From an uncultured archaeon (lineage in GTDB: Archaea > Asgardarchaeota > Thorarchaeia > Thorarchaeales > Thorarchaeaceae): a stretch of DNA of 23,093 nt. A program made the translations under genes and the position numbers. Where the stretch lies: NCBI GenBank assembly GCA_964354495.1, contig CAYHAA010000026.1, positions 1-23,093 on the forward strand, read 5' to 3'. Numbering within the stretch: position 1 is the stretch's first letter; every line of letters starts with the position of its first letter. The notes beneath the pieces were generated by a model, which had not been told where the DNA came from, did not search any database, and worked only from the letters and a program-made list of their open reading frames with translations. Below, piece by piece: positions 1 to 23,093 of this stretch.

Positions 1-522
1 CTGTGGGACTTGGTCAATGATGGTTCTGTTCATCTTCTTCTTCGCAGACCGGCTCTCTTAGAACTGGCACGTAGACACGATCCTGATCTAATGGACTACT
101 GCGAACAGCTACTGAGCTCTAATGATTACGATGAGTGGCTCACAGGACTGACAACGTTGTCTGCCATTGGAACCCCCGATGCAGTTGACAGACTGATACT
201 AGACTATGCCCACTCCTTGAACGAAGATAGAAAGACGGTACTGTCCGTTGTGGCAAAGATACTCACTGCTGAACATGTGAGGCCATTCAGCATAATGGTA
301 CGAGACGTAGCAGTTCCAGGAGAGATTGATGTCACAGGCTGGACAAGGGTGGCCGTATCGACATTAGAGGATGCCTGCAAACGGTTCGGCGTTGAAACGG
401 TTTTAGTTGGCGAACTCACCCACTCATATGATGATAACAGCGTTGGAAGCATCAGCATTGATGGTTTCACATCACCCACCCCTACTGAAAAACAGGCTTA
501 CACGAAGCCTGTGAAACCGTAG
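1..522 (+). CDS. Hypothetical protein, 5'-truncated at the window edge; possibly a HEAT-like helical repeat
   Basis: Frame 1 is open from base 1 (CTG TGG GAC TTG...) to TAG at 520-522. The helical segment GLTTLSAIGTPDAVDRL is HEAT-like. No family recognised. Confidence 0.6.
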   Translation: MWDLVNDGSVHLLLRRPALLELARRHDPDLMDYCEQLLSSNDYDEWLTGLTTLSAIGTPDAVDRLILDYAHSLNEDRKTVLSVVAKILTAEHVRPFSIMVRDVAVPGEIDVTGWTRVAVSTLEDACKRFGVETVLVGELTHSYDDNSVGSISIDGFTSPTPTEKQAYTKPVKP

Positions 523-558
523 CCAGACCACATTCTATTAATCCGAAATCGTTGAGTT

Positions 559-2172
559 ATGTGTGCTATGACCGACCCTCACGACAAATATAGAGTCCAT
601 AGAGAGATAGTTGGGGCTCTACTCGAATCCACTGAACCTCTAAGTCGTAGAACGGTCAATAAGATCAAGAACCAAGTCTGTGCGAAATATCACTGTGAAA
701 AGACCCCCTCAAACGCTGATATTCTCGGGGCCACCGATTCTGAAGAGGCTGATCTTCTTCGACCATTTCTTCAGAAACGTCCAGTACGCACAGTTTCAGG
801 AGTAGCTGTCGTTGCGGCCATGACTCGGCCTTATGGATGTCCTCACGGAAGATGTGCATACTGCCCCGGCGGTCCGGAACAAGGAGTCCCTCAGAGCTAT
901 ACTGGGTATGAGCCTGCCACGATGAGAGGCATTCAGAACGAATTCGACCCCTATCGCCAAGTAGAGAGTAGACTGCGCCAGCTCAGGAATATCGGCCACA
1001 GCATAAACAAGGTCGAGCTGATAGTTATGGGAGGGGATTGGTGTTCGAAACCAAGAGAATACCAACACTTCTTTGTAAAGGGCTGCCTTGATGCAATGAA
1101 TGGGGTGGTCAGTGACAACCTAGAAACCTCGATGAAAATGAATGAGACTGCTGCGGTCCGTGATGTTGGTCTGACCTTTGAAACACGTCCAGATTGGGTG
1201 ACGCGCGCGAGCGTCGATGAGATGCTCGAGATAGGTGCAACGCGTGTTGAAATTGGGGTACAGACTCTCTCTGATGAGATACTCACGCTCGTGGAGCGAG
1301 GTCATGGCGTGGATGCCACGGTCAGAGCAACGAAGCTCCTTCGTGATAGCGGCCTCAAAGTATGCTATCATATGATGCCGGGCCTCCCGGGAGCCACTCC
1401 TGAAGACGACATCGAAACCTTCAAGCAGCTCTTTTCAGACCCCCGGTTTCGCCCCGACATGCTCAAAATCTATCCCACTATTGTCGTGAAGCACACGAAG
1501 CTGTATGAGTGGTGGCAGGCCGGGAAGTACACACCCTACACAAACGAGCAGGTAGTTTCAGTAATATCTGCTGCTGTGAGCTCCATGCCTGAATATGTGC
1601 GGATTCAGAGGATGCAGAGGGACATTCCCCTGCATCAGATAGAGGCCGGTCTAAATCAAGGTAACCTTCGCGAACTCGTCGATCGGCAGATGAGAGCCGC
1701 AGGTCTACGGGATCCAACGATTCGGCATCGGGAGATTGGCCATTTTCAGATGCGGTCCGACGAGCAGATAGACCTTGATAATATCCGACTAGTTCGTCGT
1801 GACTATGACGCGTCTGATGGCAAGGAAATCTTTGTTTCCTTTGAAGACCCGGATCTGGATGTGTTGTTTGGTTTCATCCGTCTTCGTGTGCCGAGTGAAG
1901 CTGCTCACAGACCTGAGATTGTCGAGAAACCGTCTGTCATCATTCGTGAACTGAGAGTATACGGCCCTGTCGTCGACATTGGCCATAGAGATGCGGATGC
2001 ATGGCAGCACCTCGGACTGGGTGAGAAGATGATTGCTGCTGCTGAAGAGATTGCTCGTACTGAATTCCATGCCTCCCGGATTCTTGTCAACAGTGGCATA
2101 GGCGTCAAAGAATACTATCGTGGACTGGGTTTTGTTGACAGAGGTCCTTATCTTCAGAAGAAAAGTGCTTAG
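559..2172 (+). CDS. elp3: Elp3 tRNA U34 carboxymethyltransferase (radical SAM + GNAT acetyltransferase)
   Basis: CPHGRCAYCPGG Fe-S motif, QSYTGYEP, ETRPD, RVEIGVQT and LKIYPT, plus the C-terminal GNAT region (IRELRVYG, QHLGLG, SGIGVKEYYRGLGF). 537 aa. Confidence 0.97.
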   Translation: MCAMTDPHDKYRVHREIVGALLESTEPLSRRTVNKIKNQVCAKYHCEKTPSNADILGATDSEEADLLRPFLQKRPVRTVSGVAVVAAMTRPYGCPHGRCAYCPGGPEQGVPQSYTGYEPATMRGIQNEFDPYRQVESRLRQLRNIGHSINKVELIVMGGDWCSKPREYQHFFVKGCLDAMNGVVSDNLETSMKMNETAAVRDVGLTFETRPDWVTRASVDEMLEIGATRVEIGVQTLSDEILTLVERGHGVDATVRATKLLRDSGLKVCYHMMPGLPGATPEDDIETFKQLFSDPRFRPDMLKIYPTIVVKHTKLYEWWQAGKYTPYTNEQVVSVISAAVSSMPEYVRIQRMQRDIPLHQIEAGLNQGNLRELVDRQMRAAGLRDPTIRHREIGHFQMRSDEQIDLDNIRLVRRDYDASDGKEIFVSFEDPDLDVLFGFIRLRVPSEAAHRPEIVEKPSVIIRELRVYGPVVDIGHRDADAWQHLGLGEKMIAAAEEIARTEFHASRILVNSGIGVKEYYRGLGFVDRGPYLQKKSA

Positions 2173-2242
2173 CTCCGGATGCCCGTCGATTAGAACACAT
2201 GTTCCGAATATTGAGCAAAGCAGCTAAAGTTAGAGATGGAAC

Positions 2243-3019
2243 CTAATCGATTCTGTAGATGGCAACGTTCGGGTGCTCCAGAAACTCCCATTTCCCATGG
2301 ACACCGGCCGAGAGAGCTCCAAGCTCTATGTGTAGCATTGCAATGCCACAATCAAGTCTTCTTGAAACGCCGAAATCAAGTCTTCTATTGTCAGCTGAAA
2401 CCATAATTGAGCTCTCTCCAATCTCAAGTCTCCATGGTTGCCTGTTCGCTGCTGAAGGTGCTAACCTAGCCGCCTCAATTGCTGGTTTAGTCCAGCTGTT
2501 CCCTTTAAAGTCACCACTCACGATGAGTCTGTTGAGATCCCTCCTCTTGTGAACCTTAGTGGAAACGCCTACTCTATCAATCTCGTCTTTCGAGTATCCG
2601 ATGGGCGTGACAGCTAGTACCTGTTCATTGTTCTGCAGATCAATCTGCCCTGCGACAGTATCACGGCGGAAGAAACCCCCCACCCAGCATGTATTGAGGC
2701 CAAGGACTGTTGCCTCAAGGATGATTCCCTCTCCGAGGTATCCTGTGACCTCTTGGACAGTAGGCTCTCTCATATCGCCAATGAATGCCACATAATACGG
2801 TGCATCTGTGACTTTGAAATATGAACCAATGATTCCCCTGAATACATCCTCTCCTGGTTGTTTCACAAGAACAGCTCTGGCACCAGAGAATGGTTGAAAA
2901 TCATTACACACCATGTCCAGTCTATTCACTAACTCTTCATCTGGTTTCTCTCCAGAGTATCTTCTCTGAGAATGCCTTAGGTAAATCGCATCGAACCAAG
3001 AATCTACAGGGATGTCCAC
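2243..3019 (-). CDS. Nitroreductase-family flavoprotein
   Basis: RHSQRRY FMN-binding start, LGLNTCWVGG, ARLAPSAANRQPW and DCGIAMLHIEL. Confidence 0.9.
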   Translation of the reverse strand: MDIPVDSWFDAIYLRHSQRRYSGEKPDEELVNRLDMVCNDFQPFSGARAVLVKQPGEDVFRGIIGSYFKVTDAPYYVAFIGDMREPTVQEVTGYLGEGIILEATVLGLNTCWVGGFFRRDTVAGQIDLQNNEQVLAVTPIGYSKDEIDRVGVSTKVHKRRDLNRLIVSGDFKGNSWTKPAIEAARLAPSAANRQPWRLEIGESSIMVSADNRRLDFGVSRRLDCGIAMLHIELGALSAGVHGKWEFLEHPNVAIYRID

Positions 3020-3106
3020 TGATATTCACCAAGTGATGAGATATGGAAGCTAAGAGATTAGTGTCTGCTATTGCGGCAAAATGAGTCCTGTTTCAATCAT
3101 CTCCGC

Positions 3107-3114
3107 TATAATAA
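3107..3114 (+). promoter_or_regulatory. Putative TATA box for the thiolase gene
   Basis: TATAATAA about 35 nt upstream of the ATG at 3149, in the divergent intergenic region. Confidence 0.4.
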
Positions 3115-3148
3115 AGAGTTAAGAATAGGGAGTCCTACAGAAAAGAGT

Positions 3149-4429
3149 ATGAAAGGCCTGAAAGATGTATGGTTGGTTGACTATGCGCGTACCCCATTCT
3201 CGCGGTCACGTCCTGAAAAGCCAGAAACTGATGTATTTGGTGAGATCAGGGGAGACGAGCTCCTCGCGCGATTGCTCATGAAGTTCTTCGACGGATCATT
3301 AGCGAAAAAAGGAATTGAGAAGAAAGACATAGAAGAGATCACTGTCGGGGTGGCTGCCGGAGTTCTTGAGAACTGGACCTACGGAGGGAAACTTCCCGCA
3401 ATCATGTCAGGATTTCCTCATCATGTGCCATCTCTCTTCATCGATCGCCAGTGTGGATCTGCAGGCTCTGGAATGCATATTGGCATCATGGAAATCATGA
3501 CAGGATTCAGCAAGATCGTGCTGTCTACTGGTTTTGAGCATATGACCCGAGTAAGAGGAAGAGGAGTCGAGCCCAACTATTCCATTGGTGATGAGAATTC
3601 GGAGTTCTACAGGCCGGATATAGATCTCAATACGATGTTCAACATGCTACAGACCGCCCAGAAACTATACGAGGAAGAGGTTCCTACTTTCACCAAGGAG
3701 GACATGGACAAATTCGGTGTCAGAAGTCATAATTTGACCATCAAGAATCAAGAAGCTGGATGGTTCAAAGGCGAGATTATACCTCTACTAGGACACACCT
3801 CGGGTAATATTGCTGAACCCATGGTAGTGGATAGAGATATGAACGCCAGGGCATCAACACTTGAGAAGGTCTCGACCCTGCCAAGAATATCGACACCATT
3901 CTATCTTGACAAGAATGGTGGGAAAGAGGGCTATATCAAACGAGAGGGGACAGCTGAGGGAGTCATTACGGCAGGCAATGCCTCGCCACTCAATGCGGGC
4001 GCCACTGCCGCAGTTCTTATGGAGGCAAAGGAGGCAGAGAAGAGGGGCATAGAGCCTATGGCACGGATCGTTTCCATGGGTTGGGCTGGAGTCGACCCCA
4101 CAGTCATGGGTCGTGGGCCTGTGCCGGCCACCAAGAAAGCCCTAAAGCATGCAGGACTAAACGTCGAGGACATTGACTACTGGGAGATAAATGAGGCCTT
4201 CAGTATTGTAGCCCTGAACTGCATGGACAAACTGAATATTCCTGAGGAGAAGGTGAATGTCATGGGGGGCTCCATCGCCATCGGACATCCTCTGGGTTCA
4301 ACCATGATTAGGTTGACCGGGACACTGGCAAGAACCCTCAAGGATAACAAGGCGAAATACGGGGTCGCCAATGCCTGTGTTGGTGGTGGACAGGGGGTTG
4401 CCACGGTCCTTGAGAACTTGAACGCATAA
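3149..4429 (+). CDS. Acetyl-CoA C-acyltransferase (thiolase)
   Basis: Catalytic motifs RQCGS, NEAF, GHPLG and CVGGGQG. Start moved from 3071 to the in-frame ATG at 3149 (MKGLKDVWLVDYARTPF), which matches typical thiolase N-termini. Confidence 0.95.
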   Translation: MKGLKDVWLVDYARTPFSRSRPEKPETDVFGEIRGDELLARLLMKFFDGSLAKKGIEKKDIEEITVGVAAGVLENWTYGGKLPAIMSGFPHHVPSLFIDRQCGSAGSGMHIGIMEIMTGFSKIVLSTGFEHMTRVRGRGVEPNYSIGDENSEFYRPDIDLNTMFNMLQTAQKLYEEEVPTFTKEDMDKFGVRSHNLTIKNQEAGWFKGEIIPLLGHTSGNIAEPMVVDRDMNARASTLEKVSTLPRISTPFYLDKNGGKEGYIKREGTAEGVITAGNASPLNAGATAAVLMEAKEAEKRGIEPMARIVSMGWAGVDPTVMGRGPVPATKKALKHAGLNVEDIDYWEINEAFSIVALNCMDKLNIPEEKVNVMGGSIAIGHPLGSTMIRLTGTLARTLKDNKAKYGVANACVGGGQGVATVLENLNA

Positions 4430-4462
4430 GAGAGTCCATTTTCAATCAGGACAGAGAAGTGA

Positions 4463-4485
4463 TGGCGCCGAGGACGAGATTTCAA
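4463..4485 (-). repeat. Displaced copy of the tRNA-Ser 3' end (att-like direct repeat)
   Basis: The minus strand reads TTGAAATCTCGTCCTCGGCGCCA. 4463-4482 matches 7184-7203 at 19/20 nt. There is no 5' T-stem or other tRNA portion upstream of it. Confidence 0.85.
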
Positions 4486-4680
4486 GCTGGCTAACATTTA
4501 TCTCAGAAACTAGTAGATATTCTAGGACGAATGCTTTCAGAAACAGAGTCAAGTCTGGTTTGAGAATGAATAATCACCTGTGAAAGAGCTGGTAGTTGAC
4601 CAACTTCGAGTTCTTCATTCTTACCTCTTGATTTCCCAGAATAGATATATTCGATTGCCATCTTTCCAAATACAGGGGCA

Positions 4681-6843
4681 ATGATAATGCTACGTGGTTC
4701 GCGTGCCTATCTTTTGTTTTTGTTAATTCTTGTTGTTTCACTTCTTTTTATACAAAAAGTGGACCCAGTATCGGACCAGACACTGTCTACTGAATATGAA
4801 ACTCCTGATTTCATCCCTGTGCTCTCTGAATATACCAACCATAGTCCAATAGAAATCTGGTCCAATCAGGACTTCGAGGATCAGGGTTGGCCTGGTAATG
4901 GGACTGCTGATAACCCCTACATCATCGAAGGCTTGAACATTACATCTGATGGGAGATGTATCACAGTTTTCGATACTACTGTCTACTATAGAATTACAAA
5001 CTGTCGCCTCTCATCATTCGGCGATCGTAGCAATGCTGGAATTCGAACTCAGAATGCCTCATATGGTTCCATTAGCAATTGCATCATTGATACGCATAGT
5101 GAAGGCATTCTCTTAGGAGAAAATTCAAATTACTGCAATGTGACCAACACGATTTGTTACAACAATCTGTTTCTTGGAATTCAGATCAATGGGGACCACT
5201 GCTTAGTCTGTAACAATACTTGCTTCGGCAATTTCATTGGGATTATCGCAGGTGGTAATCAGTACTGCATAGTCTATGAAAATAATTCAACTTTGAATCA
5301 TGGTGGAATTTCAGTATCTTCAAGTCAATTTACCTATGTCCACAACAACACGGTCGTTCGAAATTTCGAGCGCGGTCTACAGGTTGGTTTCTCTGAGTAT
5401 TGCATAATTGAGCAGAACTACGTTTTCAAGAGTGGTACTGACGGGATCTTTCTAGACCATGCAGAAAATTGTACATTCATCGAAAATACTGTCCTAAATA
5501 ACACTGAACGTGGATTCTATATTGAAGATACGATGTACTGCGAATTCCAGTCTAATCTTGCAGCAAACAATACATGGGAAGGTTTCTGGTTGTATGATTC
5601 TGATTCTAACACCTTTATAGAGAATACTGCAACCCAGAACTCAGGCGCAGGAATTGGTATGAATATATTCTGCTCCGGTAATAGAATGTATCTCAATGAG
5701 CTCAGTCTGAATATCATTAATAATGGTCAGGACTATTCAGGCGCAAACTATTGGGACGATGGAGTTTCAGTTGGAAATTACTGGGACGACTATAATGGGC
5801 GTGGATCTTATGCTGTGGGAGGATCAGGCGGCGCTTATGATAACTACCCCTTCTCCTTGGGCGTTATCCCTTACCTACAGCACCCAGAGGACATTGTTGT
5901 TGAGTACGGTTCCTCTAGCAATTCCATATTCTGGGATGCATATGATGTTGACCCGTCTACGTATCAGCTTTACATAGATGAGGTATTTCAGTTCTCAGAC
6001 GCTTGGAATGGTTCACCCATTGTCATAGACATTTATGGACAAGGAATTTCAAACCATAACTATACACTTGTTGTCGCGGATTCTCTAGGAAATTCGGCGA
6101 CTGATACAGTCTTTGTCACAGTACTTGATACAATTGTCCCCTCGATTGATGATCATTCCAATGTCGTTCTCGAGTATGGATCAACTGGTAACACGATAAC
6201 ATGGATCGCCAATGATCTTGATCCATCTAATTACGAGCTATATGTTAATGGAGAATTACAACTCACAGACACATGGAGCAATTCATCCATAAGCATCGAT
6301 ATCGATGATCTTGCGATCTCAGTCTACAATTTCACAATAGTAGTAGCAGATGGCTCAGGTAATTCTGCGTCTGACACCGTCCTTGTTACTGTACAGGACA
6401 CCATTTCACCCCTGGTCGAAAGCCCTTCTGACATTGAATTCGAAGAAGGAGAAACTGGACACAATATCACATGGGTTTCATTTGACCTAGACCCAGGGAC
6501 TTACATCATCTATAGAAATGCGGTAGCTATCGTAAATGAAGTCTGGAACACATCTCAAATCTCCATTTCATTAAACGGACTCTCTGCAGGAACATACAAT
6601 TTCACACTGGTATTGTTTGATAGTAGTGGTAATACCGCAGTGGACTATGTTATTGTGACAGTTGTCACTTCTACCTGCACATCATCAACAGCGACAAACC
6701 CACCCTCAACAACACCAACCAATCCTGACGAAGTCGATTCGCAAATGATTTTGGTGATAGCTGGACTAGGTAGCGTCATTGCGGTGGTTGCGGTCATCGT
6801 TGTCATTATGTTTAGGAAGGGAAAAGATGATGGCATGCCTTAA
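4681..6843 (+). CDS. Cell-surface protein: signal/anchor, NosD-like right-handed beta-helix, three Ig-like repeats, S/T linker, C-terminal TM anchor
   Basis: Hydrophobic N-terminus. Asn-ladder repeats (NxxxxNxxxGxxL). Three ~85-90 aa repeats ending GNSATDTVFVTV, GNSASDTVLVTV and GNTAVDYVIVTV. Then TSSTATNPPSTTPT, and a TM segment followed by RKGK. Confidence 0.85.
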   Translation: MIMLRGSRAYLLFLLILVVSLLFIQKVDPVSDQTLSTEYETPDFIPVLSEYTNHSPIEIWSNQDFEDQGWPGNGTADNPYIIEGLNITSDGRCITVFDTTVYYRITNCRLSSFGDRSNAGIRTQNASYGSISNCIIDTHSEGILLGENSNYCNVTNTICYNNLFLGIQINGDHCLVCNNTCFGNFIGIIAGGNQYCIVYENNSTLNHGGISVSSSQFTYVHNNTVVRNFERGLQVGFSEYCIIEQNYVFKSGTDGIFLDHAENCTFIENTVLNNTERGFYIEDTMYCEFQSNLAANNTWEGFWLYDSDSNTFIENTATQNSGAGIGMNIFCSGNRMYLNELSLNIINNGQDYSGANYWDDGVSVGNYWDDYNGRGSYAVGGSGGAYDNYPFSLGVIPYLQHPEDIVVEYGSSSNSIFWDAYDVDPSTYQLYIDEVFQFSDAWNGSPIVIDIYGQGISNHNYTLVVADSLGNSATDTVFVTVLDTIVPSIDDHSNVVLEYGSTGNTITWIANDLDPSNYELYVNGELQLTDTWSNSSISIDIDDLAISVYNFTIVVADGSGNSASDTVLVTVQDTISPLVESPSDIEFEEGETGHNITWVSFDLDPGTYIIYRNAVAIVNEVWNTSQISISLNGLSAGTYNFTLVLFDSSGNTAVDYVIVTVVTSTCTSSTATNPPSTTPTNPDEVDSQMILVIAGLGSVIAVVAVIVVIMFRKGKDDGMP

Positions 6844-6844
6844 A

Positions 6845-7152
6845 GCAAACATAGAGGCGTCTTTTCCAATCACTGTCCTGCATCACGAAGGCCACATGAC
6901 ACCGGGGACAGACCACCACCATCTCACCAGCAGCTAGGTCCTGCTTGCCAGCTCTGCGGAGGGTCTTCCATTGACCACCGTAGCTCCAGGAGGCTCGATC
7001 TCGACAACTTTAAACCCAATGAGCCGACCAGCAAGAGATACATCGAATTAATTGTCTTCCAATAATGGAGCTCCACTAAGATTCCATCTCAAATTATCTG
7101 TTAGACGATCAAAGTCAAAGTAGTGTTTGCTATCGACTGGTATTAAGACAGG
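6845..7152 (-). pseudogene. Degraded gene: CDC48 N-terminal subdomain 2-like region followed by a RING-like zinc-finger remnant
   Basis: Manual translation gives VLIPVDSKHYFDFDRLTDNLRWNLSGAPLLEDN*FDVSLAGRLIGFKVVEIEPPGATVV (TAA at 7050-7048). A shifted frame then gives KQDLAAGEMVVVCPRCHVAF, and another shift gives *LEKTPLC. No start codon after the tRNA. Confidence 0.55.
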
Positions 7153-7183
7153 TCAGCGATTATTTGTCAATCTAAGAGAGAAA

Positions 7184-7332
7184 TGGCGCCGAGGATGAGA
7201 TTTGTTCGATTCCACGAGATGTAGACTTCTTTGAACTCATGCGTGACAAGCACACCGGTTGCCTTGGATACCAGCTTCCGAAGAAACCGGTTTTCAAGAC
7301 CGGCGCCGTAATCCGAGCTTGGCTACCTCGGC
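7184..7332 (-). tRNA. tRNA-Ser (anticodon UGA) with two introns: 7261-7292 (32 nt, position 37/38) and 7202-7230 (29 nt, position 58/59); CCA encoded
   Basis: Acceptor stem GCCGAGG/CCTCGGC with discriminator G and CCA. Anticodon arm CCGGT-CTTGAAA-ACCGG. Variable arm T-GTG-CTTGT-CAC-GC. T arm ATGAG-TTCAAAT-CTCAT after splicing. Mature length 88 nt. Both introns are flanked by bulge-helix-bulge-type motifs. Confidence 0.93.
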
Positions 7333-7355
7333 CCAGCCTGCCTCCGTTGGAAACG

Positions 7356-7364
7356 CCTTTTAAG
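7356..7364 (-). promoter_or_regulatory. Putative TATA box for tRNA-Ser in the 65-bp divergent tRNA/archease spacer
   Basis: CTTAAAAGG on the minus strand ~25-30 nt upstream of the tRNA 5' end, preceded by a purine-rich BRE-like run. Confidence 0.45.
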
Positions 7365-7397
7365 CTTCTTGTCTTGAGTGCCATTGGCGACTAAAGA

Positions 7398-7829
7398 TTG
7401 GAAAGAGGATTCAGATTCCACGAGCACACGGCTGATATCATCATCGAGTGCTGGGCTCCATCCTTAGTGGAGGCTTTTGAGGAGGCTGCAAGAGCAACAT
7501 TTGAAGTAATCCTCGATCCAACGACAGTTGCCACATCAGAGACTGTTGAATTGTCTGTTCTAGGAATCGACCTGGAGGAGCTACTTGTCGAGTGGATTGG
7601 AACTCTCATCGCATTGATAGACATCAATGACCAATTCTACTCCAAGTTCGAGGTTGATGAGATCTCTCACGAATCAAACGGTTACAGTCTCAAAGGAAGA
7701 GCATTCGGCGAAAGGATTGACCATCATAGACATGTTACACGGACAGAGGTCAAGGCTATGACCTACGCTGACATGAAGATAATTGAGCGCACAGGTAAGA
7801 CAACACTCTGGTTCACTTTGGACCTTTAG
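7398..7829 (+). CDS. Archease (RtcB tRNA-ligase cofactor)
   Basis: N-terminal FHEHTADI and C-terminal EVKAMTY motifs. 143 aa, TTG start. Confidence 0.95.
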   Translation: MERGFRFHEHTADIIIECWAPSLVEAFEEAARATFEVILDPTTVATSETVELSVLGIDLEELLVEWIGTLIALIDINDQFYSKFEVDEISHESNGYSLKGRAFGERIDHHRHVTRTEVKAMTYADMKIIERTGKTTLWFTLDL

Positions 7830-7837
7830 GAGGGCAG

Positions 7838-8698
7838 ATGATGACACTCAAAGTAGCTATTCCAGACACCTCACTGATTGACTGCACAGATCTAAGGCAG
7901 AAGACAGTAAAGGTCGGTCAAATTGCGCGTGCACTAGTCATCTTTCGAGTAGAGGAGGTCATTGTCTATAGTACTGGGAAACTGCCGTCTACACAGACGA
8001 TGGACGTTGACTTGCTTGTGAAACTACTGAGATTCTTAGACACTCCACAGTACCTCAGACGGAGAGTCTTTCCCCAGTCCCCATCGCTACAATATGCGGG
8101 GCTTCTTCCTCCTCTGAGGACGCGCAGTCATCCTCTCTCGTCGAAAGTCACAGACATGACGGTTGGCATAGTGAGATGGGGGATTCAAGTCCGTTCTGGG
8201 AAGATTGACCTAGGACTTGACGAGCTCATTGATTCTCCTATGATGGTGAGCGAACGTGATCCGACCCTCTTCAGGGTTGAAGCGACTACTCCCACAATGT
8301 CTCTGGCCGTCATAAGCAGGTCTGATGTTCCAGTCTATTGGGGATATGTGGCCAGTCGAGCTGGGTGCCTGCTTGATTTACTTAAAGACTCCAGCGATAT
8401 GACGCGAATCGGCTTTTCGAGAAAGGCGCCCCCTTTCCAGAAACTGGAGAAAGACCTGAAATCCACAGTATCCAATACGGGCTCAGTCCTTGCTGTATTT
8501 GGGAGCCCAGACAGAGGTATCCTTGAGCTCTGTGACTCACAGAGAGATGATGTCAAAAATCATATTGATTTCTGGGCAAATACGATAGATGACCAAGGGT
8601 CCGAGACTGTCCGTCTGGAAGAGGCACTTACGGTCACCTTAGGTCTCTTGAACAGCACAGTAGGAAAGGTAATCGCCCGACCTGGCTTCTATGCGTAA
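7838..8698 (+). CDS. SPOUT-class RNA methyltransferase, DUF171/MTH1 (SPOUT1-like) family
   Basis: KVGQIARALVIFRVEE, TPQYLRRRVFP...LQYAGLLPPL, VFGSPDRG and NTIDDQGSETVRLEEA. Confidence 0.9.
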   Translation: MMTLKVAIPDTSLIDCTDLRQKTVKVGQIARALVIFRVEEVIVYSTGKLPSTQTMDVDLLVKLLRFLDTPQYLRRRVFPQSPSLQYAGLLPPLRTRSHPLSSKVTDMTVGIVRWGIQVRSGKIDLGLDELIDSPMMVSERDPTLFRVEATTPTMSLAVISRSDVPVYWGYVASRAGCLLDLLKDSSDMTRIGFSRKAPPFQKLEKDLKSTVSNTGSVLAVFGSPDRGILELCDSQRDDVKNHIDFWANTIDDQGSETVRLEEALTVTLGLLNSTVGKVIARPGFYA

Positions 8699-8786
8699 CC
8701 TGTTCTCATACGCGACCTTTTTAGACGAATAGGAACGTATCTATCAACTCGATGCGCATCGGACAAGATTATCTGAGGCCCTCACA

Positions 8787-11153
8787 ATGCAGACAGAACG
8801 TGTTCAGCGACTACGAGAACAGAGTGTGAGCACAAAGCCCTATATCTGCACAGAACGTGCTGAGCTCCTGACCGACTTCTATCAGAGTGGCGGAGCAGAC
8901 ACAGTGTCCACTCCGGTTGCAAGGGCATTGGCCTTCAAGTACATCCTAGAGAACAAGACAATCATAATCAATGATGGGGAGTTGATAGTAGGCGAACGTG
9001 GTTCAGCTCCACGAGCAACTCCCACTTATCCTGAGTTATGTTGTCACTCAATCAATGACCTTGAGATAGCCAGCTCACGAGAGCGAACGCCCTTTTTGGT
9101 CAGTGACGAGGCTCTCAGTACGTATCGTGATGAGATTATTCCGTTCTGGACTGGGAGAACAATGCGTGAACGGGTCTTTGGTGCAATGTCTGATGAGTGG
9201 ATGACCGCTTTTGAGGCAGGAGTATTCACAGAGTTCATGGAGCAGCGAGCTCCTGGCCATGCGATTCTTGACGATAAGATCTATCGGCGCGGGCTCTTAG
9301 AGTTCATTGATGACATCAAGCAAGCTCTGTCCAAGCTGGATTACTATAATGACTCCGAGGCATATGGCAGAGAACAAGAACTCAAGGCCATGCAGATTGC
9401 TGCAGAGGCAGTAGTATTCTTCGCACAGCGACACGCAGAAATGGCAAGGGAACTTGCGGAGTCTGAAACCGACCCTGTCCGCAGAAACGAACTGCTACAG
9501 ATTGCAGAGATCTGTACCCGCGTCCCCGGAAACGCTCCTCGTACCTTCTGGGAGGCACTACAGGCATACTGGTTTGTCCACTTGGGGGTAATTATCGAAC
9601 TGAATGTCTGGGACAGTTTCAATCCTGGACGTCTGGATGTGAATCTCATTCCATTCTATCTGAAGGATGTTAGTGATGGAACACTCACTAGGGGGTCTGC
9701 AAAAGAACTTCTGCAGTGCTTCTGGGTCAAGTTCAACAACCATCCAGCTCCTCCCAAGGTAGAGATCACTGAACAGCAGAGCGGCACATACCAAGACTTT
9801 GCTCTCATAAACACTGGAGGCCTGAATTCGGACGGTACAGATGCTGTCAACGAGGTTTCCTACCTCATCCTAGAGGTCTGTAATGAGATGCGACTCATAC
9901 AACCCAGTGTCTGCATCCAGATGAGCACGAAGAATCCTGAACGTTTTCTAATGTCTGCTGTCGATGTTGTGAAGGAAGGTTTCGGTCAGCCCTCTATGTT
10001 CAATACTGATATGATCATCAAGGAGTTGTTGCGCGCAGGGAAGTCCATTGAAGATGCTCGGGCTGGAGGCCCGAGTGGATGTGTCGAAATCAGTGCCTTT
10101 GGGAAAGAGAGCTGTATCTTGACAGGCTACTGCAACTGGCCAAAGATACTTGAAATTACGCTGCACAACGGTGTAGATCCTCGTACAGGCAAACAGGTAG
10201 GGATTCAGACTGGACTTGCCACTGATTTCGTATCATTTGAGGAGTTGTTCTCTGCATACAAGAAGCAACTACGATACTTCATTGATATCAAGATCAAGGG
10301 CAACAACATCATTGAACGTCTGTACGCGGAGCATATGCCTGCTCCCTTCATGTCTCTACTGATTAACGACTGTATTGCAAAGGGTAGGGATTATCATGAT
10401 GGTGGCCCACGTTACAACTCCACGTACATACAAGGCGTGGGAATGGGAACTGTCACTGACTCGCTGTCCGCAATCAAATACCACATCTTTGGTCAACAGA
10501 GCTATTCCATGGCTGGACTACTTGAAGCGATGAGTACTGATTTCAAAACAGACGAAGTCATGAGAATGTCTCTACTGAATAAGACACCAAAGTACGGAAA
10601 TGATGATGATTTCGCAGATGAGATAGCACAATCCGTCTTCGAGGCGTATTTTGATTCGATTGATGGTCGTCCAAATACAAAGGGTGGTGAGTATCGCGTC
10701 AACCTTCTCCCGACTACAGTGCACATCTACTTTGGGCAGGTGACAGGTGCCACACCCGATGGCAGGAAGGCTGGCAGCCCATTATCTGATGGAATCTCTC
10801 CAAGTCATGGTGCTGACAAGAACGGCTCTACAGCAGTGATCAAGTCTGCTGCAAAGATTGACCATTCCAAGACAGGAGGGACACTTCTCAATCAAAAGTT
10901 CATGCCTGACATACTTGCAGGTCAGGAGGGAAGGCGAAAGCTTGCTGATCTTGTCCGTACATACTTCAAACTAGGTGGTCATCATATCCAGTTCAATGTC
11001 ATCAAGGCTGAGACCTTGCGGGATGCACAAGCTCATCCTGAATCCTATCAGAACCTCATCGTCAGAGTAGCTGGTTATTCGGACTACTTCGTCAACATAG
11101 GGAAGGACCTGCAAAACGAGATTCTGGCTAGAACCGAACAGAGCCATTTCTAG
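8787..11153 (+). CDS. hypD: Glycyl radical enzyme, trans-4-hydroxy-L-proline dehydratase-like
   Basis: RVAGYS glycyl loop (G763) and SGCVE (C432, E434). TEFMEQRAPGH, ELNVWD, PAPPKV, SGTYQDF and LPTT match recalled C. difficile HypD residues at a constant offset of 2. Confidence 0.85.
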   Translation: MQTERVQRLREQSVSTKPYICTERAELLTDFYQSGGADTVSTPVARALAFKYILENKTIIINDGELIVGERGSAPRATPTYPELCCHSINDLEIASSRERTPFLVSDEALSTYRDEIIPFWTGRTMRERVFGAMSDEWMTAFEAGVFTEFMEQRAPGHAILDDKIYRRGLLEFIDDIKQALSKLDYYNDSEAYGREQELKAMQIAAEAVVFFAQRHAEMARELAESETDPVRRNELLQIAEICTRVPGNAPRTFWEALQAYWFVHLGVIIELNVWDSFNPGRLDVNLIPFYLKDVSDGTLTRGSAKELLQCFWVKFNNHPAPPKVEITEQQSGTYQDFALINTGGLNSDGTDAVNEVSYLILEVCNEMRLIQPSVCIQMSTKNPERFLMSAVDVVKEGFGQPSMFNTDMIIKELLRAGKSIEDARAGGPSGCVEISAFGKESCILTGYCNWPKILEITLHNGVDPRTGKQVGIQTGLATDFVSFEELFSAYKKQLRYFIDIKIKGNNIIERLYAEHMPAPFMSLLINDCIAKGRDYHDGGPRYNSTYIQGVGMGTVTDSLSAIKYHIFGQQSYSMAGLLEAMSTDFKTDEVMRMSLLNKTPKYGNDDDFADEIAQSVFEAYFDSIDGRPNTKGGEYRVNLLPTTVHIYFGQVTGATPDGRKAGSPLSDGISPSHGADKNGSTAVIKSAAKIDHSKTGGTLLNQKFMPDILAGQEGRRKLADLVRTYFKLGGHHIQFNVIKAETLRDAQAHPESYQNLIVRVAGYSDYFVNIGKDLQNEILARTEQSHF

Positions 11154-11358
11154 TGCTTCTTCGTGCTCTCACTCTCCCTGCGCCATGTGGGAGCATCACA
11201 CACTGAAGACATCCCTCTTCCTAGGCCCGGTAGGCACATACTCCGAGATGGTCTTGAGAACAACGTTAAAAAGGATATCAAAACGCGGTCTTCACTTGTA
11301 GTACGAATAGCCCTAGTTGATTGGCCATTCGATACGGATACTAAAAGTGGTGTTTGAG

Positions 11359-12369
11359 TTGGCGCACAGAAAAAAGGAAGCACCAAGACGTGGCAGTCTA
11401 GCATACTTGCCACGAGGTAGGGCCTCTAAATTTGTGCCCCGTATCAAGAATTGGCCTGAGTATAAGGAATCGGCTGCAAAACTACTCGGCTTCATCGGTT
11501 ACAAGGCGGGCATGACTCATGCTGTTGTGACAATAAACAATCCTGAGAGTCCATTCAATGGACAGGAAACAGTTGTCCCAGTCACAGTCATTGATGCCCC
11601 ACCAATCAGGCCGTTCTCAGTTCGCGGTTATGAAGCGACTCCCTATGGCTTGAGGCTTGTATCAGAAGTTCTTGCCAGCAATCTGTCGGAAGACCTTCGA
11701 AAGACATTGCCACTGCCAAAAGAGTACAGTCATGAGACCAAGATGACTGAGTTCGAGTCAAAGCTCGACTCGTTTACCGAAATCCGGATGCTTGTACACA
11801 CTCAGCCAAGACTTGCGGGACTATCGAAGAAGAAGCCTGATGTAACGGAATACAAGGTAGGCACTGATGGTAATGCCAGAGCGGCCTTTGAGTATGCCAA
11901 GAGCATTCTTGGCACTGATGTCCGTGTGGCAGACATCCTTAACGAGGGAATTCTCATCGATACGATTGCGGTGACCAAGGGTCATGGCTTTCAGGGCGTA
12001 GTCCGCCGTTGGGGTGTTGGAATTCTTCAGCACAAATCTAGAAAGACAAAGCGTGGAGTAGGCTGTATCGGTCCATGGGTCCCATCCAGTATTAGGTATA
12101 CGGTGCCTAGGTCAGGTCAGACCGGTTTCCACAAGCGTACAAGCTTCAACAACATGGTGCTGAAGATGGGCGAACGTGGCGAGGAAATCACACCATCTGG
12201 TGGATTTATGAACTACGGAGTGATTCGCGGCGACTACATAATGCTTCATGGGTCAATTCCTGGTACAATAAAGCGACCAGTGAGACTCAGACTTGCCATA
12301 CGTCCGAAGATGGGTCAGAAAGAGGGCCCGATGCAGGTGAGCTACGTCAGCACATCATCGAAGCAATAG
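11359..12369 (+). CDS. rpl3: 50S ribosomal protein uL3
   Basis: HRKKEAPRRGSLAYLPR, GYKAGMTH and TKGHGFQGVVRRWG. Start set at TTG 11359 behind a GGTG SD-like site, rather than 11317. Confidence 0.97.
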   Translation: MAHRKKEAPRRGSLAYLPRGRASKFVPRIKNWPEYKESAAKLLGFIGYKAGMTHAVVTINNPESPFNGQETVVPVTVIDAPPIRPFSVRGYEATPYGLRLVSEVLASNLSEDLRKTLPLPKEYSHETKMTEFESKLDSFTEIRMLVHTQPRLAGLSKKKPDVTEYKVGTDGNARAAFEYAKSILGTDVRVADILNEGILIDTIAVTKGHGFQGVVRRWGVGILQHKSRKTKRGVGCIGPWVPSSIRYTVPRSGQTGFHKRTSFNNMVLKMGERGEEITPSGGFMNYGVIRGDYIMLHGSIPGTIKRPVRLRLAIRPKMGQKEGPMQVSYVSTSSKQ

Positions 12370-12373
12370 GAGG

Positions 12374-13174
12374 ATGACATCTATGGCAACCGTAAAGACT
12401 TACACATTAACTGGTAAGGCCAGTAAGGAAACAATCGAACTACCGCCCCATTTTGATACTCCCTATCGTCCCGATGTGATCAGGAGGGCAGTGTTGGCAG
12501 TCCAGTCACGTAGATTCCAACCACATGGTGTTGATGAACTGGCAGGCAAGCGCAACACTGCTCAGAGTTGGCAGACTGGTCACGCCAAGGCCAGAGTACC
12601 AAGAATCAAAGGCAGTGGAACAGGCGCAGCTAACAAGGCAGGTTTTGCTCCTAGTACCGTGGGCGGCAGAAGGGCACATCCTCCGGAGGCACGAAAAGTC
12701 ATTGTTGAGCGCGTGAACGTCAAAGAGAATCGACTGGCTATCCGTTCAGCAATTGCAGCTACTGCAAACTCGCAGTTCGTGAAGAAGAGAGGCCACAAGA
12801 TAGACAATGTACCCATCATTCCCCTCGTTGTGAGTAGCAAGCTTGAATCAGTTGCCACCACGAAGGAGGCATATGACACACTTGCTGCACTGGGACTTGG
12901 CGATGACCTTGAGAGAGCTAGCAACGGCCGTGTCATCAGAGCTGGCAAAGGAAAGATGCGGGGTCGGAAGATGAAGACCCCGAAATCGCTACTGATTGTC
13001 GTCGGTACCGACTCTGGAATTGGCGCAGCCGCAAGGAATCTTCCTGGAGTGGACATTGCTGAGGTCCAGGGTCTGAATGCGGAGCTCTTGGCTCCTGGAA
13101 CACATGCAGGACGCCTGGTGGTCTGGACAACTTCGGCCATTGACAGGCTTGGAAAGGAGAATCTATTCATCTGA
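12374..13174 (+). CDS. rpl4: 50S ribosomal protein uL4
   Basis: RPDVIRRAV, AQSWQTGHAKARVPR, GGRRAHPP and LAPGTHAGRL. Confidence 0.97.
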   Translation: MTSMATVKTYTLTGKASKETIELPPHFDTPYRPDVIRRAVLAVQSRRFQPHGVDELAGKRNTAQSWQTGHAKARVPRIKGSGTGAANKAGFAPSTVGGRRAHPPEARKVIVERVNVKENRLAIRSAIAATANSQFVKKRGHKIDNVPIIPLVVSSKLESVATTKEAYDTLAALGLGDDLERASNGRVIRAGKGKMRGRKMKTPKSLLIVVGTDSGIGAAARNLPGVDIAEVQGLNAELLAPGTHAGRLVVWTTSAIDRLGKENLFI

Positions 13175-13185
13175 GGTGAGCTATC

Positions 13186-13449
13186 ATGAGAGATCCAAAT
13201 GAAGTGATTATCCGACCAGTTGTGACAGAGGCCAGTCTTAAGGCCGTGGATAAAGAGAACAAGCTTGTATTCTATGTTGCATTCAACGCCAACAAGAACA
13301 CTATTCGGTGGGCAGTGGAATCCCTCTACGAAGTCGTAGTGGCTAAAGTCAACACGCTCATAATGCCTGATGGAAGAAAGAAGGCATTTGTGAGATTGGC
13401 GCCAGAGTATAGTGCTGCAGAGGTTGCGACCAACCTCGGGATATTCTAG
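13186..13449 (+). CDS. rpl23: 50S ribosomal protein uL23
   Basis: IIRPVVTEAS, NKLVFYV and KVNTLIMPDGRKKAFVRL. GAGGTGA SD at 13173-13179. Confidence 0.97.
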   Translation: MRDPNEVIIRPVVTEASLKAVDKENKLVFYVAFNANKNTIRWAVESLYEVVVAKVNTLIMPDGRKKAFVRLAPEYSAAEVATNLGIF

Positions 13450-13461
13450 GGAGGCTTATGA

Positions 13462-14172
13462 ATGGGCAGACGTATACTTGTACAACGAAAAGGGAGAGGT
13501 ACTACTCAGTGGAGGTCTCCGGGCCACAAGAAGATTGCACCGGCTCGACATCCCAAATGGGCACCCGGCAAGACCTATGTGGGAACAATTGTCAATCTCC
13601 ACCACGAATCAGGTAGAGGAGCACCTCTTGCTGTAGTGAGATACGGGGGCGAGACCAAGCTTCACTACATGGTGGCACCCGAAGGAGCGCAGGTTGGCCA
13701 GATGCTAGAGTGTGGCGAGAATGCACATCTAGAGAACGGCAACACCATGATGCTTGAATACATCCCAGAAGGCACACCTGTCTATAACATAGAGGGCAGT
13801 CCTGGTGACGGTGGGAAGTATGTCAAGGCATCAGGCCTTACTGCGACGATTGTGTCAATCGACAAGACAAGGGCAATGATCAGACTTCCAAGCGGCGCCC
13901 AGAAGGCATTCAGTCCGCGATGCCGAGCAACAATAGGTATCGTCGCTGGTGGTGGTCGGCCAGAAAAGCCATTCTTGAGAGCAGGTGCGGTCTGGCATTC
14001 TGTCAGCGGAACAGCACAAAAGTGGCCTGTGGTCCGAGGTACTGCGATGAATGCGTGCTCACATCCACACGGTGGTCATTCTCATAAACCAAAGACGAGT
14101 AGTAGGAATGATCCTCCCGGTCGTAAGGTGGGTAGCATCGCAGCTCGAAGAACTGGTCTCAAGTCAAAGTAA
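13462..14172 (+). CDS. rpl2: 50S ribosomal protein uL2
   Basis: MGRRILVQRKGRG, HESGRGAPLA, VRGTAMNACSHPHGG and PPGRKVGSIAARRTG. Confidence 0.97.
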   Translation: MGRRILVQRKGRGTTQWRSPGHKKIAPARHPKWAPGKTYVGTIVNLHHESGRGAPLAVVRYGGETKLHYMVAPEGAQVGQMLECGENAHLENGNTMMLEYIPEGTPVYNIEGSPGDGGKYVKASGLTATIVSIDKTRAMIRLPSGAQKAFSPRCRATIGIVAGGGRPEKPFLRAGAVWHSVSGTAQKWPVVRGTAMNACSHPHGGHSHKPKTSSRNDPPGRKVGSIAARRTGLKSK

Positions 14173-14181
14173 GAATCCATT

Positions 14182-14216
14182 AGAGAAGAGGCTACTCTTC
14201 TCTTCTTCCCTTTTTT
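14182..14216 (+). terminator. Hairpin plus U-tract terminator ending the rpl3-rpl2 unit
   Basis: Perfect 9-bp stem AGAGAAGAG-GCTA-CTCTTCTCT followed by TCTTCCCTTTTTT, 10 nt after the rpl2 stop. Confidence 0.75.
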
Positions 14217-14287
14217 AACCCAATCAGTACGTGAGTATTACACACAGCCATATGCCACTTGTTCCTCAATTGCACAGAGGACTCGCC

Positions 14288-14470
14288 ATGCGGCTCATAG
14301 CAGTGCACTTGCCCGATAGGATTCTGGACGACATCCAACAACTGGTCAAAAATGGTCTCTACCCTAATCGGTCCGAGGCGATCAGAATTGCCATCCGTGA
14401 CCTTCTGAAACGGGAGTTATGGGATCAAAGCATGCTCCCAAACGAGCGAATCAGTGAGGTCGTGGGATGA
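14288..14470 (+). CDS. cdrS: Ribbon-helix-helix transcription factor, CdrS-like cell-division regulator
   Basis: MRLIAVHLP...GLYPNRSEAIRIAIRDLL is an RHH signature. Its stop overlaps the ftsZ start (ATGA). Start reassigned from 14231 to ATG 14288. Confidence 0.8.
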   Translation: MRLIAVHLPDRILDDIQQLVKNGLYPNRSEAIRIAIRDLLKRELWDQSMLPNERISEVVG

Positions 14471-15726
14471 TGAAGTCGTTCATTGATTCTGCTCGCGAGA
14501 ACAGCCATACCGAGCGAGGCTCTTCTAGTGCGCGTGATGTCGGCCAGGCACGTATTGTCGTAGTCGGCTGTGGAGGCGCTGGAAACAACACCGTGAAGAG
14601 ACTCATGACCATAGGAATCCAGGGTGCTGAGTGCATAGCAATCAACACAGATCGGCAACACCTAGCTGTTACAACAGCGCATAGGAAACTGCTAATTGGT
14701 GAGAGAATCACTCGGGGGCTTGGAGCCGGAGGCTATCCCCATGTTGGCAAAGCCGCAGCAGAGGAGTCCGCTGGGCAGCTGACAGAACTGCTTCGTGACG
14801 CCGATCTTGTCTTCATTGCGGCAGGCTTGGGTGGCGGTACCGGAACTGGCAGTGCTCCCGTTGTTGCAGAGATTGCGAAGAAGAACGATGCCATTGTTGT
14901 GGGCGTTGTGACAATGCCCTTCAGTCTCGAACGGTCCCGAATCGACAAGGCCAAGGCAGGCCTTGCTCGTCTGCAGGAAAACGTCGATACGGCAGTAGTA
15001 ATTGATAATCAGAAGCTCATGGAACTGGTTCCTGATCTCCCCTTGGAGGAAGCATTTGGAGTCGCTGACGAAGTCCTTGCAAACATGGTCAAGGGCATTA
15101 CTGAGACCATCACTATGCCAAGTCTAATCAATCTGGACTATGCTGATGTACGGTCAATCATCTGCAATGGTGGAGTCGCTCTTGTAGGTCTTGGAGAGGC
15201 TACAGGACCTGACCGAGTTCAAGAGGCAATCAAGAACGCACTTAACAGCCCATTACTAGAAGTGGAATGGGACGGCGCAACTGGAGCATTGATTCACATC
15301 ACCGGTGGTCCAGATATGAGCCTCGCAGAGGCCAACAAGGTAGGAGAGATACTTTCCGAAAAGATGAGCCCGAATGCGAATGTCATCTGGGGGGCACGTG
15401 TTGACCCAAGACTGGGTGGTATACTACGTGTCATGCTCATACTCACTGGTGTGAAGAGTCCACAGCTACTTCCGCGCTCCAAGGAAGAATCTGGAATCTC
15501 AGTGGCAACAAAACGTCTGGCTGAGTATGGGATCATTGGGTCAAAAACAGAAGCACTAGGATCAGCTCAAGCAAGAGCAACCGCCTTTGGCAAGCTCCCC
15601 GAATCTCCTCGCGGAAATTGGGAAGATCGCCTGAAACCTCTAGAACGGACACTCTCTAGTCGAAAACAGAACGAGTATTCCAAAAAGAAGGAGCTCGAGG
15701 AGCTCGGACTCCGCAAGCTTCTCTAG
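14467..15726 (+). CDS. ftsZ: Cell division protein FtsZ (FtsZ2-like)
   Basis: VVGCGGAGNN, INTDRQHL, GLGAGG, tubulin signature GGGTGTG and T7 loop NLDYADV. Confidence 0.96.
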   Translation: MMKSFIDSARENSHTERGSSSARDVGQARIVVVGCGGAGNNTVKRLMTIGIQGAECIAINTDRQHLAVTTAHRKLLIGERITRGLGAGGYPHVGKAAAEESAGQLTELLRDADLVFIAAGLGGGTGTGSAPVVAEIAKKNDAIVVGVVTMPFSLERSRIDKAKAGLARLQENVDTAVVIDNQKLMELVPDLPLEEAFGVADEVLANMVKGITETITMPSLINLDYADVRSIICNGGVALVGLGEATGPDRVQEAIKNALNSPLLEVEWDGATGALIHITGGPDMSLAEANKVGEILSEKMSPNANVIWGARVDPRLGGILRVMLILTGVKSPQLLPRSKEESGISVATKRLAEYGIIGSKTEALGSAQARATAFGKLPESPRGNWEDRLKPLERTLSSRKQNEYSKKKELEELGLRKLL

Positions 15727-15841
15727 ACGATGCCATCGTGGTGAAGCGATAGAGTTGGCCGATTGATGCAGCAATGGACCTAGTTCGACCTAGTCATGAC
15801 TCGAGTTGTCTTTTGTATCTGCCAATGTTTCTGATTACTAC

Positions 15842-16276
15842 TTATGCAAGACCATGTTCTTTCAGCCATTCATCCGCAATAGCTGCTACACGTTCGTACA
15901 GAGGCCCTGATCCATCTACTCCCTCAGGTGTTATTCGTATCTTGTTCATCACTACGATGACTCCAGTTTCAGGATAGAAGTTTACGCCTCCTGGTGGGAA
16001 TGTCTTCTCTAGTTCCTTAGCAAGGCCCTCAAGACTAATCTCTTTCTGGGCTACTGAGAATGTACTGATACTGCTACCATAGATGAAGATCTTCGGGATG
16101 TTAGTCCCGCCACCTGCGACAACAACATCTGATAGGATGATGCTCAGGGTTGCCTGATCAATTCCCTTGAGAGTGCCTTGGTAGACCTTTCCTTCCTTTG
16201 TCGTGACTTCGACTGTTGCACCGACAACCGCTGCCAATTCGCGGTTGAAGGTTCTCATTGCTGCGACATCTGACAT
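15842..16276 (-). CDS. Sm-like (Lsm) protein with a C-terminal extension, SmAP3 type
   Basis: Sm1 motif (VEVTTKEGKVYQGTLKGID...SIILSD) and Sm2 motif (KIFIYGSSI), plus a ~65-aa C-domain (LAKELEKTFPPGGV...VMNKIRI). 144 aa. Confidence 0.85.
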   Translation of the reverse strand: MSDVAAMRTFNRELAAVVGATVEVTTKEGKVYQGTLKGIDQATLSIILSDVVVAGGGTNIPKIFIYGSSISTFSVAQKEISLEGLAKELEKTFPPGGVNFYPETGVIVVMNKIRITPEGVDGSGPLYERVAAIADEWLKEHGLA

Positions 16277-16282
16277 AAAGTT

Positions 16283-16313
16283 TCACCACTAAAGCAAGTA
16301 GCTTTAGAGGTGA
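16283..16313. repeat. 31-bp inverted repeat covering the Lsm SD sequence
   Basis: TCACC-A-CTAAAGC-AAGTA-GCTTTAG-A-GGTGA: 12 paired positions with one symmetric mismatch. Confidence 0.8.
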
Positions 16314-16330
16314 GGGCTGCAGGTTTCCTG

Positions 16331-16338
16331 TTTTAAAA
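16331..16338 (-). promoter_or_regulatory. Putative TATA box for the Lsm gene
   Basis: TTTTAAAA 55 nt upstream of the ATG. Confidence 0.45.
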
Positions 16339-16496
16339 TTGCTGATAGAGTCTGAACTTGTCGAGCGCCAAGAGAACACGCTAATGTGACCAGTGTCTAT
16401 TGTACTGCGTCCGCTTTGCGTGAACTGGGTTTATCGGTGCTTAAATTGCATGAACCATCATGACAAGTCAGTTCATACAGGAGCAGAGAGCTTCCA

Positions 16497-17462
16497 ATGG
16501 TGACAAGACAGACCCAAGAACTGGCAGAATCAGCGACACACAAGTCCTCCATTTGGGCTTCAATTGGGCTCATCAGACTTGGAGGAGTCATGCTGTCTAT
16601 TGCAGTGATCTGGAGAATAGTGGATCAGTTTGTATTGAATCTTGGCAGCACTTGGATGAACATTCTCCCCTCAAAGATGTTCCCGTTCCTAATCATTCTT
16701 GGTTTCTTCTGGAAATATCGTCCACGGGAACTTGTATCAGTCCTCGGTCTCTCACGGGATAGAATCCGGGCTCAACTTGCACTCGGGCTTCTAATTGGTG
16801 CAATATTCGCAATAGGCATTGACTTTGGAGGAACCATTGTCTATGCGCTGTTCTTCGATTCGACATACCCCCTTGAACTCCGTATCCTGAACCAAGGACT
16901 ACTTGGGTATACTCTCATCTTCTTCCTAACGAACGCATTGCTTGAAGAGACCCTGTTCAGAGGTCTTCTCCTGAATGCCTTCAAGACTCGCCTTACAGCA
17001 AAGTTGTCAATCATGCTATCGGCCATTGTGTTCGGCATTTGGCATGCAGGCTGGCCCATCATCAACGGCGGCTCTGACGTTCTTGATCAAGTAGCTTCCA
17101 TAGTGTTCTTCACAACCATACTCGGTATAATCTTTGGTGTCTACTATGAACGGTTCAGTTCTGCCCGCTCTCTTGTTGGCCCAATAACCGTTCACACACT
17201 TACCAACTTCTTCAGTGAGAGTTTCAAACTTGGTCCAGAACCGGTAATCCAAGGTCCAGATTTGGCCTTCTCGAATAGTGGACTCATGGCATCAACATTT
17301 CTAATGTTTCTAGTAGTATTCATTCCACTAATCATATTCCTCTGGAAATTCAAGATTGAACAAGTGACAGCCACGTGGCTGAGAGTGATAGGTAAGAATG
17401 ACAGAGTAACAACAGGGTACGATGATGGTCGCTGTAATAATGACAAGAGGAACGAGGAATAG
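16497..17462 (+). CDS. CPBP/Abi (CAAX protease II) family intramembrane metalloprotease
   Basis: LLEETLFRG (EExxxR), FGIWH and HTLTN (HxxxN) motifs, with multiple TM helices. Confidence 0.92.
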   Translation: MVTRQTQELAESATHKSSIWASIGLIRLGGVMLSIAVIWRIVDQFVLNLGSTWMNILPSKMFPFLIILGFFWKYRPRELVSVLGLSRDRIRAQLALGLLIGAIFAIGIDFGGTIVYALFFDSTYPLELRILNQGLLGYTLIFFLTNALLEETLFRGLLLNAFKTRLTAKLSIMLSAIVFGIWHAGWPIINGGSDVLDQVASIVFFTTILGIIFGVYYERFSSARSLVGPITVHTLTNFFSESFKLGPEPVIQGPDLAFSNSGLMASTFLMFLVVFIPLIIFLWKFKIEQVTATWLRVIGKNDRVTTGYDDGRCNNDKRNEE

Positions 17463-17465
17463 AAA

Positions 17466-18152
17466 ATGCAAGCAGGCGCTGATTTGGTACTGATTTCAAG
17501 CATAGCAACAATCCTGATTTCTGCGGTGATCAGTGTATATCTGGGACGGCAATGGTATCGTCAGGAGGCCAGACTCATCACTGACCTACCATTGGTCTTT
17601 GCAATCTCCTTTGTAAGTCAGACTCTCAACATGATGATACTGACTCTTCCAAACGTTGGGCTCCTAGAACCATCTATGGAACTCTTTCGGCTTCGTTCTG
17701 TTGTGATTAGTGGTGCAACTGTACCGATTCTGGGTGCTCTTCTCCAAATATGGGCACCTTCTATTCAAAAATATCACAATCGACTTGTCTATCTCCTTCT
17801 CTTATATTGGGTCTCTGTTGCGCTTTTCGGGACAACAGAACAGTTCGTCATGATCATGACGATTCCTGTGATACTAATCCTCGGTCTCATGATGATGGCG
17901 ACATTTGCCATAACTTGGAAGACAGGTCGTCTCAAAGAGGTACGAAGTGACCTCATGATCATATCTGTCCTCTTCGGCATGATGAGCCAAGTCTTGCGAG
18001 TCCCCTTCATCTCCACGCCATTCTTCTATATCCCTGATGTTCTTCTTACCGTATCAATGGTCGGAACTGCACTAGCCCTTACGAATCCCTGGTACCATAG
18101 AGAGGCGAAGACGCAGATGGCAGAATCGCCCCAGATGACCATGAGCTACTGA
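17466..18152 (+). CDS. Hypothetical integral membrane protein with about 7 TM helices
   Basis: Seven hydrophobic stretches by eye in 228 aa. It starts 3 nt after the CPBP stop. No family recognised. Confidence 0.75.
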   Translation: MQAGADLVLISSIATILISAVISVYLGRQWYRQEARLITDLPLVFAISFVSQTLNMMILTLPNVGLLEPSMELFRLRSVVISGATVPILGALLQIWAPSIQKYHNRLVYLLLLYWVSVALFGTTEQFVMIMTIPVILILGLMMMATFAITWKTGRLKEVRSDLMIISVLFGMMSQVLRVPFISTPFFYIPDVLLTVSMVGTALALTNPWYHREAKTQMAESPQMTMSY

Positions 18153-18279
18153 TTGAGCTGAATGGAAGGTAGCTTCTGCCTGTCCATTAGAGGAGGAATC
18201 GTAACACCTGTTGGGAGAGGCATGAAAGGCTATAGAGAATGGATTATTAGTCTCTCACACGCCAAGTCCGTGGACATAG

Positions 18280-19119
18280 GTGAAACCGTTGACCGAGACC
18301 TCTAGGCACTTTGCACTCGACTACTTACGCGAAGAAACCCTTCCGAGCACCTTTTGCAGTGGGTGTGGCGCAGGGGAAGTGACAAACGCCCTCATCAGAG
18401 CAGTGAAGGATCTTGGTCACGCTGACCTCAGCAAGTTCTCCTTTGTTTCAGGCATTGGCTGCAGTTCTTGGATTACATCACCCTACTTCAAGGCTGACAC
18501 TCTTCATACCACTCATGGCAGAGCTATTGCGTTCGCCACAGGGCTGAAGCTTGCTAACCCGGACTTGAAGGTAATTGTGATCAGCGGTGACGGTGATCTT
18601 GCAGCTATTGGCGGAAATCACCTTATTCATGCAGCAAGACGAAACATCGATATGACCGTCATCTGCGTTAACAACTATATCTACGGCATGACTGGCGGGC
18701 AGGTCGGCCCGACGACCTTCACTGGAGACCGGACTAGCACATCTCCCTATGGGAATCCAGAACGTCCTTTCGATCTCGCTCGTCTGGTTGCTGCAGCGGG
18801 CGCCAACTATGTTGCTCGATGGACGACTGCTCATCCTGTTCAGGCAGCACGTGCGATAAGAACAGCCATTGAGAAGAAAGGGTTCTCCTTTGTCGAGATG
18901 ATATCCCAATGTCCAACAGCGTATGGCCGTCGGACTGGTACCGGTAGCCCTGAAGAGATGATTGCTTGGTTCAAGAAGTATCCCGTGCGCAAGAAGGACG
19001 ACCCAGTGGAGCAGAGAACTCCCACAAGGGATGGACTGGACCTGGGAGTCTTCGCAGACCGCGATGAGATTGAGTTCATCGACTCAATGAGAGCAATCTA
19101 CGCGAATTTGGAGGCATAA
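18280..19119 (+). CDS. korB: 2-oxoacid:ferredoxin oxidoreductase beta subunit
   Basis: FCSGCG, SGIGCS, HTTHGRAIAFATG, TPP motif GDGD...GGNH...NNYIYGMTGGQ and SQCPT. GTG start. Confidence 0.93.
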   Translation: MKPLTETSRHFALDYLREETLPSTFCSGCGAGEVTNALIRAVKDLGHADLSKFSFVSGIGCSSWITSPYFKADTLHTTHGRAIAFATGLKLANPDLKVIVISGDGDLAAIGGNHLIHAARRNIDMTVICVNNYIYGMTGGQVGPTTFTGDRTSTSPYGNPERPFDLARLVAAAGANYVARWTTAHPVQAARAIRTAIEKKGFSFVEMISQCPTAYGRRTGTGSPEEMIAWFKKYPVRKKDDPVEQRTPTRDGLDLGVFADRDEIEFIDSMRAIYANLEA

Positions 19120-19125
19120 GCTCTG

Positions 19126-19650
19126 ATGAGAACGGAGATTCGCATTGCAGGCACTGGCGGAATGGGTGTCGTTCTTGCGGGTGTCATTCTCGGACACGCA
19201 GCAGTTGTCTATGGCGGACTTGATGCAGTCCAGAGTCAGAGCTACGGCCCTGAGGCGCGCGGTACCGCTGCCAAGAGCGAGGTGATAATCAGCGATAAGC
19301 CGATTCAATATCCAAAGGTCCGTCAATCAGACTATTTCGTTGTCATGTCACAAAAGGCATTTGAGATGTACCTAGGCGGTTCGAAGAAGGACAGCGTCAT
19401 CATTGCTGACCCCGACCTTGTAACGACTGAGAGAATCAAAGGCTTTGAGATTGTAGAGGTACCGGCGATGAAGACCGCCGATGAGCTCGGTCTCAGGCTT
19501 GTTTCGAATATGGTGATGCTCGGAGCTCTCGTGAAGAAGGCTGAGCTCTTTCCACTTGATGTTCTGGAAAAGGCACTGCTTGAGTTCGTGCCTTCAAAGG
19601 CGCTAGAGATCAACACCAATGCAGTTCGTGCTGGTTCGAAATTTGTCTAA
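19126..19650 (+). CDS. korC: 2-oxoacid:ferredoxin oxidoreductase gamma subunit
   Basis: EIRIAGTGGMGVVLAG, QSYGPEARG and NMVMLGAL. Confidence 0.93.
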   Translation: MRTEIRIAGTGGMGVVLAGVILGHAAVVYGGLDAVQSQSYGPEARGTAAKSEVIISDKPIQYPKVRQSDYFVVMSQKAFEMYLGGSKKDSVIIADPDLVTTERIKGFEIVEVPAMKTADELGLRLVSNMVMLGALVKKAELFPLDVLEKALLEFVPSKALEINTNAVRAGSKFV

Positions 19651-19925
19651 CCGCCATGGACCAGCGGTACTATCATGATGACATCTCCATCGTCTATCAA
19701 CGAACCGAGCCCTCCAGTCACTCCGATGTCCACCTCATTACAGAGTATCATCGAGTCACGGTCAATCTCAGCAGGACTACTCCATACCGTCTGTAGGTAT
19801 GAATCTTGCTTTATCAAGAAACTCAACAGTTCGGCAACAGTCAGTCTGTTCTGACCATCAATCTCCACAGCGCCACCTGGAATACGTCCTGCTATAGGTC
19901 CTCTGAAACGAACGGTTATTGCCAT
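19647..19925 (-). CDS. Ubiquitin-fold protein, MoaD/ThiS/Urm1/SAMP family
   Basis: 92 aa with a beta-grasp pattern: ILCNEVDI...DDGDVIMIVPLVHGG, ending in a free C-terminal GG. Confidence 0.92.
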   Translation of the reverse strand: MAITVRFRGPIAGRIPGGAVEIDGQNRLTVAELLSFLIKQDSYLQTVWSSPAEIDRDSMILCNEVDIGVTGGLGSLIDDGDVIMIVPLVHGG

Positions 19926-20024
19926 CGGGTTTCATCGCTCTCTCTTGCTGAGAGAATGCTTGATAAAAGGCTTGTTTCATGTTCAAGCGTCACTTGCTAC
20001 ATGGAATGACCTGAGGCAGCGCCC

Positions 20025-21530
20025 ATGGCTCTAGAGAACAAGCCCGACCAGCCAGAGGTATCATCGAGCAGATACGCTCGCATGTTTGGTCTGGAAGGAG
20101 CTACATCCGATGCTGTTCGTCTAGTGAAGATTCTATCTGTTCTACTCCCCGCCCTTGGAGCAAGCTTTCAAATTAGCACCACATTCTGGATGATCTTCAT
20201 CGCAGAGTCACTGGGAAGCGGCGATTACATCGCTGGGCTCACACTTGTCGGAATCCTTGTTGTCATTCAGATGGCAGTTCAGACTGTTCTTGATTACCCC
20301 ACGGGCGTGGTGGGCGATTGGATTGGCCAGAGATACATACTGGCCTCTTCCCTTCTCTGCTATGCCGCAGCATTTTGGCTCTCTGCACAGATTATCAAAG
20401 ACACTCCCGCTCCCTTCTACATCTATGTGGCAATCTATTTCCTCTTCGGACTTGGTGCCTCGCAGGAGAGTGGAGCTTTCAACGCTTGGTTCGATAACAA
20501 CTATCGAGTAGCAATGCCCCATGATAAAGACCGCAAGATGTACGGCGTGTTTTGGGGCCGCATGGGTATGATCTGGCAGACCTCATCGACACTGGTCCTG
20601 ATCCCTGGCTCATGGCTTGCATGGTATTATAGTGAACAGTGGGTCTTCAATCTCCAGGCCATCTTTGCAGTATTTCTGGCAGTAGTTGTGTTCAGACTCA
20701 TCCGAGACTTGCCTGGGGTCAGGAAAGAGCAGGAGAAACGCCCAACGATTAGTGAGTATGGTACCCTACTAAAGGATGGATTCAAGTTTCTGTGGTCCTC
20801 TCGGTTCGTTACATACATTGTCCTAGGCGGGGTGGTGCTATGGAGCACTGGGCCTGTCTGGTGGAACCTGATTCTATTCCCTCTGTACTTCAGTTATCTT
20901 GTCACAATGGTGGCTGTTTCTGCATTCCGTACCTTCATCTTCATCCCCGAAGCCATCCAAAGCGAAAGAAGTGGTGTGCTGGCGAAGAGATTCGAACCAA
21001 AGAAATGGATTCCACGTCTCAGGTTCCTGCAATTCACAGGTGTCATCTTCTATTTGCTTCTGGCGGTGATTGTCTACGTCTTCCCTGGAGCAGACCCGGA
21101 CACAGCAGAACTAGTGCGGATCCTGATTCCCTTCACGAATCTTCCTCTGATTGAGGTTCCTGTCCAGACCATACTCCCTGTCGCTCTCATCTTCATTCTC
21201 TTTCTGGCCCTGAATATGTTTGGTGCAATTGCAGACATTCTTACTCAACGTGTTATGCTGGATGTCGTACCAAACCGAATTCGTAACTCAATGTATTCCT
21301 TACAACCCACTCTGGTCATGGTGATCTCAATGCCTCTCATCGCATTCTTCGGATGGCTCTTGCCCCAATCTGGTGGGTTCACACTGACCCTGGTCCTCTG
21401 TGCGTTCATCTCACTCGTAGGAACGATGATGATACGAGCGGCCTTCAAGAACCCAATCCCAGTCGCTGAAACAGTTGTTGAGGCAGGTAAGAAAGAGAGC
21501 GAGGAAGTTCAAAAGATGGAAGTCACCTAG
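20025..21530 (+). CDS. MFS transporter
   Basis: Motif A-like DYPTGVVGDWIGQR, GASQESGAFNAW, about 12 TM helices and VPNRIRNSMYSL. Confidence 0.9.
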   Translation: MALENKPDQPEVSSSRYARMFGLEGATSDAVRLVKILSVLLPALGASFQISTTFWMIFIAESLGSGDYIAGLTLVGILVVIQMAVQTVLDYPTGVVGDWIGQRYILASSLLCYAAAFWLSAQIIKDTPAPFYIYVAIYFLFGLGASQESGAFNAWFDNNYRVAMPHDKDRKMYGVFWGRMGMIWQTSSTLVLIPGSWLAWYYSEQWVFNLQAIFAVFLAVVVFRLIRDLPGVRKEQEKRPTISEYGTLLKDGFKFLWSSRFVTYIVLGGVVLWSTGPVWWNLILFPLYFSYLVTMVAVSAFRTFIFIPEAIQSERSGVLAKRFEPKKWIPRLRFLQFTGVIFYLLLAVIVYVFPGADPDTAELVRILIPFTNLPLIEVPVQTILPVALIFILFLALNMFGAIADILTQRVMLDVVPNRIRNSMYSLQPTLVMVISMPLIAFFGWLLPQSGGFTLTLVLCAFISLVGTMMIRAAFKNPIPVAETVVEAGKKESEEVQKMEVT

Positions 21531-21540
21531 TATCTCTATC

Positions 21541-22494
21541 TCACATGCCGAGGGAGAGATGAAGAACTTCGGGATTCAGTCCTCCTGCATGATATACCGT
21601 TCCACTCTCAATGTGATTGAACGTTACCTCCGCAGGACCGAAGAGCAACGGGTCCACCCTGTTGATATCAGAGTCGATGCTCTTGAACAGATCATAGAAG
21701 GGTCGACCGTATTGGCTTGATGTGGACGAAGGTAGTTTCTCTACAATTCCCCGCAAATCATCACTATCGGCGTTCACATGGTAGAAGGTTCTCCCACCGT
21801 ACAATATGCAGTCATTACCCAGACCCTTTGCCCTGTTGTCACTCTTTGCCACTGGCGCGATCGGTGCAACACCATGACCTCTCTTGATTCGATTAAGGTC
21901 GAATCCAATCTGGTGAAGTTTGTGAAGTCCGACTCCGACGACTCTTGAAGAGCTCTGAACTGAACCCGCAACACTCGCTGTGGGCACTATGATACAGTAC
22001 AGACTCGATGGTGCAATTCCACATTTTTCAGCGATGTGCTCAATCACTTCCTCTGTGGGCACCTCTCTAGTTTCAAGTACAATCACGCCCTCCTTTGAAA
22101 CATCGTGATAGTCGATGTCCTCATAGAGTTCCTTCTCCTCCCTTGCCAGAGCTCTAGCTGGACCGGAGCCCATTGCATGATACTTGCCCACTCTGATACT
22201 CCATCCAGCGTACTGCGAACCAAGTGTGGCAATCTTCGGCTGCTCTGCGCTGACTATGACTGCAGGCAGATCGAGGTTTCCAACGAACATTCTGGTCAGT
22301 CTGACGACTCCGAGTCCCCCAAGACAGGTCTCTCCGATGAGCCTTCCAAGCTCTGGGGTTCCCGCGCAATCAATCCCTGCATCAATCAGTGTAGTCCCTG
22401 ATTTCATTGCCTTCACGATACAGAGGAGCTCCTCCTTTCTATCAAGAATCTCCTTGACGACCTCGAGTGCTCCCTGATTCACACTATGATGCAT
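21541..22494 (-). CDS. mch: Methenyl-H4MPT cyclohydrolase homolog with a divergent active site
   Basis: ICLGGLG-like ETCLGGLG, ATLGSQYAGW, GSGPARALA, PTASVAGSVQ, NDCILYGG and DPLLFGPA. The conserved RVVE reads RVVG here. Confidence 0.9.
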   Translation of the reverse strand: MHHSVNQGALEVVKEILDRKEELLCIVKAMKSGTTLIDAGIDCAGTPELGRLIGETCLGGLGVVRLTRMFVGNLDLPAVIVSAEQPKIATLGSQYAGWSIRVGKYHAMGSGPARALAREEKELYEDIDYHDVSKEGVIVLETREVPTEEVIEHIAEKCGIAPSSLYCIIVPTASVAGSVQSSSRVVGVGLHKLHQIGFDLNRIKRGHGVAPIAPVAKSDNRAKGLGNDCILYGGRTFYHVNADSDDLRGIVEKLPSSTSSQYGRPFYDLFKSIDSDINRVDPLLFGPAEVTFNHIESGTVYHAGGLNPEVLHLSLGM

Positions 22495-22644
22495 GCCTGA
22501 ACACCTTGGTGGATGCTTCGTTTTTCGAAGAACACATGCACATTCCTTCGTTTGTCACACAGAAATCTATTGTGCACATGCTATGTTCCATACCATACCA
22601 GATTATTAAGTAGAGAGTGTTCGGGATACGTGGATGCTTCATCA

Positions 22645-23093
22645 ATGCAAGAGATCACTCTCTGGGGCGAGACAAAAAAGGGTGGGAAAGTAGTAGAACG
22701 GTTCGACCCCAATACCACATCAATCAATCTCGGCGACAGGCGAATTGGGTCAATTGACCTTGCCCCACTTGACCAGTTTCTGAATCTTGAAGTATTGACA
22801 CTCTCTGGAAACGAGATTCAGAGCCTTGACCTCTCAGTCCTACATGGCAATGACAGTCTGCTGGAACTCAACCTCGGGAGTAATGAACTCGAAGTCATTG
22901 ACCTCTCGCCATTGGAGAACTGTACTGGTCTGATGCATCTGGACCTCTCCTTCAATAAACTCAGAGCTCTTAATCTTGCACCTCTAGGGGGGTGTAGCAG
23001 CTTGCAGGCACTCCATCTCTACGGAAACAAGCTTGAGCGCATAGACCTCTCACCCCTCAAGAAGTGCAGGAAACTGCGGAACCTGACTCTTAC
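22645..23093 (+). CDS. Leucine-rich repeat protein, 3'-truncated at the window edge (not in the ORF track)
   Basis: Open frame from ATG 22645 to the end. 24-aa repeats: LEVLTLSGNEIQSLDLSVLHGNDS, LLELNLGSNELEVIDLSPLENCTG, LMHLDLSFNKLRALNLAPLGGCSS and LQALHLYGNKLERIDLSPLKKCRK. Confidence 0.92.
   Translation, partial: MQEITLWGETKKGGKVVERFDPNTTSINLGDRRIGSIDLAPLDQFLNLEVLTLSGNEIQSLDLSVLHGNDSLLELNLGSNELEVIDLSPLENCTGLMHLDLSFNKLRALNLAPLGGCSSLQALHLYGNKLERIDLSPLKKCRKLRNLTL

Follow-up and report, generated by a model that had tools for sequence, protein, structure and literature searches.

Genes are known to move in small, repeat-bounded packets that sit at tRNA genes, and for archaea 'gene capture' at such sites was reportedly described by She et al. 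in 2001. To our knowledge, the agents of gene flow are barely known in the Asgard archaea, to which eukaryotes are most closely related. Nor do we know of any free-standing homing gene that leaves behind a duplicated target segment or builds arrays of cassettes. In the tycheposons, tRNA-seeded islands of Prochlorococcus, recombinases of the tyrosine or large serine type are specific to the tRNA, replication modules are usual, and the att sites measure about 40 nt (bioRxiv 10.1101/2020.12.28.424599). A published model has tRNA introns gained when an element whose attP carries the intron integrates (Sugahara et al. 2012, PMC3293823); its case was a single locus, where a 5′ fragment was present and the insert contained a recombinase gene.

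The locus described here lies in a window of 23,093 nucleotides, the whole stretch analysed, which comes from an uncultured archaeon of the Thorarchaeaceae (assembly GCA_964354495.1, contig CAYHAA010000026.1). An inspection of the letters alone, hereafter the sequence-only reading, had picked out a 20-mer that repeats the 3′ end of a tRNA-Ser in the same orientation. The repeat is real and non-random. The 20-mer occurs on the plus strand at 4463–4482 and 7184–7203, and the match extends to 21 nt (4462–4482 and 7183–7203) with 20 of the 21 positions identical. Dinucleotide shuffling (100 shuffles) gave zero matches to the 20-mer with three mismatches tolerated. The whole 3.3-Mb assembly holds these two copies only, together with one at two mismatches (C3:180647) that is located inside another class-II tRNA.

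The proximal copy is part of a tRNA-Ser(UGA) gene, which neither ARAGORN nor Rfam calls in the raw window. When 29 nt of the T-loop (7204–7232) are excised ARAGORN calls tRNA-Ser(tga), and the gene is therefore placed at 7184–7332 on the minus strand. Gene finders miss it because it has two introns, both on the minus strand: a canonical 37/38 intron of 32 nt (7261–7292), assigned by ARAGORN, and the 29-nt T-loop insert at position 56/57, assigned by aligning orthologues with and without it. Once the introns are removed the tRNA is intact, and its 5′ half occurs a single time in the genome. The minus-strand proximal copy (7183–7203) consists of the tRNA 3′ exon (7184–7203, AAAT-CTCAT-CCTCGGC-G-CCA) and one further nucleotide, and so comprises the end of the T-loop, the 3′ strands of the T-stem and acceptor, the discriminator and CCA. 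The distal, orphan copy (4462–4482, minus strand) is found in direct orientation 2.7 kb downstream of the tRNA and lies 33 nt past the stop codon of a thiolase gene; the TTG before it resembles the TTC that starts the T-loop. The boundaries of the duplicated block are T54 and A76. The A/G mismatch between the copies falls in the 3′ strand of the T-stem, where G would pair as G-U, as the sequence-only reading had suggested, and in some relatives the G variant is the normal tRNA allele.

Might the distal copy be functional, either in trans-splicing as a spare 3′ exon or as a decoy for a tRNA-binding factor? Archaea have split and multi-intron tRNAs, and the copy has exactly the extent of the 3′ exon. 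We find the idea barely credible, however, as there is no complementary leader upstream to form a splicing helix, the position of the copy varies from 0.3 to 8 kb, and copies decay freely in relatives, where CCA has become CTA or CAA and as many as three mismatches occur.

The 29-nt insert at 56/57 lies inside the att block that starts at T54; examined for a bulge-helix-bulge motif, it shows in RNAfold only the T-stem and an inner hairpin. Proximal copies may have or lack the insert, as may orphan copies, and all combinations of the two are found; even genomes that are very closely related differ in this respect. We considered whether the insert always arrives with a unit and rejected this, since units lack it in G042, G024, L161 and others; the presence of the one is not tightly linked to the presence of the other (12/18 vs 8/21).

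Between the two copies there is, as first reported, one intact gene and one broken fragment with no integrase. The 2.7-kb unit is compositionally foreign, of low G+C: the value for the intact gene (4681–6843, plus strand) is 41.5%, among the lowest 2% of same-size windows of the genome. This gene encodes a secreted protein of 720 amino acids with a signal peptide, a right-handed beta-helix (NosD-like), PKD/Ig-like repeats (Pfam) and a C-terminal membrane anchor. Its paralogues within the genome are just 25–35% identical, and the nearest homologue of the gene, at 74% nucleotide identity, sits at a different locus (G020:C75). We considered whether G020 has the same gene behind its tRNA and discarded this, since overlapping contigs (C230 and C394) show a unit with a Tag glycosylase gene, and the surface-protein homologue of G020 is on a different contig. 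The broken fragment (about 6870–6981, minus strand) derives from a small conserved ORF (...WKTLRRAGKQDLAAGEMVVVCPRCHVAF...) and is interrupted by a frameshift on one strand and a stop on the other. It has 82–89% nucleotide identity to intact ORFs of about 65 codons at another locus in seven relatives, whereas from that native locus (C4 near 172.8 kb here) this genome is missing the ORF. Two other assignments of the fragment failed; as a relic of the HNH family described below its profile scores are near zero, and a CDC48/RING reading is unsupported, the match being to the small conserved ORF of relatives. With no recombination gene the 2.7-kb unit is therefore non-autonomous or decayed.

We then compared 53 distinct public tRNA-Ser(UGA) genes, counting the 39 that are followed by 1.5 kb or more of sequence. 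In 20/39 loci the tRNA has between one and three orphan copies of its 3′ end (T54 to A76) downstream, all of them direct. The units so bounded are 344–7990 nt long, with a median near 1.1 kb, and mostly hold a single gene, in mixed orientation. Two loci (G011 and G023) are unoccupied, and the orphan copy abuts the flank that in these two directly follows the tRNA. An orphan copy adjacent to the thiolase is common to G014, G020 and G042, where the cargo is an unknown 252-aa ORF, the Tag glycosylase and only 324 bp, respectively; other cargo is also found at the G022 and G013 loci. Arrays of units occur in G013, G019, G024, L133 and SDBU01000005. The tRNA-Ser(UGA) gene is thus a hotspot with empty sites, differently filled sites and arrays, and alignment of the locus, which had been proposed as the means of finding an empty site or different cargo, has supplied both. 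The further proposal that the hotspot serves to swap surface proteins holds for the hotspot and not for the kind of cargo, since the units of relatives carry, among others, Tag glycosylase, LigT, formamidase, OLD+TIR and HerA+HNH, overall enzymes, defence genes and membrane proteins. Either of two findings had been named in advance as fatal to the idea of an insertion: the same 2.7-kb content fixed in distant relatives, or a 20-mer common across the genome. Neither was obtained, because in the other genomes searched the content was not found at the tRNA-Ser(UGA) locus, and the 20-mer is confined to the copies given above.

Variation extends to closely similar loci. At L148 the tRNA/archease flank is 89% identical, yet the cargo, of 8 kb, is wholly different, and G024, G007 and G015b have near-identical flanking proteins and different units. 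A LigT unit takes different positions in the arrays of G013 and G019; it is 89% similar between the two, against 69–82% for the neighbouring genes. The same unit design recurs at other tRNAs in the genus, and at tRNA-Val(GAC) the identity block begins in the anticodon loop.

The flanks of the window provide further detail. The genes for archease and a SPOUT RNA-methyltransferase (7398–8698, plus strand) form a conserved flank 5′ of the tRNA. On the other side lies a TM1586-type nitroreductase gene (2243–3019, minus strand), which in relatives stands next to the tRNA downstream, the ancestral arrangement, and in several of them is itself a repeat-bounded unit. The thiolase gene (3149–4429, plus strand) has its own conserved promoter and is 83–86% identical to thiolases of the other clade of the genus; an orthologue was not found in five searched genomes of the clade to which this genome belongs. 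It was probably acquired laterally together with the orphan copy, a view that, because the thiolase tree is poorly resolved, rests mainly on the absence from those five genomes. A 17-nt direct repeat brackets the thiolase (3083–3099 and 4432–4448), the first copy abutting the ancestral tRNA-downstream flank (3054–3082). Relative to the nearest kin the foreign block is larger than the unit, at about 3083–7183 with the thiolase included. No tRNA copy is present at the far end of the thiolase block, so at least one event here was not of the att type.

This observation bears on an explanation that dispenses with mobile elements, in which local duplication or gene conversion makes the copies, and homologous exchange through the flanks with differential loss varies the cargo. 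The thiolase block, having apparently entered with a 17-nt flanking repeat in place of a far-end att copy, agrees with it. So do the mosaic tRNA alleles and flanks seen among close relatives, and the comparison of G000 with L148, which are identical for 23 nt past CCA and diverge there, not at the repeat, meaning that cargo can also change inside a unit without an att site. Nevertheless a precise and identical 5′ boundary (T54) recurs in dozens of units that are independent of one another and unrelated in cargo, the copies are always direct and always downstream, and the design is repeated at other tRNAs. Homologous exchange moves finished units and leaves their making unexplained. We judge the explanation highly improbable.

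What enzyme, then, made the units? The sequence-only reading assigned the repeats to attL and attR of a tyrosine-recombinase element. The geometry stands but the recombinase does not: neither tyrosine recombinases (PF00589) nor SSV-type integrases (PF16795) were found in this genome, and tblastn of genus integrase ORFs against the tRNA-Ser loci gave no integrase at about 130 related loci. PF16795 was found in none of the 28 genus genomes (0/28), and searches of this genome for Cas1 and for Y1 transposase gave nothing. No split-integrase ORF runs across either repeat copy, and no terminal inverted repeats were seen at the unit ends. Integrases are absent from the units and from the related loci.

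It may be that the unit is the remnant of a virus or plasmid whose own tyrosine or serine recombinase crossed over in the T-loop, the integrase and most of the element having since been deleted, or the integrase sitting on an unbinned element, and the HNH genes being selfish passengers of the hotspot. The identity blocks, which run from the T-loop (from the anticodon loop in tRNA-Val(GAC)) to the 3′ end, fit an att pattern; blocks of this sort that reach the tRNA 3′ end were reportedly set out by Williams in 2002 as classic integrase att sites. Tyrosine recombinases are present on small contigs in 9/28 genus genomes, this genome has two small serine recombinases, on other contigs and with no link to the repeat, and binning of metagenome-assembled genomes often drops mobile elements. 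We nonetheless regard such a remnant as unlikely. Not one of about 40 occupied loci has an integrase or a recognisable fragment of one, and the 20-mer is absent from the genus integrase contigs and from IMG/VR (0 matches). The units mostly hold one gene and keep both att copies, which random decay would seldom leave, and an HNH gene occupies the exact position beside the tRNA that is expected of an integrase.

That gene belongs to an unannotated and previously unnamed Thorarchaeota protein family with two HTH and two tandem HNH-like modules, the latter both having an invariant CxxC...H-K-D...H...CxxCH pattern. It adjoins the tRNA in 8/39 Ser(UGA) loci, is no more than about 100 nt away from a tRNA 3′ end in about 18/26 loci across the genus, and is the sole gene of repeat-bounded units of 1.1–1.4 kb at L175, L174, L161, L118, L195 and L197. 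One member matches Pfam HNH (E 1.5e-4). An AF2 model of a single module has a pLDDT of 91, and its best Foldseek matches, although weak (E 0.1–2), are HNH nucleases only: Cap5, Cas5-HNH, McrA and Cas9-HNH. A profile search of PDB sequences with the family matched the HTH part alone, and fold searches with the full-length model gave HTH matches only. The family profile leaves no trace in any frame of 4400–7300, and this genome has one partial homologue only, elsewhere. Subfamilies cluster by tRNA, which could stem from vertical inheritance. HNH nucleases cut DNA, and we know of none that carries out conservative site-specific recombination. The family is, we infer, the best candidate for the moving enzyme.

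In our assessment the feature is likely to be the scar of a site-specific insertion in a tRNA-seeded cassette hotspot, with the enzyme supplied in trans or lost. Foreign DNA would insert site-specifically into the 3′ part of tRNA-Ser(UGA), at the block from T54 to A76. The incoming DNA would supply a fresh 3′ end and the tRNA would stay whole, while the displaced old 3′ end would move downstream as the orphan copy. Recurrent events would give an array of short, mostly single-gene units, a tRNA-seeded variable island, of which the 2.7-kb unit with its surface-protein gene and gene fragment would be one. The enzyme would act in trans or have been lost, the HTH-HNH protein beside tRNA 3′ ends being the candidate. 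We infer both the identity of the enzyme and site-specific insertion as opposed to homologous exchange. Against this reading, neither an excised circle, nor an empty-site read, nor a free element with an attP was seen, and IMG/VR, as noted, has no match to the 20-mer. Going further, and only tentatively, Thorarchaeota might carry a new class of integrase-less cassettes that insert at the tRNA T-loop or anticodon loop, bring a replacement 3′ end, sometimes with a spliceable mini-intron, and are driven by the lineage-specific protein with its bipartite HTH, two tandem HNH domains and subfamilies tied each to one tRNA; the present unit would then be non-autonomous and mobilised in trans. If this doubtful extension were true, tRNA introns would be created and erased as a by-product of cassette insertion. 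The locus is a well-sampled archaeal example, with 53 alleles, defence cargo, arrays and also empty sites. In many of its natural alleles a non-canonical archaeal tRNA intron falls exactly inside the attachment block, which makes testable the old proposal that tRNA introns come and go through mobile elements. As for the enzyme that is missing, the unannotated tandem-HNH family beside tRNA 3′ ends is a concrete candidate, and one that can be tested.

How does the locus compare with described systems? It differs from casposons in having no Cas1 and no inverted repeats at its ends. With integrons it shares an ordered, mostly single-gene array, a short common site sequence and one fixed primary site, whereas the tRNA is flanked by archease and a SPOUT methyltransferase in place of IntI, the repeated site is the end of a tRNA where an integron has an attC hairpin, and genes point both ways. 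Free-standing HNH homing genes such as mobE of phage T4 (PMC2790892) likewise place a selfish nuclease gene beside a conserved target, are patchy among relatives and have flanking DNA co-transferred, but the unit here is without an endonuclease gene and the activity of the Thorarchaeota family is putative. The intron-gain model agrees with an insert at 56/57 within the att block in every combination of copies; it is dissimilar in that here we find dozens of natural alleles, 3′ fragments, no recombinase and an insert not tightly linked to the units. Archaeal elements of the SSV and pNOB8 types, with gene capture at tRNAs (PMC3293823, PMC7253208), resemble the locus in their direct tRNA 3′ repeat, reconstituted tRNA and trapped immobile elements, and the pNOB8-type recombinase gene, beside the tRNA and on the same strand, has the position that the HTH-HNH gene takes in relatives. 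In contrast, the units here are far smaller than viruses or plasmids, and have neither a split int(N)/int(C) nor PF16795 or PF00589, so the split integrase that marks the SSV type is missing. As for attL/attR sites in general, the bracketing direct repeat with an intact tRNA and the empty and occupied sites are present, an internal integrase is not. Compared with tycheposons the host is an Asgard archaeon, a specific recombinase was not found, the units are mostly of one gene, and the identity block is 20–23 nt, or 52 nt with the T-loop insert. The locus is in other respects a tRNA-seeded variable island with partial copies, much like the Prochlorococcus islands (bioRxiv 10.1101/2020.12.28.424599), sharing with them a full-length tRNA seed, modules bounded by direct partial copies, an accumulation of degenerate integrase-less modules, defence or niche cargo and high heterogeneity among close relatives.

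A 20-mer at 4463-4482 recurs at 7184-7203, bearing out the sequence-only reading, and no match was obtained in 100 shuffles with up to three mismatches permitted. The repeat lengthens to 21 nt with one difference between the copies. Elsewhere in the assembly of this Thorarchaeota genome (G000; 3.3 Mb, 97.7% complete, the window being its complete contig C26) the only near match, with two mismatches, lies inside a different class-II tRNA on contig C3. Neither ARAGORN nor Rfam detects a tRNA in the raw window. On the minus strand, 7332-7184 can be read as a class-II tRNA with two interruptions; deletion of 29 nt from the T-loop (7204-7232) leads ARAGORN to call tRNA-Ser(tga) with a canonical intron of 32 nt (7261-7292). 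This call identifies the repeat as exactly the tRNA 3′ exon, which runs from the final four bases of the T-loop through the 3′ strands of T-stem and acceptor to the discriminator and CCA. Its other copy is placed 2.7 kb downstream of the tRNA-Ser(UGA) gene with orientation unchanged. We term such extra 3′ ends orphan copies, the tRNA's own 3′ end the proximal copy, and the DNA they bound a unit.

The interval between the repeats contains one intact gene, one pseudogene and no recombinase, again as first read. The 720-residue product of the gene (4681-6843) combines a NosD-like right-handed β-helix with PKD/Ig-like repeats and has both a signal peptide and a membrane anchor at the C-terminus. 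The G+C content of the gene, 41.5%, falls in the lowest 2% of equal-size G000 windows (genome mean 47.75%), and its paralogs within G000 share only 25-35% identity with it. A close homolog in the related genome G020 sits on a separate contig that carries no copy of the 20-mer. In the stretch from the gene to the tRNA, the fragment at 6870-6981 is disrupted in every frame and shares 82-89% DNA identity with an intact small ORF of seven relatives, which adjoins a gene for a multi-pass membrane protein. The fragment derives from a gene pair that relatives retain between that gene and a 120-aa gene. The native site in G000 (contig C4 near 172.8 kb, locus L211) lacks the small ORF and retains only 39 nt; the segment has therefore disappeared from its original place, and part of it persists beside the tRNA. 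We note that contig C22 of G000 carries a 201-aa serine recombinase gene some 3 kb from a small Cys-containing ORF (C22:1317-1724 and C22:4837-4935), the latter a diverged paralog of the ORF whose fragment is in the unit. This pair may be a small mobile element.

Across the genus the tRNA-Ser(UGA), archease and methyltransferase genes keep this order, and the sequence beyond the tRNA 3′ end varies. Twenty-eight genomes of the genus, further public genomes and metagenome contigs supplied 53 distinct versions of the tRNA gene. Downstream sequence extends to 1.5 kb or more in 39 of them, and these loci are informative. Orphan copies, one to three in number, always direct and always downstream, occur at 20 of these 39 loci, with 344 to 7990 nt between copies (median near 1.1 kb); arrays of two to four copies are seen in G013, G019, G024, L133 and SDBU01000005. 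An orphan copy borders directly on a flank beginning ttttgccgcaatagcag, followed by the nitroreductase gene, in G022, G005, G017, G009 and G015b. The same flank directly follows the tRNA in G011 and G023, which for this reason represent the unoccupied state. G014, G020 and G042 have in common with the window an orphan copy 33-40 nt past the thiolase stop codon, with cargo unlike that of the window. Neither observation named beforehand as refuting the reading of 4463-7203 as an integrase-less mini-island bracketed by a duplicated tRNA-Ser 3′ end was made: the 2.7-kb content occurred at this locus in no other genome searched, and the 20-mer is not scattered over the assembly.

Several comparisons point to turnover. 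Locus L148 and the window share 89% identity over tRNA and archease, similarity ends 23 nt past the CCA, and the 8-kb cargo of L148 is wholly unlike. G024, G007 and G015b have near-identical archease and methyltransferase proteins, yet their units and insert states differ. Cargo includes a LigT-like 2′-5′ RNA ligase (G013, G019), formamidase (G022, G015b), Tag DNA glycosylase (G020) and a TPR protein; other units hold membrane proteins, and in some the nitroreductase is itself the cargo. Units often resemble anti-virus defence modules, with an OLD-family nuclease and membrane TIR protein in G015 (L026, on G015:C78), a HerA-like ATPase with an HTH/HNH protein at L148:1642-8721, and Schlafen/AlbA and PLD nucleases at L174 and L175. 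Two versions of the tRNA-Ser/archease locus, from different clades, occur on G015 contigs C78 and C141 (L026, L081), and that assembly is probably a mixture of two organisms.

The duplicated block usually begins at T54 (TTC, then the 20-mer) and, with a 29-nt insert, measures 52 nt in several cases (L175:4500, L174:6300, L150:2563). Local duplication combined with homologous exchange has been weighed as the source of the units and we judge it very improbable: such exchange may relocate finished units, but the constant T54 boundary is left unexplained. A further sign of turnover is the LigT unit, first in the array in G013 and not first in G019; the two are 89% identical, compared with 82% and 69% for adjacent genes. 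At tRNA-Glu(UUC) (L186 on G007:C38, L208 on G015:C86) extra 3′-end copies are inverted and upstream of the gene, in contrast to the direct downstream copies at other loci.

Foreign DNA at this locus probably extends beyond the unit. Gene order in the window is Elp3, TM1586-type nitroreductase, thiolase, unit, tRNA, archease, SPOUT methyltransferase, glycyl-radical enzyme and ribosomal proteins. By archease plus methyltransferase G000 clusters with G017 and G002, in a clade whose tRNA has Elp3 and the nitroreductase as its far neighbours. A thiolase ortholog is absent from five genomes of the clade (best matches 33-36% identity); the window thiolase is 83-86% identical to those of the other clade and nests among them in a tree with moderate support. 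The ancestral flank persists at 3054-3082 without a tRNA copy, and a 17-nt direct repeat (3083-3099 and 4432-4448) brackets the thiolase, on which grounds joint transfer of the thiolase and its orphan copy from that clade is probable. The block foreign to the nearest kin is then about 3083-7183, and the thiolase event, at least, made no use of the att block at its far end.

The 29-nt insert, at position 56/57, is present in 24 of the 53 genes, shows compensatory changes in its inner hairpin, and falls within the duplicated block. It may be present or absent in the proximal and the orphan copies, in all combinations, and its presence is only loosely associated with units (12/18 against 8/21). 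In a published model, integration swaps the tRNA 3′ part and the intron along with it (PMC3293823); the insert pattern fits such exchange, short of proving it. The canonical intron at 7261-7292 repeats the anticodon-stem 3′ strand and contains TTTCTTCGGAAGC, the variable arm of intron-free alleles in G011 and G020, and that of G042 additionally retains the old T-stem 5′ strand; these features suggest that the intron is an older 3′ part of tRNA-Ser that has been displaced. A class-II tRNA at C15:12391-12540 of G000 (L209) has a 30-nt insert at the matching T-loop position (TTC / insert / GAAT), so T-loop introns in this genome are not limited to tRNA-Ser(UGA). On the minus strand at C3:180647-180800 (L003) is a class-II tRNA-Ser-like gene with acceptor GCTGAGG, discriminator G, CCA, a long insert ahead of the T-arm and a 7-nt anticodon loop, TTTTAAA. 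The anticodon in this loop would be UUA, corresponding to the stop codon UAA. The 3′ end of this gene is found again in G012, G002 and G017, and ARAGORN labels a gene on G024:C151 'tRNA-Stop (tta)'.

What might mobilize the units? In G000 no PF00589, PF16795, Cas1 or Y1 transposase was found, and its two small serine recombinases are on contigs other than the window. tblastn revealed no integrase at tRNA-Ser loci, and the 20-mer has 0 matches in IMG/VR. PF00589 matches occur in only 9 of the 28 genomes, on small contigs that lack the 20-mer. We consider action of a conventional integrase in trans unlikely.

A different protein recurs at this site. It has about 330 residues and combines two HTH motifs, sigma-70-region-4-like, with a tandem pair of Cys/His modules, in each of which the CxxC...H-K-D...H...CxxCH residues are invariant. 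At 8 of the 39 informative Ser(UGA) loci its gene immediately adjoins the tRNA 3′ end, and it is the sole gene of repeat-bounded units of 1.1-1.4 kb at L175, L174, L161 and L118. There are many paralogs genus-wide; of 26 loci examined, about 18 are no more than some 100 nt from a tRNA 3′ end (Val-GAC, Val-CAC, Val-UAC, Glu-UUC, Thr-CGU, Leu, Ser), and orphan copies follow the gene at L195 (tRNA-Thr), L197 (a second tRNA-Ser) and L192 (tRNA-Val). Subfamilies track the neighbouring tRNA, a match that vertical descent could alternatively produce. Pfam HNH is weakly matched by one member, and when one module was modelled by itself with AlphaFold (pLDDT 91), the best Foldseek matches were solely HNH nucleases (Cap5, Cas5-HNH, McrA, Cas9 HNH), with weak E-values of 0.1-2. 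At its N-terminus the protein is similar to the bipartite DNA-binding domains found in Tc3/mariner transposases. The family is found almost only in Thorarchaeota records, under the names hypothetical, HTH protein or, where annotation was automatic, transposase. The unit of the window has no trace of it. By inference from position and fold only, this tandem-HNH family is our strongest candidate for the activity that the units lack.

Most economically, the locus can be read as a tRNA-seeded additive island without a recombinase in any unit, the unit of the window being a non-autonomous or decayed member. It contributes a candidate enzyme and a link to tRNA introns. The Thorarchaeota units are alike in kind to archaeal integrative elements and to the tycheposons of Prochlorococcus (bioRxiv 10.1101/2020.12.28.424599), likewise tRNA-seeded additive islands, and differ from both in that none of them encodes a recombinase.

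Follow-up and report, generated by a model that had tools for sequence, protein, structure and literature searches.

An att-type scar carrying the unsplit T-loop beside an intron-bearing tRNA-Ser(UGA) gene in a genus of Thorarchaeaceae

The window analyzed here is an entire contig of 23,093 bp (from a genome labelled G000), which carries on its minus strand (7332-7184) the only tRNA-Ser(UGA) gene in that genome. As parsed manually and by comparison with 20 homologous alleles, this gene is interrupted by two introns and thus consists of exon 1 (7293-7332), which comprises the acceptor, the D arm, the 5' anticodon-stem strand and the anticodon loop up to position 37; a 32-nt intron at the canonical 37/38 site (intron 1, 7261-7292), which has a CUUG/CAAG central helix; exon 2 (7231-7260), which runs from position 38 through the 3' anticodon-stem strand, the long variable arm and the 5' T-stem strand to T-loop positions 54-58; a 29-nt intron at position 58/59 of the T-loop (intron 2, 7202-7230), termed type A; and exon 3 (7184-7201), which comprises positions 59-76 including an encoded CCA. 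Intron 2 possesses the full hBHBh' motif: a central helix is formed between G53-U54-U55-C56 and a GAAC near the intron end; two 3-nt bulges (AA/A and AA/A, with a slash at the cut) contain the splice sites; and the inner hairpin has 5 bp. Since this is the sole tRNA-Ser(UGA) gene in the genome, its introns are presumably spliced out. G000 encodes two EndA paralogs, which appear consistent with an endonuclease of the heteromeric type; this arrangement matches the type that is reported to cut non-canonical introns (PMC5829648).

The gene is missed both by ARAGORN and by Rfam (at gathering thresholds). When run with its intron option, ARAGORN predicts 33 tRNAs in the whole G000 genome and none on this contig; for annotation this means that a doubly interrupted tRNA-Ser(UGA) escapes standard tRNA finders. 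Many of the 33 predicted tRNAs in G000, which is 97.7% complete, bear introns, and intron-rich tRNA sets are known from some archaeal lineages (PMC11291895). An archease gene (7398-7829) lies 65 bp upstream of the tRNA gene in divergent orientation, an arrangement that is kept in all 21 of the loci compared. Archease is a cofactor of the tRNA-splicing ligase RtcB, and its location beside a doubly intron-bearing tRNA gene is probably a coincidence. As for the 37/38 intron (7261-7292, minus strand), its 5' part, AACCGGTTTCTTCGGAAGC, is the same as positions 38-43 together with the variable arm in the intron-less allele of G018 (L059), G014 and G022; intron 1 of G042 (L071) runs on with ATGAG, which corresponds to the 5' T-stem strand; and other types of intron 1 are likewise similar to the variable arms of other alleles. 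From these resemblances the 37/38 intron gives the impression of a trapped duplication of part of the gene's 3' half, perhaps the collapsed product of integration or recombination.

Some 2.7 kb beyond the tRNA gene, and on the same strand, lies a displaced copy of its 3' end (4463-4485, minus strand), which reads TTGAAATCTCGTCCTCGGCGCCA and corresponds to tRNA positions 54-76 with the T-loop in unsplit form. For comparison, the 3' end of the gene itself (7184-7203, minus strand) reads AAATCTCATCCTCGGCGCCA, and the spliced tRNA, from the T-loop to the end, reads TTCAAATCTCATCCTCGGCGCCA. The last 20 nt of the copy are identical to 7203-7184 at 19 of 20 positions, the inner member of this repeat consisting of exon 3 and the two bases with which intron 2 ends (7202-7203). 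In the window there are two occurrences of the 20-mer, as compared to none in 100 shuffles. Over its full 23 nt, the copy matches the spliced tRNA at 21 positions and the genomic sequence (AAC...) at 19; the differences from the tRNA are C56G and a G64 where the resident gene has A64. The original prediction, that the copy resembles the T-loop of an intron-less gene and that the resident gene has intron sequence AAC in place of TTC, is thus upheld by the genomic sequence, and the resemblance extends to other copies in the genus. Its caveat, that the two extra bases (TT) could arise by chance about 1 time in 16, is likewise sound for the G000 window alone, where the chance is roughly 1 in 11 to 1 in 16 (the T frequency on the relevant strand of the island being 0.29).

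The short flank between the displaced block and the stop codon of a thiolase gene (4430-4462, minus strand) is host-side DNA, homologous to the flank beside displaced copies in G020 (contig C230) and G003; indeed, window positions 4300-4482 are 81% identical to G020:C230 over 183 nt. When the gene and its displaced copy are compared with each other, there is no flank similarity upstream of position 54, and similarity downstream of CCA is marginal (p ~0.03). Homologous copies bounded by T54 exist in relatives. The copy at 4463-4485 is an att-type scar of integration into a tRNA gene. Two other readings of the repeat find no support: the 3' half of a split tRNA, as an intact gene is present; and an integrase gene split in the manner of SSV, as no integrase-like ORF crosses either repeat.

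Between the scar and the tRNA gene lies a 2.7-kb inserted island (4486-7183), the GC content of which (0.39-0.44) is below that of its flanks (0.47-0.55), or 0.40 as compared to 0.49 outside; it is lineage-specific, still compositionally foreign and devoid of a recombinase gene. Its single intact gene (4681-6843, plus strand) encodes, according to its ORF and Pfam matches, a 720-aa secreted surface protein with right-handed beta-helix, NosD and PKD repeats and a C-terminal transmembrane anchor. This cargo gene is one of a very large family that is present in many copies in the genus, and its best homolog (G020:C75, 68% identity) lies at an unrelated locus; it was therefore rejected as an identifier of the element. 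The remainder of the island contains frame-broken gene fragments (6845-7152, minus strand), recognized from their ORFs, within which a core of about 100 nt (6870-6981) has counterparts, with 82-89% identity, at unrelated loci in 7 other genomes of the genus. This core is better conserved than the majority of coding sequences are among these species, and it may represent either part of a highly conserved gene or a small element of mobile or RNA type. A search for contigs encoding the G000 locus gave only sequences 100% identical to it, and thus neither population variants nor empty sites of the G000 species. For window positions 4300-7400 no sequencing run is listed.

To judge whether the TT is more than chance, the locus was gathered from the 27 other genomes of the genus (28 with G000). 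Upstream of the tRNA gene, genes for archease, an RNA methyltransferase and a PFL-like enzyme are syntenic throughout; downstream of it is a patchwork, with islands that differ from species to species. Displaced copies, which were searched for using the last 18 nt of the tRNA (a probe that excludes the T-loop), follow the gene, on its own strand, at no fewer than 12 of 21 loci, and many of these loci have a tandem pair. A native flank (ATTTTGCCGC...), which is followed by a nitroreductase gene, begins straight after the tRNA in G011 and G023 and is found instead after a displaced copy in G009, G017 and G022; this difference in position constitutes an empty-versus-occupied-site pattern. Judging from these comparisons, the 3' end of tRNA-Ser(UGA) is a recurrent integration hot spot in the genus.

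How far the repeated block extends can be read from the copies themselves. TT occurs at positions 54-55 in 9 of 17 independent copies, as compared to about 1.5 expected (binomial P from 5e-6 to 5e-5); T55 is found in 13 and C56 in 12 of the 17, whereas position 53 agrees in only 4, which is at background. Among the young copies, six show TTCAA or TTCGA without a mismatch, and another three (in G009, G014 and G042) begin further to the right. From the TT frequency together with the background level at position 53, it follows that the att block runs from T54 to A76. By this alignment, then, the block contains the whole T-loop in unsplit form, and it is within this block that the 58/59 intron falls.

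The 58/59 intron is present in 13 of the 21 tRNA-Ser(UGA) alleles in the genus and absent from 8. All 13 of the intron-bearing alleles have the hBHBh' motif, with a GUUC/GARY helix and bulges of the form AA/N and AN/A, and the inner hairpin shows compensatory changes. The 29-nt (type A) and 30-nt (type B) introns align in register and have their loop and 3' end in common; because they do so, with compensatory changes in the stem, they are, to judge from the alignment, members of one old intron family with a single origin. The intron occurs in both major clades of a tree of flanking proteins (five proteins, 1,820 columns), as well as in the nearest relatives of G000, namely G017 (the nearest in terms of downstream-flank identities) and G002. 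The G000 intron is identical to each of the other type-A introns at 19-23 of 29 positions, for which reason the notion that it is closest to the introns of clade II was rejected.

The alleles themselves are incongruent with the flanking-gene tree. Outside its introns, the mature tRNA of G000 is identical at 87 of 88 positions to that of G001 and at 86 of 88 to that of G042, both of which are in the other clade and lack a T-loop intron, yet at only 79 of 88 to that of its nearest relative, G017; conversely, G007 (L064) and G024 (L067) have near-identical flanks and unrelated alleles. Such incongruence indicates, as far as sequence comparison goes, that alleles at this locus frequently are replaced or recombine, so that the ancestral state of the G000 gene can be read from its relatives only weakly. 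Among the loci with near-identical flanks (L064, L067 and, in G015b, L065), the alleles differ in both introns, in the variable arm and in the T-loop. Across the alleles, the presence or absence of intron 1 is found in every pairing with that of intron 2. Scars accompany 9 of the 13 intron-bearing and 4 of the 8 intron-less alleles (Fisher p = 0.65, a descriptive value, as the lineages are related).

The G020 locus is a mirror image of that in G000. Two of its contigs, C394 and C230, overlap inside an ORF for a Tag glycosylase and together give the order intron-less tRNA gene, 0.7-kb island, displaced block and thiolase gene, the flank on the thiolase side being the one homologous to window positions 4300-4482. 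Here it is the displaced block that contains an intron: starting at T54, it aligns through an entire, decayed type-A intron to the gene of G009. Because an intron-bearing block has been displaced, the intron appears to be older than at least one insertion. Moreover, the 5' T-stem strand of the resident G020 gene (GCGAG) fails to pair with the CTCAT of the displaced block, which implies that the whole resident gene, rather than its 3' block alone, was replaced.

Searches for an enzyme that might have mediated these insertions gave the following picture. No integrase, whether intact or remnant, was found in the G000 island or in related islands, nor any PF00589 tyrosine recombinase anywhere in G000; PF00589 matches occur in 9 of the 28 genomes of the genus, never on contigs that carry att copies. 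Scanning viral contigs for the 23-mer yielded no matches, and scanning metagenomes for the 23-mer without its preceding G yielded 12 contigs, which correspond to further scars and to tRNA-Ser isoacceptors with a 53/54 intron; no integrase adjoins any copy on these 12, and no free element with an intron-bearing attP occurs among the viral or metagenome contigs scanned. The island ORFs of relatives, when compared to Pfam, PHROG and NCBIfam, revealed cargo and defense-like genes only. In three islands the first gene after the tRNA (L067:8190-9167 in G024, L034:740-1612 in G015a and L064:7061-7336 in G007; homolog at G000:C18:38823-39266) encodes a protein of about 300 aa with two HTH motifs and Cys-cluster repeats, which matches PHROG HNH endonuclease families (best E 3e-16) but shows neither a nuclease nor an integrase domain of Pfam and is a candidate for a protein of mobility.

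The order of events that is tentatively preferred, with a probability judged to be slightly short of even, is that the 58/59 intron was already present when the island arrived, that the T-loop form of the scar was borne on the attP of the element, and that strands were exchanged 3' of the intron. In this scenario DNA would have entered by site-specific recombination, presumably catalyzed by a tyrosine recombinase, at the 3' end of a tRNA-Ser(UGA) gene that already bore the old BHB intron; the exchange would have used the 18-20 nt that follow the intron; the 23-mer would represent the outer junction, that is, an attR-type scar, the inner edge of which (TTGAA) would be the arm of an attP that mimics an uninterrupted T-loop; and the integrase would since have been lost, leaving behind the cargo, namely the beta-helix surface protein. 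In an integration product, the part of the displaced copy on the 5' side of the crossover belongs to the inserted DNA; consequently, the TT reports on the attP of the element and not necessarily on the host gene. That TTGAA belongs to the attP arm is most likely: its G56 cannot be compatible with a working T-loop and is seen again in G020, in another copy that is unrelated, which fits an arm carried by an element. Copies in T-loop form also lie beside intron-bearing genes in G000, G013, G015a, G022/G015b and G017 and on metagenome contigs L073 and L079. Further support for an intron that preceded the island comes from the small divergence between copy and gene (1 of 20 positions) and from the still foreign composition of the island. 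On the other hand, a boundary at T54 is what one would expect if the 7-nt T-loop were the crossover segment, in which case a 58/59 intron should block exchange; and the copy's CTCGT T-stem strand, which is rare (3 of 21 alleles), is the same as that of the nearest relative, G017, and therefore points to a host origin for position 64 of the copy and to a crossover 5' of it. Also counting against this order of events are the lack of an integrase in every island and the lack of the intron in the closest alleles to that of G000 (in G001 and G042).

These same observations are what lend weight to the opposite order, in which the element entered an intron-less allele via an intact T-loop and the 58/59 intron came later, for example with an intron-bearing allele from a relative, so that it now splits the att core and would block re-integration or excision. 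The T54 boundary fits a T-loop crossover; the copy, with the rare G64 among its matches, agrees with the mature 3' block of G017 at 22 of 23 positions; the intron, which 13 alleles have and 8 do not, is polymorphic, the alleles nearest to that of G000 being without; and replacement of alleles clearly occurs at the locus. Nevertheless, this order is regarded as unlikely, though with a probability that is by no means small: the intron family is older than the species, being present in G017 and G002; a later arrival would be needed in at least six lineages having scars in T-loop form; the displaced block of G020 bears an intron; introns and scars are uncorrelated; and the topology of the junction places the TT on the side of the element. 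The G000-G020 mirror symmetry, in which both displaced blocks start at T54, suggests yet another possibility, along the lines of Sugahara 2012: recombination at the 5' edge might exchange the whole T54-A76 block of the host for that of the element, in which case the intron-less host block in G000 was displaced by an element that delivered the intron, while in G020 the reverse occurred and the intron was removed. The same intron family does occur in a second tRNA-Ser isoacceptor with a shared T arm (L032), and integration-mediated intron gain has been proposed for the tRNA-Thr of Caldiarchaeum (PMC3293823). Such an exchange would, however, have to use a very short crossover segment (the 5-nt TTCAA) and would require a later mutation to account for G56 in the G000 copy; in G020 the entire gene appears to have been replaced, given the unpaired GCGAG and CTCAT; and among the viral and metagenome contigs scanned there is no element with an intron-bearing attP. 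It is thus considered quite improbable.

It might also be that the TT in the G000 copy is due to chance and that the true repeat is confined to the 20 nt which the copy and the genomic sequence have in common. After all, only two bases discriminate between the models, with a T frequency of 0.29 TT is expected about 1 time in 12, the intervening base is mismatched (G for C), and the three young copies in G009, G014 and G042 begin further right. This is already unlikely, with a very low probability when set against the 9 of 17 independent copies having TT (about 1.5 expected), the six young copies with a perfect TTCAA or TTCGA and the identical TTGAA in a second copy. What the scar does show is that a single att block exists within the lineage both with and without the intron, and that the two forms recombine; it gives no date for the intron.

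In this light, the proposal within the original prediction that the intron arrived after the element, exactly at the att core, stands in part: the intron indeed lies inside the att block, T54-A76; the timing, however, is not supported, given the position of the TT on the element side, the age of the intron family and the mirror case in G020. The intron is polymorphic, 13 alleles having it and 8 lacking it, and the alleles most like that of G000 (G001 and G042) are intron-less. No association between intron presence and scars emerged (9/13 versus 4/8 scarred, p = 0.65). An intron that was ancestral and universal in the lineage was to have spoken against a late arrival: the family has turned out to be old, yet not universal, as 8 of the 21 alleles are without it. 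So, too, were remnants in relatives that match the intron end: the intron-containing block in G020 answers to this in part.

A broader and distinctly unlikely scenario is that of an arms race over T54-A76, in which elements recombine in the T-loop while blocks with or without an intron are exchanged between hosts and elements or are swept in by allele replacement; integration would then add or remove the intron, and an intron within the overlap would both lock islands in place and block new arrivals. If this is true, then the genus would offer a natural experiment on the Randau-Soll hypothesis and on how integration drives tRNA introns to be gained and lost.

The kind of feature described here is already known, inasmuch as integration scars at tRNA genes, introns within attB and intron change linked to integration have all been described (PMC4090602, PMC3293823). 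Archaeal integrative elements of the SSV1 and pNOB8 types insert into tRNA genes, generating attL and attR direct repeats of the 3' part of the tRNA (PMC3293823, PMC4090602). Like the scars of such elements, those of the genus lie downstream of an intact gene, share its orientation and reproduce part of the tRNA 3' end, with DNA of foreign composition in between, empty sites in relatives and scars in tandem; unlike them, the G000 and related islands lack an integrase, the cargo in G000 is a surface protein, and the G000 repeat is short (20-23 nt), with an intron of the resident gene inside the repeated block.

In sublocation, the G000 scar resembles one class of tRNA integration sites, in that its block of identity runs from the first T-loop base to the 3' end of the tRNA. 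Williams reportedly defined this T-loop class in 2002, with the 7-nt loop as the crossover segment. The G000 T-loop differs in being split by an intron, which is not expected to be tolerated. Introns and split genes were proposed by Randau and Soll in 2008 to protect attB within tRNA genes from integration (as summarized in PMC4090602). In G000, an intron indeed lies within the att block of such a tRNA, one proven to be a hot spot of integration; yet, in the genus, intron-bearing alleles are scarred at least as often as intron-less ones (9/13 versus 4/8), and no protection is evident.

A further parallel is intron gain through integration of a mobile element, as modeled for the tRNA-Thr of Caldiarchaeum by Sugahara 2012 (PMC3293823). 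There, as here, alleles with and without an intron occur at one locus, tRNA fragments have been displaced, and a tie between integration and a change in intron state is proposed; the Caldiarchaeum case, however, involves a 5' fragment and a recombinase gene, whereas the loci examined here have 3' blocks and no recombinase and exhibit both configurations, that is, with the intron either in the gene or in the displaced block.

The questions of whether introns protect tRNA genes and whether integration creates or removes introns have been under discussion since proposals of 2008-2012, with few natural test cases. The G000 window alone contributes two ambiguous bases. The value lies instead in the comparative set: a single tRNA gene having more than 20 alleles with or without an intron and more than 20 scars bounded by T54. 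Because this set includes the reciprocal configurations of G000 and G020, the question could be tested given an intact element and its integrase.

Several minor features of related loci deserve mention. At the same tRNA, a 4.1-kb island on G015:C78 (L034:1702-4153), which has a perfect att copy in T-loop form as its boundary, is a small defense island with genes for an OLD-like AAA/TOPRIM protein and for a protein with a TIR domain. A 655-bp island that is common to G013:C2 (L054) and G019:C293 (L038) encodes a protein of the LigT-like 2H phosphoesterase/2'-5' RNA ligase family. The nitroreductase gene (TM1586-type) is bracketed by att copies in L063 (G022), L065 (G015b), L060 (G014) and L073 and is probably the cargo of an older island within a tandem array. 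Finally, other tRNA-Ser isoacceptors that have the same T arm and acceptor end harbor introns at 53/54 (L039, L045, L051, L075, L077 and L078), at 51/52 (L041 and L046) and at 58/59 (L032), positions that seem to gather around the 5' boundary of the common att block.

What the first reader, a model, noticed from the sequence alone, without database searches (positions are those of the whole stretch)
6845..7152. Hidden pseudogene joining a CDC48/p97 N-subdomain-like region to a RING-like finger
Seen: no ORF is called here, but one minus frame reads ...NLSGAPLLEDN*FDVSLAGRLIGFKVVEIEPPGATVV. This parallels the p97/CDC48 N-domain pattern (RP...GDxFxV......EFKVVETDP). Shifted frames then give GEMVVVCPRCHVAF and *LEKTPLC, which resemble RING Cys spacing. 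Known: Asgard archaea encode ubiquitin-system E3-like RING proteins and CDC48. Inference: a small adaptor or E3-like gene of a ubiquitin-segregase system decayed inside the island, truncated at the tRNA end.
Basis: partly seen in the sequence, partly recalled or inferred. Interest (0 to 1): 0.6.

Follow-up and report, generated by a model that had tools for sequence, protein, structure and literature searches.

The report
Broken small zinc-knuckle gene in island
The stretch is leftover debris at the tRNA end of a decayed inserted element in a Thorarchaeota (Asgard) genome: its one identifiable piece is a broken copy of a lineage-specific 53-residue cysteine-knuckle gene, not a RING finger, and the CDC48-like resemblance beside it is weak and belongs to no shared gene.

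Summary

- **'RING' strings.** GEMVVVCPRCHVAF and LEKTPLC belong to a broken copy (about 6840-7007, core 6870-6981) of a Thorarchaeota-only small gene of 51-56 aa. nhmmer gives E=2.5e-33. Intact relatives show third-position wobble and are annotated as hypothetical proteins.
- **How the copy is broken.** It has no in-frame start, a +1 shift near 6983 and a -1 shift near 6869. No RING profile hits it.
- **CDC48-like reading (6967-7089, across a TAA).** It scores 17-20 bits against Pfam CDC48_2, below the 22.4-bit cut-off, with genome-wide E=0.0036. Neither protein search (1.84 billion representatives; 5.8 billion clusters) found a close or combined homologue. A profile of the genus's own CDC48 gives E=1.2.
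- **Setting.** Everything lies inside a 2.7-kb, low-GC, integrase-less insertion (4483-7182). It is flanked by 20/21 repeats of the 3' end of the tRNA-Ser gene and is absent in a relative.

This is ordinary decay and of low interest.

The parts
6840..7007 (-). Decayed copy of a Thorarchaeota small zinc-knuckle gene (family length 51-56 aa). The TTG at 7007-7005 matches the family's start codon but is out of frame with the core. There is a +1 shift near 6983 and a -1 shift near 6869. The stop TAA at 6842-6840 lies in the frame of the TTG.
   Evidence: An nhmmer profile of 7 family loci aligns to 7010-6848 with E=2.5e-33. The codon-level alignment shows the two shifts and the diverged ends. The protein alignment is A1.
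6870..6981 (-). Well-preserved core of that copy. It encodes WKTLRRAGKQDLAAGEMVVVCPRCHVAFV and is 82-89% identical in DNA to copies in other species.
   Evidence: blastn against L010-L018 and L025-L030.
6815..6922 (-). Residual 36-codon ORF (MVVVCPRCHVAF...CFKACHHLFPS). It starts at an internal Met of the family and overlaps the 3' end of the convergent gene. It is probably not a gene.
   Evidence: Pfam gives only weak zinc-ribbon hits (E=0.0025-0.04, all below cut-off).
6967..7089 (-). CDC48_2-like reading that runs across a TAA at 7048-7050. It is sub-threshold and may be either a remote gene relic or chance.
   Evidence: Similarity. Narrow-profile control. Codon-usage score.
6982..7182 (.). 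Orphan 200-bp spacer (40% G+C) between the small-gene fragment and the tRNA end. It has no DNA relative in the 40 related genomes searched and no sign of RNA structure.
7184..7332 (-). tRNA-Ser(UGA) gene with an encoded CCA and two introns. ARAGORN and Rfam both miss it.
   Evidence: Searches find nothing.
7183..7203 (.). att-like repeat, proximal copy. It is the last 20 nt of the tRNA gene plus one base.
4462..4482 (.). att-like repeat, distal scar copy (20 of 21 identical).
4681..6843 (+). The island's only intact gene: a 720-aa protein with right-handed beta-helix and PKD/Ig-like repeats. By eye it has hydrophobic N- and C-terminal segments.
   Evidence: Pfam Beta_helix E=3.2e-37, NosD, K319L-like_PKD.

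Best explanation
Window 6845-7152 is non-functional debris at the tRNA-proximal end of a decayed integrated element that has lost its integrase.

Shown:
- A foreign segment (4483-7182, 42% G+C against 48.6% for the window) sits between two copies of the last 20 nt of a tRNA-Ser(UGA) gene.
- Inside it, next to the tRNA, lies a broken copy of a small gene found only in Thorarchaeota. The family encodes 51-56 aa, with consensus MCxTIELKSGARWKTLRRAGKQDLAAGEMVVVCPRCHVAFVVKDRExEV.
- The copy keeps a well-preserved 112-nt core, but it is cut off from its start codon by a +1 shift and from its normal C-terminus by a -1 shift. Both ends have diverged.

Inferred:
- The segment entered by site-specific integration into the tRNA gene's 3' end and later lost its integrase and most of its cargo.
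- The remaining 200 bp between the fragment and the tRNA is orphan DNA. Its CDC48_2-like reading is either chance or an unrelated, far-diverged relic. It was never part of the same gene as the cysteine knuckle.
- Nothing here works as a ubiquitin-system part.
For: - Small-gene identity: nhmmer E=2.5e-33. blastn gives 82-92% identity to 15 loci in other genomes.
- The family is a real coding gene. Substitutions sit at third positions, one copy has a 3-nt indel, and a paralogue has ATG where the others have TTG. NCBI and JGI annotate 51-56-aa hypothetical proteins of Candidatus Thorarchaeota.
- Breakage: the frame-C ORF has no start codon before Met29. The +1 and -1 shifts appear in the codon alignment. 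The family's 5' module does not match the window. Family near-invariants C2 and I5 are lost.
- Other truncated or chimeric copies exist elsewhere: L017, L018, L029, L030, P0013, P0014, P0016.
- Island: 20/21 direct repeat at 4462-4482 and 7183-7203. One relative has thiolase, 699 bp, then the tRNA, where the window has 2,754 bp. Relatives carry similar scars. G+C is low.
- No RING.
- No combined or close homologue of the CDC48-like piece.
- No CDC48_N match in the window.
Against: - The CDC48_2 hit is the third best in the genome and about 60-fold better in E-value than the next noise hit.
- In all 28 genomes of the genus the fragment's best six-frame match is a CDC48 gene.
- The same frame has the best codon-usage score of the six, at the level of real genes: 0.21 against an in-frame mean of 0.21. 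Part of the 'orphan' DNA may therefore be a true gene relic.
- The sharp drop from about 87% to about 55% identity at both ends of the core fits a chimeric fragment better than uniform decay of a whole gene. The TTG 'start' and the terminal frame may then be coincidence.
- No reads could be mapped, so assembly errors at the two shifts are not excluded.
Confidence: 0.72

Rival explanations
1. Mosaic of two independent relics. Besides the small-gene fragment, 6967-7152 would be a true, far-diverged remnant of an element-borne gene with a CDC48 N-domain-type beta-clam (CDC48_2). That gene would be truncated at the island's tRNA-side boundary, with no relation to the zinc knuckle.
For: - Pfam CDC48_2 scores 18.9-19.7 bits, E=6.8e-4 to 3.6e-3, and ranks third genome-wide.
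- A 45-residue ungapped alignment to the genome's own CDC48 runs across the stop codon.
- CDC48 is the best match in all 28 genus genomes.
- It has the best codon-usage score of the six frames.
- None of the 8 other reading-frame fragments across 6844-7236 hits any Pfam family at E<=1.
Against: - The score is below Pfam's cut-off.
- A profile of the genus's own CDC48 gives E=1.2. The pairwise E-value scaled to the genome is about 0.02-0.2.
- A full HMMER search of 1.84 billion representatives finds only giant cadherin/Ig repeat proteins, through summed weak repeats. A cadherin-repeat start matches about as well (16/40) as CDC48 does (15/45).
- The language-model recognition score is at the level of shuffled sequence.
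- The codon score is reached by 6% of shuffles and by 14% of ORF-free stretches.
- No CDC48_N match in the window.
Confidence: 0.27
2. One reading: one decayed gene that joined a CDC48 Nc-like domain to a RING-like finger, acting as an adaptor or E3 of a ubiquitin-segregase system.
For: The two readings are adjacent on the same strand. The CDC48_2 profile match ends (6967) close to where the small-gene homology begins (6981-6984).
Against: - No RING profile match. The PDB profile search gives a RING chain only at E=7.8.
- The cysteines belong to a free-standing 53-aa gene with its own conserved upstream module and start codon.
- In no relative does homology extend upstream of 6981.
- The search for longer proteins found only one unrelated chimera, P0016.
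- No combined homologue among 1.84 billion representatives.
Confidence: 0.02
3. The 36-codon ORF 6815-6922 (MVVVCPRCHVAF...CFKACHHLFPS) is a live, newly shaped small zinc-ribbon gene rather than a dead fragment.
For: - The frame is open for 65 codons.
- The shifted C-terminus adds a second Cys pair plus His residues. This gives a CPxC-x17-Cx3C layout loosely like MJ0042-type ribbons, with weak Zn_ribbon hits at E=0.0025-0.04.
Against: - All profile hits are below their cut-offs.
- The second pair is Cx3C, not CxxC.
- The start is an internal Met of the family, and the family's conserved upstream module is missing.
- It overlaps the convergent gene by 32 nt.
- None of the homologues recovered carries this C-terminus.
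Confidence: 0.06

Closest known systems
Integration scars and decayed integrated elements at archaeal tRNA genes. SSV-type and pNOB8-type elements are cited from my own knowledge. Integration next to tRNA genes in Asgard genomes is reported in PMC8813620.
   Same: The tRNA gene's 3' end is duplicated as direct repeats bracketing foreign, lower-GC DNA. The site recurs in relatives, and the cargo has decayed.
   Different: No integrase or integrase fragment is left. Only one intact gene remains, and the element type cannot be named.
MJ0042-type / Zn_ribbon_4 small zinc-ribbon proteins (TIGR02098, PF13717)
   Same: The family's M-x3-CPxC-x3-F-x-V-x-D segment matches the first knuckle of these ribbons: profile positions 1-19, E=0.002-0.004.
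   Different: The scores are below cut-off. The second CxxC knuckle is missing; the family instead has Cys2 plus His37 (or Cys17 in the 43-44-aa paralogues). The AlphaFold model has low confidence (pLDDT 64.7).
CDC48/VAT/p97 N-terminal Nc subdomain (Pfam CDC48_2, PF02933)
   Same: A 41-45-residue stretch aligns without gaps to profile positions 11-51 and to the genome's own CDC48. This includes the G-x-x-I-x-F-K-V-x-x-I-x-P-P-G motif.
   Different: The score is under the cut-off and the stretch contains a stop. No CDC48_N barrel was found in the window, and no ORF that could hold an ATPase domain follows the stretch; the AAA profile was not run. There is no close relative anywhere.
RING finger (zf-C3HC4 PF00097, zf-RING_2 PF13639)
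   Same: Only that it contains a CxxC pair.
   Different: There is no eight-ligand cross-brace and no profile match.

Membership tests
RING finger (PF00097 / PF13639) | Profile match at or above the curated cut-off | tested here: not met
   The six-frame genome-wide searches list no hit in the window at E<=10. hmmscan of the repaired frames at E<=1 lists no RING family.
RING finger (PF00097 / PF13639) | Eight zinc ligands in a C3HC4-type cross-brace spacing within one frame | tested here: not met
The intact family has only Cys2, Cys33, Cys36 and His37. The window ORF reads CxxCH-x16-Cx3CHH.
CDC48_2 domain (PF02933) | Profile score at or above the gathering cut-off of 22.4 bits | tested here: not met
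   17.2, 18.9 and 19.7 bits.
CDC48_2 domain (PF02933) | Preceded by a CDC48_N double-psi barrel in the same gene | tested here: not met
   The PF02359 six-frame search finds only the two real CDC48 genes. The place where the barrel would lie is occupied by the tRNA gene.
CDC48_2 domain (PF02933) | Uninterrupted reading frame | tested here: not met
   TAA at 7048-7050 lies inside the match.
Thorarchaeota 51-56-aa CPxCH small-protein family (unnamed; P0001-P0012) | Significant sequence homology to family members | tested here: met
   nhmmer E=2.5e-33. blastn gives 82-92% identity over 57-113 nt.
Thorarchaeota 51-56-aa CPxCH small-protein family (unnamed; P0001-P0012) | Start codon (TTG or ATG) in frame, followed by Cys2, I5 and G10 | tested here: not met
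   The TTG at 7007 is out of frame with the core. Frame C has no start before Met29. The N-terminal residues have diverged.
Thorarchaeota 51-56-aa CPxCH small-protein family (unnamed; P0001-P0012) | Conserved upstream module of about 42 nt (TAGGTCCTTTTCAAT...GGTGTAC) | tested here: not met
   A profile of the family's 5' part gives no listed hit at 6800-7200 at E<=1000.
Thorarchaeota 51-56-aa CPxCH small-protein family (unnamed; P0001-P0012) | GEMVxxCPxCH knuckle and F-V-V-x-D | tested here: met
   GEMVVVCPRCHVAFVMQD in frame C.
tRNA-targeting integrated element | Direct repeats of the tRNA gene's 3' end bracketing the segment | tested here: met
   4462-4482 and 7183-7203, 20 of 21 identical.
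tRNA-targeting integrated element | Segment absent at the same site in a relative | tested here: met
   In G010 (L005) the thiolase stop lies 699 bp from the tRNA end, against 2,754 bp here.
tRNA-targeting integrated element | Integrase gene within the segment | tested here: not met
   The only long ORF is the beta-helix protein, and it has no recombinase family hit.

The most novel reading that the evidence does not exclude
The CDC48_2-like stretch would be a genuine relic of an element-borne protein with a CDC48 N-domain-type beta-clam that once worked together with, or was fused to, the zinc-knuckle small protein. Asgard mobile elements would then have carried a segregase-adaptor-like gene. 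A weaker variant is also open: the small zinc-knuckle gene, with its separately repeated 5' module and its many fragments at different sites, is itself a mobile mini-gene.
Probability: 0.05. Interest if true: 0.45.

Novelty: new member of a known kind. Interest (0 to 1): 0.15.

Why it matters
It matters mainly as a correction. A tempting eukaryote-like reading (CDC48 plus RING in an Asgard genome) dissolves into an ordinary broken copy of a lineage-specific small gene inside an integration scar, so this locus gives no evidence about ubiquitin or segregase evolution.

Two minor points have some value. The first is an uncharacterised family of 43-56-aa cysteine-knuckle proteins, restricted to Thorarchaeota, that leaves many fragments in intergenic DNA. 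The second is further evidence that this tRNA-Ser gene is a recurrent integration site in the genus.

Tried and rejected
- **tRNA and RNA families:** ARAGORN and Rfam on the window found nothing. The tRNA was recognised by eye and confirmed by alignment with relatives.
- **RNA structure:** folding 6985-7182 (-) and 6844-7182 (+) gave z-scores of +0.39 and +1.24, so there is no structured RNA.
- **Other frames:** Pfam, PHROGs and NCBIfam scans of the other reading frames of the stretch gave no hits.
- **Integration target idea:** I considered that an element integrates into the small gene, because G010 holds a 5' half (L018) and a 3' half (L017). I rejected it because L018's flank holds housekeeping genes (by eye, ribosomal protein L44e and Sec61-beta), not an element.
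- **~400-aa ORFs:** I tested whether the CDC48-like piece derives from the ~400-aa ORFs of the genus that carry weak CDC48_2 hits. There is no similarity.
- **G+C jump:** The jump at about 6984 (60% against 40%) is not proof of a junction, because intact family genes also have a GC-rich core.
- **Structure:** The AlphaFold model of the family has low confidence (pLDDT 64.7), so no fold search was made.
- **ESM Atlas:** It gave only a low-feature lead for the family (the zinc ribbon of Mut7-C) and nothing for the CDC48-like piece.

Full report
**Observation.** The window is a whole 23,093-bp contig (C26) of a 3.3-Mb genome in 51 contigs. Protein relatives place it in Candidatus Thorarchaeota.
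- Frame A reads PVLIPVDSKHYFDFDRLTDNLRWNLSGAPLLEDN (7152-7051), then TAA (7050-7048), then FDVSLAGRLIGFKVVEIEPPGATVVNGRPSAELASRT (7047-6937).
- Frame C is open from 7009 to 6815 and contains GEMVVVCPRCHVAF.
- Frame B reads LEKTPLCLL and then a stop (6869-6840).
- No ORF with a start codon longer than 50 aa lies in the stretch.

**The cysteine strings belong to a small lineage-specific gene.**
- A DNA search of 40 relatives showed that window 6870-6981 is 82-89% identical to a sequence found on unrelated contigs of same-genus genomes. I fetched nine such loci.
- They share a ~210-bp unit. In the intact copies substitutions fall overwhelmingly on third codon positions (CCC/CCT/CCG/CCA, GTG/GTT/GTA, GCC/GCT). 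One copy has a clean 3-nt deletion. The frame is closed upstream of a conserved TTG in one copy.
- A more distant paralogue in the window's own genome (contig C22) has ATG at that very position.
- The unit is therefore a protein-coding gene of 51-56 aa, with consensus MCxTIELKSGARWKTLRRAGKQDLAAGEMVVVCPRCHVAFVVKDRExEV.
- The protein database holds 14 relatives. Every one that carries an organism name is from Candidatus Thorarchaeota or Promethearchaeota, all are hypothetical proteins, and none has a Pfam domain. A metagenome scan added six more loci.
- A profile of seven family loci hits the window at 7010-6848 with E=2.5e-33. The only other hit in the genome is the C22 paralogue.

**The window copy is broken.**
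- In the codon-level alignment the family's AAG-TTG start context is recognisable at 7010-7005.
- One extra base near 6983 puts the well-preserved core (6981-6870) into another frame. One missing base near 6869 returns the reading to the first frame, which ends in LEKTPLCLL-stop at 6840. The TTG and this stop are thus in the same frame, and the total length is within two codons of the family's.
- The frame that carries the core has no start codon before the family's internal Met29.
- The N-terminal residues that are nearly invariant in the family (C2, I5) are lost.
- The family's conserved upstream module does not match the window.
- Identity falls from about 87% in the core to about 55% at both ends. 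The copy may therefore be a fragment joined to other DNA rather than a whole gene that decayed evenly.
- Truncated or chimeric copies with other breakpoints are common elsewhere: L017, L018, L029, L030, P0013, P0014 and the 146-aa P0016.
- At the syntenic site where several relatives carry the intact gene, this genome has none.

**It is not a RING.**
- The frame-C translation and an intact family member give only sub-threshold matches to the first knuckle of zinc ribbons: Zn_ribbon_IS1595, Zn_ribbon_4 and MJ0042_CXXC, with E=0.002-0.004.
- A family profile against all PDB chains finds assorted zinc knuckles. A RING chain appears only at E=7.8.
- Six-frame searches of the whole genome with zf-RING_2 and zf-C3HC4 report nothing in the window at E<=10.
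- The intact family has four possible ligands, not eight.

**The CDC48-like reading: evidence for.**
- The 37-aa piece scores 17.2 bits (E=0.0041) against Pfam CDC48_2. With the stop read as X it scores 19.7 bits (E=6.8e-4). The curated cut-off is 22.4 bits.
- In a six-frame search of the genome it is the third hit, after the two true CDC48 genes (18.9 bits, E=0.0036). The next hit has E=0.25.
- It aligns over 45 ungapped residues (33% identity) to the Nc subdomain of the genome's own CDC48, across the stop.
- In all 28 genomes of the genus its best six-frame match is a CDC48 gene (E=0.007-0.2).
- This frame also has the best codon-usage score of the six, equal to the mean of real genes.

**The CDC48-like reading: evidence against.**
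- A profile built from the genus's own CDC48 scores it at only 9.3 bits, E=1.2, barely above noise. It is therefore not a recent copy of a host gene.
- No CDC48_N match is found in the window.
- A full HMMER search of 1.84 billion representatives returns only three giant cadherin/Ig repeat proteins. Their scores are sums of many weak repeat matches. A cadherin-repeat start matches about as well (16/40) as CDC48 does (15/45).
- The language-model recognition value is in the range of shuffled sequences.
- The codon score is reached by 6% of shuffles and by 14% of ORF-free stretches.
- I put a true, remote relic at about one in four.

**The two readings are not one gene.**
- Every relative of the small gene, intact or partial, shares DNA with the window only between 6981 and 6863.
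- The search for longer proteins that contain the small-gene sequence found one unrelated chimera.
- No relative of the CDC48-like piece other than CDC48 itself was found in the genus or in any fetched locus.

**Setting.**
- The last 20 nt of a tRNA-Ser(UGA) gene (7184-7332, minus strand, CCA encoded) recur at 4463-4482 with one mismatch, in the same orientation.
- ARAGORN and Rfam miss this tRNA gene because it has two introns. Relatives that lack one or the other intron reveal them.
- The 2.7 kb between the repeats has 42% G+C against 48.6% for the window.
- This segment holds one intact gene, a 720-aa beta-helix/PKD protein. It holds no integrase.
- In one relative the thiolase gene lies 699 bp from the tRNA end, against 2,754 bp here. 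Other relatives carry one or two scar copies of the same 20 nt downstream of their tRNA gene.
- Integration next to tRNA genes is documented in Asgard archaea (PMC8813620).
- Earlier notes of this scan on the same window reached the same reading of the island and the tRNA gene. I derived mine before reading them.

**Verdict.** The stretch is decay debris at the tRNA end of an integrase-less island. One securely identified component is a broken copy of a Thorarchaeota small zinc-knuckle gene. The other is an orphan 200 bp whose CDC48_2-like reading is unproven. The CDC48-RING adaptor or E3 model is not supported.

**Limits.** The structure model of the family has low confidence.

Noticed in passing
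L010:2418-2630 and relatives (L011-L016, L025-L028); own genome contig C22 = L037:2332-2463 (-): An uncharacterised Thorarchaeota family of 43-56-aa cysteine-knuckle proteins. 16 of 28 genus genomes give DNA matches, and many of those matches are fragments. The conserved ~42-nt upstream stretch together with the first codons (positions 3-92 of the ~210-bp unit) recurs on its own. Examples are three copies within 12 kb of G013 contig C10, which belong to a 43-aa paralogue; one of them has TGA in place of Trp13.
   Followed up: partly
window 7184-7332 (-): A tRNA-Ser(UGA) gene with an encoded CCA and two introns, one between the anticodon arm and the T arm and one in the T-loop. ARAGORN and Rfam both miss it. 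Relatives L004 and L008/L009 each lack one of the introns.
   Followed up: partly
L003:849-868 and 62-81; L006:2284-2303; L009:2337-2356: Relatives carry one or two degenerate extra copies of the tRNA gene's last 20 nt, 550-1440 nt downstream of it. This tRNA-Ser gene is therefore a recurrent integration site in the genus.
   Followed up: partly
own genome contig C4, about 172776-172903 (L038): At the site where L011, L013 and L016 carry the intact small gene plus a 121-aa ORF, this genome has only about 128 bp. The pair behaves as a presence/absence cassette, and L014/L015 show a synteny break at the same point.
   Followed up: partly
L031:1129-2316, L033:1102-2331, L034:1129-2322: A family of ~380-416-aa ORFs in the genus gives weak CDC48_2 matches (15-22 bits, with some copies in other genomes reaching the cut-off) in its N-terminal third. 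The rest of the protein was not identified.
   Followed up: no
window 4681-6843 (+): The island's cargo gene encodes a 720-aa protein with a right-handed beta-helix, three Ig/PKD-like repeats and, by eye, hydrophobic N- and C-terminal segments. It is probably a surface protein brought in by the element. No DNA match in the fetched loci that carry the small-gene unit (L010-L018).
   Followed up: no
L013:88-1695 (+) and its orthologue on own contig C4: A 535-aa P-loop protein next to the small gene in several genomes matches a PHROG of unknown function (E=7e-14) and terminase/FtsK-like PHROGs. The usual neighbourhood of the small gene may itself be of mobile-element origin.
   Followed up: no

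Follow-up and report, generated by a model that had tools for sequence, protein, structure and literature searches.

How archaeal tRNA genes gain introns is an old question, for which intron-first, intron-late and transposition ideas were set out in a 2014 review (PMC4090602). In a recent census of introns in Asgard archaea (preprint 10.64898/2026.10.13.758758, October 2026), transposition and mobile-element delivery were tested and the route of arrival was left open; a test for exon duplication is absent from that census. For spliceosomal introns, tandem genomic duplication is an accepted route of gain, in which the duplicated AGGT gives both splice sites, and it is the one route of spliceosomal intron gain for which demonstration in vivo has been reported (2012 review, PMC3443670). 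In the literature that we searched, consisting of sources other than subscription journals, no proposal was found of duplication as a source of the bulge-helix-bulge (BHB) introns of archaeal tRNA genes.

Here we describe a tRNA-Ser(UGA) gene of an uncultured Asgard archaeon (Thorarchaeota), in which the intron at the canonical 37/38 site (intron 1) is probably a degraded tandem duplicate of the tRNA segment 38-61, placed directly before the original. The origin of this intron is unusually legible and apparently undescribed, and the locus gives a concrete, testable mechanism of intron gain. The window, i.e., the whole stretch of 23,093 nucleotides analysed, is one entire contig of the assembly.

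Structure of the tRNA-Ser(UGA) gene

The gene is 149 nt in length, with encoded CCA and two introns, and corresponds to the reverse complement of positions 7184-7332 of the window (Table 1). No tRNA was called in the window by ARAGORN, without or with the intron mode, or by Rfam at gathering thresholds, because the unspliced gene carries two introns; the gene model was put together by hand. When both introns were cut out, the 32-nt one at 7292..7261 and the 29-nt one in the T loop, the resulting 88-nt tRNA-Ser(UGA) was accepted by ARAGORN. A BLAST search of the 3.3-Mb assembly (51 contigs) detected no second copy, leaving the gene at 7332..7184 as the sole tRNA-Ser(UGA) gene detected in the genome.

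Intron 1 and exon 2 start with the same seven nucleotides, AACCGGT, as reported in the initial annotation of this DNA, which had also placed correctly, at 7255-7303, the region from the exonic ACCGG through CCGGT (positions 27-31). The chance of such a 7-nt direct repeat at one intron boundary is about 4^-7 = 6e-5. Three features were recognized in addition to those annotated: the second intron in the T loop, the palindromic nature of ACCGGT, and a 3x3 internal loop at the 5' splice site of intron 1.

Table 1. Positions of the tRNA-Ser(UGA) gene, its parts and neighbouring features in the window
Feature	Position	Strand	Remarks
tRNA-Ser(UGA) gene	7184..7332	-	two introns; only self-match in the assembly
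Exon 1, positions 1-37	7293..7332	-	anticodon UGA at 7296..7294; CUUG (32-35) at 7298..7295
Intron 1, 32 nt, canonical 37/38 site	7261..7292	-	probable diverged tandem duplicate of 38-61
S-prime in intron 1	7274..7292	-	copy of A38, 3' anticodon-stem strand and variable arm (AACCGG UUUCUUCGGAAGC)
Linker UGGUAUCCAAGGC of intron 1	7261..7273	-	proposed relic of T-stem 5' strand, T loop and C61
CAAG of linker	7266..7263	-	forms the central splice helix together with CUUG (32-35)
3-nt 3' bulge of intron 1	7262..7260	-	GC plus A38
Exon 2, positions 38-58	7231..7260	-	begins AACCGGU; different variable arm UGUGCUUGUCACGC
Intron 2, 29 nt, T loop 58/59	7202..7230	-	strict bulge-helix-bulge motif
Exon 3, positions 59-76 with encoded CCA	7184..7201	-	
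Archease gene (Pfam Archease family)	7398..7829	+	divergent from the tRNA gene
Putative RNA methyltransferase gene (PF02598)	7838..8698	+	conserved upstream neighbour
Island, 2.7 kb	4486..7183	.	beta-helix/NosD-like gene at 4681-6843
Displaced copy of tRNA 3' end (UUGAAAU CUCGU CCUCGGC G CCA)	4463..4485	-	uninterrupted T loop

Predicted splicing of intron 1

In the minimum-free-energy (MFE) fold, the anticodon stem uses the exonic ACCGG while CUUG of positions 32-35 pairs with the intronic CAAG, and this helix is adjoined by a 9-bp hairpin of intron 1 (ACCGGUUUC/GAAGCUGGU). The motif is composed of helix H (CUUG/CAAG), a 3' bulge (GC|A) and helix h of 8 bp. At the 5' splice site, AAA faces AUC in the 3x3 internal loop before the 9-bp hairpin (h' = 0), so that the closed 3-nt 5' bulge with outer helix h' is absent and the motif is of the relaxed (hBH) type. 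Helix H, the 3-nt 3' bulge, the exon stem and the hairpin are common to all 12 introns of the genus at this site, and every one of 24 distinct linkers carries C-A-A-G or C-A-G-G at positions -6 to -3, followed by two nucleotides before A38. The burial of U34-G35 in the splice helix, pointed out in the initial annotation, is the standard design of archaeal 37/38 introns.

Two paralogues of the splicing endonuclease EndA were identified in the genome as PF01974 matches above cut-off (C7:64948-65196 and C6:24745-25002). The presence of two EndA paralogues is linked to a broad substrate range in PMC5829648 and in the Asgard preprint (10.64898/2026.10.13.758758). Judging from sequence and predicted folding, intron 1 should be a spliced archaeal tRNA intron of the ordinary kind, removed in vivo; splicing at 37/38 would join ...CUUGAA to AACCGGUGUGC.... 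In public sequencing runs at most 39% of the sampled words matched; the four runs compared, all in the form of contigs, gave no splice joints, and the one RNA library contained the unspliced, intron-less allele of a relative.

Four forms of the locus in related genomes

Twenty other genomes of the genus contain the gene, with the genes for archease and RNA methyltransferase adjoining 19 of these loci. The 37/38 intron is present in 12 and absent in 8 of 20 syntenic genus genes, and the locus takes four forms within the genus: intron 1 with a UUUCUUCGGAAGC-like hairpin plus a differing exon arm; intron 1 with a AGUGUUCUGCACUCC hairpin plus a differing exon arm; no intron 1, the real variable arm being UUUCUUCGGAAGC (L008, L010, L011, L013 and L014); and no intron 1, with an arm of the UGUGUUCGCAC type or the UGUCC...GGAC type. 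The first 19 nt of intron 1 of our gene, AACCGGUUUCUUCGGAAGC, are identical (19/19) to the exonic positions 38-48 of L008 and L010. Introns of the second family correspond in the same way to the UGUGUUCGCAC-type exon, of which they are a diverged copy (24 matches and one gap pair).

The comparison was extended to a family set of 69 parsed orthologous genes from 16 genera of Thorarchaeota. The 37/38 intron is present in 32 and absent in 37 of these, and 27 of the 32 introns are of the intron 1 type, 19 of them being exactly 32 nt in length. All of the 27 are within five mismatches of some real exon, and in seven the first 19 nt are identical to a real exon present in another genome. In congeners, UGUCUUCGGACGC is the variable arm of tRNA-Ser(CGA), a gene without 37/38 intron. 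Since the UUUCUUCGGAAGC-like arms are genuine serine variable arms, the direction of copying is from exon to intron.

Variation was also detected among close relatives. The sister species G017 is devoid of intron 1. One set of metagenome contigs, of which the upstream flank is 97% identical, has exon 1 and the UUUCUUCGGAAGC arm followed directly by GCGAG-UUCAAAU-CUCGU and the acceptor end, and is an intron-less allele of a very close relative; a second, independent set of contigs carries the intron-bearing form. A pattern scan over one genome per prokaryotic species gave ten matches to the intact repeat form, all in Asgard metagenome-assembled genomes (by title, seven from Thorarchaeota, one from Hermodarchaeota, one from Promethearchaeota and one "uncultured archaeon"), with no sign of the same event elsewhere in the scanned genomes.

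Extent of the proposed duplication

In an intron-less gene the unit from A38 to C61 consists of A38, ACCGG, a 13-nt arm region, AUGAG, UUCAAAU and C61, altogether 32 nt. Across genes this unit is 32-34 nt in length, and the modal intron length is 32 nt. The best-preserved intron, that of L031, matches the unit 38-61 of L010 at 28 of 32 positions without gaps, including AUGAG of the T stem, and intron 1 of our gene matches the same unit at 25 of 32. In 300 shuffles the best scores were 5-8, as against 18-24 observed.

The homology of intron 1 to positions 38-48 is, from these alignments, nearly certain, and the extension of the copy over the whole of 38-61 is probable. The case for the 49-61 portion is drawn mainly from the linker starts (ATGAG/ATGG/UGAG) and the 32-nt length; several linkers other than that of L031 start with AUGG, UGAG, UGA or UGG. 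The last eight nucleotides of the linkers, xCCAAGxC, agree with the T-loop sequence UUCAAAUC at only 4 of 8 positions, a likeness of little weight in itself, given that splicing needs CAAG in any case. The linker octamer GCCAAGCC also matches positions 10-17 of the D arm, four of its eight letters being the required CAAG. We infer the duplication event itself, and its exact end at position 61, from this pattern. The initial annotation had offered tandem duplication as one of two explanations of the 7-nt repeat, the other being a conformational switch; the former is strongly supported and involves far more than a heptamer, namely the 19/19 identity to exon 38-48 and the alignment of 32 nt with 38-61, while the latter is not supported (see below).

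The copy and the original within a gene are no longer alike. Between the intronic copy and the exon of the same gene there are always 4-12 differences over about 20 positions, and among the genes compared there was no young case with two near-identical units; in L003, the two arms differ by just two compensatory base-pair swaps. Because the two units of one gene are never alike in the arm, later divergence, allele exchange or inter-allele recombination must be added to the duplication. The linkers of both intron families end in UAG(A)CCAAGCC-like sequences across genera, a hint that they go back to a single old origin and that the arm part was exchanged later. Conservation is far stronger in S-prime than in the linker: S-prime is identical (19/19) in four species of which the linkers differ at many positions, and the cause may be either exchange with exon copies or selection. 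On a tree of two neighbouring proteins, which is poorly resolved and discordant with the forms of the tRNA gene, these forms are scattered, and gains, losses and lateral exchange are therefore not orderable. The route could have been slippage followed by divergence, unequal recombination between alleles, or integration followed by deletion.

A model for the splicing of a duplicated tRNA segment

The anticodon loop UUGAA (positions 33-37) is the reverse complement of the T-loop sequence UUCAA. Because of this complementarity, a copy of the T loop placed before position 38 would pair with the anticodon loop, and the copy could be spliced. We propose that the duplicated segment carried A38, the 3' strand of the anticodon stem, the variable arm, the 5' strand of the T stem, the T loop and C61. 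The T-loop copy would supply the central 4-bp helix of the bulge-helix-bulge, a single A-to-G change would yield the CUUG/CAAG helix, the duplication junction would land next to the anticodon stem, in the 3-nt bulge, and the intron hairpin would derive from the copy of the variable arm. The archaeal splicing endonuclease could then remove the copy from the pre-tRNA.

Hypothetical exact duplications of 38-61, constructed from three intron-less genes, fold with the exon stem, the UUGAA:UUCAA helix and the arm hairpin. The product is a near-BHB motif, with helix H of CUUG/CAAA and a 3' bulge of UCA; the UCA bulge is still present in L002. Against a background of U33 and A37, only YGA anticodons would complement the conserved T loop, and tRNA-Ser(UGA) would thus be predisposed to this mode of intron gain. 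The locus may accordingly be pictured as a one- or two-copy repeat, with two units in genes with the intron and one unit in genes without it, and the single unit can bear an arm type that is intronic in other species.

Alternative explanations

A different route to the same arrangement is that a mobile element integrated by way of a long, tRNA-derived attachment site reaching from position 38 as far as the 3' end, giving two copies of 38-76 of different origin, and that a later deletion took out the element and, with it, 62-76 of the first copy, leaving 38-61 followed by 38-76; unequal crossover between alleles would have an equivalent outcome. The variable-arm types always differ between the two units of a gene, as is expected for different alleles, and the locus is a proven hot spot of insertion, with the 2.7-kb island separating the gene from a displaced copy of its 3' end. 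Past the displaced copy come a thiolase and a nitroreductase gene, which in other species are found downstream in synteny, and the offset of the downstream flank varies among species. For the tRNA-Thr gene of Caldiarchaeum, a link between intron gain and element integration has been proposed (PMC3293823). Replacement of alleles is also in favour of this route, since very different tRNA alleles stand beside near-identical neighbour genes in L016 and L012. However, the 23-nt repeat flanking the island starts in the T loop and not at position 38, the island gene that was scanned showed no integrase domain, the arm differences in L003 are obtainable by ordinary divergence after a local duplication, and no enrichment of mobile elements near gained introns was observed in the Asgard preprint (10.64898/2026.10.13.758758). 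Taken together, we consider element integration or unequal crossover unlikely as the source of intron 1.

In L016 (G024) and L012 (G007), from two species with almost identical archease and methyltransferase proteins, the tRNA alleles are unlike in the D loop, T loop, variable arm and the anticodon stem pair, and also in both introns. Recombination at the tRNA gene has thus replaced one allele by another.

The second explanation offered in the initial annotation was a conformational switch that exposes U34 for modification, for example by Elp3, before splicing. In an extended form of it, selection would keep the copy: the nascent pre-tRNA would show a normal-looking anticodon arm plus variable arm, exposing U34 to such an enzyme or being recognized by SerRS-like factors, and would then refold for splicing. 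Both folds can indeed be written, CCGGT (27-31) being able to pair with either ACCGG and the UUUC-UUCG-GAAG hairpin being formed, and the decoy arm is the MFE structure of the nascent chain while no more than about 30 nt of the local segment have been made, and only until the intronic GCUGGU has been added. An Elp3 gene is located in the same window (559-2172). The decoy fold is, however, about 10 kcal/mol worse than the splicing fold, its ensemble probability being 6e-7 at 37 C, 5e-5 at 60 C and 2e-3 at 80 C, and the estimated barrier from the decoy to the splicing fold is only 3.9 kcal/mol. Of the 12 introns of the genus, that of L031 has the highest decoy probability, 0.016; in the other 11 it does not exceed 2e-4.

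Whether the copy follows the stem among orthologues was the test suggested for the switch, and by this test the copy tracks the stem unreliably. The decoy helix is perfectly complementary to the own stem variant (CCGGU or CUGGU) in 12 of the 27 introns and is degraded in the other 15, with one to three wobbles in 11 and a mismatch in 4; four genes with the CUGGU/ACCAG stem retain AUCGG in the intron. Position 42' tends to agree with the stem variant: 10 of 12 CCGGU genes have G and 8 of 15 CUGGU genes have A, counts that are uncorrected for relatedness. This tracking, like the conservation of S-prime, speaks for the switch but is equally explained by exchange with exon copies. The absence of the 37/38 intron from 37 of the 69 orthologues indicates that no such step is required for this tRNA. 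A required switch is therefore rejected, no sign of a regulatory RNA switch was found, and the reading as a whole is very improbable. The "decoy anticodon arm" and the "fake variable arm" are taken instead as historical by-products of the duplication and not as a regulatory device, a caution that intron-exon repeats resembling designed switches can be scars of duplication.

Alternative splicing of two cassettes, in which either unit could be removed to give two tRNA-Ser(UGA) isodecoders with different variable arms, is hardly credible: removal of the linker plus the exon copy (33 nt) would leave a complete tRNA with the arm of L008/L010, and in L031 a second 7-nt repeat, GCAUGAG, flanks the alternative segment, but the motif scan gave no BHB for this excision in L001, L031, L002, L003, L015 or L004, and many intronic copies have decayed (AAUCGG, AAUUGG, AAUCAA) to a poor anticodon stem.

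Intron 2, neighbouring genes and other tRNA genes

Intron 2 forms a BHB with helix H of GUUC/GAAC, bulges of AAA and AAA, and 2-bp helices h and h'. T-loop introns homologous to it occur in orthologues and in the tRNA-Ser(CGA) genes of congeners, and it shows no likeness to the adjoining exon sequence. As a candidate duplicate of 38-58, a segment also of 29 nt, it was set aside, the agreement by eye being about 10 of 29 and near chance. Homologues of the 58/59 intron are present in L019, L026, L027 and L029, the presence being independent of intron 1 among orthologues.

The archease and methyltransferase genes are kept as neighbours at all 19 other syntenic loci of the genus. Archease is a cofactor of the RtcB tRNA ligase. 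The Elp3 gene is of the radical-SAM type, with ELP3_N, Radical_SAM and Radical_SAM_C domains; its distance to the tRNA gene is now about 5 kb, as against about 2.3 kb before the insertion of the island.

For other tRNA genes of this genome, 17 ARAGORN-predicted introns, a set composed of genes other than the multi-intron ones, were compared with their own exons. Only that of tRNA-Arg(CCU) (C24:4404-4541) stood out, with 19 of 23 positions matching its own variable region and T arm. As an exon copy it is a weak candidate, its hairpin covarying apart from the T arm in 26 orthologues. The tRNA-Arg(CCU) intron, 61 nt in length (L034, L035), is conserved in 26 of 28 genus genomes, and the likeness to the exon lies in its 5' part. 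In the tRNA-Ser(GGA)-like gene L111 (G049:C1:81150-81750), the 3' part of the 37/38 intron contains GCUGUUG, a 7-nt copy of the start of the next exon and possibly another exon-derived piece. In this 98% complete genome, 31 tRNA genes were recovered by ARAGORN with introns and 27 by the Rfam tRNA model; with only 27-31 recovered, multiple or non-canonical introns probably conceal a third or more of the tRNA genes. A tRNA-Sec gene was called at C7:73844-73934.

Comparison with known systems

A tandem duplicate of 38-61 remains the probable identity of intron 1. In a wider form, local exon duplication filtered by BHB folding would be a general source of Asgard tRNA introns, and the locus would toggle by slippage or recombination, swapping the exonic and intronic arms; we regard this extension as possible but doubtful.

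The tRNA-Ser(UGA) intron shares with canonical archaeal 37/38 introns (PMC4090602) its position, the 4-bp helix between nucleotides 32-35 and the 3' part of the intron, the intron hairpin, the EndA genes, and the 3-nt 3' bulge beside the anticodon stem with the cut after its second nucleotide. It differs from them in that the 5' site lies in an internal loop, from 3x3 to 7x7, of the relaxed motif, and in that the intron recognizably copies the adjoining exon. With the Asgard census (preprint 10.64898/2026.10.13.758758) it has in common the lineage, the repeated gains at BHB-permitting sites, the two EndA paralogues and the introns missed by standard annotation.

Transposition of introns in Thermoproteales (Fujishima 2010), as cited in PMC4090602 and the Asgard preprint, is likewise a gain of BHB introns at the DNA level, with related introns in several genes or species. 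In the cited account, however, the introns are alike across tRNA types and positions, whereas the intron described here resembles its own exon at one locus. The tRNA-Thr gene of Caldiarchaeum (PMC3293823) is similar in showing population variation of an intron at one locus, together with a mobile element and a displaced tRNA fragment; in the model proposed there, in contrast, the intron arrives ready-made in the attachment site of the element, and no homology between intron and exon is reported.

Intron gain by duplication in spliceosomal systems (PMC3443670) is similar in that an exon segment stands in tandem and one copy is removed as RNA with the product unchanged, leaving direct repeats at both intron ends and an intron homologous to the neighbouring exon. 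The two systems differ in the means of recognition: the spliceosome reads AGGT, while here a protein endonuclease reads the shape of the RNA, and the competence for splicing would come from the complementarity between the anticodon loop and the T loop.

Follow-up and report, generated by a model that had tools for sequence, protein, structure and literature searches.

The window analysed here is a 23,093-nucleotide stretch from the draft genome of an uncultured archaeon (G000; 97.7 % complete, 51 contigs, 3.8 % estimated contamination). On its reverse strand, an open reading frame at 21541-22494 encodes a 317-residue protein without internal stops, a full-length protein of the methenyl-H4MPT cyclohydrolase (Mch) fold minus the general-base Glu. 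This mch-like gene converges with an MFS transporter gene on the forward strand (20025-21530) and diverges from an LRR protein gene, also on the forward strand, which runs off the window (22513-23091). The first 44 codons of the LRR frame are unconserved in relatives, and its start is probably the ATG at 22645 (MQEITLW...) rather than 22513. The spacer between the mch-like gene and this likely true start, assigned to neither strand, spans about 150 bp (22495-22644). It holds an SD-like AAGGTG motif at 22507-22502, which lies 7 nt upstream of the mch-like ATG and is conserved in the Gly-bearing clade described below, as well as a CTTAATAAT element within the stretch shared with the LRR frame (22513-22645). 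No clear TATA box could be named for the mch-like gene within 22495-22644. Elsewhere in the window, the stretch 11317-19650 carries ribosomal protein genes (L4, L2), ftsZ and an Lsm-fold gene with an Lsm_C domain, together with genes for a Rce1-like CAAX protease, a DUF5985 protein and the TPP-binding and gamma subunits of a 2-oxoacid:ferredoxin oxidoreductase.

The product of the mch-like gene matches the Pfam family MCH (PF02289) with 376.7 bits against a cut-off of 25, and the NCBIfam equivalog for methenyl-H4MPT cyclohydrolase (TIGR03120) with 376.2 bits against a cut-off of 228.8. A phmmer search against solved structures yielded end-to-end alignments with the enzymes of M. kandleri (PDB 1qlm, E-value of 2.6e-92), A. 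fulgidus (4gvq) and M. ruminantium (4fio). Mch possesses a unique two-domain fold, and the AlphaFold model of the protein (pLDDT 97.2, pTM 0.94) matched only Mch chains in a Foldseek search, with a TM-score of 0.97 and an RMSD of 1.0 Å to 1QLM. By homology and predicted fold, the product is a member of the Mch family.

Further analysis of the alignment focused on residues 182-189, which read SSRVVGVG. The query segment SRVVGVG stands opposite ARVVETG of 1qlm and GRIVETA of 4gvq, placing Gly187 in the Glu column. By both structure alignment and family column, codon 187 (GGA, 21934-21936, reverse strand) lies at the position that we take to be the catalytic Glu186 of A. fulgidus Mch, and Arg184 (AGA, 21943-21945, reverse strand), presumably the counterpart of Arg183, is kept. 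Glu186 reportedly serves as the general base of the A. fulgidus enzyme with Arg183 as its partner; the E186A/D/N/Q variants are said to be of low activity, nearly inactive, and the E186Q variant reportedly still binds formyl-H4MPT at very low activity. The entries 4gvr and 4gvs represent the same protein as 4gvq with a Gln at exactly the column aligned to Gly187, so this position had been deliberately mutated for mechanistic work. The catalytic role of the Glu is assigned here from that reported mechanistic work and from the existence of the E-to-Q crystal structures; a full-text literature search for Glu186 or E186Q returned no match.

When 1.84 billion cluster representatives were searched exhaustively with HMMER, 1321 members of the family came back. 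In the best 150 of these 1321, whose identity falls as low as 27 %, the Glu position is occupied by E in 145, D in 2, T in 1 and A in 1, and the Arg184 column is invariant (150/150), the Arg being present in every Gly-bearing form as well. Because the two columns are so strongly conserved, the departure from Glu to Gly is, as judged from the family alignment, far from chance variation. Fused Mch forms were also encountered, with the Mch domain at the C-terminus of proteins of 450-700 aa (P0127, P0140, P0143, P0178, P0203 and P0219). At columns conserved to at least 90 %, the query keeps 24 of 25, the sole departure being E187G; at the 80 % level it departs at three of 40, namely A49L, which is genus-wide, E187G and F277I. 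When columns conserved to 60 % are counted, departures from consensus become somewhat more numerous (15-19 vs 8-13). Since only one of the 25 most conserved columns is altered and the confident model superposes on 1QLM, the Mch scaffold, as aligned and modelled, is intact and the loss is specific to the Glu.

Two further motifs are changed: AKGLGND (residues 222-228; 21811-21831, reverse strand) replaces the consensus AMGxTND, and DINRVD (residues 276-281; 21652-21669, reverse strand) replaces DFYKxD. Alignment to the solved structures and the family scores thus bear out the preliminary description on all three motifs, including the retained Arg184 and the GGA codon at 21936-21934, and on an ORF that is otherwise full length and intact. 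All Gly forms share the clade-specific changes D84E, F106H/Y, L127I, F239H and S286G, to which a small subclade (the query, its nearest relative G012, and P0001-P0003), here called pathway-less for reasons given below, adds M223K, T226G, F277I, Y278N and K279R; M223K and T226G are confined to this subclade and the last three are specific to it. These clade-specific changes might mark a new specificity. No compensating acidic residue was seen near position 187; the Gly clade has its specific His at 239 and His/Tyr at 106.

The closest database homologs of the protein are Thorarchaeotal, and position 187 is G, S or A in 22 of the 147 Thorarchaeotal homologs of type a, none of these 22 being truncated (all at least 300 aa). 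Among the 28 species genomes of the genus, Gly is found in G000, G012, G017 and G006, where the codon is GGA, GGG, GGA and GGT, respectively, so the Gly has been kept through synonymous change. In a careful maximum-likelihood tree, the four genome copies form one clade (100/97), sister to the Glu-bearing canonical in-cluster gene of G002 (95/86). A larger tree, built quickly and with residue 187 masked, places the Gly copies inside a 25-member clade (SH-aLRT 99) where E, G, S or A occupies that site; P0004, P0005 and P0014 retain the Glu, and elsewhere in the clade it is replaced by small residues only (G, S, A). On this topology, the 25-member clade would imply at least three losses of Glu, or some reversions. 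Four public sequencing runs, each from a different study, provided contigs that share 93-94 % identity with the window; they differ from it at 21931 and 21937, and among the differences listed, none falls within 21934-21936 (44 less-supported differences lie outside the list). The runs listed for the gene included none of RNA. The refuting case named earlier, reads with GAA at this codon, finds no backing in the listed differences of these contigs, and the sharing of the E-to-G change by a clade, which had been raised as a possibility, is borne out. Gly187 is, on the comparative evidence, an inherited and maintained clade trait and not an error.

Profile search of the genome of the window gave a single Mch match. 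No match to Ftr (PF01913), Mtd (PF01993) or FwdC (TIGR03122) was found in G000 or in the 92 %-complete G012, and all three are present in G006, G017 and G002; CdhC (PF03598) likewise had no match in G000 or G012. No Mer above cut-off was found in these two genomes, the best Mer-like match reaching 191 bits (cut-off 348.7). As a marker, Mer discriminates poorly: G002 alone exceeds the cut-off, and a true Mer is missing even from G006 and G017, two genomes with Ftr and CdhC. A tblastn search of the whole G000 assembly (E<=1) with congeneric Ftr of two types, FwdC, Mtd, CdhC and type-b Mch returned only chance short matches with E > 0.1, so that not even fragments of these pathway genes remain. 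A second Mch was found in neither G000 nor G012, and the canonical second mch whose presence had been raised as a possibility was found in G000 by neither profile search nor tblastn. Across the 28 genus genomes, Ftr is present in 23 and CdhC in 21; the other three genomes without Ftr are incomplete or cut at a contig end. RFAP synthase (TIGR00144), the first committed step of methanopterin synthesis, was not found in G000, G012, G006, G017 or G002, and it is uninformative because it is missing also where the pathway is present. Five genomes carry an ftr-fwdC-mch cluster with no CdhC match (G024, 99 % complete, G002, G007, G041 and G003), and an H4MPT methyl branch without CODH/ACS seems common in the genus.

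The context of a functional Mch, with Ftr and Fwd upstream and Mtd/Hmd downstream, was thus not found in G000 or G012, nor was the combination of CODH/ACS with methyl-branch enzymes that defines a Wood-Ljungdahl pathway. Two of the features that define a functional Mch, its general-base Glu and its pathway setting, are not seen for the mch-like gene. The preliminary description had noted that the gene stands apart from other H4MPT genes and warned against taking it as a sign of a Wood-Ljungdahl branch; both points hold at the genome level. With no Ftr, FwdC, Mtd, CdhC or above-cut-off Mer found in either G000 or G012, annotating the gene as evidence of this branch would be wrong in G000.

We compared the locus across all fetched loci by tblastn with the MFS and LRR proteins of the window and the FwdC and Ftr of G002. 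An ancestral arrangement, LRR, ftr(-), fwdC(+), mch(+) and MFS(-), is found in 18 genomes, where the Mch always bears Glu; a 19th (G043) ends at mch. Seven genomes (G000, G012, G017, G006, G015, G009 and G023) have a reduced locus in which mch alone lies between the LRR and MFS genes, ftr and fwdC being deleted; the spacer at 22495-22644 is the site that these two genes occupy in relatives. A metagenome scan returned five loci, all of the reduced type, and every G-form with known context sits in a reduced locus, all of which conserve the CTTAATAAT element. Since the same LRR and MFS flanks enclose the gene, with ftr and fwdC deleted, the mch-like gene of the window is, by its position in the compared sequences, the ortholog of the ancestral in-cluster mch. 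Its neighbours are only the old flanks, the LRR gene the conserved upstream and the MFS gene the conserved downstream one, and so give no clue to its function. In the seven reduced loci, residue 187 reads G, G, G, G, D, E and E (five departures in seven), versus Glu in 24 of 24 in-cluster copies of the genus. Fisher's test, applied naively, returns p = 1e-4, with the proviso that the copies are not independent phylogenetically and represent about two to three events.

Five of the seven reduced-locus genomes (G017, G006, G015, G023 and, partially, G009) carry a second fwdC-mch-ftr cluster on another contig. The Mch of this cluster, termed type-b, shares 51-56 % identity with the query and retains the Glu; its sequences group in a deep clade of their own (100/100). 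G006 and G017 accordingly combine the same Gly form with a second, canonical fwdC-mch-ftr cluster. The earlier label of the gene as a paralog holds in part: coexistence with a canonical copy is seen only in these two genomes, and in G000 the gene is the only copy and the positional ortholog of the in-cluster mch. The type-b cluster loci (L032-L035, L042, L043, L055 and L056, including G006:C101, G023:C110, G017:C116 and G015:C116) occur in five genus genomes, and the cluster always coincides with deletion of ftr and fwdC between the LRR and MFS genes, never with deletion of mch. From these gene arrangements, the type-b pattern suggests a cluster replacement with consistent retention of the old mch.

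The mch-like gene shows a dN/dS of 0.12 (NG86) to 0.16 (YN00) between G000 and G012, at a dS of about 0.3-0.35, and of 0.10 between G017 and G006; canonical mch pairs span 0.03-0.16. Within the G000-G012 contig, the mch omega of 0.118 is mid-range among 11 other genes (0.03-0.22), which include the POR subunits, FtsZ and ribosomal proteins. The gene is under purifying selection like its neighbours, and because both G000 and G012 are without the pathway, this constraint operated in its absence. The contig is collinear with that of G012, with 90-99 % amino-acid identity over 12 genes.

G000 keeps several pterin-C1 genes, namely two Fae-domain fusions, three MtrH homologs, FolD, Fhs and FTCD. The two Fae-domain fusion genes are adjacent and, with the three MtrH homologs (G000:C1:388728-390584, C1:205211-207720 and C1:260130-260978), persist in both pathway-less genomes, G000 and G012. 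An fhs-folD-ftcD cluster (G000:C4:143991-148047; loci L059, L060 and L078), in which a single 555-aa frame, the fused ftcD, combines formiminotransferase with cyclodeaminase, is conserved in G012, G006, G017, G015, G009, G024 and G014; it is a bacterial/eukaryote-like folate module in a Thorarchaeon. Fhs (FTHFS) is genus-wide (26/28 genomes) and uncorrelated with Gly, and a link of Fhs/FolD to the Gly form was rejected. A gap for a methenyl-H4F cyclohydrolase is unlikely, as FolD keeps the Y-x-x-x-K motif (YVRMKRK), and the fused FTCD adjoining folD and fhs leaves none for a formimino cyclodeaminase. The 5-formyl-THF cyclo-ligase (PF01812) was not found in G000, G012, G006, G017 or G002, genomes with Glu-bearing Mch included, and recycling of 5-formyl-H4F should need an acid/base residue too. 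Neither a genomic partner for the protein nor a metabolic gap emerged from these searches.

Overall, the first interpretation, that several substitutions, proposed there to cluster at the pterin site, suggest lost cyclohydrolase activity or a different C1 carrier or ligand, is supported, with one exception: a different C1 carrier, folate, has no genomic support. Loss of cyclohydrolase activity in the Gly form may be inferred from its sequence. On balance, and with a slight preference, we consider that the mch-like gene is a remnant of the ancestral Thorarchaeial ftr-fwdC-mch cluster, repurposed for a Glu-independent, probably pterin-binding, function. In an ancestor, a second fwdC-mch-ftr cluster would have assumed the canonical step, a situation that persists in G006 and G017, and the old mch copy would thereby have been freed from the need for fast Glu-dependent hydrolysis. 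It would then have been kept for a Glu-independent role that outlasted the loss of the H4MPT/CODH-ACS pathway in the lineage of G000 and G012. In the mechanism judged most likely, the conserved pocket between the two domains still takes up a reduced C1-pterin, of formyl- or methenyl-tetrahydropterin type, which Arg184 and the conserved pocket residues would bind. The protein might serve as a binder, carrier or sensor with no catalysis or very slow turnover, or it might carry out an altered reaction that favours a small residue at 187; in this organism it would not belong to the methyl branch of a Wood-Ljungdahl pathway. Tentatively, and with more doubt than conviction, this could be extended to the Gly/Ser/Ala-187 Mch of Thorarchaeia as a distinct, selectively maintained class, in which Glu-dependent cyclohydrolysis was given up for a pterin-linked role (a carrier or sensor, or a reaction needing a small-residue cavity), which arose by subfunctionalisation on the arrival of the second fwdC-mch-ftr cluster, and which can persist after loss of the H4MPT Wood-Ljungdahl pathway.

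Several observations speak against repurposing and lend some weight to a different reading, in which the protein is a working but slower methenyl-tetrahydropterin cyclohydrolase that relies on Arg184 and an ordered water or hydroxide and serves a low-flux biosynthetic or detoxification need on the pterin pool of the Fae fusions, MetVF/MtrH or FolD. The Mch reaction is very fast, with a very high turnover, so that a residual activity of 0.1-1 % is not negligible, and even a small residual rate might be physiologically useful. A substrate pool may exist, given the retained Fae-domain, MtrH, FolD and Fhs genes, and P0004, P0005 and P0014 of the same 25-member clade keep the Glu; the fold and the other conserved residues are intact and purifying selection is normal. 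We nevertheless hold a slow cyclohydrolase to be rather unlikely. The Glu in 145 of 150 representatives and in all 24 in-cluster copies of the genus indicates that the canonical function evidently requires it, and the replacements in the clade are always small residues, never Asp or Gln. To our knowledge, Ftr (with Fwd) is the only consumer or producer of N5-formyl-H4MPT; with neither Ftr nor Fwd found, the product would be a dead end. A switch to folate appears improbable, whether the protein filled a gap as methenyl-H4F cyclohydrolase, in 5-formyl-H4F recycling or as 5-formimino-H4F cyclodeaminase. Such a role has a precedent in a proposal for Haloferax, where the orphan mch HVO_2573 was suggested to be a methenyl-tetrahydrofolate cyclohydrolase (PMC8305020), and it could draw on the presence of Fhs and FolD and on PF01812 not being found in the five genus genomes searched. 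However, the retained FolD motif and the full FTCD beside folD and fhs leave no evident gap, Fhs does not track the Gly form, the cyclo-ligase is missing also beside Glu-bearing Mch, and the folate reactions are expected to need a general acid/base.

The remaining readings deny the protein a function or doubt its sequence. Decay of a functionless relic towards a pseudogene would fit the missing pathway partners, the lost catalytic residue, the accumulation of M223K, T226G, F277I and Y278N in the pathway-less lineage and the somewhat higher count of consensus departures. We regard it as quite improbable, in view of the dN/dS of 0.12 between two pathway-less genomes, which equals that of working neighbour genes, the full length of all 22 G/S/A forms, the Gly codon kept through synonymous changes, the conserved SD-like motif and the highly confident structure model. 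That the Gly is an artefact of sequencing, assembly or binning, the true codon being GAA or the contig stemming from a pathway-bearing organism, could appeal to the draft state and estimated contamination of G000. This reading is effectively refuted: G012 carries Gly as well and independently lacks the same pathway genes, the contigs of four public runs show no codon difference among those listed, and 22 homologs have G, S or A. Mis-binning in particular is unlikely given the ribosomal protein, FtsZ and Lsm genes on the contig and its collinearity with G012. Repurposing thus stays the preferred reading, and the gene in this Thorarchaeon has probably been repurposed and is not to be read as Wood-Ljungdahl evidence.

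Mch is a routine marker for the archaeal Wood-Ljungdahl pathway in Asgard and other uncultured archaea. Here, an equivalog-grade match of 376 bits lacks the catalytic base, and searches of its genome did not find the pathway. Calls of this kind would inflate the autotrophic or acetogenic capacity credited to some of the Thorarchaeia, a point of practical relevance to the metabolic annotation of Asgard genomes. The order of events at the locus would run from the ancestral cluster through the arrival of a second cluster, the deletion of ftr and fwdC while the old mch stayed, and the loss of the general base, to the loss of the entire pathway with the Glu-less protein kept. The locus may thus represent a natural case of an enzyme escaping its pathway. 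We know of only one reaction otherwise for the Mch fold, and the conserved Glu-less clade offers a specific, clonable candidate for a new pterin-binding function.

Compared to the canonical Mch (EC 3.5.4.27; 1QLM, 4GVQ and 4FIO), the protein shares 40-47 % identity over its full length, TM-scores of 0.94-0.97, Arg184 and nearly all conserved residues, and by position its gene descends from the mch of an ftr-fwdC-mch cluster. It differs in having Gly for the general-base Glu and altered AMGxTND and DFYKxD motifs, and its genome yielded no Ftr, Fwd, Mtd or CODH/ACS in the searches; the TIGR03120 equivalog annotation should not be carried over to it. The A. fulgidus E186Q protein (4GVR/4GVS) is changed at the same position with fold and ligand pocket preserved; however, that Gln was engineered in the laboratory, whereas the Gly here, or Ser/Ala in relatives, is natural, fixed and maintained. 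The orphan haloarchaeal mch (HVO_2573) is likewise an Mch homolog kept where a search for Ftr also found nothing; the proposal made for it assumes normal catalysis on another carrier, whereas here the Glu has been lost and, given FolD and FTCD, no gap in the folate system is evident. Pseudoenzymes are catalytically dead homologs kept for binding, scaffolding or regulation. Similar to these, the mch-like protein has lost one key catalytic residue within an intact, conserved scaffold (one of 25 columns), has been kept under purifying selection and appears to have originated through redundancy with a second active copy, its own inactivity being predicted from the altered residue.
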